NCBI GenBank assembly: GCA_964522395.1
Contig: CAZFVN010000004.1
Span: 12,430 to 76,429, forward strand
DNA length: 64,000 nt
Source: an uncultured Myxococcales bacterium
GTDB lineage: Bacteria > Myxococcota_A > UBA9042 > CAIXZC01
Direction of reading: 5' to 3'
The position numbers and the translations under genes were made by a program. The notes beneath the pieces are model-generated. The model had not been told where the DNA came from, did not search any database, and worked only from the letters and a program-made list of their open reading frames with translations. Below, piece after piece: positions 1-64,000 of this stretch. Each line of letters starts with the position of its first letter. Position 1 is the first letter of the stretch.

Positions 1-3000
1 CTGGCTAGTTGCGTGGAAGATGTGTGCAACAACTTCGAACCGGGGACCGAGTGCTACAAAGAAGCGATCACCGGACCCTGCGCCAAGCCTTACTCCCAAT
101 GCACAGACTGCATACCCTATTGCACCGGCAAAGAGTGCGGTGCCGATGGCTGTGGCGGCTGGTGCGGCTTCTGTATCGAGGGCTACGATTGCGACGATGG
201 CAAGTGTGCCTGTATTCCTAATTGCGACAACAAAGAGTGCGGTTCTGATGGTTGCGGTAACCTCTGCGGCGCCTGCCCGCCCAATTTCGCTTGCACACCA
301 TGGGGCAAGTGCGATTGCACTCCCGATTGTGTCAACAAGGCTTGTGGTGACGATGGCTGCGGCGGGAGTTGCGGCTTCTGTCCTCCTGACCTTGAGTACT
401 GCACCGAAAATGGCAACTGCATCCCCTTCAACTGCGAACCGGGAGAAATGGTCTGTGACGGCAACACGCCGATGATCTGCGCGGACAATGGCGAGTGGAT
501 GCCCCTGGGAAGCTGCCCCGTGGGGTCCTTCTGCCAGGCTGGGTCCTGCCTGCCATGGATATGTGAGCCAGGCACCACCAAATGTGAAGGCAACGGAGTC
601 TCGGTCTGCGCAGACAACGGTGCGGGCTGGCTGCCGCCAGAATTCTGTCCCGCCGGCACCAAGTGCCAGGCAGGCCAGTGCATTCCCACCTCCGGCTGTG
701 GCGACATCCCAAATGTTGGTTGCTGCGACGGCACCATCTTCATGCTCTGTTCCGACGAGGGCGCCATCGCGATCCAGGAGTGCGGTGCAGATGGGTGTGG
801 CTGGATCCCGAACTGGGGCTATGGCTGTGCCGGCATCGGCGCCGACCCCAGCGGCCAATTCCCCCTCGCTTGCCCCGGTTCCTGCCAGCCCGATTGTATC
901 GATGACCTCGGGCAGTTCTTGGAGTGTGGGCCCGATGGCTGTGGCGATGTCTGCGGAAACTGTGCGGCTGACTCGGTCTGCAACAACGGGCAGTGTGAGC
1001 CATTCTGTCTGCCCCAGTGCCAGGGACAGGAATGCGGCAATGATCTGTGCGGCGGAGTGTGCGGACTTTGCGCTCCCAACGAGACCTGTCAAGACGGTAG
1101 CTGTCTGGTGCCGCAAGCCTGCAAGTCAATGATCGACTGTGCAACCGGCTGCTTCCCACTGGGTGACCAGTGCTTCAATCTCTGTACCGCCGGCGCCGAC
1201 CAGTCCTCCGCCGAATACACAGAGTTCAAAGAGGTTTGGTATTGCGTAACCGACGCCTGTCCCCCCGGTGCACCAAATAGCTGCTACAAATCTGCCCTTC
1301 TGGGTGAATGCTATCAACTCTATCTTTCCTGCATCTCCTGCACTCCCGCATGTGACGGCAAGAAGTGTGGTCCGGACGGATGCGGTGGCGCCTGTGGCGA
1401 CTGCGGTGATGCTGCAGAATGCGTCGACGGAGAGTGTGAGGCTGTCTGCGTACCGGAGTGTAATGGCGTGGAATGTGGGCCCAATGGTTGTGAGGGTCAG
1501 TGCGGTATCTGCAAGCCCAGCTACGTTTGCAACGACGGCCTGTGCGAATACATCTGCCAGCCCCAGTGCGTGGGCAAACAATGTGGCCCCGATAGCTGCG
1601 GCAACCAATGTGGCTTCTGTCTTGACGGCTATCAGTGCACCGACTTCGGCATCTGCATTCCCGACTCCATTTGTGGAGATGGCATCTGCGAGGCTGACCA
1701 GGGAGAGAGTTGCGCCAATTGCCCGGGAGATTGTGGCGAATGTTCCAGTGGCTGCGAATCCTCCCCTTTCCCGGCCTGCGGCGGCTGCAAGTGTGAGGGA
1801 TGTGTCTGCGCCCAGGACCCCTTCTGTTGTGAAGTGGAGTGGGACAGTATTTGCGTCGAACTCTGCTACGACTGCGGCGGATGCTGCCAGGCCAACTGCG
1901 CCGGCAAAGAATGTGGACCAGACGGCTGTGGCGCTCAATGTGGTACCTGTCCGGCGGACTACCAGTGCAAGAGCGGCAAATGCGAGGTCGTCTGTACTCC
2001 CGATTGCGATGGCAAGGAGTGTGGCTCCGACGATTGCGGTGGAAATTGTGGGGTCTGTGAACCCAACCAGACCTGCCAGAATAGCGTCTGTTTCTCGGGC
2101 AAGCCCTGTGGCGAGCTAATCCAATGTTCAATGGAGTGCATCGCAGATTCGGGTGCGGAATGCCTCTTCGAGTGCCTGGATGAGGGGACTCCAGAAGCTC
2201 AGGATGAGTTCTTTGACCTGGTTCAGTGCATCCTGTGGCAGTGCGGATTGAACCTCGATGCGGCCTGCATGCTGGGAGCCATGAACGGTGCCTGCCAGGA
2301 AGAATTCCAGACCTGTCAGGATTGCGTGCCGGACTGCACCAACAAGCAGTGCGGACCCAATGGATGCAATGGCAACTGCGGCCTCTGTAACGACGGGTAC
2401 TTCTGTGACAATTATAAATGCAAGCCCATCTGTGAACCAGACTGTACCGGTGTCGAATGCGGCTCCAACGGTTGCGGTGGTTCCTGTGGAACCTGTGCCG
2501 ATGATGAGGAGTGTCTCACTGGGGAATGCATTCCCATCTGTGTGCCTACATGCGTCGGCAAACAGTGCGGTGATGATGGGTGCGGGGGCCTCTGCGGTAC
2601 CTGCCCACCCGCCTTCGCCTGTGAGAACAACCTCTGCATACCCGTTGGTCCCATCTGTGGCGACGGGGAGTGCAACTTCTGGGAAGGGGAATCCTGCGAC
2701 AACTGTCCCATAGACTGCGGCAAATGTGGCGACGGCTGCTCTCCCACTGACTATCCCGGCTGCAAGGGGTGCAAATGCGAAGAGTGTGTCTGCGAAATGG
2801 ACTCCTTCTGCTGCGAAGTCCAGTGGGATGACATCTGCGTTGGCGAGTGTCAGGATTGTGGTGGTTGCGGTGGCTGTGAACCCGATTGCCAGAAGAAGGA
2901 GTGTGGCGGCGATGGTTGCGGCGGCTCTTGCGGCTTCTGCGGCCCGAACATGACCTGCAAGGGAGGCAAGTGCATTGACCAGTGCCAGCCCTCCTGCCTC

Positions 3001-5559
3001 GGCAAACAGTGTGGGGCCGATGGCTGTGGCGGTTCTTGCGGTCAATGCCCCGCTGGTTTCAAGTGTGACGCTGACTTCTCCTGCGTACCCATTTGCGTGC
3101 CCAACTGTGACGGCAAAGCCTGTGGTCCCGATGGCTGCAACGGACTCTGCGGACTCTGTGGACCCGACGAGGCCTGTCTCTCTGGCTCCTGCCAGATAGC
3201 GTGGGACTGCGAGACTCTGCTCAACTGCCTCTGGGATTGTCCCGAGAATGACGAAGTCTGTACCGATGGCTGCTGGCAAAACGCCAGCACCGAGGCACAA
3301 GAGCAGTACATCATGATCTGGGAGTGCATTCTTGAAGTCTGCGGACCCGAACCAGCGGAACCCTGCCCAGGTGAGGCGATTCTCTACGGCGACTGCAAAG
3401 ATGAGTTCAATTCTTGCCTGGACTGTACACCACAATGTACCGGCAAACAGTGCGGTTCCGACGGCTGCGACGGCGATTGTGGCGAATGTCCGCCAGGTTA
3501 CACCTGCGATGCCTACGGTTATTGTGACTGCCTCCCGAGCTGCGAAGGACAGGAATGCGGCTCCGATGGCTGTGGCGGCGAGTGCGGTGCTTGCCCCGAC
3601 GGATTCGTTTGCAACCTCTTTGGATGCTGTGTCTGCCTGCCACAGTGTACAGACAGTGAATGCGGTGGTGACGGCTGTGGTGGAAGCTGCGGAAAATGCC
3701 CCGCCGGCTTCGACTGCAAGTCTGGGAAATGCGTTGAGGGCTGCAAGCCTCAGTGCGTCACTGACAACGGTACACCGAAGGAGTGCGGGCCAGATGGCTG
3801 CGGAAAGACCTGCGGCTTCTGTCCCCCCGGACTCTCCTGTACTCCACAGGGACAATGCACCCAAATCGGACCTGTGTGCGGTGACGAGGAGTGCGAACTC
3901 AACAGCGGCGAGAACTGCCTCGAATGTCCCGAGGACTGCGGCAAATGCACCGGCGATTGCTGTGAGGCTCACAATGGCGTCGGTTGCGAAGACCTGGGCG
4001 TCACGAAGTGTGTCTGCGAGCTGGATCCATATTGCTGCAACACGCAGTGGGACGGTATTTGCGCCAATGAGGCCATTGACGATTGCGATGCGAACTGCGG
4101 ATGCGAACCTCAGTGCCTGGGCAAAGAGTGCGGTCCGGACGGCTGCGGCGGTACCTGCGGCACCTGTCCTGCGGGAGCCATCTGCAATGACGAAGACCTA
4201 TGCGAAGTCGTTTGTGAGCCCCAATGCGTAACTGCCAACGGCACTCCCAAGGAATGCGGTTCCGATGGCTGCGGGGGCACTTGTGGCACCTGCGGAGACG
4301 GTGAGCAATGCAACGCTCAGGGCCTTTGCGTCTGCGTTCCTAACTGCTGGAACAAGGAGTGCGGACCGGACGGTTGTGGCGGTAGTTGCGGGGAATGCGG
4401 GCAATTCCAGACCTGCACCGGGTCGGGCAAGTGCGCCATTGTCACGCCGCTGTGCGGCGATGGCAACTGTATGGCTCTGCTACAGGAGAATTGCGATTCC
4501 TGCCCGCAGGATTGTGGCGAGTGTTGTGGCAATGGAAACTGCGAACCCGCTTATCTCGAAAACTGCAATAGCTGCACCCAGGATTGTGGCACTTGTTGTG
4601 GTAACGACTTCTGTGAGGAGCAGTTCGGCGAAGGTTGCGATAGCTGTCCCCAGGACTGCGGACCTTGCCCAGCCGAGTGCGGCGATGGATTATGCAACGA
4701 GAACTTAGGGGAGACCTGTACCAACTGCCCCGACGATTGCGGGATTTGCCCCTCCTCTTGTGGCGACGGAGAGTGCGACGCCGATGATGAGGACTGCACA
4801 ACATGCTCCGATGATTGCGGCAACTGTCAAGGTGATTGCTGCGAGGCCAACGGCTCTGTCGGGTGCCAGGAACCGGCAATTCAGGAGTGCGTATGCGCAT
4901 TTGACGCATACTGCTGCAACGTCCAATGGGACGGTATTTGCGCCAATGAAGCGGTTGACGATTGCGGCGCAGATTGCGGCGTTGAGCCAGGCTGTGGCGA
5001 CGACATTTGTGACGCTGACCTCGGCGAAAACTGCTTTGACTGTCCCCAGGATTGCGGCCAATGCACGGGCGAATGTTGTGCCGGCAACACCACGCCCGGC
5101 TGCGAAGACCCCGATATTACACAGTGCGTCTGTGCGAAGTACCCCACTTGCTGCCAGGGAGCCTGGTCGGACAAATGTGCGGTGCTCGTCGAAGATATCG
5201 GCTGCGGAAACTGTAGCTGCATACCGAACTGCCTCAACAAGCAGTGTGGCGACGATGGGTGCGGCGGGTCGTGTGGCACCTGCCCGGACAATATGACATG
5301 TAACGCTCAGGGGTTCTGTCAGCCGATTCAAGCTGGTGATAGCTGCCCTGAGATATTTGCCTGCGCCACCGCCTGCGGCGGCGACCTTGCTTGCATGATG
5401 AACTGCAGTTCAAGCGGAACCCCGGAAGCGCAGGGGCTCTTCAGCGACCTGATGCAGTGCATCCTGCAATCCTGTATCGGCGACCTCTCCACACAGTGCA
5501 TGATTCAAGCGATCATGTTCTCTTGCAATACCGAATATAACGCTTGCATGGCTAACTAG
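1..5559 (+). CDS. Giant cysteine-rich repeat protein, probably secreted or surface-located (5'-partial, frame open from base 1)
   Basis: Frame 1 is open from position 1 to TAG at 5557-5559. It has about 24 CGxDGCGGxCGxC modules, several CGDGxC...CPxDC modules, five CVCxxDxxCCxxxWDxIC-type modules and four helical Cys modules. No CxxCH motifs seen. Confidence 0.85.
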   Translation: MASCVEDVCNNFEPGTECYKEAITGPCAKPYSQCTDCIPYCTGKECGADGCGGWCGFCIEGYDCDDGKCACIPNCDNKECGSDGCGNLCGACPPNFACTPWGKCDCTPDCVNKACGDDGCGGSCGFCPPDLEYCTENGNCIPFNCEPGEMVCDGNTPMICADNGEWMPLGSCPVGSFCQAGSCLPWICEPGTTKCEGNGVSVCADNGAGWLPPEFCPAGTKCQAGQCIPTSGCGDIPNVGCCDGTIFMLCSDEGAIAIQECGADGCGWIPNWGYGCAGIGADPSGQFPLACPGSCQPDCIDDLGQFLECGPDGCGDVCGNCAADSVCNNGQCEPFCLPQCQGQECGNDLCGGVCGLCAPNETCQDGSCLVPQACKSMIDCATGCFPLGDQCFNLCTAGADQSSAEYTEFKEVWYCVTDACPPGAPNSCYKSALLGECYQLYLSCISCTPACDGKKCGPDGCGGACGDCGDAAECVDGECEAVCVPECNGVECGPNGCEGQCGICKPSYVCNDGLCEYICQPQCVGKQCGPDSCGNQCGFCLDGYQCTDFGICIPDSICGDGICEADQGESCANCPGDCGECSSGCESSPFPACGGCKCEGCVCAQDPFCCEVEWDSICVELCYDCGGCCQANCAGKECGPDGCGAQCGTCPADYQCKSGKCEVVCTPDCDGKECGSDDCGGNCGVCEPNQTCQNSVCFSGKPCGELIQCSMECIADSGAECLFECLDEGTPEAQDEFFDLVQCILWQCGLNLDAACMLGAMNGACQEEFQTCQDCVPDCTNKQCGPNGCNGNCGLCNDGYFCDNYKCKPICEPDCTGVECGSNGCGGSCGTCADDEECLTGECIPICVPTCVGKQCGDDGCGGLCGTCPPAFACENNLCIPVGPICGDGECNFWEGESCDNCPIDCGKCGDGCSPTDYPGCKGCKCEECVCEMDSFCCEVQWDDICVGECQDCGGCGGCEPDCQKKECGGDGCGGSCGFCGPNMTCKGGKCIDQCQPSCLGKQCGADGCGGSCGQCPAGFKCDADFSCVPICVPNCDGKACGPDGCNGLCGLCGPDEACLSGSCQIAWDCETLLNCLWDCPENDEVCTDGCWQNASTEAQEQYIMIWECILEVCGPEPAEPCPGEAILYGDCKDEFNSCLDCTPQCTGKQCGSDGCDGDCGECPPGYTCDAYGYCDCLPSCEGQECGSDGCGGECGACPDGFVCNLFGCCVCLPQCTDSECGGDGCGGSCGKCPAGFDCKSGKCVEGCKPQCVTDNGTPKECGPDGCGKTCGFCPPGLSCTPQGQCTQIGPVCGDEECELNSGENCLECPEDCGKCTGDCCEAHNGVGCEDLGVTKCVCELDPYCCNTQWDGICANEAIDDCDANCGCEPQCLGKECGPDGCGGTCGTCPAGAICNDEDLCEVVCEPQCVTANGTPKECGSDGCGGTCGTCGDGEQCNAQGLCVCVPNCWNKECGPDGCGGSCGECGQFQTCTGSGKCAIVTPLCGDGNCMALLQENCDSCPQDCGECCGNGNCEPAYLENCNSCTQDCGTCCGNDFCEEQFGEGCDSCPQDCGPCPAECGDGLCNENLGETCTNCPDDCGICPSSCGDGECDADDEDCTTCSDDCGNCQGDCCEANGSVGCQEPAIQECVCAFDAYCCNVQWDGICANEAVDDCGADCGVEPGCGDDICDADLGENCFDCPQDCGQCTGECCAGNTTPGCEDPDITQCVCAKYPTCCQGAWSDKCAVLVEDIGCGNCSCIPNCLNKQCGDDGCGGSCGTCPDNMTCNAQGFCQPIQAGDSCPEIFACATACGGDLACMMNCSSSGTPEAQGLFSDLMQCILQSCIGDLSTQCMIQAIMFSCNTEYNACMAN

Positions 5560-5598
5560 GCAGTGCGGCCGTTGCAGAGTGCGGCTGCCCTCTACACT

Positions 5599-7095
5599 TT
5601 AGAAACGGGTGGATAGCTCCAGGCCGCCGCCAGCCATGAAACCTTCGGTGTGCACGAAGCCACCAGCAACCGACTCGCCATCATCATTGGCACGACCGAT
5701 GGACTGATTGCGGGGAGCCAGGAAGAGCCCCTGGAAGTGGGCATTAATGGAAAACTCCCCGAGCCCTTCGCTGGCCTTCCACAAACGGTATCCGAGCCCC
5801 GCTGCCACTGTATGCCAATCGTTGTCCATCAACACATTGAGATGACCCTGGTCACTCTCTAGAGGGGAGGGCCGGTAGCCATATCCGAGACGAACATCAA
5901 GACCCAGAGCGAAACTGTATTCGATGCCTAGACGTGGTTGCCACGTGTTGCGCAAGCGCACTGGTGGACTCCCCTCTGCGGCCACTCTAAAGTCCCCACC
6001 GAGGTCATCCAACCTGATAGTGTCATCTCCACCGAGAGCCTCCTCAGAAACAGCCATAGTCAAGATCTGTAGGTTGCTTCCGAAATCCTGCCAGAGGCCA
6101 AATTCCACCTCCGCACTAACGGTAAGCTTGTCTCGCAGCAACCAGGCGAGGCCACCAACGATACGATGGGGACGGTAAGCAAAGGTCCCGGCCATTTCGT
6201 ATGGAACTTCCATCCTCAAAGGTTCCCCCAGATCCAGCTCCATGGTCGCGGTAGCTCCCAGGGAGATGGTGGTCTTCTCCTCTCCATGATAGACCACCGA
6301 GAGGCGACCCCAAGAGGCCGGTTGAATCAACAAACCAAAGGTTGGGGCTGCCGAGAGACCAAGGGACTGCTCTGTACTCGCGGAACTTGGGGAGGGCGGA
6401 TTCACCTCTGGATGGTCAGGGTCATAGGAGGCCACCGGGTTCAGCGTCACGACCATGCCCTCCACTCGCGAATGGACCGAAACCCCGGCCCCAAGCCAGA
6501 CGCGCCCGGGCCAGATCTCTGCTCCTAGACCGAGATTCATGCGAAGCTGGTTGAAAGGAGTGTTCCAGGAGGGGAAGAAGGGCTGGTCGAGAGTCTGTGC
6601 CGTGAAGGAGGCCAGACTGCGTCCTTCGTTGGGGACCATGGTACTCCCCCCAACAACCAGGGCGAAGGGGAGGGCAGAGATCAGCTTGTGGAGAGGAATA
6701 GCGAAGCTGATGCCCAATCCTGAAAAGCGATCGAGGTCGGCGGCCCTGTCGAATAACCCTTTGATGTGAGCTCGGGTGGCCGCCCCGTCCAGCCTGCCAT
6801 TGAGATCGGACTGCTGATAGGCTCCGACCTGCCCGAGACTCCCGAAGTTAGTGACATCCGCCGAGATGGACGGGAGCATAGTGGTATACCAGAGGGAGAA
6901 TCCACCGCTGGAAAGGGCACCAAGCGCGGCCGGGTTGTACCAAGACGCATGGCCATCGTCGCAAACAGGCGTCACAGCTCCGGCCAACGCGGCGTTACGG
7001 CTTCCCAGGCCAAACAAGTCTGCGGCACGCGAGGGCGCAGCTATAAGTAGAATTGTAATTAGGAAAAGGCCCGGCAAGACCCGCCAGTCCCTCAT
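5599..7095 (-). CDS. Outer-membrane channel, FadL/OmpP1/TodX family
   Basis: Signal peptide, then GSRNAALAGAVT...ASWYNPAALG (FadL N-terminal NPA signature), RLGYGYRPSP near the end, and a C-terminal Phe. Confidence 0.8.
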   Translation of the reverse strand: MRDWRVLPGLFLITILLIAAPSRAADLFGLGSRNAALAGAVTPVCDDGHASWYNPAALGALSSGGFSLWYTTMLPSISADVTNFGSLGQVGAYQQSDLNGRLDGAATRAHIKGLFDRAADLDRFSGLGISFAIPLHKLISALPFALVVGGSTMVPNEGRSLASFTAQTLDQPFFPSWNTPFNQLRMNLGLGAEIWPGRVWLGAGVSVHSRVEGMVVTLNPVASYDPDHPEVNPPSPSSASTEQSLGLSAAPTFGLLIQPASWGRLSVVYHGEEKTTISLGATATMELDLGEPLRMEVPYEMAGTFAYRPHRIVGGLAWLLRDKLTVSAEVEFGLWQDFGSNLQILTMAVSEEALGGDDTIRLDDLGGDFRVAAEGSPPVRLRNTWQPRLGIEYSFALGLDVRLGYGYRPSPLESDQGHLNVLMDNDWHTVAAGLGYRLWKASEGLGEFSINAHFQGLFLAPRNQSIGRANDDGESVAGGFVHTEGFMAGGGLELSTRF

Positions 7096-7853
7096 TTAGC
7101 CACCTCTTCGACGGGGGGTCCAATACGCTTGAAACGCCATTTCAAAACTGTTGTCAGCATCTTCCATCCGGTCTTAATGGCGGTCCAGAATGAGCCAGAT
7201 ATCTTGGAGTCTCCGGGCCGCTTTCGATAGCGTCCGGGGATCTCCTTCATACGTAGCTTCAGCCGAGCTCCCTTGGCTTGCATTTCCACGGTCCAACCCC
7301 AGGTCCGATCAACCATGTGGAGCCGCCGGAGTACTTCCAGCGGCATTACCCGAAAAGGACCGATGTCGGTGAAGCGAACTCGATAGAGCCGCCACAGTAA
7401 TCGACGGGCATACCAGATGGCGAAGCGAGATTGAAGCGGCAACGCTCCTGGTTCACGGATCCCGGATACTCGCGAAGCGAGAACCATGTCCGCCTCATCA
7501 TCTACCAGGTAGCGCATCATATCGGGAAGGTCTTCTGGGTGGTCCGCGTGGTCGCCATCAATGAACACAACATAGCGAGTGTCGGGAGCCTTCTCGGGGA
7601 TAGCTTTGATCCCAGCCATACAGACATTCCCGTAGCCTTTCTCAGTTTCGTGAACCAGAACTGCGTCGGTGGCCTCAATGATTGGGATGGTGCCATCGGT
7701 TGAGCCGTTGTCCACAACGATCGGCGTCACCCCGCGGGGAATATCTGCCAGCACATCACCGATGCCTTCCTCCTCGTTCCAAACAGGGATGATGGCCACC
7801 GTATGATCAAGGGCCTCCTGTATCCGGCTGGAGATTTCACTCGACTGGCTCAT
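7092..7853 (-). CDS. Glycosyltransferase family 2 (DPM1-like)
   Basis: IIPVWNEE, VVDNGSTDGT, KGYGNVC, FIDGD (DxD) and FTDIGPFR motifs. Confidence 0.9.
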   Translation of the reverse strand: MSQSSEISSRIQEALDHTVAIIPVWNEEEGIGDVLADIPRGVTPIVVDNGSTDGTIPIIEATDAVLVHETEKGYGNVCMAGIKAIPEKAPDTRYVVFIDGDHADHPEDLPDMMRYLVDDEADMVLASRVSGIREPGALPLQSRFAIWYARRLLWRLYRVRFTDIGPFRVMPLEVLRRLHMVDRTWGWTVEMQAKGARLKLRMKEIPGRYRKRPGDSKISGSFWTAIKTGWKMLTTVLKWRFKRIGPPVEEVAK

Positions 7854-7863
7854 CTGTACCTCC

Positions 7864-8589
7864 TTACACTAGTTTCGGTGGGATCCCGTCCTGACCGGGC
7901 AACTCGCCCCGCAGCCAGCCGTCGGTGGCCGGGCAGGGAGACTCCCCCTGCTGCGCCCAGGCCCGGCGCCGACGATCGGCCAGATTACGCAAGTCCTCAA
8001 GGTAATCAAGATCGCTCAACTCCTCCAGCCTGGTTGTGGTCAGCCCAAGAGCGTGAGCTGCTGCTTCTGTCTCAGCGGCCACCGTTTCTGTACTCCAGTT
8101 GATACCCAGGAACAGGGTAGGATGGTAGGCACGCATGCCGATCAGGTAGTAGCCACCGTCGATCGCTGGCCCCAACACCACATCATAGTCCTCCAAGGAG
8201 CGGAAAGCTCGCTCCAGCAACGTGGCCGAAATTTCTGGAGAATCCGCTCCCGTAAGCAGCGCCGATCCGCCCGACTCTTTCACCGCCAACTCCATCGCTG
8301 CACCCAAACGAGTCCCAAAGTCATCCCCCTGCTGCTCCGAAAGGCTGTAAGCCGCGAAAGGGGCCCTCCCCAGCGGGTCCAGCGGGGCACTACCGTCAGC
8401 GGGCAAACCGGTGAGCGCTGCCAGACAACGGCAATGGGGAAGTTGCCCCCCGCTCCAGGCCGTGTCAGCTAACATCGCTTCGTAGAGTTGCAGGGTCGCC
8501 TCATCGCCCAAACCAGCGGCCAATCGAGTCTTGGTCTGGCCGCGCATGGGGTATCGGGCAAACATTATCAACGCTCGTGATGGCTCCAC
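7864..8589 (-). CDS. TIGR04282/DUF2064-like GT-A fold transferase (rSAM/selenodomain-associated transferase 1)
   Basis: FARYP..GQTKTRLA, QQGDDFGTRL, GADSP, VVLGPAIDGGYYLIG, INWST and DLDYLEDL motifs. GTG start at 8589 follows GGAGG. Confidence 0.85.
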   Translation of the reverse strand: MEPSRALIMFARYPMRGQTKTRLAAGLGDEATLQLYEAMLADTAWSGGQLPHCRCLAALTGLPADGSAPLDPLGRAPFAAYSLSEQQGDDFGTRLGAAMELAVKESGGSALLTGADSPEISATLLERAFRSLEDYDVVLGPAIDGGYYLIGMRAYHPTLFLGINWSTETVAAETEAAAHALGLTTTRLEELSDLDYLEDLRNLADRRRRAWAQQGESPCPATDGWLRGELPGQDGIPPKLV

Positions 8590-8707
8590 GACAGTCCTCC
8601 CTCGACCTGGGTCAGTTCGACAGGGTTGCATGCAGCGTTCATCTGCGATTATGCTACAGTCACCGACGGTGCCACAACAGTTTTTCCGGTCCGTCCACGG
8701 AAGGAAC

Positions 8708-9283
8708 ATGCACCGAGCCGCGTTGCTCCTCATTTGGCTGACCTGCACGGCCGTATTCACGCCGGTCGTTGGCCACGCTCAATACTACTTCACAGGTGAC
8801 CGCCCAAACAAGATCGTCAACGTGAAGGCTGGCCTGGCTTACCAGAAGCACCACTCCGATGACGAGCGGATTTGTACCGAAACCGACCAGTTGAATGGAG
8901 TCTTCGCACTCCAAACTGCAATCTACCCCGTCACTGCGGAGATCGCATTTTACACCGACATTGCCCTGGAACTCTACGCGGGAGGGTACTGGCCCATCGC
9001 CCGAGTCGGACCGTGGGGTTGGGTCGTGGTACACGGCGGACTATTCTGGAGGACCTCTCGCGTCGAATTGGCAGATAGTGACTTCACGACCTGTGGCGGC
9101 CCTCAGATCACTGAAACTGCTGATACGTTCGGGATGGGAGCAACCATCGAGTACCTCATGTACGACGGCTATCTGGGCTTCTTTCTGGAAGGACGCCAGA
9201 GTTTCCTGTCGCCAGTCTTCACAACGGTCGCGGCCGGGGTGGACATCAGTCCGCTGCTCTGGCTCCTCTTTCGCAACTACTGA
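8708..9283 (+). CDS. Hypothetical secreted protein, possible small beta-barrel
   Basis: ATG after AAGGA, signal peptide ending VGHA, and aromatic-rich alternating beta-strand pattern. Confidence 0.55.
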   Translation: MHRAALLLIWLTCTAVFTPVVGHAQYYFTGDRPNKIVNVKAGLAYQKHHSDDERICTETDQLNGVFALQTAIYPVTAEIAFYTDIALELYAGGYWPIARVGPWGWVVVHGGLFWRTSRVELADSDFTTCGGPQITETADTFGMGATIEYLMYDGYLGFFLEGRQSFLSPVFTTVAAGVDISPLLWLLFRNY

Positions 9284-11168
9284 GCCGCCGCCAACCTATT
9301 AGCGCCAGCAACGTGAGGAGCAACCAGGCTGAGAGAGGGGCCGACCTCGTGGCTGTGGAGCACCCCCCCGCCTTGTCCCCTTCTCCGTCAGAGTCCTCGT
9401 CTTCGGCAACAGGGACGCATTTGCCGTAGCGCTTCTCCTCACCCTCTCCGCACTCATCATTGCCGACCTGCCCGGACCCTGCCGTGTCCTCAAGCACGAT
9501 CCCGTTGCCCGCGCCATCCTTCCCGCCCCACTCAGCGGTATCCTCATCGGACCATACTTCTTGAGAGGAGATCACATCACCATTGTCTGCCGGAGCGATT
9601 ACACAGAGCCCGTTGGTACACGTTTCATCCTCGGAACAAGCGCCGCACGTATCGTCACAGCCGTCGCTACCGCACTGCTGCTCCGCACAGTCTGGTTCAC
9701 AGACACACTGGCCACTGCCGTTGCAGAGGAACCCGGGGACACAATCACCGCAACTCCCGCCGCAGCCATCTGTACCGCACTGCTTACCGGCACAATCGGG
9801 AGCACACTCACAGATCCCCGCCGCGCCACATACAAAACCGGGAGCACAGTTGCCACAACTCCCTCCGCAACCGTCTTCACCACACTGCTTGTCGACGCAA
9901 TCTGGCTGGCAGCCGCAATCAGCATTACACTGCTCCAGAGCTTCAGTTGCGCAGAGATTGTCCCAGGTGTTCTCGCAGCAGAAAGAGTCCATTTCGCAGA
10001 CACACACTTCGACATTCTCATCATCACAGCCAGGAGACCCATTGACGGCACAACAATCGCCGGCGCATGAGCCGCACTCGTCCGCCTCCTGAGCACAGAG
10101 GGAGTCCCAGGCCGTTTCGCAGCAGAAACTGTCCATGGCACAAACGCAGGATTGAACTGCACCATCGTTGCACCCCGGGCCATTATGGGGGAGACAGCAA
10201 CTGCTGTCCGAGGGACAGGGACCGCAGTCCTCTTCGCAACTCTCACAATCTTCGCCGACACCGGCGTCGCACTCACCGTCTCCGCAACACTCGCCACAAT
10301 CAGCAGAGCAATTGCCGCAATCCTCTCCGAGGTTCTCCTCGCAATTGCCATTGCCACAGCAATCGCCACAGTCATTGGGGCAGTTCTGACAGGTCTCATC
10401 CGCCGTACATTCCCCATCACCACAGATGGGGAGAGCCTGGCAATTGCAGCTTTGCGCCGCGGCATTGGCGCAGATTCCATCCCACTGGTTATTGCAGCAG
10501 TAGGGATCATCTGGACAGACATTGGCTTCACAACTCTCATCGTCGCATCCAGGAGTTCCATTGGATGCACAGCAATCGCCTGTGCATGAGCCGCAATCAT
10601 CGGCCTCCGCAGCGCAGAGAGAATCCCACTTGGTTTCACAGCAATATGGGTCCATGGCGCAAACACAGTCTTGCACCGCCCCGTCGTTGCAGCCCTTTCC
10701 GTCATGGGAAATGCAACAACTTCCGTCGACAGGGCAAGCGCCACAATCACCCGGGCAACTCTCACAGGTTTCGTCGCCGTTGCAGGCACCATCCCCGCAC
10801 TCCGGCGGGGCCACGCAACCGCACAGGTCGACGGCCTCGCCAACACAGATCGAATCCCAGGTTACATTGCAGCAGAAACTATCCATGGCACAGACATCGG
10901 CCTCGCAATTCTCATCATCACAGCCCTCTGACCCGTTGGCTGCACAGCAATCCCCAGTGCACCCGCCGCATTGATCGGCTTCACCAGCGCACAAAAAGTC
11001 CCAGCGAACATTGCAGCAATAGGGATCCATTTGGCAGACACATGACTCCACCGCAGCATCATCGCAGCCCACCTCCTGGCTTTCGATGCAGCAGGAATCG
11101 GCTCGGGCGTCACTAACCCAGGACATCACCACCAATATCGCGGTCGAAACCGTCAGTATCTTTCGCAT
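9246..11168 (-). CDS. Cysteine-rich surface protein with MYXO-CTERM-like sorting signal
   Basis: Signal peptide ending ARA, six VCxxDxxCCxxxWDxxC modules, CGDG and CGxDGCG modules, and C-terminal GGCST...AWLLLTLLALIGWRR. Confidence 0.85.
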   Translation of the reverse strand: MRKILTVSTAILVVMSWVSDARADSCCIESQEVGCDDAAVESCVCQMDPYCCNVRWDFLCAGEADQCGGCTGDCCAANGSEGCDDENCEADVCAMDSFCCNVTWDSICVGEAVDLCGCVAPPECGDGACNGDETCESCPGDCGACPVDGSCCISHDGKGCNDGAVQDCVCAMDPYCCETKWDSLCAAEADDCGSCTGDCCASNGTPGCDDESCEANVCPDDPYCCNNQWDGICANAAAQSCNCQALPICGDGECTADETCQNCPNDCGDCCGNGNCEENLGEDCGNCSADCGECCGDGECDAGVGEDCESCEEDCGPCPSDSSCCLPHNGPGCNDGAVQSCVCAMDSFCCETAWDSLCAQEADECGSCAGDCCAVNGSPGCDDENVEVCVCEMDSFCCENTWDNLCATEALEQCNADCGCQPDCVDKQCGEDGCGGSCGNCAPGFVCGAAGICECAPDCAGKQCGTDGCGGSCGDCVPGFLCNGSGQCVCEPDCAEQQCGSDGCDDTCGACSEDETCTNGLCVIAPADNGDVISSQEVWSDEDTAEWGGKDGAGNGIVLEDTAGSGQVGNDECGEGEEKRYGKCVPVAEDEDSDGEGDKAGGCSTATRSAPLSAWLLLTLLALIGWRRLSSCERGARAAD

Positions 11169-11383
11169 CTAAACCCCTACCAATAGACTCGTTGCAGTCC
11201 TTTGCAAGTACGGTCGCCTATCGTACGTTTCTCCCGGCCTCAGATCAAGGGCACGCTGCCCCACGACATAACAGCCTTGCCGAGGCGCGTGACAGCCTTG
11301 CCCCGGTATGTAATTATCTACGGTCGATAGAACAACAACGGTTGAGAACTGAGGTCGCTGCGGCAGGCGGGGTGGAGGCAGTC

Positions 11384-13231
11384 ATGGATTGGAGAGTCGT
11401 TATGTGTGCGGTGCCGTTTCTCCTTACGTGTTGCGACGACCAGAAAGGACAAAGCGAGGATGTCCACCTGGCAGATTTGGCAACCGATTCCGTGACCAAA
11501 TTGGATGTCGGCACGACGGATGGAACCGAACTCCCCTTGACCGTCGACACATTTGACCTGAACAGGGCTTGTGACCCACTCTCCCAGGTCTGTTTCGGCA
11601 ATCAAGTATCCACCTGCCTCCAGGACGGCTCCGGTTACATTCCCTTCGCAGATTGCCCGGGAGAGAAGTTCTGCTACGCCAACAAGTGCTGCCTGCCCGA
11701 TTGCACCTTCCTGCAATGCGGCAGCGACGGATGCGGTGGAAGTTGCGGCACTTGCCCGCCTGAAGATGAATGTGAAGCGGGCAAATGTACGGGGCCTGTT
11801 TGCGTACCCGACTGCACCCTGAAGGTCTGTGGCGACGACGGCTGTGGCACCGCCTGCGGAGAGTGTCCCGAAGGAGAGGAATGTCTCTTCCAATGGTCAC
11901 GCACCGAAGACGAGGATATGGATACCTGCTTCCCGACTTGTGATACCTGGTGCCAACAGATGGATTTCACTTGCGGTGGATACTTCGTGCCCGGCCCCAG
12001 GGAAGAGGAAGGGTGCTACTGCGGCGACTGCCCGGAAGACGAGATCTGCGTCTTTGAAGACGGCGTCCCGATCGATGAAGGGGGAATGGACAGCTACGGA
12101 ATGGCCAGTATGTGCGCGTGTCCGCCGGTGTGCGAGGAGAAGGAATGTGGCAATGACGGCTGTGGAGGGGCTTGCGGCACCTGCCCCGAAGGTTCCGGGT
12201 GCGTGGCTGGGCTCTGCCTGGAAGAGACGGACCCTTGTGTGGAGGCGTGTGCCAACCAGGAATGTGGCAATGGCGGCCTGGCCGATTGTGCTTGCGGGGA
12301 ATGCCCGGCACCAGACGATTGCGAAAACGGCCTTTGCCAATGTGCCCTGGACTGCAGCGGCAAGGATTGTGGCGACGACGGTTGCGGTGGGAGTTGCGGC
12401 AGTTGCACAGCTCCTGCGGTTTGCGGCGGAGGCGGGGGAGCAGGACTCTGCGGCGAGCCGCTGTTGGGCATGGTTGCCGTACCAGCCGGGTCATTCTGGA
12501 TGGGCTGCAATGAAGCGGTCGACGACGAATGCACCAGCGGTGAACATCCCTATCATCAAGTAGAAGTGCCCCCGTTCGAGATAGATATGACAGAAGTCAC
12601 CGTCGGCCAATACGCCAAGTGTGTCGCCGCGGATGCGTGCGACCCTTCAACTGTTGGATCCTCTTACTGGAGTCTCTGCACCTGGGACCTGGAGAATGTC
12701 GATGCTCACCCCATCAACTGCGTGGACTGGTACCAGGCCAAGGCCTACTGCGAGTGGGCCGGCCGGCGTCTGTGCAGCGCCGCTGAGTGGGAAAAAGCGG
12801 CACGGGGAGGATGTGAACTCTATGGCGATTGCGCGGCCGAATCGCCCCACTATCCCTGGGGGCTTGCCGCCGCGTCATGCCTCCTCGCGGTAATGGATGA
12901 CGGTGGTGCTGGCTGCGGCATATGGGGCACCTCTCCGGTTGGAACCAAACCTGCGGGGGCCTCTCCCTACGGTCCCCTGGATATGGCCGGAGGAGTTACT
13001 GAGTGGGTCCGGGACTGCTGGCACATCAACTACTACGAGTCGGAGGAAGGATTCTACGGTCCACCACCCACCGACGGCACCGCCTGGGAAGAGGCTGCTT
13101 GCGCAGATTCGTACAAGACTGTTCGAGGAGGCTCCTGGTACTATTTTGCCCAGCATCTGCGGGTCTCATTCAGGGAAGGCCGAAGCCCAGAGGAGCGAAC
13201 CGCTATGCAGGGTTTCCGCTGCTGTAAATAG
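11384..13231 (+). CDS. Cys-rich repeat lipoprotein with C-terminal SUMF1/FGE-sulfatase (EgtB/PvdO-like) domain
   Basis: ATG after GGAGG and a possible lipobox FLLTC. FGE motifs: VPAGSFWMG, IDMTEVTVGQY, HPINCVDWYQAKAYC, RLCSAAEWEKAARG, YPWG, DMAGGVTEW, RGGSW, GFRCC. Confidence 0.85.
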   Translation: MDWRVVMCAVPFLLTCCDDQKGQSEDVHLADLATDSVTKLDVGTTDGTELPLTVDTFDLNRACDPLSQVCFGNQVSTCLQDGSGYIPFADCPGEKFCYANKCCLPDCTFLQCGSDGCGGSCGTCPPEDECEAGKCTGPVCVPDCTLKVCGDDGCGTACGECPEGEECLFQWSRTEDEDMDTCFPTCDTWCQQMDFTCGGYFVPGPREEEGCYCGDCPEDEICVFEDGVPIDEGGMDSYGMASMCACPPVCEEKECGNDGCGGACGTCPEGSGCVAGLCLEETDPCVEACANQECGNGGLADCACGECPAPDDCENGLCQCALDCSGKDCGDDGCGGSCGSCTAPAVCGGGGGAGLCGEPLLGMVAVPAGSFWMGCNEAVDDECTSGEHPYHQVEVPPFEIDMTEVTVGQYAKCVAADACDPSTVGSSYWSLCTWDLENVDAHPINCVDWYQAKAYCEWAGRRLCSAAEWEKAARGGCELYGDCAAESPHYPWGLAAASCLLAVMDDGGAGCGIWGTSPVGTKPAGASPYGPLDMAGGVTEWVRDCWHINYYESEEGFYGPPPTDGTAWEEAACADSYKTVRGGSWYYFAQHLRVSFREGRSPEERTAMQGFRCCK

Positions 13232-13338
13232 CTCACGTACCTTGCCCCTGTTGCCCCCCCCCGGGGCCATCCGGACGGCCCCGCTCTCTCACCCCCTCAG
13301 ACTCATCAGCATCTCAGTCGCAAGGTGGTTCGGCGCAG

Positions 13339-13367
13339 TTGACAACTTCCACCACGGGACGTAAGAT
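13339..13367 (+). promoter_or_regulatory. Putative sigma70 promoter upstream of the Ig-like lipoprotein operon
   Basis: TTGACA-17 bp-TAAGAT. Confidence 0.55.
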
Positions 13368-13516
13368 ATGTTTTGGGTGTGGCTGATCCGGTTGAGCCAT
13401 GGGGGAAATCCATGAGACGCCCGACCGGACGCGACAAAGACAACCTGATCATTACTTCCCGTCTAGCCGTTCCGGCTACGGGCCCCCCCGCAATTTGCGG
13501 CACAGAGAGAAATTCA

Positions 13517-13546
13517 TTGACGGGTCCACCGTCATGTCAGTAGACT
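13517..13546 (+). promoter_or_regulatory. Second putative sigma70 promoter
   Basis: TTGACG-18 bp-TAGACT, about 60 bp upstream of the ATG, which has a GGAGG RBS. Confidence 0.4.
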
Positions 13547-13604
13547 TTGGAAACCTTTTTGGTTTGGCGACCGTTCACCGGCGTCAAAATGCAGGAGGAA
13601 GCAG

Positions 13605-15797
13605 ATGATGAGTAAGCGAACTTTTGGGTTCTTTCGGGTTCTTTTTTTGGCAGCATTGCTGGCATTTTCGGTAGGTGCTTGCGGTGGTGACGGTGGTGGT
13701 TCCGGCGACCCCGACAACCCTGACAACCCGGGCGGTGACGGCGTTGGCAAATTCCCGGTTATTGAAATTGCCCCCAGCGAGATTTGTGAAAAGGACGGCG
13801 ACAAGCTGACCGGTTGCGACTACGACTTTGACCAGGGTTCCGTAGCCATCGGTGAGCAGGTCAAGCTCACCCTTAGCATCAAGAACTCCGGTGAACGTAG
13901 CCTGAAGATCACCAGCATCGAACTTGAAGATTATGCAGCGGGCGAGGGTGCTGTCGAGAGTAGTCCCGCATTTACGTTGGAACTCCCACCGGCCTTCACC
14001 GATGCCCAGGATGCCGGTGATGACTTTTTCGTGGCCCAGCTCAACCAGGGAACCGACGAGACTCCCGATGAGTTGGCAGCCCGCGTCGTCTTCACCCGGC
14101 CGGCGGACGATATGCCGCGGACCGTGGTCCTGAAGATCAACTCAGATGCGTCTAATATGAAGGACGGTATCGTCACGATCGATCTCAGATCGAACCTCGG
14201 TCACCCGAAGATCCAGGTGAGCCCGGAGTGGGTCGATTTCGCCCAGGTAAGCCTTGGCGAAGAGAACGAGAAGCAGATCAATATTCTCAACACGGGCGCG
14301 GCCGACCTTGAAATTACTGGCTTCTCCCTTGTCGGCAGTGACTTCTACACGCTCCAGGTCCAAGCCACCGATTACCCGGCGGGCGGGGAGACCGTGGACG
14401 TCACCTTCGAAGACTCCATCGTTATCGCCCCCGGCGACACCACCTATTTCCGGGTTCGCTTTACGCCAGCAAACTCTGACCCGGCAAACGCTACATTGGT
14501 AATCTTCTCCAACGACCCGGAGACCGCGCCCCTCACGAAAGATGACCTGGGCGGAACAGAAGTCAGAATCACCGGGAATGAGTCGGTTCCATGCATTGCG
14601 GTGAACCCCTCAAAGGTCAACTTCGGCGGCAAGAAGTACGGTGAACAGGCCGTGGTGCCCCTCGAGATTTCGGCCTGCGGCGACGCTCCACTGGAAATCC
14701 ACGACATCTTCGTCAAAGAGGGGTCATCCCCCGACTTTGATATCGACGTGAGCACGCTGGATCACGAACCAACGGCTGAAATGCCGGTAATCGTGCCCAT
14801 CAGCTCTTCAGCAACTGTCAACGTTATCTTCATTCCCGATGCCCCCAATCCGAAGACCGAAGATGGCTCACTTATCCTCGATACCGGGATGCTGGTCATC
14901 GTCAACAACTCCTTCGAGAAAGAGAAGGAAGTTGAACTCTCGGGAGCTGGCGTTGAGATCGAATGCCCCACCGCCATTGTAAAATGCGCTGACGGCGACG
15001 AAGTGATTCCGCAGACCATTCTCCACCTCTTTGGTGACGAATCCTATGCAGCCAATGGCACTATCCAGAGTTGGGAATGGGATGTGAGTCAGCCGGCCGG
15101 CTCCCAGTCGGTATTCGTGCCATCTTACACCTTCCCCAACCCGACCTTCGAAACCAACGTTGCAGGCGTCTACACCTTCTATCTGACGGTGTACGACCAG
15201 ACCAATACACCTTCCTGCTTCCCCTCGGAATACGAAGTTGTGGTCATCCCCGATGAGGCAATTCACATTGAGCTGCTGTGGCACACCCCAGAGGACCTCG
15301 ACGAAACCGATACCGGCCCGGAGGCCGGCTCCGACCTTGACTTGCACTTCCTCCACCCGTGGGCCGCAGGCCCCGACCTGGACGGCGACGGTGCAGCCGA
15401 CGGTTGGTTCGACATTCCCTTCGACTGCTTCTGGTTCAACGCACATCCCAACTGGGGTAGCTACGATCCCGGCATCAACGACGACCCGGGCCTCGACCGT
15501 GACGACACTGACGGTGCTGGTCCCGAAAATATCAACCTCGACATTCCCGAGAACGTCGTCTATCGAACTGGCGTCCACTACTGGAACGACCACGGCTACG
15601 GTGCCTCCTACGCAACGGTCCGCGTTTACATTTACGCGCAGCTTGTCTTCGAGGTGCAGGATGTGATGCTGGTCGATTCTGATATGTGGGAAGTCTGCAG
15701 CGTAGAATGGCCATCCGGCAAGGTCCAGGTCATTACCGATGATGCCGGCCAGTACAAGATTACCCCTGCTTACCACAACCCCTACTTCTTCCAATAG
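13605..15797 (+). CDS. Lipoprotein with choice-of-anchor D (ASH) Ig-like repeats, PKD-like domain and YfaP/DUF2135-like C-terminal domain
   Basis: Lipobox SVGAC and a Gly/Pro linker. Three repeats of the type DFxxV...IxNxGxxxLxI...F.P...L.I.SN. PKD-like IQSWEW..QPAGS...AGVYTFYLTVYD. C-terminal IELLW...DLDLH...LDRDDTDGAGPENI. Confidence 0.8.
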   Translation: MMSKRTFGFFRVLFLAALLAFSVGACGGDGGGSGDPDNPDNPGGDGVGKFPVIEIAPSEICEKDGDKLTGCDYDFDQGSVAIGEQVKLTLSIKNSGERSLKITSIELEDYAAGEGAVESSPAFTLELPPAFTDAQDAGDDFFVAQLNQGTDETPDELAARVVFTRPADDMPRTVVLKINSDASNMKDGIVTIDLRSNLGHPKIQVSPEWVDFAQVSLGEENEKQINILNTGAADLEITGFSLVGSDFYTLQVQATDYPAGGETVDVTFEDSIVIAPGDTTYFRVRFTPANSDPANATLVIFSNDPETAPLTKDDLGGTEVRITGNESVPCIAVNPSKVNFGGKKYGEQAVVPLEISACGDAPLEIHDIFVKEGSSPDFDIDVSTLDHEPTAEMPVIVPISSSATVNVIFIPDAPNPKTEDGSLILDTGMLVIVNNSFEKEKEVELSGAGVEIECPTAIVKCADGDEVIPQTILHLFGDESYAANGTIQSWEWDVSQPAGSQSVFVPSYTFPNPTFETNVAGVYTFYLTVYDQTNTPSCFPSEYEVVVIPDEAIHIELLWHTPEDLDETDTGPEAGSDLDLHFLHPWAAGPDLDGDGAADGWFDIPFDCFWFNAHPNWGSYDPGINDDPGLDRDDTDGAGPENINLDIPENVVYRTGVHYWNDHGYGASYATVRVYIYAQLVFEVQDVMLVDSDMWEVCSVEWPSGKVQVITDDAGQYKITPAYHNPYFFQ

Positions 15798-15932
15798 ACA
15801 CTGCCGGTCGTACCGCCCGTAAGTTTCTTGCGCGCACCTGTGCGATTCTGTAATATGTGCTCGGTTTGTTTAATGGGACGCGCGCGCGAGCGTCGTCATG
15901 GTGGGTCGGTGATAAGTTTCCGGGAGACATTG

Positions 15933-18900
15933 ATGAACAATTCAAGTCTATCATTCCTCTTCGCTTTCCTTTTCCTTCTGGCCATTGGATGCGGTTCGGA
16001 TTCTGAGGGCAACGGGGGTACCGGAGGGCCTCAGAAGCAGGACTACGCGGAAATCGAGGTACTGCCAGGAGAACTAACATTCGCACCCATGGCGGAAGGT
16101 GGAACTCAGAAACTGACCATCACCATCAAGAACGTCGGCTCCGGTCGAGACCTCAACTTGAATCAGGTCTTTATCAGGGACGAAGGCACTCCCTTCACGG
16201 TTTCAGATCCCGCGCAAAAGACCCTGGCCACGGATGAGTCGACCCCTGTTGCCGTTACCTACGCCGCTCTCGCAGCGGCTCCAGAAGAGACAATGCTGAT
16301 CATCCAAACAAATGCTGCGACCGACCCGATTGTGGAGATACCAATTCGAGTTGGCCAGGCCGTCGAGGGGCTACTCGTGCTCCCGAATCCGGTGAAATTC
16401 GGGGAAGTCCTGAGCGGCGACAGTAAGGTCATCTCGGTATCCATCACCAACACCGGGAGTGCCCAGGCTGAACTGATGAACGTCTTTATTGAGTTGGGAA
16501 GCAGTGATGACTTCTCACTCATCGACCCGCCGAACTTCCCAGTGCAGATTCCGGCTAACGGCAATGCCTTCGTCGACATCAACTACGCACCTACGCTCAG
16601 GGACCTCGATGAAGGATGGCTCGTTATCGCCTTCAAGGACTCGGGTGCACAGGCACTTGAGAAGGTCCATATCGAAGGTCGGGAAGTCGGGCCGGAGATA
16701 AGTGTCTCTCCGCCAAAACTTGACTTCGGTTGGGTGCCCATCCAGAGCGAAGCCATCCTTGAGTTGGCCGTCCACAACATGGGACAACACGACCTCAAGA
16801 TATCCGGGGTCTATACCGCCCCCGGAACCAACGAAGATGTGAGTGTCAATAACGCACCAAACGGAACGCTGGAGGTTGCCCCCGGGGAAAACACCACCTT
16901 TGACATCAGCTTCAATCCCACTTCCTTCTTCGTCACCACTTCTGCCCCCATTGGCAGCATCGTCGTCGAAACCAATGATGGCGATGAAGCTATTGTCACA
17001 ATCCCGGTGTACGCCAACATCGACGCCCCCTTCATCCGCCTCGACGCCCCCAACAAGGTCGACTTTGGCATCGTCGCCCAGGGCTGGACCATCGAACGGA
17101 CATTGGTGCTGCAAAATGTCGGACACGCTCCCCTGACCGTGGACCAGCTTGAAATTGTCAACAATACTGCCGACCTTGAGTTTGCGATTGTCGAGGATGC
17201 CGCGTTCCCACCAACTTCTGGCAGCGGCGAAGGTTCCCTCGTGGCCGACGAGCAGGTCGAGGTGACGCTATCGTTCACCAACGACGGCGGGCCTACCGGG
17301 CTGGAACTGGGCAAACTCCTGGTCCATAGCAATGACCCCGTGACTCCCGATGCATTCGTAGAGTTGTCGGCCACCAGAGGGGGTTCTCCGAAGTGCGAGA
17401 TCGGCTTTGTGCCTGCCAAACTGAATTTCGGCATCGTCGCCCACGGTTCCACCGACTCAAAGCAGATCTTCATCAAGAATACCGGTTCCGGTTACTGCTC
17501 GTGGAAATCGGGAGTAATCAGGGAATGTGGTGGCTTCTTCGGAATGATGACCAATTGCTCAGACACTGGTGGCCTTTCCAGCGAGTTTATTCCGCAGGGT
17601 ATGCCGTTTCCCATGATGGACGGCATCGCACCCGGCACAGGACACCCCATCCAGATTCTCTACAAGCCGCCAACCTCGGTTCCCTTCATCCCGCTTTTTG
17701 AAGAGTACTACGGTGCCCTGCAAATCCAGTACACAGAACCATACACCGAGCCAGGAGTCTACTCGGAACACAGTTTTCCCGAGGCGAACCAGGGAAGTCT
17801 TTCGTGGAACATCCATGGCACCTCCGGAGTTGCTGACATCGCGGTCCTGCCGGACAAGGTCAACTTCGGCCTGGTCACAATTGGCTGTTACTCCAAGGCC
17901 TTCAAAATCAAGGTTTACAATGCGGGCACCGCACCGCTTGACGTGACGGACATCTACACCGACGGCTGCGGCCCCGAATTCCAGGTTATCGACTTCCCGG
18001 CACTGCCACTCAAAGTTCAGCCCTCCGGTTTTGAGGAGTTGTGTATCGTCTACCTGCCCCAAAACGAAGGCGTGGATGAGTGCAAACTCATCGTGGAATC
18101 ATCTGACCTCGACACTCCTGTCTTCCCGGTCCCCCTGCGAGGCGAGGGGACATGGGACACTGAAAACACGGACTACTTCACTCAGATATCGGGCAAGAAG
18201 GTGGACCTCCTCTTCGTTATCGACGAGTCGGGTTCCATGTGTGGTGAGCAAGATAATCTGGCTGACAACTTCAACAACCTGACTGACATCGCCAAAACCT
18301 GGGACAACGACATCCAGATTGCCATCACCACCACCAACGTCACCGACGAAGAGCACATCGGCAAGTTTTCCGGGGAACCGAGAATCATGGACAAGACGAC
18401 CGTCTCGTCCTTTGGTGGAAACGTTACGGACATTGGATGCAATGGCTCCGGGACCCAGGAATCCGGGTTGGAAGGAGCGCGGCGAGCCATCACCGCTCCC
18501 CTGGCTACCGATACCGGCATTGCCTGCAGCGGCGACGGAGAATGCGTCGACGGAAACCTGTGCGTGAAGGGGATCTGCGGGGGATACAATAGAGGCTTCT
18601 TACGAGCCGACGCAGCCCTTGAAATCATCATGGTCTCGGATGAAGAAGACCAATCTCCCGGCTCCGTGCCCTTCTACATTGACTTCTTCAAGTCGATCAA
18701 GGGCTTCCTTAACGAAGATATGATGCACGTTCACGCCATCGTCGGAGATAAGCCCAGCGGCTGCGGGACCAATGATGATGGGGCTGACGCGGGTGACCGC
18801 TATATCGCAGTCCAGGAAGCCACCGGCGGAGCATTCGGCAGTATCTGCCTCGATTTTGCCAACGTCCTCAAGGACATCGGCAACAAGGCTTTTGGACTCC

Positions 18901-19130
18901 AGAAGCAGTTCTTCCTGTCAGCCCAGGCTGACAGCTCCCCTGGCAGCATTAAAGTTTGGGTCGATTCCGGGGAAGGATTCCTAGAATGCACCGATGGCTG
19001 GGAGTATCAAGACGACACCAACAGCGTAGTCTTTGACCCGGCCGGAGGTTGCATGCCCCAGCCCACAGATGAAATCAAGATATGGTACAAGATGGTTTGC
19101 AACAACGAGAATACCGTCTCCTGCAACTAG
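15933..19130 (+). CDS. Lipoprotein with about six choice-of-anchor D (ASH) repeats and a C-terminal VWA domain (CglB-like)
   Basis: Lipobox LAIGC and repeated P..L/V.FG.V...I.N.G...L units. VWA MIDAS in VDLLFVIDESGSM, plus GFLRADAALEIIMVSDEED. Confidence 0.85.
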   Translation: MNNSSLSFLFAFLFLLAIGCGSDSEGNGGTGGPQKQDYAEIEVLPGELTFAPMAEGGTQKLTITIKNVGSGRDLNLNQVFIRDEGTPFTVSDPAQKTLATDESTPVAVTYAALAAAPEETMLIIQTNAATDPIVEIPIRVGQAVEGLLVLPNPVKFGEVLSGDSKVISVSITNTGSAQAELMNVFIELGSSDDFSLIDPPNFPVQIPANGNAFVDINYAPTLRDLDEGWLVIAFKDSGAQALEKVHIEGREVGPEISVSPPKLDFGWVPIQSEAILELAVHNMGQHDLKISGVYTAPGTNEDVSVNNAPNGTLEVAPGENTTFDISFNPTSFFVTTSAPIGSIVVETNDGDEAIVTIPVYANIDAPFIRLDAPNKVDFGIVAQGWTIERTLVLQNVGHAPLTVDQLEIVNNTADLEFAIVEDAAFPPTSGSGEGSLVADEQVEVTLSFTNDGGPTGLELGKLLVHSNDPVTPDAFVELSATRGGSPKCEIGFVPAKLNFGIVAHGSTDSKQIFIKNTGSGYCSWKSGVIRECGGFFGMMTNCSDTGGLSSEFIPQGMPFPMMDGIAPGTGHPIQILYKPPTSVPFIPLFEEYYGALQIQYTEPYTEPGVYSEHSFPEANQGSLSWNIHGTSGVADIAVLPDKVNFGLVTIGCYSKAFKIKVYNAGTAPLDVTDIYTDGCGPEFQVIDFPALPLKVQPSGFEELCIVYLPQNEGVDECKLIVESSDLDTPVFPVPLRGEGTWDTENTDYFTQISGKKVDLLFVIDESGSMCGEQDNLADNFNNLTDIAKTWDNDIQIAITTTNVTDEEHIGKFSGEPRIMDKTTVSSFGGNVTDIGCNGSGTQESGLEGARRAITAPLATDTGIACSGDGECVDGNLCVKGICGGYNRGFLRADAALEIIMVSDEEDQSPGSVPFYIDFFKSIKGFLNEDMMHVHAIVGDKPSGCGTNDDGADAGDRYIAVQEATGGAFGSICLDFANVLKDIGNKAFGLQKQFFLSAQADSSPGSIKVWVDSGEGFLECTDGWEYQDDTNSVVFDPAGGCMPQPTDEIKIWYKMVCNNENTVSCN

Positions 19131-19144
19131 AACAAGGAGTGACG

Positions 19145-21139
19145 ATGACGCGCATATTGGTTATTGCTACGACCCTGGGACTCTTCCTCACACAGACGAC
19201 ATGTGGCAACAAGTTTGACCGTGGCAAGCGGCCGCAGTTGGAGCTGCAGGTAGGAAGCAGCTCCCTCTTCCTGGAACTCGAACCGACAGTGACCAAGGAT
19301 GCTGATGAGACGTGCCCGGAGGCTCACGAGTTGCAGACACCGGAAATCTGCTGTCCTAACGGCCTGATGTCCCTCGACGCTGGGGACCTCTGCTACCAGT
19401 TCAGGGAGTTTCAGCCATCTTTGCAAGGGGAGGGGGCCAAGAGCATGGATGTGGCCATTGACAATTCAGGAAACTCGCCCCTGGTGGTGGAAAACGTTTA
19501 CCTTGAAGATGGCGGCAACCCATACATATCTATCAAGTGGCTTGACGGCTACTATAACCAGTCGTCCTTCCCGGCCACCATTGAGCAGGATCTACAGGTC
19601 TCGCCCCTCAAGTTCCTGATCGTCTATGACCCGGCACCCGGCATCGTAGACGTCTCTCATGCCATGTTGGTCATTGAGACAAACGACCCGACATACGACA
19701 ACAGTACTTTCGATGGCAAGTATCGAATGCTCTTCACCGTCGAGAGCGTGGGGCCGATAACTCAGGTAGACAAGACGAAAGTAACCTACGGCTGCGTTAC
19801 CGGCTGTTCCACTACGCCGATCAAGATCGACAATGCAGGAACCGATGTTTTGACCATTACCTCCATTGACTTTGCGTCGCCAACTTCGGAGTTCTCCATT
19901 ACCAACCCGCCGGCGCTACCCATCGATATTCAGAAGAAGGGCGACCCCACCTACAACGCGGTGACCTTCTCCGTACAGTATTGTCCAGGTGACGATTCCT
20001 GGGAGGACAAGAATTCCCTTCGAATTGGCACCAATGACACATCGCTAACCGGGCAGATCTTGAGCATACCTGTAGAGGTGAACCAGTCCCCAGCAATACT
20101 TGAGTTCAGCAATTCCAGCCCCTTCGGCTACCTTGACTTCTCGGAGGTCAACTCGCACTCGGTGTCCATATACAACACCCCCGCAGCGGATTGCGACCAC
20201 CTTTGCTCCGATACCGGCCATTGCTGTGGTTGTTCCATCCAATTGGAAGACGTGACGTTCGACCCGCCGGACACAGTTGACTGGTACTCGTTTAGCGCGA
20301 TTGACCCTACTACAGAGAATCAGCTTTCCCTCCCCCGCGCCCTCAAGGGCGGAGAGAATATCAAGTTCAACGTCACCTACCAGAAGCCTGCGGGTCACCC
20401 GGAAGACCGTAACTCCGAGATGTGTATCAAATACGTGGCTCCTCTTTCCGGTCCGCAGGACTACTGTGTCTCCATGATCGCGAAGAGCGAATGCCAGTTC
20501 TCAATTGCACCGGCTACCCAGTCGCTCCAATTCAACTCGGCCTCGCCTTCTGAAATCAAAGAGAAGCCGGTGGTGCTGATCAACAACGGCTCAGCCCCCT
20601 GTGTCATCTCGGGAGTGAGCGTCACAAACAAATGGGACTCCGCCTCCGAGGATTATGCGCTGGCAGAGATCTTCACCGGCAACACGGAGATTCCGGCATT
20701 CTCGCTTCTCCCCGTGTGGATAGAATACTCGCCTCACACCGACGACCTCTCTGGAAAGGTCGCAGTGGAATACGAAGACTCCCTGGTTGGACTGGTGGAG
20801 GAATTCGTCCAGTTGTCAGGGTCCAAAGAGCCGCCCTGCGCAATTCCAGTGGCCGATGCCGGCGACGGATATGACGGCTATGCTCCTGGCGATACCGTTG
20901 TCCTCGACGGCTGCGGTTCAACGGAAGGGGAATGTGGAGGACTCATCTATGATAAGGGCTACATCTGGTTCCTGATGGACAAACCCGCTGAGTCCGCGGC
21001 GCAACTCAACACCGAGGGTAGCTGCATCATGCAGTTCATTCCGGATGTGGCTGGTGAGTACGAGGTCGGACTGCTCGTCTACGACCAGGAATTTTACTTC
21101 CAGTCTGACCTTGACACAACCATTATTGCCGTCGAGTAG
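19145..21139 (+). CDS. Putative lipoprotein with degenerate ASH/Ig-like repeats and C-terminal PKD-like domain
   Basis: ATG after AAGGAG and a hydrophobic N-terminus ending TTC. IDNSGNSPL, IDNAGTDVL and LINNGSAPC repeats. PKD-like PVADAG...VVLDG...YIW...KPAES...F.PDVAGEYEVGLLVYD. Confidence 0.75.
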   Translation: MTRILVIATTLGLFLTQTTCGNKFDRGKRPQLELQVGSSSLFLELEPTVTKDADETCPEAHELQTPEICCPNGLMSLDAGDLCYQFREFQPSLQGEGAKSMDVAIDNSGNSPLVVENVYLEDGGNPYISIKWLDGYYNQSSFPATIEQDLQVSPLKFLIVYDPAPGIVDVSHAMLVIETNDPTYDNSTFDGKYRMLFTVESVGPITQVDKTKVTYGCVTGCSTTPIKIDNAGTDVLTITSIDFASPTSEFSITNPPALPIDIQKKGDPTYNAVTFSVQYCPGDDSWEDKNSLRIGTNDTSLTGQILSIPVEVNQSPAILEFSNSSPFGYLDFSEVNSHSVSIYNTPAADCDHLCSDTGHCCGCSIQLEDVTFDPPDTVDWYSFSAIDPTTENQLSLPRALKGGENIKFNVTYQKPAGHPEDRNSEMCIKYVAPLSGPQDYCVSMIAKSECQFSIAPATQSLQFNSASPSEIKEKPVVLINNGSAPCVISGVSVTNKWDSASEDYALAEIFTGNTEIPAFSLLPVWIEYSPHTDDLSGKVAVEYEDSLVGLVEEFVQLSGSKEPPCAIPVADAGDGYDGYAPGDTVVLDGCGSTEGECGGLIYDKGYIWFLMDKPAESAAQLNTEGSCIMQFIPDVAGEYEVGLLVYDQEFYFQSDLDTTIIAVE

Positions 21140-21234
21140 AAGACGCCTGAGCGGCTTCCTGACTCGGTCAGGGAATACAATTCCCTTGACACCGTTACCT
21201 TCCTGGGGTAAATCGCTGAGTGGTTTTTCGACCC

Positions 21235-21311
21235 GGTGAGGTGGCTCAGGTGGTTAGAGCGGAGGTCTCATAAACCTCAGGTCGGGGGTTCAAGTCCCCC
21301 CCTCACCACCA
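21235..21311 (+). tRNA. tRNA with CAT anticodon, most likely elongator tRNA-Met (Ile2 not excluded)
   Basis: Acceptor stem GGTGAGG/CCTCACC, D arm GCTC..GAGC, anticodon stem GAGGT/ACCTC with loop CTCATAA, T loop GTTCAAG and encoded CCA. The G1-C72 pair excludes initiator tRNA. Confidence 0.95.
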
Positions 21312-21344
21312 ACTCATTTCTCCCCTGTGACCAGCGACGGAGTC

Positions 21345-22403
21345 ATGAACGCTACAGTCTGGTGGTCTAAATTCCGGTCGTTATCTGCCGCCCGCAAGAC
21401 GGTTCGGGGAGGGGTTCGTGCGTTGCGGCGGGTTGATGACGCGCGACGTTCATCCGACGCCATGAAGCGACTCGAAAAGACGGTCGCCGACCTTGAGGCC
21501 ACGGTGGCCAAGAAGCCGCGCGACTACCGCTCCCTGGAACGATTGACGGCAGGTGTCGTTACCCAGCTTCAAACCGCAAAACTCTATCGCGAAACGGCCC
21601 CGGTAGTCTGGCTCGCCTGGTTTCTGCCCGGCATCGCCGCAAAAGCCTCCAAGAGCGTACTACGTCAGTACCTCGAGTCTATCGGCTGGGCAGTTGGGAT
21701 TGCCCTCCTCATCCGCTTCTTTCTCTTTGAGCCCTTCAAGATTCCCACCGGGTCCATGATCCCGACCTTGCAAATTGGTGACCATATCTTCGTCTCAAAG
21801 TCGGCCTATGGTATCAAGATTCCATTTAGCGACGACTACCTCGTGCGCTGGGAAGACCCGGTTCGTGGCGACATCGTCGTCTTCCCTTTTCCGGTCAAAG
21901 GCCATGTGGACTACGGCAAGGACTTCATCAAGCGTGTAATCGGTTTACCGGGTGACACCGTTCGACTACAGGACAACATCCTCCTGGTGAACGACGAACC
22001 GGTGGAAACTGTTATCCAGGATGGTCGCCCAGACTGCGGCGGTACCCCGGGCTCGCGCCCCTGTGAGAAGTGCGTGTTGCAGGAGGAGTCGGTTGGCGAA
22101 CTCACATACCTGACACAGCACTGCCCTCCAGATGCGCTGCAACATCCAGAGTGGCCTCGCACTTTGCCTTCTTCCCCTCCCCAGGATTTCGTCGTCCCTG
22201 ATGGTCGCGTCTTTGTAATGGGCGACAACCGGGACAACTCTGCCGATGGTCGCTTCTGGACTGCTGATCCCCTGGACCAATTCACCCCTCAGTATCGCCC
22301 GGACCCCGATGTTCAGTCGGTACCCATCGCCGCTCTGAAGGGGCGAGCAGTTCTGATCTGGTGGGCCCAGGATAAGAGCCGTCTCTTCTCAGTCATCAAG
22401 TAG
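21345..22403 (+). CDS. lepB: Signal peptidase I (start uncertain, GTG at 21327 also possible)
   Basis: [24 protein letters not shown] (catalytic Ser), [12 protein letters not shown] (catalytic Lys) and [16 protein letters not shown]. Confidence 0.92.
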
Positions 22404-22411
22404 GATTCCCA

Positions 22412-22825
22412 GTGAGCCGCTACCGCAACCCCGTTCCCACAGTGGACATTATCATCGAACTGAGCGACAACCGGATTGTCATTATCGAAAGGAAGAATCC
22501 CCCCTTCGGTTGGGCGCTACCCGGGGGATTTGTTGACTACGGCGAGACGCTCGAAGACGCCGCCAGGCGTGAAGCGATGGAGGAGACTGGGCTGAAAGTG
22601 GAATTGGTGCGCCAGCTTCACACCTACTCCGAGCCCTCCAGAGACCCTCGCCAGCATACCATTTCGACAGTATTTGTCGCCCGCGCAGACGGTGACCCAG
22701 TGGCCGGAGACGATGCAGCAAACGCGCTCGCCTGCCATCGAGACAAGCTTCCTGCCACCATGGCCTTCGATCATCGTCGTATCCTGGCTGACTTCCTCGA
22801 GGGCGTCTACGAAGGGTCGTTCTAG
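22412..22825 (+). CDS. NUDIX hydrolase
   Basis: Nudix box [23 protein letters not shown] and RDPRQH. Confidence 0.92.
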
Positions 22826-22894
22826 CTGGCAATTGTATTGAAATAGCAGTATATTGGGCCCTCAATTATCGCATCCCGCTGTATGAGGTAATGG

Positions 22895-23479
22895 ATGGAC
22901 GAAGGACGCCTCACATCCGCCGAGCGAACTGACTTGCTGGCGCTGGCGCGTAGAACTCTTCACGAACGTTTGGACTACCCGCCGCCCAGCACCGCGGAAC
23001 CGACTAAGGGACCGGGCCTGCAAGAAGAGCGAGGGGCTTTCGTAACACTGACTCTGGCAGGCAATCTGCGGGGCTGCATTGGCACCTTTCGAGCGGAATC
23101 TCCGCTCTGGCAGGTGGTGCAAACCATGGTCGTCTCCGCGGCCCTCCATGACCCTCGCTTTCCTCCGGTCCGGGCTCAAGAACTTGACGCTATCGAAATT
23201 GAGATCTCGGCGTTAACGCCGCTTCGGGTGATCACCGACATGGACAAGATCGAAGTTGGAATCCACGGTCTATACGTCACCCGTGGAAATGAAAGTGGCG
23301 TCTTGCTGCCTCAGGTGGCCGTAGAATATGGGTGGGACCGCACCGAGTTTCTACAACAGACATGCCGCAAAGCTGGCCTGCCGTCGGGAGCCTGGCAGGA
23401 GGGAGCAACCATAGAAGTATTCAGCGCAGAAGTCTTTTCGGAATCTGCACCTGACGGGGGCAAGGTGTCATGCGCATGA
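22895..23479 (+). CDS. amrA: AmmeMemoRadiSam system protein A (AMMECR1 family)
   Basis: GAFVTL...LRGCIG, DPRFPPV, GVLLPQVA and TCRKAGL motifs. Confidence 0.9.
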   Translation: MDEGRLTSAERTDLLALARRTLHERLDYPPPSTAEPTKGPGLQEERGAFVTLTLAGNLRGCIGTFRAESPLWQVVQTMVVSAALHDPRFPPVRAQELDAIEIEISALTPLRVITDMDKIEVGIHGLYVTRGNESGVLLPQVAVEYGWDRTEFLQQTCRKAGLPSGAWQEGATIEVFSAEVFSESAPDGGKVSCA

Positions 23480-23943
23480 TTCGCCAATGGGTACTGATGT
23501 TGGTGGTGGGAGTGGCAGCGGCCTGCTCCGACACGACGGACGTCTCCGGACTCTGGGAGATGCCTGAGAACTCCTCAATGGTGCAAATCAATCAACTTGA
23601 CGCACCTTTTACCGGCCGCGTAAAAATCGCAATCGACCAGTTTGGATGGGATATTTCTGGGATCGTCCTCTTCTATCGCGACGACATCTACTATGACCTC
23701 GATTCCTGCCATTACGTGGTCGACGGTGAAGTAAGGGGAGATAGTTTCCTCTTCTCACTGGAACTGGAGAACGAACAACGACTATTAGGGAAGTTGGAGT
23801 ACTCGGAACATAACGGGGATGACCTGCTCACCGGCCAATTGGTCGACCCGGATGGCGTGAAGCCATCCCTCGAGATTATCCTCAAGCGCGTCGGTGGCGA
23901 TGCGAAGGTACATCGGGAAGAATGGGACCTCGGCTGTCAGTAG
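23470..23943 (+). CDS. Hypothetical lipoprotein
   Basis: Lipobox VAAAC, SGLW motif, beta-rich sequence, and overlap with both neighbouring genes. Confidence 0.65.
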   Translation: MRMIRQWVLMLVVGVAAACSDTTDVSGLWEMPENSSMVQINQLDAPFTGRVKIAIDQFGWDISGIVLFYRDDIYYDLDSCHYVVDGEVRGDSFLFSLELENEQRLLGKLEYSEHNGDDLLTGQLVDPDGVKPSLEIILKRVGGDAKVHREEWDLGCQ

Positions 23944-25367
23944 TTATGGCCGCTCTCATCGCGGCAATGGTTGGTGGTAGTGACGTTTGCTCCGCCCAGA
24001 AAATACCGCTGCGCCGTTCCCGAAGGGTAGCAATCTGGCCGGTCCAACACCTAGACGCACCCTGCGCTCAACTCTTCTCTTCCGGATCTCGAAGCACGTC
24101 GCAACGACGATTTGTCGGGCGGGTCTTGCGGACGGCCCTGAAGCAGTCCTTCGACGTCAAGGTCAAGTCCGCTCACGATCTGCGCCGGGGAGTCACAGGT
24201 ACCAGCAACTACAAGGACCATGTCGTTCTTGGGAGAGAGCGTTATCACATGGGTCATGAGTACTACCGTGACCTGCGCCAGCCGGAAGCCGCTGAAAGCC
24301 TGACCCGGTCAATCGAAATGCTGGACGGTATATACTATGATTCCGTGGAGCCTCAGGCGTTCTCAGAGATTCTCTTTCTGCTTGGAATTACGTTGATAGA
24401 GGAGGGCCGAGCGGCAGAAGCTCATCAAGCCTTCAAGCGAGCACTCTTCCTCTCTCCCACGACAACTTTCAGCCCCGGCTTCCATCCAGCACCGGTGGAG
24501 CAGGCCCTCAGCGTGGCCTGCGAAGACCTGCAGAAATCGCTGGAGAAGGAAGTCCCGTTGGGCACCCAGGAGCGGACCTTTGCGTTTATGCGAAAGCAGA
24601 AACTGGACGTCCTCTTTTACCCGTTGGTCGTGCTGGAAGATCAGGAATACGTCCTTCGTCTCATAGCCTGGGATGGCAAAGCCAAAAGCGTAGTCCTGCG
24701 AGAGCGTATTGCCCTGGATGATGAAGGTGATGCGAGTATGGCCATTGACCGGGCAGTTTCTCGTTGGGCTGCCTGTACGCCCTATGAAGACGTGCCGCGT
24801 CGGGTGGAAGAGAGGAACCAGTGGGTCTTCTCCGCCAACTATCAGCATCTTCTCTTCCTCCAACAGCCGCTGCGCAATCCCCTCTTCATGATGGGTTTCT
24901 CTTTTGATGGGGCTCACTTCTTCAAGCGCTCCTTTGCAATCCTCGTCAAGGCACAGTTCCTCTCATCGCTGCCGGACGAATTCGAAGACCTGGTGGACGG
25001 TTTCACCTCCGCTCGCCTCACCATTGGGCCTGCCTTTAGCATCTCTGGGAACTGGTGGCGGCTATTCATGGCACCAAGCATGGAATTCCACTATATGGGA
25101 TCCTTCAGCGTCACCAGAGATCCCAATTGCAAGCACTACCTGGATGACTCCCCGGGGTCAGACCTCTGTGTGCCCGGTGCCGTCAAGGAGTATCCAGAGG
25201 ACTTCCTGGCTGGTATCAACGTCTATATAGGGGCACAGTTCTTCGTCGCAGAAGAGATGTTCCTGAGTGCAGGGGCCTCCATTTCTACCTACTTCGCCCC
25301 CTTTGACCGTACCTTCGAGATGAATTTCCCGGTTGCAGTGGAAGCAGGCGGCGGAGTTGCTTTCTAA
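23922..25367 (+). CDS. Hypothetical outer-membrane protein with TPR-like helices and C-terminal beta-barrel
   Basis: TPR-like LFLLGITLIEEGRAAEAHQAFKRALFLSP, amphipathic beta-strands in the C-terminal half, and terminal GGGVAF. Confidence 0.6.
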   Translation: MGPRLSVVMAALIAAMVGGSDVCSAQKIPLRRSRRVAIWPVQHLDAPCAQLFSSGSRSTSQRRFVGRVLRTALKQSFDVKVKSAHDLRRGVTGTSNYKDHVVLGRERYHMGHEYYRDLRQPEAAESLTRSIEMLDGIYYDSVEPQAFSEILFLLGITLIEEGRAAEAHQAFKRALFLSPTTTFSPGFHPAPVEQALSVACEDLQKSLEKEVPLGTQERTFAFMRKQKLDVLFYPLVVLEDQEYVLRLIAWDGKAKSVVLRERIALDDEGDASMAIDRAVSRWAACTPYEDVPRRVEERNQWVFSANYQHLLFLQQPLRNPLFMMGFSFDGAHFFKRSFAILVKAQFLSSLPDEFEDLVDGFTSARLTIGPAFSISGNWWRLFMAPSMEFHYMGSFSVTRDPNCKHYLDDSPGSDLCVPGAVKEYPEDFLAGINVYIGAQFFVAEEMFLSAGASISTYFAPFDRTFEMNFPVAVEAGGGVAF

Positions 25368-25464
25368 ACCCTGAACAAGTCCAAAGCGCGGCAGTGATTG
25401 GATATTGGCTCGCGGGCGCTGTTGTTCTATACTACGAGACCAAACCCAGACCCACGAGGGGTTC

Positions 25465-26862
25465 ATGCGATTGCAACTGTTCCTACTATCACTGCTACTC
25501 ATCTCCGGACTGATGACGGCATGCAACAAGCCCGCGCCGCGGATACCACTCCACACCGTGGGCACCTTCGAAGTCGTAGGCAACCAACCATATACTCGTA
25601 CCGGCTACGATCTGGTTCCGGGACGCTACTATATGTTCTACCATCGCGCCGGCACGGTCTGCGTCCAACAGGACAGAAGCTGCTCTCCCCCACGGGGCAA
25701 GGACATTCCCGGTGAAGAAGCATGGGGACTGAAACTGAAAGTGGGTAGCGAGTACTTGCAGATTCGGGACCGCCTGATCCTGTCGGTTCAGGAGACTACG
25801 CCACTGGACTTCTACCTCCCGGAAGGGGACGAGTTGGAATACAGTGAAGCCAAGTTGCCATACTACGAAGACAATACCGGTTCCTGGACCATTGAAGTAA
25901 CTGCGTTTCAGGAGGCGCCAGAGGTGGAGTTCTGGCAAGGGGCCAACATCACTTCCTATGCCTCTGAGGGCTATTGCGGCACCAAACCCGGGGCTACCAT
26001 GCGCCGACTTGTAGCGCTCGGTGCCAACGCGGTGCAGTTCGTGGTCGTCTATGAAACCAACTCAAAGTACGTCTACCCTGTCACCTATTCTCCACGTGCC
26101 TATTGTATTGTTCAGGCCACCAACGAGGCTAAGGAGCTGGGGCTGAAAGTTGGCTGGAATCTCCACGTTGATCCACCCGATAATGGGTGGCGCGGTGCGA
26201 TTGAGCCCGAAGATCGAGATACCTTCTTCGCATCCTATAGAGAGTTCGCCACCTACTACGCCGCACTTGCCCAGGAACATGGCGTCGACTTTCTCATTCC
26301 AGCCACCGAGATGGTCTCAACGATGAAGACCAAAGAGGATCGGGACCGCTGGCTCTCAATCTTTGCCGACCTTCACGGTACCTTCTTTGGACTGATCTTC
26401 TATGCCGCAGACCGCGTTGAATACACCGAACTCGACTCGAGCTTCTGGCATAGCTGCTGTGACCTTGTAGGCATGACACCCTGGTATACCCTGACGGAAA
26501 AACCGGTGCCGCAGGCAGACGAGCTGGAGGCTGCCTGGAAGCCTATTGCGACGAATATGGACCGCTTCGTCAATGCGGTTAAGATGCGAATGGTCCTGGT
26601 GGAAGGACCTGGATACCGGTCACTGGAATCATGCGCCACTGAACCTGCCGACTATCTTGTCAACAAGAAGCCCAGCGACCTCTGTCAGGTAGAATCCTAC
26701 AAAGCCTTCCTGCGGACCTTCACACCAGCCCGCAGAAAAACCATCGCTGGCTACTTCATTTGGGAAATCAACCTGGACGATGAGGACCTCAGCAACTACT
26801 CTCCCCTGGACTCCATCTCGGAGAGCATTCTGAAGCTGGCCTGGAAAGGCAAGCGACCATAA
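25465..26862 (+). CDS. Lipoprotein with glycoside hydrolase family 113-like TIM barrel
   Basis: Lipobox LMTAC. GH113-like segments LGANAV, AKELGLKV, WRGAI, FFASYREF..YYAALAQ..GVD...ATE and VEGPGYRS. Confidence 0.7.
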   Translation: MRLQLFLLSLLLISGLMTACNKPAPRIPLHTVGTFEVVGNQPYTRTGYDLVPGRYYMFYHRAGTVCVQQDRSCSPPRGKDIPGEEAWGLKLKVGSEYLQIRDRLILSVQETTPLDFYLPEGDELEYSEAKLPYYEDNTGSWTIEVTAFQEAPEVEFWQGANITSYASEGYCGTKPGATMRRLVALGANAVQFVVVYETNSKYVYPVTYSPRAYCIVQATNEAKELGLKVGWNLHVDPPDNGWRGAIEPEDRDTFFASYREFATYYAALAQEHGVDFLIPATEMVSTMKTKEDRDRWLSIFADLHGTFFGLIFYAADRVEYTELDSSFWHSCCDLVGMTPWYTLTEKPVPQADELEAAWKPIATNMDRFVNAVKMRMVLVEGPGYRSLESCATEPADYLVNKKPSDLCQVESYKAFLRTFTPARRKTIAGYFIWEINLDDEDLSNYSPLDSISESILKLAWKGKRP

Positions 26863-26878
26863 TCCCCGCAGGAGAATT

Positions 26879-28375
26879 GTGACCCCCCCTACCACCAAGA
26901 CAGCCTCTCAAGCCGGCCGCGGCGTGCTCTGGCTGAGCATGGCCAAGATCTACTTCATGGGCACCGGTTTCTTGCTCGTCGTCTTCCTTCCGAAGCTCTT
27001 CGAACAACTAAGCGGAGACACTACTGGAGAACTATACGGTCGCTATCGAGTGGTGATTGGACTCATCAATCTTCTCAACATGATCCTCATCGGCGGCACA
27101 ATTCAGGCTGTCTCCAAGTTCATCTCAGAGCGAGAGACAAGGGCCCACTCAGTGAAGTGGCAAACCCTTAAGATCCAAACCGTTGTTGGCGGAAGTCTGA
27201 GTCTGGCCCTCTTTTTTGGGGCCGATGCCATCGCCACGCATCTCTATCAGCAACCATCACTGGCGTTCTATCTTAGACTTGCCAGTCCCATCGTCCTGCT
27301 CTACAGCTACTACGCGGTGATCATCGGTAGCCTCAACGGGTTGAAGCGGTTCTTTCAACAGGCTCTGATGGACATTCTCTTCGCCAGCGGCAAAGTCGGA
27401 CTCACCATCGCTTTTGTCGTCGCTGGATACGCGATTGCAGGGGCTATCGGTGGCTTCCTAGTCACCGCTGCGGTAATGCTTACGGTGTCCACCCTGGTGC
27501 TAGGACGGCTGGGGAAGGGTGAGCCTTTTCCGTGGCGCGCCATCTGGCGATTCGAATGGAAGACACTGTTTTTCGCTTTCTTTCTCAACGGTCTGCTCCA
27601 AGTCGATCTCCAACTTCTTATGGCACTTGCCCCAACTTCCCTCGGGACTCCCGAGTCCCAGGCCGGAGTCTATGGGCTCGCCCTTCAGTTGGGCCAGCTA
27701 CCCTACGTTGCCACCATCGCCGTGGCGTTCGTAGTCTTCCCACTGATCTCCCGAGCGACGTTTGAAGCCGATGCAGCCCGAACGAAACAGTATGTTTCAA
27801 CTACCAACCGTTATGTTTATCTATTCCTCGCCGGCCTGGTGGTAACCTTCGCTAGCGAAGCGGCAGGGATCATGTCGCTCCCCTTCTTTCCGCAGGTCTA
27901 CGCTGCCGGCTCACAGATGTTTGCCATTCTGTCGGTCGGATACTTGTTCTTTGCGATGGTAGTGGTGAGCGCCAACATCTTCACCGGTAGCGGCAGTCCC
28001 GTGACTTCGGCGCTCCTCTTCGCCGGAATGCTGGCACTCTCTGCATCACTCAACTTCGTGCTAATCCCTCTCTACGGTGGCACGGGAGCGGCCATCGCCA
28101 GCTCGATTGCCATGGCTGTCGGGTGCGTCGCAGCCGGATTGCTCTCCTACCACCGTTTCCGGACCTTCCTCGCCCCACTCTCCTTTCTACGTGGGTTGGG
28201 AGCAGTCCTGGTAGTCGCGCTCTTCGCTCATTATCTGGAGCCAGAAGGCACCGGCGTCTTCTGGGTGCTATTGCGACTGACCGGTAAATTCATGTTATAC
28301 TGTGGAGTGCTTATCGTCTTGCGCGAACTTACCCGCGCAGATCTCAGGCAGGTGCTGGCTCTTCGTCGCGCCTGA
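26879..28375 (+). CDS. Wzx/MurJ-like oligosaccharide flippase (MOP superfamily)
   Basis: Many transmembrane segments, YGRYRVV, AGVYGLA and LNFVLIPLYGGTGAAIA. Confidence 0.8.
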   Translation: MTPPTTKTASQAGRGVLWLSMAKIYFMGTGFLLVVFLPKLFEQLSGDTTGELYGRYRVVIGLINLLNMILIGGTIQAVSKFISERETRAHSVKWQTLKIQTVVGGSLSLALFFGADAIATHLYQQPSLAFYLRLASPIVLLYSYYAVIIGSLNGLKRFFQQALMDILFASGKVGLTIAFVVAGYAIAGAIGGFLVTAAVMLTVSTLVLGRLGKGEPFPWRAIWRFEWKTLFFAFFLNGLLQVDLQLLMALAPTSLGTPESQAGVYGLALQLGQLPYVATIAVAFVVFPLISRATFEADAARTKQYVSTTNRYVYLFLAGLVVTFASEAAGIMSLPFFPQVYAAGSQMFAILSVGYLFFAMVVVSANIFTGSGSPVTSALLFAGMLALSASLNFVLIPLYGGTGAAIASSIAMAVGCVAAGLLSYHRFRTFLAPLSFLRGLGAVLVVALFAHYLEPEGTGVFWVLLRLTGKFMLYCGVLIVLRELTRADLRQVLALRRA

Positions 28376-28400
28376 TTGGGTTTGGGGAAGGAGAGGGCCG

Positions 28401-30368
28401 TTGTCGGTCGCCGTTGGCAAATATAAGCTGCTGCGCCGCCTCGCAGTTGGGGGCATGGCAGAGATCTTCCTTGCCCGAGTGCACGGCGAAGCCGGCTTCC
28501 ATCGCAAAGTCATCATCAAGAAGATCCTGCCCCACTACGCGGGAGAGCCAGAGTTTGTCCGGCGTTTGGTTGACGAAGGTCTCCTGGCTTCCCGCCTGAG
28601 CCACGGCAACATCGTCCAGGTGCTCGACCTTGGCCGATTGGGCCCCGACTATTTCATTGCCATGGAATTCGTCGACGGTGTCGACCTGCGCGACCTGCTC
28701 ACTACGGCCTTCGACCGAGAATGCGTGATTCCGGCCGACATCGGCATCCACATCCTCTGGCAAGTGGCCCGAGCCCTCGCATACGCCCACGATAAGAAGA
28801 GCGCTAGTGGAGAGTCCCTCGATATCGTACATCGTGACATCTCCCCGGCCAATGTGTTCGTCTCGTGGGAGGGGGCGGTGAAACTGGGCGATTTTGGCAT
28901 CGCCAAGGCAAGGCAACGGCTTAGCCGGCATACCATGACCGGCGTCTTGCAAGGGAAGTTTCCCTACATGTCCCCGGAGCAGACCGAAGGGGCCGAACTC
29001 TCACAAGCGAGCGACATCTTCTCTTTCGGTTCTGTTGCTTATGAGCTGCTCACTCAGTGTCGCCCCTTCGAGGGGGAATCGGACATGATGATTCTGGCCC
29101 GTGTGAAGGACGCTGAGTTCCGTCCCATGCGCGAAGTTCGACCGGACCTGCCAGAGTCTTTTGCCGAAGTAGTGAATACCTGCCTCCAGAAGGATCTGGC
29201 GGTGCGGTACACCCGGGGATCAGAGCTGGAGCGCGCTCTGGCGACCGTCATGCAGGAGAATGGCTGGGTCGTTTCGGAGGGAGACATCGCACGATTCCTC
29301 GCCGACCTCTACGGTGATAGCCGACAACCTGAGGGGCGGAAAGATGCTGCCCAGGAAGAGGAAGCGGGCGAGGTAGTCGAAGCGTCCCCGCTCGATCCCT
29401 ATGACCTCAAAGCTGGCTTGCCTGTCCCCCCCCGATCATCAACTCCGCCCCCCAAACATGAGTTTACGAGGGCAGTCGCCCAGCCCGATTGGCGGCGACG
29501 CCAACAACGCAAGTTCCGTGGCTGGCTGGCCTGGGCGCTGGTGATGGCCGCAGCGGCTATCTTCCTGATCCTGGACTACACAACTTTGCATCTCTTGCTC
29601 CGCCCCCCGGCAGCATCAGCGCCAATCACCGGCGCTCAGCCGAAATCACCTGAGGAGGAATCTGCCAAGAGCCTCGTTGGCTTCGAAATCATCCCCTTGC
29701 CAGACCTCCAGTCAATGGATGACTTACTCCATTCTCCCCCGGCCGACCTGCTCGCCGTAGCCTCCATCCATGACTCCGATATCGTCGCTAGCCACGTTGC
29801 GCCCCCTGACGCTTCAAGTGTTGCAAACGAGGTGGAGTGGCAGTCTTCTGTCGACCTTCGGCCGGGCACAGTCGAAGTAACGGACAGTAGAATTCTCACC
29901 GAGACCCGAAACGAGGACGCTACGCGGACTCCTGAACCGGCACGCTCGTCCACCCGCCTGACCATTTTGCCTCCCGATGCGACCATATACCTGGACGGTC
30001 GGCTGCTAGGCAATAGCCCCCAAACACTCGCTTTCGTAGAGGGAAACAGTGCGCGGGTGATTCGTGTCGAGAAGAGTGGCTACGAGACAATAACCTTCAA
30101 ACTTCGTCACCCGGGACCCCGCTCCTTGGGCAAGCGCCTCCATCCCCTCGAAAAGGGTCGCCTCTATCTACGTTACAACCCCGCCAGTGCCACTGTCCTG
30201 GTCGATGGCAAGCCGGTTGTCTCCTCTAATGGCCTTAACATTATCGACCGGCAGTTGACGGTTGGCTCGCACACGATTATTGTGCGAGAAGGAGAACAAG
30301 AGACGACCAAGACCATCACCATCGAAAAGGACAAGGAATGGCGAGGCACGATAACGGCAACTCCGTAG
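28401..30368 (+). CDS. Membrane Hanks-type Ser/Thr protein kinase with extracytoplasmic PEGA domains
   Basis: LAVGGMAEIF, HRDISPANV, DFG and GKFPYMSPE motifs, one TM helix, and PEGA-like PPDATIYLDG..LG.SP and PASATVLVDG. Probable TTG start. Confidence 0.9.
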   Translation: MSVAVGKYKLLRRLAVGGMAEIFLARVHGEAGFHRKVIIKKILPHYAGEPEFVRRLVDEGLLASRLSHGNIVQVLDLGRLGPDYFIAMEFVDGVDLRDLLTTAFDRECVIPADIGIHILWQVARALAYAHDKKSASGESLDIVHRDISPANVFVSWEGAVKLGDFGIAKARQRLSRHTMTGVLQGKFPYMSPEQTEGAELSQASDIFSFGSVAYELLTQCRPFEGESDMMILARVKDAEFRPMREVRPDLPESFAEVVNTCLQKDLAVRYTRGSELERALATVMQENGWVVSEGDIARFLADLYGDSRQPEGRKDAAQEEEAGEVVEASPLDPYDLKAGLPVPPRSSTPPPKHEFTRAVAQPDWRRRQQRKFRGWLAWALVMAAAAIFLILDYTTLHLLLRPPAASAPITGAQPKSPEEESAKSLVGFEIIPLPDLQSMDDLLHSPPADLLAVASIHDSDIVASHVAPPDASSVANEVEWQSSVDLRPGTVEVTDSRILTETRNEDATRTPEPARSSTRLTILPPDATIYLDGRLLGNSPQTLAFVEGNSARVIRVEKSGYETITFKLRHPGPRSLGKRLHPLEKGRLYLRYNPASATVLVDGKPVVSSNGLNIIDRQLTVGSHTIIVREGEQETTKTITIEKDKEWRGTITATP

Positions 30369-31705
30369 ACCCTGGGCAGGAAACGCGTACCGTCTATCTC
30401 GAAGCCAACCTCGAGAGATTGCAAGCCCCTCGATTTGAGTTGGTTGTTCAGCGCGGTGCCAACAAAGGCGAAAGTCTCTCCTGGGAGGGACTCACCCTGC
30501 GGGTTGGAGCTGCTCCTGATAATGACCTCGTGCTTGATGATTCCACCGTCTCTCGCAACCACTTTCGCATCGAGTTGGACCCACAGGGCTACCGGCTAAG
30601 AGATCTCGACAGCAAGAATGGGGTCGTCGTTCAAGACATTTCAGTAAAGGACGCCTACTTGCCACCTAGTTGCCGGATCACAGTTGGCGACACGGTCCTC
30701 AAGTATAAAGAAGGCCGAGAGAAGGTAGACGTCGAATTGGTCAAAGAGAATCGCCTGGGAGAGTTGTTGGGAGCCAGCAGTCAGATGCGCCATCTCTTTG
30801 CCCTTGTAAGGCGAGTTGCCGACACCTCAGCCACAGTACTCGTGGAAGGAGATAGCGGCACGGGGAAAGAGCTCACGGCCAGGGCTCTCCACGATCTCTC
30901 CTCACGAGCGACAAAGCCCTTCGAGATCCTCGACTGCTCCGCAATTCCCGAATCAATCATTGAGAGCGAGCTTTTTGGCCACGTCAAAGGAGCCTTCACG
31001 GGAGCTGTCGACCGCCGCAAGGGAGCCGTGGAAAGCGCCGCGGGAGGTACTCTCTTCCTCGATGAAATCGGTGAGCTACCGCTCCAAATGCAAGGCAAAG
31101 TACTGCGCCTCATAGAGCGCAAAGAGGTAAAAGGGGTCGGCGCTGATTCTTTCCGGCAGGTGGATGTACGGATCGTCGCGGCCACGAATCGGAATCTGAG
31201 GGAGGAGGTAGCCAACGGCAACTTCAGAGAAGACCTCTATTACCGACTTGCGGTGGTCAAGCTGCGCATCCCACCGCTTCGGGAGCGTCCCGAGGATATT
31301 CCCATGCTGGTCGACCATTTTCTGGAATTCTTCTCGCAACGAGATGGTCACCGCTACACCGTATCCCACCACATGTTGCAACGGCTGCTGGCCTACGACT
31401 ATCCGGGCAATGTGCGTGAACTTCGCAACCTAATGGAGCGTTCCTGCTTGCTCTCGGACGGGGTAGAGCTATCGGTGGAACCTGGTACTCGACCGCCTGT
31501 GCCCGCCGGAGGATCTGATTTCGCGGCGCTTATGCACCTGCCTTACAAGGAAGCCAAAGACAGCCTCGTCTCCAGTTTCGAGGAGCGCTATTGGACTCGA
31601 CTGCTGGAGGCCTGCAACGGCAATATCTCGGAGGCCGCGCGTCAGGGCGGCATCCACCGCAAGTCGCTGGAGTACCTCCTCAAGAAGATACGCAGCGACG
31701 ACTAG
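30338..31705 (+). CDS. FHA-domain sigma54-dependent enhancer-binding protein
   Basis: FHA (VG...DN...DSTVSRNH...DLDSKNG), Walker A GDSGTGKE, GAFTGA, FLDEIGE, FREDLYYRL, PGNVRELRN and a C-terminal Fis-type HTH. Confidence 0.92.
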   Translation: MARHDNGNSVDPGQETRTVYLEANLERLQAPRFELVVQRGANKGESLSWEGLTLRVGAAPDNDLVLDDSTVSRNHFRIELDPQGYRLRDLDSKNGVVVQDISVKDAYLPPSCRITVGDTVLKYKEGREKVDVELVKENRLGELLGASSQMRHLFALVRRVADTSATVLVEGDSGTGKELTARALHDLSSRATKPFEILDCSAIPESIIESELFGHVKGAFTGAVDRRKGAVESAAGGTLFLDEIGELPLQMQGKVLRLIERKEVKGVGADSFRQVDVRIVAATNRNLREEVANGNFREDLYYRLAVVKLRIPPLRERPEDIPMLVDHFLEFFSQRDGHRYTVSHHMLQRLLAYDYPGNVRELRNLMERSCLLSDGVELSVEPGTRPPVPAGGSDFAALMHLPYKEAKDSLVSSFEERYWTRLLEACNGNISEAARQGGIHRKSLEYLLKKIRSDD

Positions 31706-31777
31706 CTACGAAAACCGGGTCAGCCACAGAATGGATGCATCCGGTACGCCATTGCAGATTCGCAGGAAATGACGTGT

Positions 31778-32836
31778 CTACTTCGCGGCCGGCTTGGGAA
31801 GGTTGGTGCCGAGGATCTGCTTGGCACGATTTGCTACCCGAGCGCTGGCGTCATTGGCTGCTGCTTCAAGCAGAGCCTTGGCCTCAGGAATGTCCCGGGC
31901 ACTAGCAAGGTAGCTTACGGCCGTTAGACGCACATACTCCTTCTCTTTGTCGGCTAGAGCAGCTTCGAAGGCAGCCAGTGCAACCTCTTTCTGGTCGAGA
32001 TGGAGCAAACCAAGCGCGGCGTCAAGACGAACATGGACCTGCTTGGCTCCCATCGCCTTCTCAAAAAAGGCCAGGGCCTCTTCGTCGTAGATGTACTTGC
32101 CATCTTCAATGCCCTTGAAGAAGGCACGCCGCAGTGCCACTCCCTGGTCCAGCATCGACTCCATGAGCGGCTTCGCAAATTCCTTTTCGCCCCACTGGTA
32201 AAGCAGGATGGCAGATTCACTCTTGACCGCCAGATCGTTTCCTTCGGCCAATTTCTTGAGCGGCTCAACAAGTCCATCCTTCTTTTCGTTGCCAAGGGCA
32301 CGAATTGCGGTGGCCTTCTCAAACGCCTTGCCGTCCCCAGTAATGATAGCCTCGAGCTTTGCAAGGTCCCCAGCGTCCCCGCTGCGACCGAGCTTGTAGA
32401 TCTCCTGGATGCGAGCTCGCCGAATCTGCAGATCTTCCTGCGAGCGAGGAGCAGGAGCTGGCTTGGCAGGTTCCTTCTTCTCGCCGACTGCCTTCTCTTC
32501 CGCCGGGGCTTCTTCGGCAGCCTTCTCCTCTGCGGCCTTTTCTTCTGCCGGAGCTTCCTCAGCGGCCTTCTCCTCTACGGCCTTCTCTTCCGCCGGAGCT
32601 TCCTCAGCGGCCTTCTCCTCTACGGCCTTCTCTTCCGCCGGAGCTTCCTCAGCAGCCTTCTCCGCCGGAGCCTCTTCCGCAGCCTTTTCCTCTGCTGGGG
32701 CCTTTTCCGGTGCAACCTTCTTCTCTCCCTCAGCCGCCTTTGCCGGGGCCTTGGTCTTGCCCTTCTCTTCCTTCTTTCCACAGCCACCCAGGGCCAGGGC
32801 CAACATCAGCATCGACAAGAGTGCAGTCAGTCTCAT
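31778..32836 (-). CDS. HEAT-repeat lipoprotein with a long Glu/Ala/Lys/Pro linker
   Basis: Lipobox LGGC, EEKAAEEAPA repeats, and HEAT-like VRLDAALGL, VRLTAVSYL, DASARVANRA. Confidence 0.8.
   Translation of the reverse strand: MRLTALLSMLMLALALGGCGKKEEKGKTKAPAKAAEGEKKVAPEKAPAEEKAAEEAPAEKAAEEAPAEEKAVEEKAAEEAPAEEKAVEEKAAEEAPAEEKAAEEKAAEEAPAEEKAVGEKKEPAKPAPAPRSQEDLQIRRARIQEIYKLGRSGDAGDLAKLEAIITGDGKAFEKATAIRALGNEKKDGLVEPLKKLAEGNDLAVKSESAILLYQWGEKEFAKPLMESMLDQGVALRRAFFKGIEDGKYIYDEEALAFFEKAMGAKQVHVRLDAALGLLHLDQKEVALAAFEAALADKEKEYVRLTAVSYLASARDIPEAKALLEAAANDASARVANRAKQILGTNLPKPAAK
32486..32710. repeat. Coding tandem repeat, 45-bp unit built from 15-bp subunits
   Basis: Exact 45-bp copies at 32547-32591 and 32592-32636, with degenerate flanking copies. 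Confidence 0.85.
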
Positions 32837-32949
32837 TTGTTCTCCTCCTTCAAGGACGTCAGTACGAAGTATTCGTCAACAGACCCTATCTATATATGCA
32901 GAGAGGTCTGTTTTTCAACCGAAAAGCTACTGTTTTTGTTCCCGTGGTC

Positions 32950-32978
32950 TTGTCAAAGGGGCCAGACCCTTCTATCAT
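32950..32978 (+). promoter_or_regulatory. Putative sigma70 promoter
   Basis: TTGTCA-17 bp-TATCAT upstream of 33024. Confidence 0.45.
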
Positions 32979-33023
32979 GCCAATGCCTGAGTGACAGTAC
33001 GACCCGCAAATCGAGACTAGGGA

Positions 33024-34610
33024 ATGCCCGATTTTGAAGAAATCGTCCTGGGACGAGCAAAACGAGGAAAGAAGAGCGCACTATTGGCAGGACTCTTCGT
33101 CTTCGTTGTCTATTTTGCCCTCTACCAGGGACCCGCGACGGGGTATTGGGATACTTACATTTCAGTGCCGGCGTCGCTTATCGCAGGGGAACCGATCGAC
33201 TTTCGCAACGCGGATGGTTCCCAAGGCCATGCCAGCGCGATTGAAGGCAAACTTCCCGACGACCTGGTGCGACCAGAATCCTACGGAGTAGCCACCAAGG
33301 ACCAGCGGATCGGAGCTGCCATTCAAGCTGCCCCATTCTTCCGACTCTTCCGGGTCTTCGGCTTCCGCCTCCTCTACGCACTGATTCCCGCGCTCACGGC
33401 AATGCTCTTCTTTCTCGTCGTGCAACAACTGACGGGGCGGCGCTGGATCGGCTTGATTGCGGCTCTCGGACTGGTGTTGAATCCATTCCTGCTCTCATTC
33501 CAAAGCCTGAACGCCAATTTCCCAGCACTGATGTTACTCGTGGCCTTGCTGATGATGCTCCAGATCGAGCCCTTCCGACCACTAGTCGCCGGCCTTCTGC
33601 TCGGGGTCTTTGGCGGTATTCGAAACATGGGTCTTATCTATGCACCGCTCTTCCTCCTGTGGGTCTACTTCAGTTCGGTCGACCGAACTGAAGGGAAGGC
33701 CCTGGCGCGGCGACTCGCAGGCTTGCGCGGCGCTGGCCTTTTTGCTCTGGGCGCGCTCTTGACCATTTTGCCGATTACCTACTGGAAGGAGTTCGCCTTC
33801 GGTTCCCCCCTGGCCCACCCCTCACAGTTTGCTGATTTTCAGGGCTTCAGACCGACCTTTGAGCATACCTTCCTGGGGCTGAAATTCGCCTTTAACGGCC
33901 TCTTGAACTACCCCTTCCACACTGAGTGGGTCCGAACTCCTCATTTCCCCTTTCCGGTCTTCCTGATGATCCCGCTGGTCTTCATTACTTCCATTGGTCT
34001 GGTTGGCGCAGCGGTAGCTTTTCTGGGACTGAAGCCACTGCTGCGGGAACACCGACGGACCGCGTGGATGGCCCTCTCCTGGCTCGTAATCACCTGTCTT
34101 TTCTGGGCCTTCCAGGAGAACTGGGAAGAGTTGAAGATGTCCTTTCTCTTCCTCGGTATGCCCCCGCTCTTTCTCTTTGTCTCATTTGGCATCGGCCGTT
34201 TCACCGCAATCGGGGAATTGCGAAGCAACATTCTTACTCTCGCGGCAATCTCTCTGGTCCTCATTGTTGTTACCAAGTTCGCCTTCTTCCTCGAATTTCC
34301 CCAGGACCAACGCTGGTATCAGCGGTTCCCCAAAGCCGCCACCAACGTCAGTCAACTCTCCGGTCTGCCGGAGCACAAGCGACTGGCTCCGGAGTTCTTC
34401 CTTACCCGTGAAACTGACGAGGAGCGCCTCGCGGCCAAGAAACGTCTGACATCCATCTGCCTCTTTCCCTGCCAATATCTGCCGCTGCAAACAGAGTGGC
34501 CCACAATAGGTGAAACAGTGGAAAGGGAATTGGAGCAGCCGCGCCTGGTGGTTGGAAACGTGTGGGACACAATCTACGCACAGCAGCAGGCACCGCCTGA
34601 AGCGCCATGA
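33024..34610 (+). CDS. Polytopic membrane protein, probable GT-C fold (ArnT/PMT-like) glycosyltransferase
   Basis: N-terminal TM followed by a loop with YWDTY, FGFRLLYAL, LVLNPFLL, GGIR and about 11-12 TM helices. Confidence 0.6.
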   Translation: MPDFEEIVLGRAKRGKKSALLAGLFVFVVYFALYQGPATGYWDTYISVPASLIAGEPIDFRNADGSQGHASAIEGKLPDDLVRPESYGVATKDQRIGAAIQAAPFFRLFRVFGFRLLYALIPALTAMLFFLVVQQLTGRRWIGLIAALGLVLNPFLLSFQSLNANFPALMLLVALLMMLQIEPFRPLVAGLLLGVFGGIRNMGLIYAPLFLLWVYFSSVDRTEGKALARRLAGLRGAGLFALGALLTILPITYWKEFAFGSPLAHPSQFADFQGFRPTFEHTFLGLKFAFNGLLNYPFHTEWVRTPHFPFPVFLMIPLVFITSIGLVGAAVAFLGLKPLLREHRRTAWMALSWLVITCLFWAFQENWEELKMSFLFLGMPPLFLFVSFGIGRFTAIGELRSNILTLAAISLVLIVVTKFAFFLEFPQDQRWYQRFPKAATNVSQLSGLPEHKRLAPEFFLTRETDEERLAAKKRLTSICLFPCQYLPLQTEWPTIGETVERELEQPRLVVGNVWDTIYAQQQAPPEAP

Positions 34611-35386
34611 GCACCACACCAACCCTTCATCTGGCTTACATCCGCACCAGCACAACATTGTTGCAATTTGACAATGTGACGATCCTCACCGACCCCTGGT
34701 TCTCGCGGCGCATGCGCTTCCTCCCAGCGCTCCGAAGGCCGGGGATTCCAGCAGCAGCGATCCCGACGCCAGATATTATCCTATGCTCACACCTCCATGC
34801 CGACCACTTCGACCCCAGGTTCATTGCCGCCGCAGCACAATCACATACGACCCTGGTCGGACCCGTTGGCCTTGCTCGAAACCGGCCGCGAGGTTTTCGC
34901 GGCAAGCTCCTGGAAATGGCCCCCGAACAGCTAGAAACCGTCCATTCCGTGGCCCTTGCCGCCACCGCCATGGAGCACACCTTTCCGGGGCCCGATGAGG
35001 TGGGGTTCCGAATTCAGCTCGGACCTTATGGTCTCTTCTTCGGTGGCGATGCTGCATATGGCAATGCGTTTTCCAGCGTCGTTACCAATGGCCCAGTCGA
35101 CATTGCCATTCTCCCGGTAGGAGGAACCCTGATCTGGGGAAGAAGAACAGTGATGAATGCAACAGATGCGGCCCGTGCCGCAAGGGACCTCGGGGCCCGA
35201 TTCGTAGTGCCAACTCACCCGGGCGGAGACTGGCCAGCTCTCCCCCCCATGTCTCGCCATCCCGGGCGATTGAAAGATCTGCTCGGTCATGGCGGAGGAC
35301 ACTTCGATCCAGTGGTCCTACACCCCGGACAGAGAGCCGAATTCAAATGCATCGATGGAATAGTAGAGTTGGCGAAGAGAGTCTAG
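34607..35386 (+). CDS. Metallo-beta-lactamase fold hydrolase (UlaG/NAPE-PLD-like)
   Basis: ILTDPWFS, SHLHADHFD, FGGD, DIAILPVGG and VPTH. Confidence 0.88.
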   Translation: MSTTPTLHLAYIRTSTTLLQFDNVTILTDPWFSRRMRFLPALRRPGIPAAAIPTPDIILCSHLHADHFDPRFIAAAAQSHTTLVGPVGLARNRPRGFRGKLLEMAPEQLETVHSVALAATAMEHTFPGPDEVGFRIQLGPYGLFFGGDAAYGNAFSSVVTNGPVDIAILPVGGTLIWGRRTVMNATDAARAARDLGARFVVPTHPGGDWPALPPMSRHPGRLKDLLGHGGGHFDPVVLHPGQRAEFKCIDGIVELAKRV

Positions 35387-36405
35387 GTTGGGGGTGACGA
35401 AACGGTGCGGAAATGCACCCAACGTATGTACTGCTCCAGAGTCTCTTTCTCAGACTCGCTAGCAAAGTCAGCGAACTCCAAATAGAGACCGGATTCACCA
35501 CTGCCTGAACCGTCATCCACTTCTAGAACGCGCGCTCGACAGCGTATCTTCTCCGTCTCCTTGCGGGTGATAATTTCAACCACCAGACCAATGCTCTCCT
35601 GACGATTGGTCGGGGCCACGGGAGACTCCACGAAGAGTCCGTTTGTGCCAATGGCAGTGACGTGGACGGGAATCGGCATCGCACCGATAGTCATCACGGC
35701 CTCGGTATTGACCGGAAGAAGACGCTCCGTCTGCCGGAGACGGTCGGTCATGGGACCTGCAATCCGATGAGTCCCTCCACGCTTGCTGTACTCCCGGGGA
35801 AGAACCGGTCCATCGCTCTGTTTCAAGTGCTCAAAATCATCGTCAAAGCGCAGTTCGCGGAAGTACTCCTCGGTGCCTCCCTCCCCTACCAGAATTGGCC
35901 CCGTGGTGCGCTCGTCGTCCTCTTTAGTTCCGCTGAACTTGATTGCCTGTTGATAGAGCGGTTCGAATTCAAAGACAGACTTCACCGCCTTATTCGCTCC
36001 CACCTTAGCGCGCTTCGCACCGGTGGCCTCAATGCGCAACATCTTGCTCAGGAAATACTCAAGATCCTCCGGAGAAGCATCCGTCATGGCTCGTACCCAG
36101 CGAAGACCGACACCGGGGACCGGGGAAACTTGTTTGCGCATCACCCGACCGACCAGATAGACGGGCTCTCCTTTGATGCCGGCGCCATACTTGACGCCCT
36201 TCTCACCAGATTTCTTCTTACCACTGCGGGACTTGAAGACCAGAGCAATGGTACGCCCCAGGGGAATCTCTTCGGCGGTGGCTAGAAACATCCCGCCCGC
36301 GCTGATGTTCTCGGAGCGCGCATCGTAGCGCCGACCGTCCACGTAAGCGTAGACCCCGGCCCTGAACTCACGCCGTGGAAAAAGCCTCCGTTCTGCCCTC
36401 GCCAA
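35383..36405 (-). CDS. Tandem PilZ-domain protein
   Basis: ERRLFPR (RxxxR) with NISAGGMFL, plus a second degenerate PilZ (IGTNGLFV). TTG start inferred from the neighbouring paralog. Confidence 0.8.
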   Translation of the reverse strand: MARAERRLFPRREFRAGVYAYVDGRRYDARSENISAGGMFLATAEEIPLGRTIALVFKSRSGKKKSGEKGVKYGAGIKGEPVYLVGRVMRKQVSPVPGVGLRWVRAMTDASPEDLEYFLSKMLRIEATGAKRAKVGANKAVKSVFEFEPLYQQAIKFSGTKEDDERTTGPILVGEGGTEEYFRELRFDDDFEHLKQSDGPVLPREYSKRGGTHRIAGPMTDRLRQTERLLPVNTEAVMTIGAMPIPVHVTAIGTNGLFVESPVAPTNRQESIGLVVEIITRKETEKIRCRARVLEVDDGSGSGESGLYLEFADFASESEKETLEQYIRWVHFRTVSSPPT

Positions 36406-36587
36406 GACTACCCCCGAGTGCTTCCTATGTCGGTCCCCCGAAGGAACCATCAGATACCAGTCGAATTTACCGGGATATGGAGGGGGGCACAAGTTATCGC
36501 GCCCTTCTTTGCTTTTTCCCTCGCCATTGCTAGAATCGCCGCGACGGGATCATGGAGAATCGAGGACACTCGACAGGAGGGGGAACC

Positions 36588-37541
36588 ATGGCGGGACGTG
36601 AACGACGCCTCTTTGAACGCATACCGCTAACTGAGGACTTCTACTGCTACGCAGTGGACGGCACGCGTCTCGATGCCCACTCGCAGGACATCAGTTCCGG
36701 CGGGATCTTTCTCAAGACTGATGATGAACTATCGGCCGGTGCCCCCATCGCACTGGTCTTCAAAAACGACCCATCCCGCACCTCCCCAGTCTACCTGACG
36801 GGAAAGATCGTCCGTTGCACCGAGACACCGGTGAAAGGGGTCGGTGTGGAATGGGTGAAGGCCGTCTCCAACGGTCCTGAATCCGAACTGATCCACTTCC
36901 TGGAAGAAGTGCTGCGCATCCGCGAGCCCCAGATCTACGTCGAAAGCGTTCCCGGCCAGGAAAACCCAAGAGTTGAGTTCACCTTCCCCCGAGTTGCAGT
37001 CTTCGGCGATGAAGACGTGCGGAACTTCCACGAAGACGAGGAAGAGGATACGGCAGACATTTCAGACGATTTGCGCACTGAGCGGGAAGCCAAGATCGCT
37101 AAGGGCACAGCAAATGCTCAGTTACCAGAACAACCTGCGCCAACCTTCAACCGCTCCCAAGAGGATGGAGTCCTTACCCGTCAGATCGCCGCTGGCGAAC
37201 TTCGGGCGATGGCCGAAGTGAAGGCGGTCATGGATATTGCCGGCAAACGAGTTAACGTCCTGATAACCCATCTGGGCACCAGCGGGATGTTCGTGCGCAC
37301 CATGCTGCCTCCGCGCGAACCGGTGAGACGCGCAGACATCAAGTTCGAACTGCGTGTGCGAGGCGGCATGGCACAGATCAAGTGTCGCTGCAAAGTGTTG
37401 GCAATCGATGATGGCCGAACCACCCGAACACCAGGCATTGACCTGGAGATCGTCCGGCTTGATGAAGACGGCAATGACGGCGTCCTGAAAGCCTATGTAC
37501 GCTGGCTCACGTTTCGCAACATGACACCGAAGAGCAACTAG
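36588..37541 (+). CDS. Tandem PilZ-domain protein
   Basis: ERRLFER with DISSGGIFL, a second degenerate PilZ (LGTSGMFV), and RBS AGGAGG. Confidence 0.82.
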   Translation: MAGRERRLFERIPLTEDFYCYAVDGTRLDAHSQDISSGGIFLKTDDELSAGAPIALVFKNDPSRTSPVYLTGKIVRCTETPVKGVGVEWVKAVSNGPESELIHFLEEVLRIREPQIYVESVPGQENPRVEFTFPRVAVFGDEDVRNFHEDEEEDTADISDDLRTEREAKIAKGTANAQLPEQPAPTFNRSQEDGVLTRQIAAGELRAMAEVKAVMDIAGKRVNVLITHLGTSGMFVRTMLPPREPVRRADIKFELRVRGGMAQIKCRCKVLAIDDGRTTRTPGIDLEIVRLDEDGNDGVLKAYVRWLTFRNMTPKSN

Positions 37542-38326
37542 AATACCACCGCAAATATTGAGCGGGCCTGATAGAGAGCGCCTTCGTCCTTGTCAAACTT
37601 CAGTTGGGGCTGGAAGGCAATTGTCCACCAGAATCGCTTGCCCATAACGGAGATGGTCGGACCAGCATAGTGGTTTTCAAACTCAAAATCCTCGCCCTCG
37701 GCCTTCTCCGTTTTGGCCAGGTACTCAAGGCCAATGGCAACATTAAGATTGATGTGGTAGCCCACGCCAAATGAAGGGATGAACTCCAGGAGGAAATCGT
37801 CGGCTCCGCCAACGTCCTTGATCTTCTCTTCGAACTTCAAATTGAGCGCGGTCTCAATCTTGCCAAATCGCTTGGCGAAAATGAGGATCTGCTCCACCTT
37901 CACGTCGTTTCCGTTATATGCCACTTCGAAGTAGATCGAAGGGTCAACAATATACTGCCCAGGGTCTCCGAATCGATACCGACTCCGGACCTTCAAACCA
38001 TCATAGACCATGGGACCATAGGGCTTCTGCTTGAACACGTTATAGAAACCGAAGTCCAGACGGTCGGTGATCGCGTACTCAAATTCCACCTGATGTTTCC
38101 ATTCCACCTTGAGGTCATCTTCCGCGATGTCCAGGGTGGCTGGGTCATCGGTGGCGACCCACTTGCTGTCGAGATAGTGCTCCATTTCCATGCTGCCTTC
38201 TGGCAGCGTCATGTATGGATATGAATAGGCGAAGATCCGTCTGTCAGCTCGTGCTTCCTGACCCGCCAGAAGGGTTCCTCCGAAGATGGCGCTGACCATC
38301 AGCGCTGCTACCAGTTTGCTCTGCAT
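37538..38326 (-). CDS. Outer-membrane beta-barrel protein, possibly metal-uptake related
   Basis: Signal peptide ending ARA, alternating beta-strands (VEFEYAITDRL), terminal Phe, and RBS GAGGAG. Confidence 0.65.
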   Translation of the reverse strand: MQSKLVAALMVSAIFGGTLLAGQEARADRRIFAYSYPYMTLPEGSMEMEHYLDSKWVATDDPATLDIAEDDLKVEWKHQVEFEYAITDRLDFGFYNVFKQKPYGPMVYDGLKVRSRYRFGDPGQYIVDPSIYFEVAYNGNDVKVEQILIFAKRFGKIETALNLKFEEKIKDVGGADDFLLEFIPSFGVGYHINLNVAIGLEYLAKTEKAEGEDFEFENHYAGPTISVMGKRFWWTIAFQPQLKFDKDEGALYQARSIFAVVF

Positions 38327-38413
38327 AGTTATCTCCTCGTTTGCGGCCCCCAGGGGGACCATTGAATGCCAGATCGACGAGGGCACCCGTGAATGATGCC
38401 TCCAACACTGACC

Positions 38414-38463
38414 ACCATACTCGAACAGCATTAGATGTCAATACCTAATGTAGTCATGTCTAA
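38414..38463 (-). promoter_or_regulatory. sigma70 promoter with overlapping palindromic operator-like sites
   Basis: Minus strand TTGACA-16 bp-TATGGT. CATTAG-N10-CTAATG brackets the -35, with adjacent TTAG-N6-CTAC. Confidence 0.45.
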
Positions 38464-38597
38464 CAGATCCGGGACTCACCCACTCCGCTCGAAACCGGTT
38501 GCATGGTGCGAGACCGATACGTACACGGTGCAAATCCTGGTGAACTTCGGCAAGGGCTACGACGATATTGGACGAGTACTTAGCGGGAAGCCCCCGG

Positions 38598-41500
38598 CTA
38601 CTCCCCGCCACCATACAACTCAACACCGATCGCCTGCACGCTGGTGGGTAGGAAGTCACAAGTTGAGGTGGCGAGGCACGGATCGTCGGAGAAGTGCTTT
38701 CCCTGGGATGCAGCGAAGTGGCCAATTTGGTTTTCGACGAAGGAGTTGATATCAAATTGGCGGCTCGGGTTGGAGGGCTCCACACCGTGAGCGCCCAAGG
38801 GGGCTATGTAGGGCATGCGAAAGGCTGAGAAGCCACCCGAGGCTTTCATCTCTCCAGTCGCGTCAGCATCGATATGAGTTGCACCTTTGTTGTCCCAGCG
38901 CAAAGTTGCTCGCACCGGCTTCCCCAGGTTTGGCTCGCCATATTCGTCAGTGCCTGCATCAAGATCATCGGGATCAGCATGGACCGGGATGGGGTGCTCC
39001 GGATCGGCTGCGAAGAGCGCCGTGAACTCGTTTAGCCAGCGTCCGTCTTTCACTTGGACGCCGCTGTTTTCGGCCCAATCCGTGGTGGTCAAGGTTGCCG
39101 AGAGATGACGCCAGGACCATTCGGTACCTTCGGCTACGTACCCGTCAAGAAGTACGTCATTCTTCGTGTTTCGGGTAGTGCCCGAAGATGGCAGGTAGTC
39201 AAGAATACCTGCTGCCCTGGCCAAGGCCAGACTTGTGGCAATGGGAGTGTTGGGGTCACCGACGGTATGGTAGATGATAACGTTTGCCTGCTTCGCCGCG
39301 CCCTGATCATATGAGAAATCCAGCCGCTCTTCCGGCCCATAGTGACGGGCGTAGCTAATAGGGTCACCCCGGGCAAGAATCATTGAGGCAAAACCCATCA
39401 ATTTGCGTAGACCTGGAGTATTTCGCGCTCGTCCCAGGCCCGTATTGAGCGCCACCAGGGGAGCTCCCTCAGGATAGATCGCCCCCTGGTACTCCACCGC
39501 CACCTCAAAGGTGTCGAAACGAGCCTTCTCGTCCCCGTCCCAACCGTCAAGCACCACAACCTCCAACGCATCACCAAAGAGGAGCGCTCGCCCCAAATCG
39601 TGCTCCGCGCAGCTTGCCGGGCCCATCGGCTTGGAATCTTCCGGGTCTACTTCCACCGTCCAACTCCCCGGGGCGCAGGAGACGGGTACTGGCTGGGTAT
39701 CCCCATCCTGAATGCCCAGCAGGGGCCGTTTCTCCACCGCAGTAAGTCCGTCTGCAGGAATGGAAACCCTGAATCCCCGGCCGTCCAGATGACGAAACGC
39801 GACCACCTCCTCGCCGTTCACTTTATTACGGACGATGACTCGGTCTCCCGGCTCGATCTGGTCGGTAAGCGCGAAGGGGTAGTAGTGAGCTCGAGGGTTT
39901 TGCCAGGGGCGGTCTTCGCGGTGCTGGTCGTTGATCATGATCGCCAATTCCATCTCCAACGAATGGTCGTCGGACAGGTCCTCAACCTCGGTCTCCGGGT
40001 CCCAGCCAACTCCTTTCGTTGGCGTAAAAGAGGTCGGCGTGAAGATCACGAATGGCCCCATCATGGGCAGCCAGACCGCCTCCGGGACACCCGGATTGGT
40101 GGACCGAACACCCACCTGGATCAGTCCGCCGGCCCCCGAAACAGGAGTTGCAGTTGTCGTCGTCGCTTCAGCCCCGGCCAGTAACTCGCTGACAATGGCC
40201 CCCATGGATTGGCCCCACTGGGGGTAGTCGATATTGTCGGGGCCTCCAAAATCGACGACGCCATCGCCATTGAAGTCACCCATCAAGTCATCGGCCTTGC
40301 CATTTAGATTGGTGTCGGTTTCCCAGTTGATTTCCCCGAGGGAGCGTAACACTCGCACAAACTGCATGATGTCGATGGCTGCCTGCCGCACACAATCGCG
40401 AGTATGGAAGATATCGTAGGACCAGAAGTCTCCACCATTGTCAAAGGAGGTCAATCGGCCATCGTTGTCCAGGTCCCGAATGCGGCCAAAGGCAAATCCA
40501 TTGTAGAAGGTCGACAGTCCCAGTGGCTCAAGGAGCGTGGGCACCAATTCGTCATAGTTGATATCCTCATCTGAGGGGAGCGCCAGTCCGTGTCCAACCG
40601 CATCGATGCCGCACAGCGCATAGCCAAACTGGGTGAACCGTCCGGCGAACCCTAGGATTTCAAATGGAGCTCCAGAGTAGCCGTGCCCGTAGTGCATTAC
40701 GGGAAAGGGTGGCTTATGTTCGGCCGTGGCTTTCGGAATTGCACAGAGGAAGGAGACTTTGTTAGGGCCATGAACCGTCCCGTCACCCGCCAGGTCGATT
40801 GAGAAGCTCTCATTATCGTCCGCCGGATAGAGGGGCGTGGCAATGCCATCCTGATCGGCCAGAAAATAGGGTGTTGTATATGACCCGAGCACAAAATAGT
40901 CCACGTACTTCACGTCGTACTGAAGTGCCTCGACTACTTCTGGAGCATACCCCAACAACAACTCAGCCATCCCGAACAGCATGTCGAGGTCAGCGGCATA
41001 GAGCACGTAGGCATCATCCTGTAGACTTCCGTCTTCGGCAGCAGCATTCACCTGTTTAGGCTCCATGTCCGGGGCGTACTCGTCGCGCAATGACGCCAGG
41101 TGTCCATGACCGTACAACCCTGCCCGAATAGCCTCCAATTCCGCAGTCACCGATTGCGTAGTGAAGCTCCACGCAAAGGCTACATCAACCAGGTCAAAAC
41201 CGTATTCGGTTCGGGCCAGGATCGTTGCCAATGGTGCCAGATCGTCATTTTGACTCAAATGGTTGACGTTGGGAAAGGGAGAACGGACTGAAGAGCCCTT
41301 TTCTCCTACCATATTGCTCGTTAACACGACCGCATATGTCGTCTGCTCCCGCAAGGGCACTACTGGCCAGAGGACGAGGGTGTTGGTCTCCACTTCATAG
41401 AATGTGATGAGGTCATCTATGGGCCGGGACGCGCTCTTTAGCAACCCCGCCACATCAGCAGTGGCCAACGGAAGAAGGGGCTCTCCGCTAAATGTGTTTG

Positions 41501-42113
41501 GCCGGTCCAGGATTCCGTCGAAGTCGATATCCTCGTAGGGGTCCAGTTTGCCGTTTCCGTTGAGGTCTTCGTCATGGGTTTCAAAGAGAAGGTTGGGAGA
41601 ATCAGCGTGTTCATCCATGTCCCAGTACTGATGCTCCCATTCCAGGCCGAGGGGATAGTTGCCCTGGCCGCAATCGAGTGGTATTGCCCGGCCGAAATCT
41701 GGCGAGGCCGGGTCAACATCAAGGAGGAGGATCGCATCATCCGTGAAGTCATGGTTGGCTGCTTGTCGGTCTCGCAAATCTTCAAGATCCAACGGGCTGT
41801 CGAAGGAAACTGTTATCGGTTGGAAAGTCCCAAAGCCATCCAATTGGTTGATCTTATGCCGCAACTTCCGCTCCGCCCTCGTACTCGCCTCTTCGCTGAC
41901 GTTGATACGACGGCCCGTGGGACTATCGGGGTCGAATCTGGTCGCCACGTTATTGGGCAGAGGGATCTCAGGTAACGGTTTGGCCGCCAGGTCGAAGACA
42001 ACCATGGGACCAGTCCCGGTACCGGCAGTGCGCCCAATACCAGTGCCCTCCGGGCCCTCGCAAGCGGCCAGAAGCAAGAGGAGACATAATGGGAGATAGG
42101 TCTTCTTCTTCAT
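38598..42113 (-). CDS. Large lipoprotein alpha/beta hydrolase (lipase/esterase-like) with Ig-like N-terminal region
   Basis: Lipobox LLAAC, EIPLPNN, NQLDGFG, YGHGY, IDAVGHG, nucleophile elbow GQSMG, and several DxDxDG Ca-binding loops. Confidence 0.75.
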   Translation of the reverse strand: MKKKTYLPLCLLLLLAACEGPEGTGIGRTAGTGTGPMVVFDLAAKPLPEIPLPNNVATRFDPDSPTGRRINVSEEASTRAERKLRHKINQLDGFGTFQPITVSFDSPLDLEDLRDRQAANHDFTDDAILLLDVDPASPDFGRAIPLDCGQGNYPLGLEWEHQYWDMDEHADSPNLLFETHDEDLNGNGKLDPYEDIDFDGILDRPNTFSGEPLLPLATADVAGLLKSASRPIDDLITFYEVETNTLVLWPVVPLREQTTYAVVLTSNMVGEKGSSVRSPFPNVNHLSQNDDLAPLATILARTEYGFDLVDVAFAWSFTTQSVTAELEAIRAGLYGHGHLASLRDEYAPDMEPKQVNAAAEDGSLQDDAYVLYAADLDMLFGMAELLLGYAPEVVEALQYDVKYVDYFVLGSYTTPYFLADQDGIATPLYPADDNESFSIDLAGDGTVHGPNKVSFLCAIPKATAEHKPPFPVMHYGHGYSGAPFEILGFAGRFTQFGYALCGIDAVGHGLALPSDEDINYDELVPTLLEPLGLSTFYNGFAFGRIRDLDNDGRLTSFDNGGDFWSYDIFHTRDCVRQAAIDIMQFVRVLRSLGEINWETDTNLNGKADDLMGDFNGDGVVDFGGPDNIDYPQWGQSMGAIVSELLAGAEATTTTATPVSGAGGLIQVGVRSTNPGVPEAVWLPMMGPFVIFTPTSFTPTKGVGWDPETEVEDLSDDHSLEMELAIMINDQHREDRPWQNPRAHYYPFALTDQIEPGDRVIVRNKVNGEEVVAFRHLDGRGFRVSIPADGLTAVEKRPLLGIQDGDTQPVPVSCAPGSWTVEVDPEDSKPMGPASCAEHDLGRALLFGDALEVVVLDGWDGDEKARFDTFEVAVEYQGAIYPEGAPLVALNTGLGRARNTPGLRKLMGFASMILARGDPISYARHYGPEERLDFSYDQGAAKQANVIIYHTVGDPNTPIATSLALARAAGILDYLPSSGTTRNTKNDVLLDGYVAEGTEWSWRHLSATLTTTDWAENSGVQVKDGRWLNEFTALFAADPEHPIPVHADPDDLDAGTDEYGEPNLGKPVRATLRWDNKGATHIDADATGEMKASGGFSAFRMPYIAPLGAHGVEPSNPSRQFDINSFVENQIGHFAASQGKHFSDDPCLATSTCDFLPTSVQAIGVELYGGGE

Positions 42114-42122
42114 CTTATCCCC

Positions 42123-43730
42123 CTATTGCCAGTGAAGGGCTGCGGCAGCCAGGATCTTCCAGACCGCATCGGGCAGGTTACCCTCGGGGTCTGCCAGAGC
42201 CTTGCCGGGCAGGAAGTAGGATTGGTCTAGATGGATGGTCAGCCCAAGATGCTCGGGCCAGGCCAGAACGGTCGCCCGAACTCCGGCAAGAAGTTCAGTT
42301 CCCAGGTAGTTACTGTCAACGCTGCGGCCCAGATGGTTAGCCGCACTGCCGCCATTACGGAAGGTGTAGTAGGAGTGCGCAAACTCGGCCGGTGAGGTCA
42401 TCAGGAGACCACCCAGCAATACCTTGATATCCTCGACGTGATGGGTGGCCGGACTCCAGGTCCAGCGAAGCTGCGGGAAGTAATAGAGAACATTGGTCGC
42501 CCGCTCCTGGCTGGGAATGAGATCCAACCCTTTTGCGGGCACCGCGACATTCGCGGGATCGCTGGAGAGCTCTGCAGCTCGTGCCGATATACGAGGCAGC
42601 ATCTCGTCGAAGAAGATGAGTCCAACGTTGTAATCCGGATCGAAGAAGAAGGCATGCGAGGTGTCATCGTGTGCGTTTTTGTCGCCCGAGGCGTAGCCAA
42701 CCTCCACCTCCGCCTCCAAGCCCAGCGAGTGAATTGCGAAATTGAGCCTTCCAACTGCACCAAACGAGGAGAGGTCAAGACCCTCTTCCGTGCCGATCTG
42801 CTGAAAGCGATCGGTGTGCCCCTGGAGCCAGACAGTTTCGTAATCCAACGAGAGTGCCAGGTCTGGGACCTGCTGTCCCGCTAATGCCCCTGCGCCCTCT
42901 CTGGTCGTCAGCGCATACTCGTTCTTCCCGTTGAGATTCAGGACCAATGCCTCAAGGGTATCGCCGTCATTGTCTTTCTGCGTCCGGAAAGTGACGATTG
43001 CACCGTTGGTGAAACGGGGCTGGCTCCAGAAGAGACCCCCATTCACCTGGTAGGCCCTGTCGCCATCTTGGAAGATAGCGTTCTCGTCCCGCCAGACCAT
43101 GTCACCCGATGCGACGATGGTAAGATAATCGCCCCACGCATTGGCCCCGGTCAACGGCCGAAAGGGCTTGAGTGCCAGCAAAGCCCGGTCCACTACATCA
43201 CCATATCGCCTGACACCGAAACGATCGTGGTCTTCGACTCCGGTGTTGGCGAGAATGCCAAGCCCATAGGAACTCGTCATCTGCCCCAGACGGAAGAGAC
43301 CGATGGAGGTGAGCACCTGAGCGTAGGCTTCTCGCAGTAAGAAGCCATGAAATCCCTCCCCGCGGTTTACTGACTTACGGTCTAGTCGGCGCCCGGCGGG
43401 ATATAGGTTTTCACGGTCACCCAGGATCTGGCCTTCAATCAGGTCCATCTCCACTCTCGCACCAAACCGCCCCCAGGCAAAGGCAGGGGAGAGTCGCACC
43501 CGCTGTTCGGCCCACTGGCCCACGGGATTGGTGAGTCCTGCTTCGTCCAGGACAAAGTCTGTGGTGCTGTGGTAAGCGAAGCGGTACTCCCCGGCCCAGA
43601 GATTCCACTGTACGCCTTGCCGAGGAGGCAACAACCTTACTTCCGGTTGGTAGCCCCACTCAGCGGCTAGCGGTCTGCCGCCAGTCACCAGCACAAAAAG
43701 TGTGAGAAGGATTCTCCAAATTGGACTCAT
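42123..43730 (-). CDS. Outer-membrane beta-barrel (alginate-export/porin-like)
   Basis: Signal peptide, LREAYAQV, FRLGQM, EVGYASGD...FFFDPDY, YLGTEL and SYFLPG motifs. Confidence 0.7.
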   Translation of the reverse strand: MSPIWRILLTLFVLVTGGRPLAAEWGYQPEVRLLPPRQGVQWNLWAGEYRFAYHSTTDFVLDEAGLTNPVGQWAEQRVRLSPAFAWGRFGARVEMDLIEGQILGDRENLYPAGRRLDRKSVNRGEGFHGFLLREAYAQVLTSIGLFRLGQMTSSYGLGILANTGVEDHDRFGVRRYGDVVDRALLALKPFRPLTGANAWGDYLTIVASGDMVWRDENAIFQDGDRAYQVNGGLFWSQPRFTNGAIVTFRTQKDNDGDTLEALVLNLNGKNEYALTTREGAGALAGQQVPDLALSLDYETVWLQGHTDRFQQIGTEEGLDLSSFGAVGRLNFAIHSLGLEAEVEVGYASGDKNAHDDTSHAFFFDPDYNVGLIFFDEMLPRISARAAELSSDPANVAVPAKGLDLIPSQERATNVLYYFPQLRWTWSPATHHVEDIKVLLGGLLMTSPAEFAHSYYTFRNGGSAANHLGRSVDSNYLGTELLAGVRATVLAWPEHLGLTIHLDQSYFLPGKALADPEGNLPDAVWKILAAAALHWQ

Positions 43731-43835
43731 TGCATCCTCTTGGTGCGTTCAGGTCGGCGACTGCTACAGGCCGGCTCAGGGACGACAGTACAAGGCTCAA
43801 GGCCGCTGCGTCAAATGATTTGGACCACGAAATAC

Positions 43836-43865
43836 TTGACCGGTTCGGCAAGTCAGTAGTATGCT
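43836..43865 (+). promoter_or_regulatory. Putative sigma70 promoter of metK
   Basis: TTGACC-18 bp-TATGCT. Confidence 0.4.
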
Positions 43866-43941
43866 CTGACGCTGTTTCGAGGGAGTCCCTCTCTCGACGA
43901 AACAAGACGCTCCAAATCAACCTGGGAGGACAGGGAATACA

Positions 43942-45105
43942 ATGATAAACAAGCAAGGCAGGACGCTCTTCACCTCAGAATCAGTAACCGAAGGTCACCC
44001 GGACAAACTTTGCGACGCGGTATCAGACGCCGTATTGGACGCCGTACTCGCCGATGACCCCGCAGGCCGCGTTGCCTGTGAGTGTTTGACCACTACTGGC
44101 CTTGTCGTCGTGGCCGGTGAGATCACGACCAGCACCTACGTAGACATTCCAGCAGTGGCCCGTCAAGCTATCAAGGACATCGGCTATACCCATGCCGACT
44201 ATGGCCTCGATTACAAGTCGTGCGCCATTTTGACTGCCATTGATCAGCAGTCCGTTGACATCTCCCAGGGCGTCACTGAAGGTGCCGGGCTCTTCGAGGA
44301 GCAAGGGGCGGGTGACCAGGGGTTGATGTTTGGCTATGCCACCAACGAGACCGAAGAGATGATGCCCCTCCCCATTACGCTGGCCCAGAAACTCACGAAG
44401 CGGCTGGCCGAGAAGCGCAAGTCCGGCGAGATTTCCTTCCTCCGCCCGGACGGCAAGAGCCAGGTCACGGTAGAGTATTTCGATGGCAAAGCGAAGCGCA
44501 TCGAAGCAGTGGTGATTTCGACCCAGCACGATCCGGATATTGCTTACGACGAAATCCGTCACCAAGTCGTTGAGCAAGTCATCAATCCCATCCTGCCCCA
44601 GGACATGGTGGACGCCGAAACCAAGATCTTCGTGAATCCCACCGGCCGTTTTGTCATTGGTGGACCCCACGGCGACAGTGGCGTCACCGGTCGTAAGATC
44701 ATCGTTGACACCTACGGCGGCTGGGAGAGCCACGGCGGCGGGGCTTTCTCGGGCAAAGACCCATCAAAGGTCGACCGTTCAGCCTCCTACTTCGCCCGTT
44801 ACGTAGCCAAGAATGTGGTGGCCGCTGGTCTGGCAGACGAGTGCTCCATCCAGGTCGCGTATGCCATTGGCGTAGCCCGCCCGGTGAGCGTTCGGATCGA
44901 CACCTTCGGCAGCGAGAAGATCCCCGTCGAGAAGATCGAGGCTTTGGTGAAGAAGAATTTTGACTTCCGGCCCAAGGCACTTATCGAGAAGCTGCAGCTC
45001 CTCCGTCCCATCTATCGGAAGACTGCTGCGTATGGACACTTCGGCCGCAACGAGCCGGAATTCACCTGGGAAGCAACCGACATGGCCGAAGCCCTCAAGG
45101 GTTAG
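43942..45105 (+). CDS. metK: S-adenosylmethionine synthetase
   Basis: [36 protein letters not shown] and [16 protein letters not shown]. Confidence 0.98.
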
Positions 45106-45124
45106 CGACCTCTCTGGTGCGACC

Positions 45125-46537
45125 ATGAGTTCTCACCCCACCATTATCACTGACCCGGACATTACAGACGGCTATCGCTCTGACGAATCTGGCATTTTCG
45201 GAACAGTTGCGGGAGTATTCCGGCCGCGCGATTTGCAAGATGTGGCCGAGTTAGTCGCAGAATCTGCTGGCTGCGGTCGCAAGCTCCTTCCCGTCGGTAG
45301 CCAAACGGCCACCACCGGCGCGGCGGTGCCCCAGGACGATGTCGTAGTAGATATGCGCTCTCTCACCGGAGTTGTCGACATCGATGAGCAACGACGTATC
45401 GTCGAGGTACTGCCGGGCACTATCACCCGTGAACTGAAGGACCACGTCGCCAATTCCGGACTCTTCTATCCTCCCGACCCCACCAGCGAGCCGGAGTGCT
45501 CTATTGGTGGAAATGTAGCCACCAATGCCAGTGGTGCCCGATCGTTTCGCTGGGGCATGACAGCCCGCTGGATAGAAGGTCTTGAAGTCGTTACGGGCAC
45601 GGGCGAGGTCCACCGCTTCTTCCGGCGTGACGTCGACAAGAATACGGCCGGCTATCGGCCGCTGCTCGATCCCGTGGAGCTCTTTCTGGGGTGCGAGGGC
45701 ACCCTGGCCATCGTTACCCGCATCTGGTGCCGGCTGGTTCCAGACCCGGGGCCGGCTGTTGGATTCATCCTCTTTCTGGAATCCCTCGATGCCGCGTTAG
45801 CCCTGACCGTGGCCTTCCGCCACGGCCAGCTTGACGCCACTCCACGATGCTGCGACCTGCTGGACCGTCTATCCCTCGATCTAATGGCAGAACATGTGCG
45901 CCCTCCCTCTATTCCTGCCGGGGCCGGAGCAGCCCTCTACGTCGAGTTTGATGCAATGGCTGAAATCGAAGATCTGCTGGAGCACGCGATCATGCCCCTG
46001 GCCACCTATGGCGTGCTGGTTGATGATACGGTGATCGCGCAGTCGTCCGCAGAGCGTGAGTGGCTGCGCGAACTGCGCCACCACATCCCCACCGAGTGCA
46101 ACCGGGAGGCCAACTCGTTTGCTGCCACTGGTGGGTTGAAGGTCTCTACAGAGTTTTGTGTTCCTATCGATCGTCTACAAGAGATGATGCAGTTTGTTGT
46201 GCGGACCATTAGTGAGGCGGGCAATCCTCGTGCAGTCCTCTACGGGCACATCGGAAACGGCCATCCCCACATCTTCACTTTTGGTCGCACCCACGACGAG
46301 GTGGCCCAACGGATGGCCTTGGCTCGCCTTTGGTATGACAAGGCTGTGGCACTTGGCGGCACCGTCTCGGGTGAGCACGGCATCGGCAAGAGTCGACGCC
46401 CCATCCTCAATCAGATCTACCCCCCCCAATACATAGCGGCCATGCGTTCGTTGAAAAGTGCAATGGATCCGGCCGGAATTCTGGCCCGTGGGAACCTCTT
46501 TCCAGAAACCCCATCACTAGTTCCCGAGCAGCCATAG
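45125..46537 (+). CDS. FAD-linked oxidase/dehydrogenase (GlcD/D-2-hydroxyacid dehydrogenase-like)
   Basis: FYPPDPTS, SIGGNVATNASG, GCEGTLAIVT, GHIGNGHPH, GGTVSGEHGIG and MDPAGIL. Confidence 0.88.
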   Translation: MSSHPTIITDPDITDGYRSDESGIFGTVAGVFRPRDLQDVAELVAESAGCGRKLLPVGSQTATTGAAVPQDDVVVDMRSLTGVVDIDEQRRIVEVLPGTITRELKDHVANSGLFYPPDPTSEPECSIGGNVATNASGARSFRWGMTARWIEGLEVVTGTGEVHRFFRRDVDKNTAGYRPLLDPVELFLGCEGTLAIVTRIWCRLVPDPGPAVGFILFLESLDAALALTVAFRHGQLDATPRCCDLLDRLSLDLMAEHVRPPSIPAGAGAALYVEFDAMAEIEDLLEHAIMPLATYGVLVDDTVIAQSSAEREWLRELRHHIPTECNREANSFAATGGLKVSTEFCVPIDRLQEMMQFVVRTISEAGNPRAVLYGHIGNGHPHIFTFGRTHDEVAQRMALARLWYDKAVALGGTVSGEHGIGKSRRPILNQIYPPQYIAAMRSLKSAMDPAGILARGNLFPETPSLVPEQP

Positions 46538-46589
46538 AGCGGCCTTCCGGAAAAGAAGTAGTCACTAATCTAAACCCTGCATTTGATTC

Positions 46590-46607
46590 TCGTGATTAAA
46601 TTCACAT
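46590..46607. promoter_or_regulatory. Rex- or CRP/FNR-family-like operator
   Basis: TCGTGA-TTAAAT-TCACAT palindrome in an AT-rich intergenic stretch about 130 bp upstream of the cytochrome. Confidence 0.5.
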
Positions 46608-46734
46608 TGGCTATTGCCAACCCCATCCCACCGTGCTAGAAAAGCGTTCAAAGAGATGCCCCGGACAATATAAGTACCTGAAAACTGTAAATTCGCACCC
46701 ACGTGGTGCCAATAGTAGAAGAAGGAGAAAGAAC

Positions 46735-49392
46735 ATGGCGAAAATGCGAACACTGATGTTGGTTGTGCTCGCCGCAGTTGCGCTGAGCCTCAATGCTTGT
46801 GAAGGGCCTGCGGGCCCCGACGGCGCACCGGGCGCAGCAGGCGACAAAGGCGCAGCAGGCGACAAGGGCGATCCAGGTGAGCCGGGCACCCCCGGCGATG
46901 ACGGCGATGACGGCGAAAATGGCGAGAACGGCGAGAACGGCGAGAACGGCGAGAACGGCGAAAACGGCGAAAACGGCGAAAACGGCGAAAACGGCGAAAA
47001 CGGCATCTCCACCGGTACTTTTGAAGGTACCCTTACCAGCGCGCTCAGCGGCATGGCTCTTGAAGGCGTCGAAATTGCCATCATGCCGGCCATTGAAGGT
47101 TTGGAAATCATGACCGACGAAGAGGGCATGTACAGCGCCGACCTTCCCATCGGTTATTTCATGGTCACCTTCACGCTGGAAGGCTACACCGCTGGCGAAG
47201 GCACCATCTCCATCGTTGCTGGCGAAACCCTGACCTACGACCTGACTCTCGAAGCAGAAGAGCCGGTTGTGGTTGGCTTCGACGGCGAAACCATGGTTGC
47301 CCCCGGGGCGGCCACGGAACTCATGGCTGTGGTTGATACCGAAGCGGGCATCGACGTAACCGGTTACGAATGGCACCAGGTTGAAGGTGTTGACGCAGAT
47401 CTGGCTGGCGCGGACGGCGACACGCTTACCGTGACCCTGGCCGACTTCGAAGTATTCGAAGCTGCCCTCATCAGCCATCTCGATGTTCTCCAGCGACACA
47501 AGGTCCTCGGCATCAACCCCCATTCCCTTGAGCTAACCGCCATTATGGTCTTCGAAGTGACCGTGACCACTAGCGCTGGCGAGTACATGGAAGAAGTGGA
47601 AGTCCATGCGGAACTTCCTTACCAGATTTCTGCCGGCATCAACAACGTAGCCCTGGGCTCCAACGTTACACTCTCTGCTCCCGAAGCTGACACCTACGCA
47701 TGGGAGCTGGACGCTCCTGCCGGCTCCGCTGCCGAGCTCACCGATGCCACCAGCCGTATCCCGGCGTTCACCGCCGACACCGCAGGCGAATACGTCGTCT
47801 CCGAAGGCGACGCTGAATTCACCGTCTTCGCTGGCAAGTTTGCCGGTGCGATCTCTGGAATCGGTGAAGATGGTCTGCCACTATCCGGCAACTGCACTAC
47901 CTGCCACTCCCCAAATAGCGACATTGACCAATTCACACCGTGGAAGCAGTCGGGCCACGCCCACATCCTCACCAACAATATCAACACCAGCACCCACTAC
48001 AGCACTGGCTGCTTCTCCTGCCACACCGTTGGCTTCAACGGCATTGAAGGGGACGGTGGTATCGACGACGCGGCTGACTGGGACGACTTCATCGCCGCTG
48101 ACCTCTTCCACGACACCAAGATGGAAAACTGGGGGATTATGGTCGATGATTACCCGACCGTTGCCAAGCTTGCCAACATTCAGTGCGAGAACTGCCACGG
48201 CCCCAACGGCGACGATGTGGCACATCACCAGACTGCGGATCGCGGTCGGACCAGCATCTCTTCCGACGTCTGCGCCACCTGCCACGGTGAGCCCCTGCGT
48301 CACGCACGCTTCCAGCAGTGGGAACTCTCTGGCCACTCCAACTACGCCCTGGCCGAGAATTACGCTGGCAACGGCAACTGCGGTCGCTGCCATAGCGGTA
48401 ACGGCTTCATCGCCTGGACCAAGTCCGGGGACTGGGAATCATCCGTTGACGCATCCGAATTCAACGCGGACAACGCCCATCCGCAGACCTGTGCAGCGTG
48501 CCACCTTACCCACGACGTTGGCACCACGACCAAGGACGCTAACGATGCTAATCTCCGCGTCTTCGGCGACAGCCCGATGCTGCAAGCCGGCTTCCAGGCC
48601 AAGGGACTGGGCAACGGTGCTCTTTGTATAACCTGCCACAACGCCCGCCGCGGCCTCGTGGGCGACGACATCTCCACTCCGGCTGGCGGCCGTGCACCCC
48701 ACGGCTCTGCCCAGGGTGATGTCTTCATGGGTATGAACGCTTACTTCTTCAAGGGCGTCCGTTCCCCCCACTCCTACATCAAGGACACCTGCACCAACTG
48801 CCACATGGAACTGCAGGATCCGCCGGAAGAGCTCAGCTACAAGCTCGGCGGCACGAACCACTCCTTCACCGCTTCCACGGCCATCTGCGCCAACTGCCAC
48901 GGCATCTTCGACGGCGGAACGCTCCACGATGCCACCGAAGGCGTGGCTCACGACCTGGCCGACCGCCTCATGGAATACGCCCACATCAAGTTCGAAGCTG
49001 CGGGCACCGTATGGGTTGAAGGTGAAGAGGGCGTCGTCGAACTCGAATACGACGAGATTCACCCCACCACAGGGCACGGCCGCCAGGCTATCCACACCAT
49101 CAAAGGCGAATTGGAAGATCACTTCCAGCTCCGAAATGCCTGGATGGATGCTGGTAACGACGGCGACGGCACCTGGACCCTGGAAGATGCTGATGGCGTC
49201 TACACCGAAGAAGATGAAGACTTCCCAATCTTCGACGATGACGATGAAGACGACATGATGTTCTACAAGGCTGGTTGGAACTACCACCTGATTCACTACG
49301 ACAACAGCCACGGCGCCCACAACCCGACTTTCACCTTCGAGATTCTCGAAGCTGCAATCGCGGTAATGGATGATCTCCTGGCTGTTCCCTAA
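46735..49392 (+). CDS. Lipoprotein nonaheme cytochrome c with collagen-like stalk, carboxypeptidase-regulatory-like and PKD-like domains
   Basis: RBS AAGGAG, lipobox LNAC and about 23 Gly-X-Y triplets. Nine CxxCH motifs: CTTCH, CFSCH, CENCH, CATCH, CGRCH, CAACH, CITCH, CTNCH, CANCH. C-terminal GWNY...DNSHGAHNP. Confidence 0.9.
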   Translation: MAKMRTLMLVVLAAVALSLNACEGPAGPDGAPGAAGDKGAAGDKGDPGEPGTPGDDGDDGENGENGENGENGENGENGENGENGENGENGISTGTFEGTLTSALSGMALEGVEIAIMPAIEGLEIMTDEEGMYSADLPIGYFMVTFTLEGYTAGEGTISIVAGETLTYDLTLEAEEPVVVGFDGETMVAPGAATELMAVVDTEAGIDVTGYEWHQVEGVDADLAGADGDTLTVTLADFEVFEAALISHLDVLQRHKVLGINPHSLELTAIMVFEVTVTTSAGEYMEEVEVHAELPYQISAGINNVALGSNVTLSAPEADTYAWELDAPAGSAAELTDATSRIPAFTADTAGEYVVSEGDAEFTVFAGKFAGAISGIGEDGLPLSGNCTTCHSPNSDIDQFTPWKQSGHAHILTNNINTSTHYSTGCFSCHTVGFNGIEGDGGIDDAADWDDFIAADLFHDTKMENWGIMVDDYPTVAKLANIQCENCHGPNGDDVAHHQTADRGRTSISSDVCATCHGEPLRHARFQQWELSGHSNYALAENYAGNGNCGRCHSGNGFIAWTKSGDWESSVDASEFNADNAHPQTCAACHLTHDVGTTTKDANDANLRVFGDSPMLQAGFQAKGLGNGALCITCHNARRGLVGDDISTPAGGRAPHGSAQGDVFMGMNAYFFKGVRSPHSYIKDTCTNCHMELQDPPEELSYKLGGTNHSFTASTAICANCHGIFDGGTLHDATEGVAHDLADRLMEYAHIKFEAAGTVWVEGEEGVVELEYDEIHPTTGHGRQAIHTIKGELEDHFQLRNAWMDAGNDGDGTWTLEDADGVYTEEDEDFPIFDDDDEDDMMFYKAGWNYHLIHYDNSHGAHNPTFTFEILEAAIAVMDDLLAVP
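46912..47001 (+). repeat. 9-bp coding tandem repeat (GGCGARAAY)x10 encoding (Gly-Glu-Asn)10
   Basis: ggcgaaaat once, ggcgagaac four times, ggcgaaaac five times. Confidence 0.95.
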
Positions 49393-49405
49393 TCGATTCA
49401 TCTGC

Positions 49406-49440
49406 TGCGGGTGCGGCACACGCCGCACCCGCATTCTCTC
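49406..49440 (+). terminator. Probable terminator hairpin after the cytochrome gene
   Basis: Perfect 12-bp stem TGCGGGTGCGGC/GCCGCACCCGCA with a 4-nt loop, followed by a pyrimidine tract (weak U-run). Confidence 0.6.
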
Positions 49441-49722
49441 TCCGACAATTCAGTGAGACACATTTCGTGGGATAGGTCTATGGTGGTGCACTACCTTTCC
49501 TCTGGTGTGGTCACATCTGGTGCCTGGAGATCCTGCGACTCCTCTTTTGGGGCCCTGCGCACCGTGTGGGCAATTCATCGATCGCACAGGATGACTGCCG
49601 GAGCGTTTTCTGGCGCTGCTCCTACCTTCAGGCTGCATCGGCTCGTAGTTCCCTCCAAGACGGCTGACGCAGTCAGCCAGCAAAGGGGAGCGCCAGCGAC
49701 GTGCAAACGGGAGCGCGGAGAC

Positions 49723-50595
49723 CTAAAGCAGATTGGGCATCACGGGAAAGCCGACGTTGGTAATTACATTGTTCGGCTCGGAATCGAGACGCCAGGTGTA
49801 GACAATCTTGGAGATCACGTTGCCGCTTGGCAGCGTCACCGTCAACTCCACGGGCCCTGGAACGGTATTCGAGACCAGGAAGAGGCCCCGGTCCCTGGTC
49901 GAAGTCAGGGCGCTATCAGGCAGGTGCGATTCCGACAGGTAGGTTACCTTGCCGGAGCTTGCGGTGACGACAGCATCCTCGAGGGTATCGTAGGATATGA
50001 TTTCGTAGAGAGTCCCCTGGATGTAACCCTTGTCGTTCTTCTGCTTGGTCAATTCTATGGGCAAACTGATGATGGTCGGGTCAAAAAGGCGCAGATTGCT
50101 GTGGATGTAGTCGCCGCGAAACTCCTTGTCAAACTCCCTGAAGACCGGGTAGTCATCGAACTCCCAATCGGCCTCAGCAATTGTCTCTGGACGGTGTGGA
50201 TACTCGAAGTAGCCGACGAAACCGTGCTCCCCCGCCGGAGTATGGAAAGCGAAACTCCCGGAGGGTTGAACCGTCACTCGATCAACTTCAATGCCGCACC
50301 AATCGAAGACTAGCAGATCAATGTCACCGATGTAGTTGCCAGGCCAGAGGTTATCCCATGACATCTCTAGTACCTGCCCGGCAACAGAGAGATCCTTGAG
50401 GGGCTCTTCCGGCGCCAGGAAGCAGAGATGCTCACCGACGGACACCTCACCTCTGGTGGCCACCTCAGTTGCTGCGTCCAGAGGGAAGAACGAGCCAAAA
50501 TCAGTGGCCTCCGGTGCCGGAGCACTACAAGCCAACAGAAGTCCCGTGAGAAGCAGCGTTGAAAAGCTACGGTGGTTAGTCAGTGTCGCAAGCAT
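49723..50595 (-). CDS. Hypothetical lipoprotein with carboxypeptidase-regulatory-like beta-sandwich domains
   Basis: Lipobox LLLAC, KGYIQGTL...LEDAVV...TRDRGLFLVSNTVPGPVELTV, and overlap with the upstream gene. Confidence 0.6.
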   Translation of the reverse strand: MLATLTNHRSFSTLLLTGLLLACSAPAPEATDFGSFFPLDAATEVATRGEVSVGEHLCFLAPEEPLKDLSVAGQVLEMSWDNLWPGNYIGDIDLLVFDWCGIEVDRVTVQPSGSFAFHTPAGEHGFVGYFEYPHRPETIAEADWEFDDYPVFREFDKEFRGDYIHSNLRLFDPTIISLPIELTKQKNDKGYIQGTLYEIISYDTLEDAVVTASSGKVTYLSESHLPDSALTSTRDRGLFLVSNTVPGPVELTVTLPSGNVISKIVYTWRLDSEPNNVITNVGFPVMPNLL

Positions 50596-52834
50596 CGCCG
50601 ATCCCATCGTTGTCACCATCTTCCTGCTTGGGATTGTGTACCCCTGGACAGTTGTCTTCGACGTAGTTCAACTCAGGCATCGGGTCATAGATAAGGTCGA
50701 TAACCATATCCCTGTCGGGGTCAAGGGCACCGGACGTAAATTCGGAAGCGAACGGATGGTTGAAGGGATGCGAGCCGATCCCCTCAAAGCCTGCGTTCAT
50801 AAAGGGATAGAGTTTGCCAGTTCCAGGCCAATTGCCCGGCGACAGCGTTCCATCCTGCCACTCAATCTCGTAGCGCCCCACTACCTGATCGTAGATTGCC
50901 TGCCAGTCATGGTAGACACCGCCGGAATCCTCGTAGCGGAAGGTGTGGACAACCCCACGCTTATCAAGCTGGTGATCAAGGTCGAAGAAGGCCCCCGGGG
51001 GTCCTTCAAAATCTCTGATTCCAGTGGTGAACATTATGTTGCCATCAAAGGGGAAACGGTCGAAATCAGTGAGCCATGGGTTGGCAAAGCCCTCCAGGCC
51101 GGGGTCGAGCTGGCAGGTGATATCCAATCCGCAAAGCATGGCCACAACAATTGCGTTGGCCACAGCCGGGGGGCTGAACCAGAAGCAGGTCTTGCCACCG
51201 GGCAGGATTTCCCGCTGGTCGAGGGTAACATCTCGATTCATGCCGGTCTCTGGATCGATGTGGGAGTTATCCCGAAAGCCATCCCCGACAACTTCGTAGG
51301 GATAGGCTGAGTTATTGGCCTTGTTGCAGATGTGGTTATGGGTAATGGAACCATCGTTGTACCAATAGGCCCAGGGGTTGAAGAACGACACAGTAGTAGG
51401 CACGATGCCGTAAACCGACCCCCAGGTATCCTCAAAGATAAATGCGTTCATCAGGGCCCCGAAGCCACCACCAGAAAGGCCCGTTATCCCGTGGGCTCGC
51501 CGGAAGATGTTCCAGGTGCGCCCTTCTTCCTCCAGCTTGTCCAAATCGGCCTCGTCCTCATAGGGGATTGGCATGCCCTTGTCATCGAGTCGCTGTCCCA
51601 GGTCATTCATCCCCTGGAAGCGGAAGACCTTACCGAGGAAGTGATTCATAGTGTGAGCCATGAAGTAGGAGTAACAGGTAAACTGCGTGTACTCTGGGAT
51701 CGCCGCACCGATGCCCATGAATTGCGTGTAGCAAGTATTACCTGCCCCTGGCCAGGGCCAGCCGCCGCCGCAATAAGGTTGCGGCACCGTGCCATCCATA
51801 AGCACTAGGATCATTGGCTCCAGCACGCCCTGGGAGGAGAAACGGGGCAGCGTCTTATAGCCAAAAGCATCGGCCATTGACATCCCTTGCCCATTATAGC
51901 CGTGCAAACCGACGAGGACCGGATAGCGCTGGTTCTTGTTGCCCCATGGAATAGACGTGTTGTTGAGCAGCGGATCGTCTGAGTTGTACTCCGGCGGCAC
52001 GAAAACGTGAACTTTGACCGGATAGGGGAAGCACCGTTCACAATCCTCGGCAGGAATCTCGAATTCGACGTCCTTGTAACCAGGGCTCCACATGGGGAGC
52101 GTGTGGAACATGCGCTCAAAATACATATCTTTGCCGCGATGCAAGGTGAAGAGATAGGGCTGGGTCGGGGAGAGCCCCGGGTAGTCCGGCCCCAGTTCAT
52201 CCTTTACCGGAATGATCTGGAGTGACGGCGAGCGTCGCAATCCCTGCTTGATTGGACGCCAATTAACAATCATGGAGACTTCAGCGCCGATCTCATCCAG
52301 TTCATAGTCATATTCGAAGAGATGCATCTCAAAATACTTGTTGAACTCACCTGTCTCCACCGGATTTTCCGGCATGTACATGTCTTCGGGGAACTCTATA
52401 ATGATGTTCTTGCGGACCGAGACCATGTCCATGTTCTCAACGTTAGTCCACATTACCTCGAGTTCTTCCGGCAGGTACTCGGGAAGTTGCGGGCCGAGGT
52501 CTGGCTCCACATCCACGATGTCCGGCGCCTCAGCATCCACAGTATCTTCAGGCTCCACACTGTCAGGGGGCGGCTCTTTTGAGTCTGGCGGTGGTTCCAC
52601 ACCGTCGGGAGGCGGCTCAATGGAATCGGGAGGCGGTTCCACTGCACCATCGGGCTTAGTCACCCCGTCGGCTGGCACAAATGTGTCAGGAACGACTACA
52701 TCAGCGGTAACCGTATCGGGCGTCACAGTCGCCTCTTCGGGTTGACCGGTATCCTTATTAATGGCATTGCCACCACCACAGCTCACTGCCAAAGTGGCCA
52801 CAGCCAACATCACTATCCAGGGGAGCGTTCTCAT
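50576..52834 (-). CDS. Lipoprotein esterase (alpha/beta hydrolase, PF00756-like) with Pro-rich linker and C-terminal TSP3 repeat
   Basis: Lipobox LAVSC, VEPPPD repeats, VFVPPEY...RYPVLVGLHG, GLSGGGFGA, YHDW and DNCPGVHNPKQEDGDNDGIGDACD. Confidence 0.8.
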   Translation of the reverse strand: MRTLPWIVMLAVATLAVSCGGGNAINKDTGQPEEATVTPDTVTADVVVPDTFVPADGVTKPDGAVEPPPDSIEPPPDGVEPPPDSKEPPPDSVEPEDTVDAEAPDIVDVEPDLGPQLPEYLPEELEVMWTNVENMDMVSVRKNIIIEFPEDMYMPENPVETGEFNKYFEMHLFEYDYELDEIGAEVSMIVNWRPIKQGLRRSPSLQIIPVKDELGPDYPGLSPTQPYLFTLHRGKDMYFERMFHTLPMWSPGYKDVEFEIPAEDCERCFPYPVKVHVFVPPEYNSDDPLLNNTSIPWGNKNQRYPVLVGLHGYNGQGMSMADAFGYKTLPRFSSQGVLEPMILVLMDGTVPQPYCGGGWPWPGAGNTCYTQFMGIGAAIPEYTQFTCYSYFMAHTMNHFLGKVFRFQGMNDLGQRLDDKGMPIPYEDEADLDKLEEEGRTWNIFRRAHGITGLSGGGFGALMNAFIFEDTWGSVYGIVPTTVSFFNPWAYWYNDGSITHNHICNKANNSAYPYEVVGDGFRDNSHIDPETGMNRDVTLDQREILPGGKTCFWFSPPAVANAIVVAMLCGLDITCQLDPGLEGFANPWLTDFDRFPFDGNIMFTTGIRDFEGPPGAFFDLDHQLDKRGVVHTFRYEDSGGVYHDWQAIYDQVVGRYEIEWQDGTLSPGNWPGTGKLYPFMNAGFEGIGSHPFNHPFASEFTSGALDPDRDMVIDLIYDPMPELNYVEDNCPGVHNPKQEDGDNDGIGDACDTD

Positions 52835-52936
52835 TGATTGGATCTCCTATAAGGCAGAAACGAACTTCTCCAGCGGCACATTTTATCAAGGTCCGGCTCT
52901 CGCTGCAAACATCTGGTGCGAAATTCCTGGGGAAAC

Positions 52937-54625
52937 CTACATCCCACCTGACTTGCGAATACCTAGAATGACCCATATCGCAATCAGAAATGAGGTGCTG
53001 AAACTGGTCCATGGGACCCACTCACTCACGCCGGGCGCAGCCTGCAAATAGAAAGATGCGCCAAGACCGGCAAATGACAACAGCGCACCAACCAAACGAT
53101 TGCGACCGCGGATCTGGATGCGAGCGGCCTCTTTCGCAAATGGGTCCTGAACCCGCAGTGTGAGTTCGCCCTCCTTAAGCCGTCGCACAACATCTGAAAC
53201 GTCCCGAGGTAGTTGGCGCAACAGGCCGACGAAGTCAGCGACTCCCTCCACCAATTGGTCTGCCTGATGTGCGGGGTCGAGTGCCCGTTTGACGAAGAGA
53301 GAGATGAGATATGGCTGAACAGACTGAATCGGATTGTACGCGGGGTAGATCTGCCGCGCAATTCCCTCCATGGTGCTGATCGCCCTAGCAACGCCCAGGA
53401 GGTCAGCGGGGAGCGATATGCGATGCTTGTAGATAGTCTCAATGGACGATCTGAAGAGTACCTCCAGATCCATTTCCTCAAGAGAGAGGCTGGCAAACTG
53501 GTTGATCATCTGTTCAACGTCACGTTGGAATTCTCTGACATTGAGGGTAGCCGGAGCGAGGCCAGCTTCCAGAATTGCGTCGACCAGAATCTGCGCATCA
53601 TAAGAGACCAGGCCAACCATGAAAGAGAGCATCTCCTCCATGCGCGATTCCGAAACAAATCCAACCATGCCGAAATCGAGGAGGCAGACGGTGCCGTCGT
53701 CGGCCACAAGGAAGTTACCTGGATGGGGGTCCGCGTGATAGAAACGATGTTCAAAAACAGAGCGTAGGAGCAAGCTTGTGCCCAAATTGGCAATCTCTTC
53801 CGGCTCTCTCGGAAAGCTGCTCCAGTCGGTAACCTGCGTGACCTTTCGCCCAGCCAGATACTCCATGGTCAAGAGACCGCTGTTGCAAAACTCCTGGTAG
53901 ACCTTTGGCAGTCGTACGTTTTCTTCGTCCGCAAAGTTACGGGCGAAACGTTCAATGTTCCGAGCCTCCGCTCGCAGGTCCATCTCCATGGCGAAGGTAC
54001 GCGAGAACTCTTCGACCAGAGCGCGGGGCTGGATGTGCTCAAGATCCTCGAAATTATCTTCAATATACGCCGCTATGTCACGCAGAACGGCCAGATCCTC
54101 ACGTACCGATTTTTCCAATCCGGGACGTTTGACTTTGATTACAACGTCTTCGCCCGAGACGAGGGTGGCACGGTGAACCTGGGCGATGGAGGCCGCGGCC
54201 AACGGCACCTCCTCAATGACGGAGAATACCTCTGATGCAGGTCGCCCCAGCTCCTGCTCAACGATCTCAGAAACCTCACTAAAGGGGAACGGGGGAACAT
54301 CATCTTGCAGCTTAGCCAGTTCCTTGATTACATCGGGGGGAAGCATGTCTGGTCGATTGGCCAGAACTTGTCCAAACTTGATGAAGGTCGCACCCAGTTC
54401 TTCGCATATGGAACGTAGCCGAGCACCGGTAGAGATGGCTTCCTTGTCCTTCCAATAGCCAAGGGAAACGATCTTGCGGGCTACCCGAAAAGCGCTTCCT
54501 ACCCCCGTTCTAGAAGCCACGTCGGCAAAACCGTGTCGGGCTAGAATGGAAGCGATGTCCTTGAACCGGCGGAACTTCTTCACAGCCCCGGGGAGTTTGA
54601 TGACGCGGTAGAGCGGCGAACTCAT
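52937..54625 (-). CDS. ubiB: ABC1/AarF/UbiB family atypical kinase
   Basis: ELGATFIKFGQ, LQDDVPP, LAAASIAQVHRA, VIKV, YHADPHPGN and LLDFGMVG. Confidence 0.9.
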   Translation of the reverse strand: MSSPLYRVIKLPGAVKKFRRFKDIASILARHGFADVASRTGVGSAFRVARKIVSLGYWKDKEAISTGARLRSICEELGATFIKFGQVLANRPDMLPPDVIKELAKLQDDVPPFPFSEVSEIVEQELGRPASEVFSVIEEVPLAAASIAQVHRATLVSGEDVVIKVKRPGLEKSVREDLAVLRDIAAYIEDNFEDLEHIQPRALVEEFSRTFAMEMDLRAEARNIERFARNFADEENVRLPKVYQEFCNSGLLTMEYLAGRKVTQVTDWSSFPREPEEIANLGTSLLLRSVFEHRFYHADPHPGNFLVADDGTVCLLDFGMVGFVSESRMEEMLSFMVGLVSYDAQILVDAILEAGLAPATLNVREFQRDVEQMINQFASLSLEEMDLEVLFRSSIETIYKHRISLPADLLGVARAISTMEGIARQIYPAYNPIQSVQPYLISLFVKRALDPAHQADQLVEGVADFVGLLRQLPRDVSDVVRRLKEGELTLRVQDPFAKEAARIQIRGRNRLVGALLSFAGLGASFYLQAAPGVSEWVPWTSFSTSFLIAIWVILGIRKSGGM

Positions 54626-54891
54626 CGTCCCATCCCCCGCTTCAATATTCCCCGCAGTAGCTCGCTGGCCACCTGGCTCACCAACTCGCGCTCTTTGTCT
54701 CCTTGCTCCTGCACCTCATGGAGTCGCGTTTCTATCTCCTGTCGTAGAGTGCTCAGCTTATCCTCCGAAAAGGACTCATTGTTAGCCATCCGTTCCCACA
54801 GATCATCAGTATTCATGGAGAGCATCGCTTTGGCCATAGCGGAACTAATGGCTTTGGACGCTATTTGCTTCCAGAGAAAACGGTATGACAT
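54622..54891 (-). CDS. Small helical hypothetical protein (phasin-like), translationally coupled to ubiB
   Basis: 89-aa amphipathic coiled-coil-like ORF with an ATGA overlap onto the ubiB start. Confidence 0.55.
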   Translation of the reverse strand: MSYRFLWKQIASKAISSAMAKAMLSMNTDDLWERMANNESFSEDKLSTLRQEIETRLHEVQEQGDKERELVSQVASELLRGILKRGMGR

Positions 54892-55072
54892 GGTCTGCCT
54901 CCAGAGTGCTGAGTATAGCTCCTCTGGCAGGGAATTGGAAGTGACCGGGATGGCGGCAAAGCACCGTAAAGAAAGCGCTAAATACGGCCCACCCTGCGCC
55001 GTAAGTTCGAATCTACGGCCGAGAGCTTCGCGGGCCATGAACGACTGGTTTGGCAGCGGGAAGGAGACGAAA

Positions 55073-55460
55073 ATGAAGAGACTCCACAGAACACTGATTG
55101 CGATAGGGGTCATGGCCCTCGTCTTCTTCACCAGCCCCGTCGGAGCCTTCGAACTCGACGAACTTCCCCTGGACGTAGCATTAATGAGTGCCGAGCAGTT
55201 GGCCGAAGAAGCTGCTGACGCTGAGTTTGACGGAGAGTCTGATTCTCGCCGCACGCAACAGCGAAGCCCACAAGGTCTACCAGGCAATTCTGGAGAAGCT
55301 GGAGAAGCGCGGGGACCTTCTAAATCACATCCTGAACAATGCACCGAACAAGAAAGCGATGGTTGAAATGGAGAGGAGGCTGCGCCAGAACAAAGGTTGG
55401 ATGGCGCGGACCGGTCGCACTCTACGAACGCTCTCCATGCCCCTGGCACAGACCGACTGA
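55073..55460 (+). pseudogene. Small secreted protein apparently split by a frameshift (or sequencing error)
   Basis: RBS AAGGAG and signal peptide in ORF 55073-55366. The protein-like helical C-terminus lies in the +1 frame ending at 55460. Confidence 0.45.
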
Positions 55461-55505
55461 CCTATCTTACTCTAGACTTGCAGGAAAAGTGACGCGAGGC
55501 AGGAT

Positions 55506-55907
55506 TTACTCTTCAGATGATTCTTCTTCTTCGGCAACTTCCGGCGCATCCTCTGAAGGAAGCAATTCGATGATGCCCATTTCGGCAGCGTCTCCACGAC
55601 GAGGTCCGGTCAGCATGATCCTGCTGTATCCGCCGTTACGGTCCTGAAAACGAGGTGCAATCTCGTCGAAGAGCTTAGCCACCGCTTCCTTGGTGTAGAG
55701 CCGGGATGCTGCAATACGCCGAGCATTCAACGTGTTCCTCTTGCCCAGGGTAATGAGCTTCTCAACTTCCCGCTTAAGTACCTTGCAACGAGTCTGAGTT
55801 GTCTGAATCTTCTCCTCGGTCAACAGCGAGGTGAGGAGATTGCGGATCATAGCCTTGCGGTGCGCAACGCTACGGCCCAGCTTCTTCATATGGTTACGGT
55901 GTTTCAT
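55506..55907 (-). CDS. rplQ: 50S ribosomal protein L17
   Basis: [13 protein letters not shown]...RNGGYSRI...RRGDAAEM. Confidence 0.97.
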
Positions 55908-55916
55908 CGTTCTCTC

Positions 55917-56927
55917 CTATTCCTTTCCCGCGCTGGGAGCCCGGTCAGGATCGAACCCTTCCAGTTTCATCCCGAGGGAGAGTCCCATGCTAGCCAGGAC
56001 TTCCTTGATCTCCTTCAGGCTCTTGCGGCCGAAGTTCTTGGTCTTCAGCATCTCTTGTTCGGTGCGCTGAACCAACTCACCAATGAAGCGAATGCTGGCG
56101 TTCTTGAGACAGTTGGCACTCCGCACTGACAACTCCAACTCTTCCACCGGACGGTAGAGATTGGGGCTGAGAGTCTCAGATGCGTCCCGCTCTTCTTCGA
56201 AGTCTGCAGGAACGTTTTCATCTATGCCAATGAAGATCTGCAACTGCTCTTTGAGGATCTTCGCCGCCAACCCCAGGGAGTCCCGAGGAGAGATGGAACC
56301 GTCAGTCTCAATGTCCATCACCAACTTGTCGAGGTCAATGTCTTCACCCATACGGGCGTTGTTGACCTTGAAGTTGGCCCGAGTTACCGGGGAGAAGAGG
56401 GAATCCAGGACGATAGTGCCGATGGGGAGTTCTTCCTCGTCGCGGGCCTTGAGCTTCTCGGCCGTAACGTACCCCTTGCCCATCTCCACCTGCATCTCAA
56501 GCTTGAGATGGCCGAGATCACTCAGGTGAGCAATGTGATGCTCGGGGTTGAAGATCTCCACGGCATGGTCCGAATCGATATCTGCGGCAGTAACAACGCC
56601 AGCACCCTTCTTATCGATACGCAAGGTCCGTGCTTCGCCCTCGGGGACGGTCAAACGCAGCCCCTTAAGATTCAAGATGATGTCAGCCACATCCTCGGTG
56701 GTTCCTTCCAACGCCGAGAATTCGTGGAGTGCACCGTCTATCTTCACCGAAGTAACCGCAGCACCGCGAACCGACGAAATGAGAATTCGCCGCAACGCGT
56801 TGCCGATGGTCACTCCAAAGCCTCTCTCCAATGGGGAGCAAGCGAAAGAACCATGGCGTCCGTCTTTGGACAGTTTCTCAGTCTCGACTTCCTTGGGGCG
56901 ACATAATTTCACCCAGTGTCTATACAT
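55917..56927 (-). CDS. rpoA: RNA polymerase subunit alpha
   Basis: [38 protein letters not shown] and NFGRKSL. Confidence 0.98.
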
Positions 56928-56962
56928 GATTCCTCACCTCTTTGCAGAGTGGATAGCGATCC

Positions 56963-57586
56963 TTACTTGGAGTAAAGTTCGACGATCAGTGATTCCTGCA
57001 CCTGGAGATCGATGTCCTCTCGAGCGGGACCCGACACCATGGTAGCTTTGAACTCTTTGCGATCTACTTCGAGCCACTGCGGCGGTTCCCGCAGAGGTGC
57101 TTCAGCGCAAACCGCTACGCGGCCGTGGGTCTTGCTCTTCTCCTTGAAGGAGATCTCTGCCCCGGGCTTGACCTGGAATGACGGAATATTGACGGTCCGT
57201 CCGTTCACCAGGACGTGGCGGTGACGTACCACCTGACGGGCTTCAGAGCGGCTAGCCGCAAACCCAGTCCGGTAGATGACGTTGTCCAGTCGGCTCTCAA
57301 GCAGCGCGAGAAGGTTTTCGCCGGTTACGCCTTTCATGCGCTCTGCCTTCTTGAAGTAAAGGCGGAACTGCTTTTCAAGCAAGCCGTAGGCTCGTCGAAC
57401 CTTCTGTTTCTCGCGCAACTGAACGCCGTAATCTGAGCGCTTGAAACGTCCCTGCCCATGCTGCCCCGGGGGGTATGCACGACGCTCGAGGGCGCATTTT
57501 TCGGTGTTGCAACGCTCACCTTTGAGAAAGAGCTTCAGCCCTTCCCGCCGGCATAATCTGCACTTTGCATCGGTGTATCTGGCCAC
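56963..57586 (-). CDS. rpsD: 30S ribosomal protein S4 (Zn-binding type)
   Basis: [32 protein letters not shown] and IVELYSK. Confidence 0.98.
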
Positions 57587-57656
57587 TGCAATCCTCCATT
57601 ACGGGCAGTTGCTCTTCGCCCGGCGTAGCGTCAACGCATATGACGCCACTACTTCG

Positions 57657-58043
57657 TTACACTCTTCTTCTCTTTTTGGGTCGACAGCCATTATGCGGAA
57701 TCGCGGTAACATCCCGAATGAGTGTGACCTTCAAACCGGTAGCGGACAAAGCCCGCACTGCTGCTTCACGGCCACCGCCGGGTCCTTTGACCAGTACGGT
57801 AACACTCTGGAGACCATGTTCCATGGCCTTGCGAGCCGCGTCTTCTGCTGCCAGGGTAGCCGCAAACGGCGTGGACTTTTTCGAGCCCTTAAATCCCTTG
57901 CAGCCAGCGCTGGCCCAACTGATCGTGTTGCCGCGCAAATCGGTCAGGGTGATCACCGTGTTGTTGAAGGTCGACTGGATGTGTGCCACTCCAACCGGAA
58001 TGTTCTTCTTGATCTTCTTTCTACCGCTACGTGGTTTAGCCAT
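57657..58043 (-). CDS. rpsK: 30S ribosomal protein S11
   Basis: [17 protein letters not shown] and IPHNGCRP. Confidence 0.98.
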
Positions 58044-58052
58044 TGTCTTCTC

Positions 58053-58436
58053 CTACTTCTTGCCAGCGATCTTCTTCTTCTTCACTGCCGTCCGACGCGG
58101 GCCCTTCCGAGTACGCGCGTTGGTATGGGTCCGCTGTCCACGCACCGGCAAGCCACGTCGGTGACGCAAGCCACGATAGCAGCCCAGGTCCATGAGCCGC
58201 TTGATGTTAGCGGTCACTTCGCGGCGGAGATCACCCTCCACCTTGTACTCGTTGTCAATCACTTCACGCAGCGCGGCCACTTCGCCGTCAGTGAGGATGT
58301 CAGTCCGCACCGAACCGTCGATTTTGGCCTTCTTGCAGATTTCCTGCGCGTTGAAGCGTCCGATTCCATAAATCGCGGTCAACGCGATGTCGGTCCGCTT
58401 GTTCCTGGGTAAGTCGACTCCACCAATACGTGCCAT
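58053..58436 (-). CDS. rpsM: 30S ribosomal protein S13
   Basis: [15 protein letters not shown] and [17 protein letters not shown]. Confidence 0.98.
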
Positions 58437-58445
58437 GATACCACC

Positions 58446-58559
58446 TTATCCTTGGCGCTGTTTGTGCCGGGGGTTGTCACAGATCACTCGGACGATTCCT
58501 TTCCGCTTGATGACCCGGCACTTCTCGCACATCTTTTTAACTGAAGAGCGTACTTTCAT
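58446..58559 (-). CDS. rpmJ: 50S ribosomal protein L36 (below the ORF-track length cutoff)
   Basis: Manual translation: [37 protein letters not shown]. Confidence 0.97.
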
Positions 58560-58568
58560 AGCTGCACC

Positions 58569-58799
58569 TTACCTCTTGTTTCCCGGGGAACGATAAACAA
58601 TGCGACCCCGGGTCAGGTCATAGGGAGAGAGCTCCAGCTTCACCCGGTCACCCGGGAGAATCCTGACGAAGTGCATCCGCATCTTGCCGGCAACATGGGC
58701 CAACACCCGATGTCCATTGTCCAGCTCGACTCGAAACATTGCGTTGGGTAGGGGCTCAACAACCGAGCCTTCAACCTCAATGCCTTCTTCTTTCGCCAT
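58569..58799 (-). CDS. infA: Translation initiation factor IF-1
   Basis: [14 protein letters not shown] and [11 protein letters not shown]. Confidence 0.98.
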
Positions 58800-58818
58800 T
58801 ACTCCTCCGAGACCCCGT

Positions 58819-59448
58819 TCAAAGGATCGCTTTTATCTTCTCGAACACCGACGAGGGCGTTTCGCCGGTGCCGTCAACATCTCTAACTAGTGCCTTTTCG
58901 CCATAATAATCCACCAACGGGGCAGTCTGCTTCTCGTACACCGTCAGGCGATTGCGGACTGTCTCTTCGTTGTCGTCCGCACGTTGCGTCAAGGCGCTGC
59001 CGCACTTGTCGCAAATACCCGCTTGCTTCGGCGGCAGGAAATCCCGGTGGTGCATAAATCCGCAACCGGTGCAAGTGAGTCGGCCGGTGAGACGGGCAAC
59101 AAGCTCATCTTCATCGACCAGGATATTCATGACGTGGTCGATGGTTACACCCATTTCATCAAGGGCGCGTGCCTGGGGCAGAGTACGGGGAAATCCATCA
59201 AGAATAAACCCTTCCGCCAAATCCTCGGACTTGAGACGGTTAGCGACAATACCCACGACAACTTCGTCGGGTACCAGATTGCCGGCTTCCATGTAACGAG
59301 CTGCTTCGATTCCCAGAGCAGTTTCCTCGGTGCGCGCACCACGCAGCATGTCCCCGGTGGAGACCTGCGGGAGGTTGTATAGCGCCTCCATTTTCTTGGC
59401 CTGGGTCCCTTTTCCGGCCCCGGGCGCGCCGAGCATGATGATCCTCAT
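58819..59448 (-). CDS. adk: Adenylate kinase (Zn-LID type)
   Basis: [31 protein letters not shown]...CDKC and QRADD. Confidence 0.97.
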
Positions 59449-59452
59449 CTAA

Positions 59453-60778
59453 CTAGCCCCTTCTGCCACGCAAACGAGGTCCGCGGCCGCCCGCAAAGCC
59501 CTCGTAATTTCGGGAAATCAGGTGATACTCGATCTGCTGAGCAGTGTCAAGGGCGACACCCACCACGATGAGCAGCGAAGTGCCGCCAAAGTAGAAGGGT
59601 ACGCCGAAGCCTGCCTGCAGGTACGTCGGCAACACACAAACTGCTGCCATGTAGACTGCGCCACCAAAGGTGATGCGCGAAAGCACTCGTTCAATATAGT
59701 CAGCGGTACGCTTGCCCGGTCTAATACCAGGAATGAAGCCACCCTGCTTCTTAAGGTTATCCGCCACATCAACCGGGTTGAAAGTCACGGCCGTGTAGAA
59801 GTAGCAGAAGAAGATGATCAGGGCAACATAGATCACATTGTAAGTGAGCTGCCCTGGGACCAGATTGCTGTTCATGACCGCGACCCAGTTGGCACCAGGA
59901 AAGAGATTGCCGAGAGTCGACGGGAACATCAGAACGGAGGAGGCGAAGATGGGCGGAATCACGCCTGCCGTGTTGACTTTCAAGGGAAGGGTTGTCGACT
60001 GTCCGCCATAAACTTTACGGCCGACGACCCGCTTCGCATATTGTACAGGAATACGACGCTGACCACGCTCGAAGAAGACGATAACGCCAATCACGAGCAT
60101 GATAACTACGCCGATGATAACCAGAGTGATGGGCTCAAGCTTGCCACCCTCGAAGGTGGAGAGCTTGAAGGTCTGCACCAGGGCATCGGGCAGACTGGCA
60201 ACAATACCGGCGAAGATGATCAGCGAAATACCATTGCCAATTCCCCTTTCAGTAATCTGTTCCCCCAGCCACATCAAGAACGATGTACCGGTGGTCAGCG
60301 CCAGGACGGCCAGAAGCTTGAAGCCAATGCCGCCTTCCAGCACCATTCCCTTAGCCACGGAACCGGAGAGGCTCTCGAGCCAGGAGGCAATGGCAAAGCC
60401 CTGGAACAGCGATAGCATCACCGTGCCGTAGCGCGTGTACTGATTGATCTTCCGCCGACCCTGCTCACCTTCCTTCTGGAGACGCTCAAGGGAGGGAATC
60501 ACTACCGCCATCAGCTGCAAGATAATGGATGCAGAGATGTAGGGCATAATCCCAAGGGCGAAGATCGAGAGCTGGCTCATGGCGCCGCCGGAGAAGAGAT
60601 CGAAGAGACCGGCAAAACCAGTCCTGGCGGAGCGCATGTACTGCTCCATGACAGAACGATCAACTCCCGGCACACTGACGAAAATGCCCAGGCGGTAAAC
60701 TGCCAGCATCGCCAGCGTGAAGAGGAGCCGCTTGGACAGCTCAGGCACACTGCTGATGTTCTTGAGGCTGCTAGCCAC
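59453..60778 (-). CDS. secY: Preprotein translocase subunit SecY
   Basis: [43 protein letters not shown] and [15 protein letters not shown] start overlaps rplO. Confidence 0.97.
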
Positions 60779-61220
60779 TGGTAACCTCCGCCTTGCCGCC
60801 CTTGCCTTCGATCTTCTCAATGGCACTCTTGGAGAAAGCGTCAAGCTTCACGGTAAGTTGCTTCTCGAGCTCGCCGTTGCCCAGGCACTTGACGGTATCG
60901 AAACGACCCTTCACCAGGCCCGAGGCCTTGAGCAATTCGGTATCGACGATGGTGCCTTCTTCAAAACGGTTAAGCTGGTGGACATTGACCCACACCACGG
61001 TCTTCGCAAAAACGTTATTAAAACCACGCTTCGGCAATCGGCGATAGAGGGGCATCTGCCCGCCTTCGAAGTAGGGCGGAATATTGCCACCGCTTCGCTT
61101 GCCCTGGCCGTTCATGCCGCGACCGGATGTCTTGCCTGTGCCACTTCCGGGTCCGCGACCGACACGCTTCCGCTTCTTCGTGGCGCCCTCTGGGGGAGTC
61201 AGGTTGCTAAGCTCTTTCAT
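60771..61220 (-). CDS. rplO: 50S ribosomal protein L15
   Basis: [18 protein letters not shown] and [17 protein letters not shown]. Confidence 0.98.
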
Positions 61221-61222
61221 GA

Positions 61223-61405
61223 CTAAACCTCTTCCACCTTGACCAGGTGATTGACGATCGTAATCATGCCACGGAACATGGCATTGTCTTCCACCACTCT
61301 GGACTGGTGCAGCTTTCTGAAGCCGAAGGAACGGATGGTATCCCGCTGTCGTCGGGTACCCCCGATAGTACTCTTCGTAAACGTAACTTTTAGTTTCTTC
61401 GCCAT
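61223..61405 (-). CDS. rpmD: 50S ribosomal protein L30
   Basis: LKVTFTKSTIG...RGMI..VNHLVKVEE, located between rpsE and rplO. Confidence 0.93.
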   Translation of the reverse strand: MAKKLKVTFTKSTIGGTRRQRDTIRSFGFRKLHQSRVVEDNAMFRGMITIVNHLVKVEEV

Positions 61406-61409
61406 TGTA

Positions 61410-61946
61410 TTACCTCGACGTGATCTCATCTACCGTCTTCCCACGCTTGCGCGCCATGGATTCGGCAGAGATCATGGTGGTAAGTGCCTTCATGGTGGCT
61501 CGGACCACATTGTGCGGATTAGTGGTCCCGATGATCTTGGTCAGTATGTTCTCGACGCCGGCCGCTTCGAGGACCGCACGCACAGGCCCACCAGCAATAA
61601 CGCCGGTACCAGGTCCAGCCGGCCGAAAGACGATGCGAGCCGCACCGTACTTGACGGTCATGGGATGGGGAATCGTGCCCTTCACGAGAGGCACTTTGAC
61701 CATCGCGCGCTCAGCCTTCTCGGAGGCTTTGCGGATCGCTTCGGGGACTTCGTTGGCCTTGCCGACGCCAGTGCCAACCATGCCTTCGCCATCGCCCTTG
61801 ACAACGATCGCGGAGAAGGAGAATCGTCGACCGCCCTTGACCACTTTCGCCACGCGGTTGATATGGATAACCTTCTCGACGAACCGCTCTTCTTCCCGCG
61901 GGCCACGGCTTGGGTCAAATGATGCCTGATAGGTCTTTTGAGCCAT
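61410..61946 (-). CDS. rpsE: 30S ribosomal protein S5
   Basis: [29 protein letters not shown] and GTGVIAGG. Confidence 0.98.
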
Positions 61947-61958
61947 TACCTTCTCCTC

Positions 61959-62336
61959 TTAGAACTTAAGTCCGCCCTTCCTGGCGCCTTCGGCCAGCTT
62001 GGCGATGATTCCATTTTTCAGGTAGATGAATCCGTTGCGGTCGAAGACCACGTTGGAGACTCCCCCATCGATGGCTTTCTTGGCCACAAGTTCGCCCACG
62101 AAGAAGGCCGCATCCTTGCCGGACTTGCCCTCTTCTAATGCGGAAAACTCGGCAGACAAGGTGCTGGCTGCAGCCAGGGTCTTGCCAACCCGATCATTAA
62201 TTACCTGTGCGTAGAGGTGCTTGTTGGAGCGAAACACGCTCAGCCGCGGACGTTCATCCGTGCCGGTAACGTGAGCCCGGACTCGAGCCCGTCGCTTCAA
62301 CCTGGCAACCGTCTTCTTCAATGTCTTCTTACCCAC
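61959..62336 (-). CDS. rplR: 50S ribosomal protein L18
   Basis: RPRLSVFRSNKHLYAQ, VVFDRNG and ARKGGLKF. Confidence 0.97.
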   Translation of the reverse strand: MGKKTLKKTVARLKRRARVRAHVTGTDERPRLSVFRSNKHLYAQVINDRVGKTLAAASTLSAEFSALEEGKSGKDAAFFVGELVAKKAIDGGVSNVVFDRNGFIYLKNGIIAKLAEGARKGGLKF

Positions 62337-62348
62337 GATGATCTCCTA

Positions 62349-62885
62349 CTACTTGCCCTTGGCGGTCTTGCGCACGGCATGTTCGCCGGTATAACGGATA
62401 CCCTTTCCCCGGTAGGGGTCAGGCGGCCGAACATTGCGCAGGCTGGCGGCAGTCTGGCCCACCAACGCTTTGTCAATACCCCGCAACACGATGGTCGTGG
62501 GGTTGGTCAGTTCAATATCGATCCCCTGGGGAAGGTTGAACTCACGCGGGAAGGTATAGCCTACCGTGAGCATCAACTTCGGACCCTTCATCTCAGCCTT
62601 GTAGCCTGCGCCGTGGATCTCGAGGCGCTTCTCCCAACCCTTGGTGACGCCAGCAATCATGTTGGCAATCAGGGTACGGTATAGACCGTGACGAGCGCGA
62701 GCATCGCGGCTCTCATCTTCGGCCTCAACGACGACTCGGTTGTCAGCGACCTTGACGCTTACCAACGACACCGCCTGGCTGAGCTTCTTTTTGCCATCGG
62801 CAGTCGCTACGGAGACGAGATCGCCCTTGACCTCGACCTTGACTTTGTCGGGGATGGGGATGGGTTCTTTGCCAATCCTGGACAT
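62349..62885 (-). CDS. rplF: 50S ribosomal protein L6
   Basis: MSRIGKEPI and RPPDPYRGKGIRY. Confidence 0.97.
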   Translation of the reverse strand: MSRIGKEPIPIPDKVKVEVKGDLVSVATADGKKKLSQAVSLVSVKVADNRVVVEAEDESRDARARHGLYRTLIANMIAGVTKGWEKRLEIHGAGYKAEMKGPKLMLTVGYTFPREFNLPQGIDIELTNPTTIVLRGIDKALVGQTAASLRNVRPPDPYRGKGIRYTGEHAVRKTAKGK

Positions 62886-62897
62886 GGCGCTACCTCC

Positions 62898-63296
62898 CTA
62901 GTAGACGGTGCAGAGGACTTCACCACCGACGCGCTCCTGGCGAGCGACCTTGTCTGTGACGATTCCTTTGGAGGTGGACACGATAGCCACTCCCAGGCCA
63001 CCAAGGACCTGTGGGAGTTCATCCGCACCAGCGTATACACGCCGACCCGGTCGTGAGTAGCGTTCAAGCTTCTCAATAACGGGGATGCGGTTGTCATCGT
63101 ATTTCAAATCGACGCGGATAATTCCCTGCTTACGGTCATCAAGCAGCATGTAGTCCTCCACGAAGCCCTCTTCTTTAAGGATCTTCGTGATGGCGACCTT
63201 GCTCTTGGACGCGGGAATCTCTACTGCATTGTGCCCTGCCTGGAGCGCGTTGCGAATACGCGTCAGGAAGTCAGCAATTGGGTCAGTCATACTCAT
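62898..63296 (-). CDS. rpsH: 30S ribosomal protein S8
   Basis: [21 protein letters not shown] and [12 protein letters not shown]. Confidence 0.98.
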
Positions 63297-63311
63297 ATCA
63301 GTACCTCTTTC

Positions 63312-63497
63312 CTACCAGCTCGCCTTACGGACGCCGGGAAGTTCGCCTTGCAATGCCAGCCCTCGAAAGCAGATGCGACACATGTCGAATTTCCGCATGT
63401 AGGCCCGGGGCCGACCGCAGATACGACAGCGATTACGCTTGCGCACCTTGAACTTTGGCATTTTATCAATGTTGACCAGAAAACACGTCTTCGCCAC
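63312..63497 (-). CDS. rpsN: 30S ribosomal protein S14, type Z (Zn-binding)
   Basis: 61 aa, RCRICGRP...MCRICFR...LPGVRKASW. Confidence 0.97.
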
Positions 63498-63508
63498 GGT
63501 AATCCCCC

Positions 63509-64000
63509 TTACTTGCGGAATGGCATTCCCAGGAGAGCGAGGAAGCTGCGCGCTTCGTCATCCGACCTGGCAGTGGTTACGATGCTGATATTGATTCCCT
63601 TGATCTTCTCGACCTTGTCATAGTCGATCTCGGGAAAAACGATCTGTTCCTTAAGGCCCAGGGTGTAGTTTCCCGCACCGTCGAAACCACCGGGCTTCAC
63701 ACCGCGGAAGTCACGTACTCGGGGAAGGGCCAGGTTCAACAGTCGGTCCAAGAACTCCCACATGTGCGCCCGGCGCAAGGTCACGCTGACGCCAATAGGC
63801 ATGCCCTGGCGCAGCTTGAACGTCGAGATGGACTTCTTCGCCCGATTGACCACGGGGCGTTGGCCAGTAATCTGGGCCAGCTCCTTGGCGCACGTCTCGA
63901 TGAGTTTGGGATTCTGGATTGCTTCACCCAGTCCCATGTTGACCGTCACCTTGGTGAGGCGCGGTACTTCCATGGGATTCGTGTACCCGAACTCCTTTTT
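63509..64000 (-). CDS. rplE: 50S ribosomal protein L5 (5'-partial at window edge)
   Basis: [29 protein letters not shown] and EQIVFPEI. Confidence 0.97.

Follow-up and report, generated by a model that had tools for sequence, protein, structure and literature searches.

Multiheme cytochromes of the cell envelope drive the microbial respiration of iron, manganese, humic substances and electrodes as well as the exchange of electrons between cells, and to our knowledge it is only in a few model organisms that the placing of these proteins within the envelope has been worked out. The described proteins to which the cytochrome reported here is most similar belong to the NrfA-related group, which comprises c554, NrfA, ONR, HAO, OTR, MccA, OcwA and OmhA, with OmhA and OcwA forming one clade (PMC9250108). 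The members of the OcwA/OmhA clade carry nine or eleven hemes, two of which are five-coordinate with non-bonding distal His pairs, and the present protein has nine. OcwA, the outer cell-wall cytochrome and cell-surface reductase of Thermincola potens (6I5B), resembles it in possessing nine CxxCH and zero CxxCK motifs, in its C-terminal three-helix bundle with D-x-S-x-G-x-H-N, and in that the heme at the NrfA catalytic position is bound by CxxCH. However, OcwA is a protein of about 500 aa from a Gram-positive host, without a lipid anchor, collagen stalk or Ig-like rod, and it is a monomer or dimer (PMC6703420). OmhA from Carboxydothermus ferrireducens (6QVM) is likewise an envelope-mounted multiheme head (Z 8.8), but it contains eleven hemes and is mounted by S-layer association instead of a lipid anchor and collagen. 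The octaheme nitrite reductase TvNiR (2OT4), the pentaheme nitrite reductase NrfA (6V0A and 1QDB) and the sulfite reductase MccA (4RKM) share with our protein the order of hemes 5-9 and the CHM motif, as well as the helices at the C-terminus (Z 8.2-9.8); however, NrfA and ONR differ from it by their CxxCK and MccA by its copper site and CX15CH motif, and NrfA, ONR and MccA work as soluble enzymes in the periplasm, each with redox partners dedicated to it.

The N-terminal part of the protein has its nearest counterparts elsewhere. The Scl1/Scl2 proteins of Streptococcus, BclA of Bacillus and Lcl of Legionella also contain unbroken Gly-X-Y runs, formed without hydroxyproline chemistry, beside a globular domain, and the length-variable tandem triplets of BclA can be likened to the stalk described below. 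However, these proteins function as adhesins or as fibres of the spore coat, their anchor is LPXTG or the exosporium, and they are not known to carry redox cofactors, whereas the protein reported here combines an N-terminal lipid anchor with a cargo of nine hemes. Of the lipid-anchored cytochromes, the Shewanella surface decahemes MtrC and OmcA similarly act outside the cytoplasmic membrane, but they lack a stalk, have ten hemes and adopt a staggered-cross fold with two split-barrel domains. PgcA of Geobacter sulfurreducens is a lipoprotein triheme cytochrome with repetitive Pro-Thr linkers (PMC5732950), but its linkers lie between the hemes and are not of the Gly-X-Y kind.

The stretch of DNA analysed here (the window; 64,000 nucleotides from an uncultured Myxococcales bacterium) contains on its + strand, at 46735-49392, an ORF of 885 aa in which a lipoprotein signal peptide is followed by a Gly-X-Y run, three beta-sandwich domains and a nine-heme head. 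The sequence features that the initial annotation had ascribed to this ORF were all found again at their positions. A ribosome-binding site read from the sequence (AAGGAG, 46722-46727, + strand) lies 7 nt 5' of the ATG. The signal peptide (residues 1-21, MAKMRTLMLVVLAAVALSLNA; with the lipobox Cys22 of LSLNA/C it occupies 46735..46800, + strand) consists of the n-region MAKMR, a hydrophobic core and LNA before C22, and the Cys does not vary among the 8 rows of an alignment of the ORF with 7 collagen-bearing homologs. The protein thus has the signal peptide, lipobox and invariant Cys by which a bacterial lipoprotein is recognised; the Asn at position -2 is atypical and departs from the usual lipobox rule. 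A LolA homolog is found in the genome. Going by the sequence, the anchor could sit in either membrane and on either side of it. On the 3' side of the stop codon there is an intrinsic-terminator-like hairpin (49406..49433, + strand) with a 12-bp stem including 10 G-C pairs, followed by TTCTCTCTCC. The initial annotation described a lone gene with its own operator and terminator, having no porin-cytochrome or quinol dehydrogenase gene adjacent to it, and this description agrees with the hairpin, with the 5' palindrome considered below and with a Pfam search of the flanking genes from 36552 to 56927, in which no cytochrome, porin or quinol dehydrogenase was found. The sequencing runs containing this gene are marine metagenomes, and no RNA runs are present among the runs listed.

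Based on these features and the evidence presented below, we favour the reading, whose correctness we judge to be evenly poised, that the protein belongs to a large and as yet uncharacterised family and is a lipid-anchored oxidoreductase with multiple hemes, serving as an outward-reaching electron exchanger on a trimeric collagen-type stalk.

The head (residues 373-885; 47851..49389, + strand) accounts for all nine CxxCH motifs (at Cys 387, 426, 484, 513, 549, 586, 631, 686 and 718), and the ORF contains 38 His and zero CxxCK. A search of the PDB with the single sequence retrieved only collagens and a marginal match to TvNiR and did not find OcwA, for which a family profile was needed. A profile based on 45 sequences matched OcwA (6i5b) with an E value of 1.9e-6 over 8 collinear stretches, inclusive of the C-terminal DGSxGVHN, TvNiR with 2.7e-6 and NrfA with 0.0015-0.04. 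In this region our protein has the motif GWNYHLIHYDNSHGAHNP (GWNY..DNSHGAHNP; 49273..49326, + strand), which lies in the last helices of the three-helix bundle and aligns in the profile with DGSNGVHN of OcwA; the residues W848, N849, D856, S858, G860, H862, N863 and P864 are invariant in the alignment of collagen-bearing family members. The cofactor-free model of the head is weak overall (pLDDT 63.4, pTM 0.59), with its helices at model residues 359-387, 469-487 and 495-514 and a C-terminal pLDDT of 84-96. With this model, the top Foldseek match was OcwA with a weak score (E 0.05, probability 0.96, TM 0.27), OmhA being at rank 3, and a structure search made without Foldseek likewise placed OcwA first, again weakly, at Z 10.1 (193 of 516 residues aligned, 25% identity, rmsd 5.1), followed by MccA (9.8), NrfA (9.3), ONR (9.1) and OmhA (8.8); the fold matches span 261-516, and unrelated helical bundles begin at Z 6.2. 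A Pfam match to MtrC-MtrF_II-IV (PF22113; 45.2 bits, residues 384-492 against profile positions 81-167) reflects generic heme motifs, and no MtrC-type chain is present among the listed fold matches of either Foldseek or the structure search, where absence from the list does not amount to exclusion. The heme order and the C-terminal helices are collinear with those of OcwA, ONR and NrfA, and the features of the NrfA-related group, viz. collinear heme motifs and distal ligands together with three long C-terminal oligomerisation helices, are all seen here. On this profile and model evidence, the nine-heme head is remotely related to OcwA as well as to the NrfA/ONR group, in agreement with the initial annotation, which had considered its C-terminus typical of the NrfA/octaheme-related fold that includes OcwA.

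The alternative that comes nearest to the favoured reading, and which we consider rather unlikely, is that the protein is a tethered periplasmic reductase or oxidase of nitrite, hydroxylamine, NO or sulfur oxyanions, of the NrfA/ONR/MccA kind, which is fed by soluble or NrfH-like cytochromes and for which the stalk is an attachment only. The heme 5 motif (C549-G-R-C-H553; 48379..48393, + strand) corresponds in the profile alignment to the CxxCK heme at which octaheme nitrite reductase performs catalysis (TvNiR chain residues 175-234, 29.2 bits). However, the catalytic heme of NrfA and ONR proper is bound by CxxCK, a motif that our protein lacks, the aligned position being C549GRCH553. Further, only 8 His outside the motifs are conserved in at least 86% of 69 family members for the 9 hemes, a hint that at least one site is open or has a ligand other than His; this is in keeping with an enzyme, but in the favoured reading, too, there may be an open heme that, as in OcwA, permits side reactions with small oxides of nitrogen. 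OcwA reduces nitrite and turns over hydroxylamine, but its turnover of nitrite is very slow, with a kcat of 1 per min (PMC6703420). Some members of the family have been given the automatic name 'nitrite reductase cytochrome c552 subunit', and the genes clustering beside 77 related loci are generic two-component genes, other cytochromes and, in a minority, NapC/NirT-type genes (in the flank of 7 of the 77 loci, within 4 bp in three) or cytochrome-b561 fusions (within 2.7 kb in 7 of the 77). These observations favour a periplasmic enzyme, but no NrfH/NapC gene is adjacent to the present gene (36552 to 56927), the combination of a long stalk with three Ig-like domains resembling those of pilins, S-layer proteins and adhesins would be unusual for an enzyme acting on soluble substrates, and the same stalk is borne by heads of the MtrC/OmcA type, which are not small-molecule enzymes. 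Inference from a conserved operon was attempted and set aside, as a 57%-identical ortholog from the same taxonomic family (L007) has zero neighbours in common with the window.

The Gly-X-Y run consists of 23 unbroken triplets (residues 24-92; 46804..47010, + strand), which score 35.4 bits with the Pfam Collagen family PF01391, above its curated cut-off of 27.2. Its residues include 19 D/E, 2 K and 6 P, and the final ten triplets are all GEN. These are part of a 9-bp tandem repeat (46893..47004, + strand; 12.4 copies, 94% matches) coding for GDD and GEN triplets, which is likely to be a length-variable part of the stalk. The number of ten GEN copies is without independent confirmation, because the public contigs of the four runs containing the gene all break inside this repeat (~46900-46990) and never bridge it. 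The initial annotation described the stalk as highly acidic, and acidity as a special feature has been rejected: the whole ORF contains 151 D+E and 31 K+R, but 184 of the 1653 ORFs of at least 400 aa in this genome are at least as acidic. The stalk contains little proline (9%, where the median of the family is 17%) and each chain bears a net charge of about -17, so that the stalk helix may be unstable without cations.

When residues 23-185 were modelled in three copies, as the initial annotation had suggested, the Gly-X-Y run formed a three-chain helix with a score of 0.62 (runs 0.64, 0.62 and 0.39) against 0.01 for the best control, a pass that may show likeness only, because many of the structures solved to date contain collagen helices. 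The interface comprises all of residues 24-92 with staggered contacts, the partner pLDDT being at least 84 and the contact agreement at least 89%. In calibration, 20 of 30 solved pairs attained the mark for this score, as did 1 of 23 single chains; this set is unlike the present job with its three copies and purpose-built 8-row alignment. Three chains would wind into a collagen-type triple helix of about 20 nm, at the rise of 0.286 nm per residue of the collagen helix, and such a trimer would present three heads and thus 27 hemes per particle. The other stalked protein of this genome is HAO-like, and HAO enzymes are homotrimers.

It is possible, but in our view doubtful, that the Gly-X-Y run forms no triple helix and is a flexible, acidic tether grown by repeat expansion, with the protein being a monomer or an OcwA/NrfA-like dimer. 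The final ten triplets arose by a recent tandem expansion of a 9-bp unit, the run is low in proline, its charge is one-sided and it contains no Lys-Glu/Asp pairs, the three-copy pass may derive from solved collagens, and OcwA is a mixture of monomer and dimer (PMC6703420). However, a disordered linker would not need Gly at every third position, and this spacing is maintained without a break throughout the 23 triplets of our protein and in 61 relatives, whose 6-30 triplets differ in their X and Y residues, which counts against a tether of this kind, as do the Pfam Collagen match above the cut-off and the margin by which the three-copy model exceeds its controls.

Residues 93-380 form in the AF2 model three beta-sandwich domains with a mean pLDDT of 94.6. 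The first (residues 93-177; 47011..47265, + strand) is of the carboxypeptidase-regulatory-like type with a weak PEGA match, and the second and third (residues 178-372; 47266..47850, + strand) are Ig/PKD-like in the AF2 model and by Foldseek. Pfam gives only sub-threshold matches for this region (PEGA and a K319L-like PKD, E 2.2e-4), and homologs show CarboxypepD_reg at the position of domain 1 along with PKD-like families. The Foldseek matches are to BcpA pilin, IgLON, DUF3823, the S-layer protein SbsB and invasin (E 5e-9 to 1e-6). The resemblance of the rod to pilins, adhesins, S-layer and surface glycan-binding proteins, and the fact that the best NCBIfam matches of the stalk are to the collagen-like adhesins SclA, SclB and Lcl (each falling well short of its cut-off), could suggest an adhesin or a mineral- or polymer-binding surface fibre whose hemes serve sensing or redox buffering and not respiration, but this is very improbable, as the nine-heme head is the most conserved part of the family (41-49% identity over its full length in the 120 matches listed), with near-invariant heme motifs and distal His, and the rod is missing in many members, 31 of the 69 tree rows forming a clade with a short N-terminus.

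The initial annotation had regarded the architecture as a candidate new one. It is neither new nor isolated: the family profile retrieves 1183 cluster representatives at E<=1e-30, and 61 of 209 members examined with a long N-terminus have 6-30 Gly-X-Y triplets by the lipobox cysteine, nearly all beginning -1 to +8 residues from it. In the 77 genomic loci, such a run is present in 16, of which 15 have a detectable lipobox. Based on this recurrence beside the lipobox, the stalk is, as far as sequences can tell, a selected feature and not chance low complexity. The architecture is common in uncultured bacteria, and in this nine-heme family at least one cultured relative, Anaeromyxobacter terrae SG22, has a collagen-type stalk; no published description of the lipobox-collagen multiheme design was found in a literature search whose scope did not extend to subscription-only papers and supplements. 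Using the ORF as query, relatives of the whole protein were detected in only 3 of 40 related genomes, and hence the gene does not belong to the core functions of the lineage. In the present genome, only 2 ORFs have a lipobox with a long Gly-X-Y run after it; each of the two encodes a multiheme protein, the second being an HAO-like octaheme cytochrome (6h5l, E 7.6e-21). A search of related genomes with the stalk only, of which the best 20 loci were examined (one showed no run), yielded lipobox-Gly-X-Y ORFs with 2-8 CxxCH in 6 of the 7 that could be scored, an eighth being lost to a contig end, and two N-terminally cut stalk ORFs with 8 and 10 CxxCH. Among these 20 loci, CxxCH was found in 0 of 9 ORFs with an internal Gly-X-Y run and was also absent from a His-rich GSH-repeat ORF. 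The heads borne by the stalk in related genomes are of HAO, NrfA, MtrC/OmcA and other types.

Returning to the favoured reading of an outward-reaching exchanger, the triple helix and the beta-sandwich rod would hold the heads well away from the anchor membrane, and because no cofactor is present in the stalk or the rod, the electrons of the heads must come from or go to other cytochromes or diffusible carriers and not directly that membrane. With hemes tens of nanometres from the anchor, no electron path is obvious if the stalk is rigid. The inventory of multiheme and heme attachment genes proposed in the initial annotation showed that the genome encodes CbcL-like and NapC/NirT-like cytochromes of the quinol side along with many further multiheme proteins, among them a cluster on C79 encoding 10-heme, 11-heme plus cytochrome b561, NapC/NirT-type and 19-heme plus b561 proteins, and that a ResB-type heme attachment system is present; an MtrB/PioB-type porin and CcmE gave no match, which in a genome that is 88% complete is not evidence of absence. 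The CbcL-like, NapC/NirT-like and other multiheme proteins could serve as partners, and the most likely job of the protein would be that of a terminal exchanger whose acceptors or donors are insoluble, colloidal or bound to cells.

The gene and its partners could also be linked through their regulation. About 135 nt 5' of the ATG, positions 46592-46605 read GTGATTAAATTCAC and contain a GTGA-N6-TCAC palindrome (cGTGATTAAATTCACAt, 46592..46605), a candidate operator of the CRP/FNR family, which is not significant alone, because the window has 2 matches against 1.07 expected. The genome contains 77 of these core sites in 5.35 Mb, and one is located within about 400 bp upstream of 3 of the 14 largest multiheme ORFs against roughly 0.12 expected. 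Both operons of the C79 cluster are preceded by the full TTGTGA-N6-TCACAA (two sites), and the nine-heme gene by the core palindrome; upstream of the ortholog L007 the palindrome is absent. Going by these sites, the nine-heme gene and its partner cytochromes are possibly under common control of the CRP/FNR type.

The recurrence of the stalk on several unrelated heads in many uncultured phyla suggests that this is a common but unstudied means by which heme clusters are trimerised and spaced. More tentatively, the collagen triple helix may be a general, portable mount that trimerises unrelated lipid-anchored heads (OcwA-, HAO-, NrfA- and MtrC/OmcA-like), with the number of triplets (6-30, ~5-26 nm) setting the distance of the hemes from the membrane. 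If this is true, then in this diderm bacterium a 27-heme particle anchored in the inner membrane, with its stalk of about 20 nm and three-domain rod, would span the periplasm to the outer membrane, one anchored in the outer leaflet would stand clear of the cell surface, and slippage of the tandem triplets, here (GEN)10, would tune the reach. The stalk would also be a rare bacterial collagen with a defined non-adhesin cargo, and a portable mount of this kind would constitute a new structural principle by which electrons are exchanged over long distances.

The gene under study (window 46735-49392, plus strand) encodes a nine-heme cytochrome of 885 aa; AAGGAG is found 7 nt 5' of its ATG and a hairpin with a 12-bp stem 14 nt 3' of its stop codon. 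The sequence features reported in the initial annotation (viz. a lipobox Cys, about 23 triplets, nine CxxCH motifs and no CxxCK) are all present. The N-terminus reads MAKMRTLMLVVLAAVALSLNA followed by C22, and this lipobox Cys is invariant across the aligned relatives, despite the Asn at position -2, which is unusual in a lipobox. The upstream neighbour is an FAD-linked oxidase gene ending 198 bp before the cytochrome start, and the genes next downstream are convergent. Directly downstream are two very acidic putative lipoproteins of 298 and 752 aa (window 49723-50619 and 50576-52834, both minus strand), and upstream of metK are two large ORFs of 1171 and 535 aa (window 38598-42113 and 42123-43730, both minus strand); none of these four shows a Pfam match at E<=0.001. 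The flanking genes by Pfam are metK, the FAD oxidase, UbiB, rpoA, a PilZ protein and several unknowns, and as this search found no cytochrome, porin or quinol dehydrogenase among them, the earlier remark that no porin-cytochrome or quinol dehydrogenase gene is adjacent holds. On the contig of the closest ortholog (L007; 57% identical) a polyferredoxin-like membrane protein with Fer4_5 and Fer4 domains (L007:1123-2976, plus strand) and a 5-heme cytochrome (L007:4405-5706, minus strand) are located near the ortholog gene. The window has metK and the FAD oxidase in their place, and therefore the neighbourhood is not conserved.

The stalk which follows the lipobox Cys consists of 23 unbroken Gly-X-Y triplets (residues 24-92), scoring 35.4 bits against the Pfam Collagen cut-off of 27.2, and its final ten triplets are GEN, encoded by a 9-bp repeat. 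The sequencing runs holding this gene are marine metagenomes from one study, and in four of the four the public short-read contigs end at or inside this repeat (window 46900-46990), within which only 39-base unitigs are present. Due to this, the GEN copy number of ten is a statement about the assembly, where the repeat may have been collapsed or expanded relative to the true count. The initial annotation drew attention to a highly acidic stalk; acidity is not a special feature of this protein, being ordinary for the genome (G000) that contains the window.

The stalk is followed by a rod and a heme-bearing head. When residues 93-380 were folded with 39 homologs, three beta-sandwich domains were obtained (pLDDT 94.6), for which the Foldseek matches are the BcpA pilin, Ig-superfamily adhesion molecules, DUF3823, the S-layer protein SbsB and invasin (E 5e-9 to 1e-6); the homologs carry Pfam CarboxypepD_reg and K319L-like PKD domains at these positions, and the same families are sub-threshold here. 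The head bears all nine CxxCH motifs (38 His in the whole protein), and a single-sequence search of solved structures gave nothing useful for it. However, a family profile built from 45 members matched OcwA, the nine-heme cytochrome of Thermincola (6I5B), over eight collinear stretches with E 1.9e-6, including the C-terminal D-G-S-x-G-V-H-N, and the octaheme nitrite reductase TvNiR at E 2.7e-6. In the latter alignment C549-G-R-C-H553 (heme 5) falls opposite the catalytic C-L-N-C-K, with His in place of Lys, and since no CxxCK occurs in the protein, the head is not an NrfA or ONR proper. Although AlphaFold modelled the head with only moderate confidence (pLDDT 63.4), Foldseek ranked OcwA and the undecaheme S-layer cytochrome OmhA first (E 0.05 and 0.095), and an exhaustive structural comparison gave Z 10.1 for OcwA, 9.8 for the sulfite reductase MccA, 9.3 for NrfA, 9.1 for ONR and 8.8 for OmhA, with unrelated helical bundles beginning at Z 6.2. 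Against the nine hemes, eight non-motif His (408, 523, 534, 593, 656, 679, 709 and 862) are conserved at 86% or more in 69 family members. OcwA, OmhA, MccA and c554 form one clade, with the C-terminal helices serving as oligomerisation helices, according to PMC9250108. These results make the head a remote member of that group with OcwA as its nearest relative, and its earlier assignment to the NrfA/octaheme-related group, inclusive of OcwA, is supported by the profile, Foldseek and Z values. The domain order and family relations of this cytochrome are shown by sequence and models.

The architecture had been put forward as a candidate new one, but it is not an isolated case. A word-indexed search gave more than 1000 matches; the 120 listed, mostly unnamed proteins of Planctomycetota, Myxococcota and other MAGs, all have E <1e-121 and, bar one 86% fragment, are 41-49% identical over the head. 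In an exhaustive profile search the cluster representatives numbered 1183 at E<=1e-30, 4761 at E<=1e-10 and 11465 at E<=1e-3. Relatives are encoded by 388 stretches of species-representative genomes, and the 77 loci that were kept belong to Phycisphaerae, Thermoanaerobaculia, Sulfomarinibacteraceae, Polyangiaceae, Anaeromyxobacter (including the isolate A. terrae SG22), Geobacteraceae, Nitrospirota, Calditrichota, Ignavibacteriota, Bacteroidota, Chloroflexota and others. Within its own family and class the distribution of the cytochrome is patchy, whole-protein relatives having been found in only 3 of 40 genomes (57%, 34% and 35% identity). The homolog of A. terrae SG22 (L037) carries a run of 7 triplets. 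At least six triplets precede the first heme in 15 of 76 loci (16 of 77 with the window), and by a crude lipobox detector 15 of these 16 have a lipobox, the run beginning -4 to +14 residues from the Cys. Of 209 collected family members that have 8 or more hemes and over 250 residues ahead of the first one, 61 carry 6-30 triplets (median about 10), and in nearly all of these the run begins -1 to +8 from a lipobox Cys. In a FastTree of 69 heads (8 of the 77 rows were excluded, having under 8 hemes or a truncated 3' end), all 14 collagen rows lie inside the 38-row clade with a long N-terminus. At least 5 changes of the trait are required, 3 of them forced by supported branches, versus 13 on average for shuffled labels (0 of 500 shuffles as low as observed); the stalk is old in this clade and was lost or regained several times. 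Further, the X and Y residues vary widely among members while Gly stays in register, a pattern that points to selection on the repeat itself.

The stalk is also found on other cytochromes. Of 16 ORFs in G000 with at least 7 triplets, only in two does the run come straight after a lipobox Cys, one of them being the nine-heme cytochrome; the second stalked lipoprotein (AAGC-DGSDG..., C68:16255-18222, minus strand; L104:4256-6223) has 28 triplets there, eight CxxCH and an HAO-like octaheme head (6H5L at E 7.6e-21; Pfam PF13447). The 20 best stalk-only matches in related genomes were fetched and scored. The seven scorable ORFs with a lipobox-Gly-X-Y start contain 2, 3, 0, 8, 8, 5 and 8 CxxCH and two N-terminally cut ORFs 8 and 10; one ORF was too truncated to score. 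CxxCH is absent from all nine ORFs with internal runs, and the other two entries are a His-rich GSH repeat and one lacking any run. The head types by Pfam are HAO-like (PF13447), NrfA-like (PF02335), MtrC/OmcA-like (PF22113, E 3.8e-56) and CarboxypepD_reg-plus-heme. The third is a decaheme cytochrome with OmcA-like_N (L094:3-2297, plus strand, from G018:C94), and as it begins, at the contig edge, with a Gly-X-Y run of at least 18 triplets, a surface cytochrome head of the Shewanella type is also carried on a collagen stalk. The sole non-cytochrome exception is a lipoprotein (L087:351-2681, minus strand, from G014:C57) with 37 triplets, then DUF4397 and a proprotein-convertase P-domain, and no CxxCH. 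Thus, in the sampled lineage the stalk is a portable module confined almost entirely to lipid-anchored multiheme cytochromes.

The G000 assembly (5.35 Mb, 219 contigs, 58% G+C, 88% complete) holds 14 ORFs with at least 6 CxxCH (maximum 19), a ResB-type maturation system and LolA; no match to CcmE or MtrB/PioB was found in it. Contig C1 has two giant open frames (C1:23149-47142, 7998 aa, and C1:61483-87630, 8716 aa; both minus strand) that contain a few CxxCK strings. A four-gene multiheme cluster in two operons (C79:7810-17332; L105:1314-10761) encodes a 10-heme protein with Big_2 domains, an 11-heme plus cytochrome b561 fusion, a NapC/NirT-type 5-heme protein and a 19-heme plus b561 fusion. 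A perfect TTGTGA-N6-TCACAA palindrome precedes both operons, and only 7 TGTGA-N6-TCACA sites occur in the genome. The cGTGA-N6-TCACAt palindrome of the nine-heme cytochrome gene (46592-46605) is not significant on its own; the core palindrome lies at most about 400 bp upstream of 3 of the 14 largest multiheme ORFs versus about 0.12 expected. This is a lead that the multiheme genes may share CRP/FNR-type control, with partner cytochromes encoded elsewhere in G000.

A collagen triple helix rises 0.286 nm per residue, at which the stalk would measure about 20 nm and, together with the three-sandwich rod, would hold three nine-heme heads at a distance from the anchoring membrane. As stalk and rod lack cofactors, the heads would have to receive electrons from, or pass them to, other cytochromes or diffusible carriers. 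The interpretation ranked first, with an even chance of being correct, is a terminal electron exchanger that reaches outward. A tethered small-molecule enzyme, ranked second, is rather improbable. In OcwA, according to PMC6703420, two hemes are open and high-spin, and the activity with nitrite and hydroxylamine is weak. The electron exchanger as described would have a trimeric stalk, and three copies of residues 23-185 scored 0.64, 0.62 and 0.39 (median 0.62; controls 0.01, 0.00 and 0.00) by a tool in whose calibration 20 of 30 solved pairs and 1 of 23 single chains attained the mark, although this prediction, with three copies and a custom 8-row alignment, is unlike the calibration, and the score measures likeness and not binding, because collagens are well represented among solved structures. 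Partner pLDDT is at least 84, contact agreement at least 89%, and the interface covers the whole of residues 24-92 with staggered contacts. However, proline makes up 9% of the stalk versus a family median of 17%, and its 19 acidic versus 2 basic residues would likewise count against a stable helix; that this acidic, repeat-expanded run forms none is, independently of the other readings, held to be unlikely. HAO enzymes and MccA are homotrimers, and at least the HAO-like head would go well with a stalk that trimerises.

Full-text search, subscription journals and supplements aside, found no papers joining collagen-like repeats with multiheme cytochromes. New here are a stalk among the longest of the family range, with tandem-repeat expansion; the finding that heme 5 aligns with the catalytic heme of ONR; a predicted three-copy stalk scoring above its controls; two unrelated stalked heads within one genome; and, in the sampled lineage, the near-exclusive link of lipobox-adjacent collagen with cytochromes.
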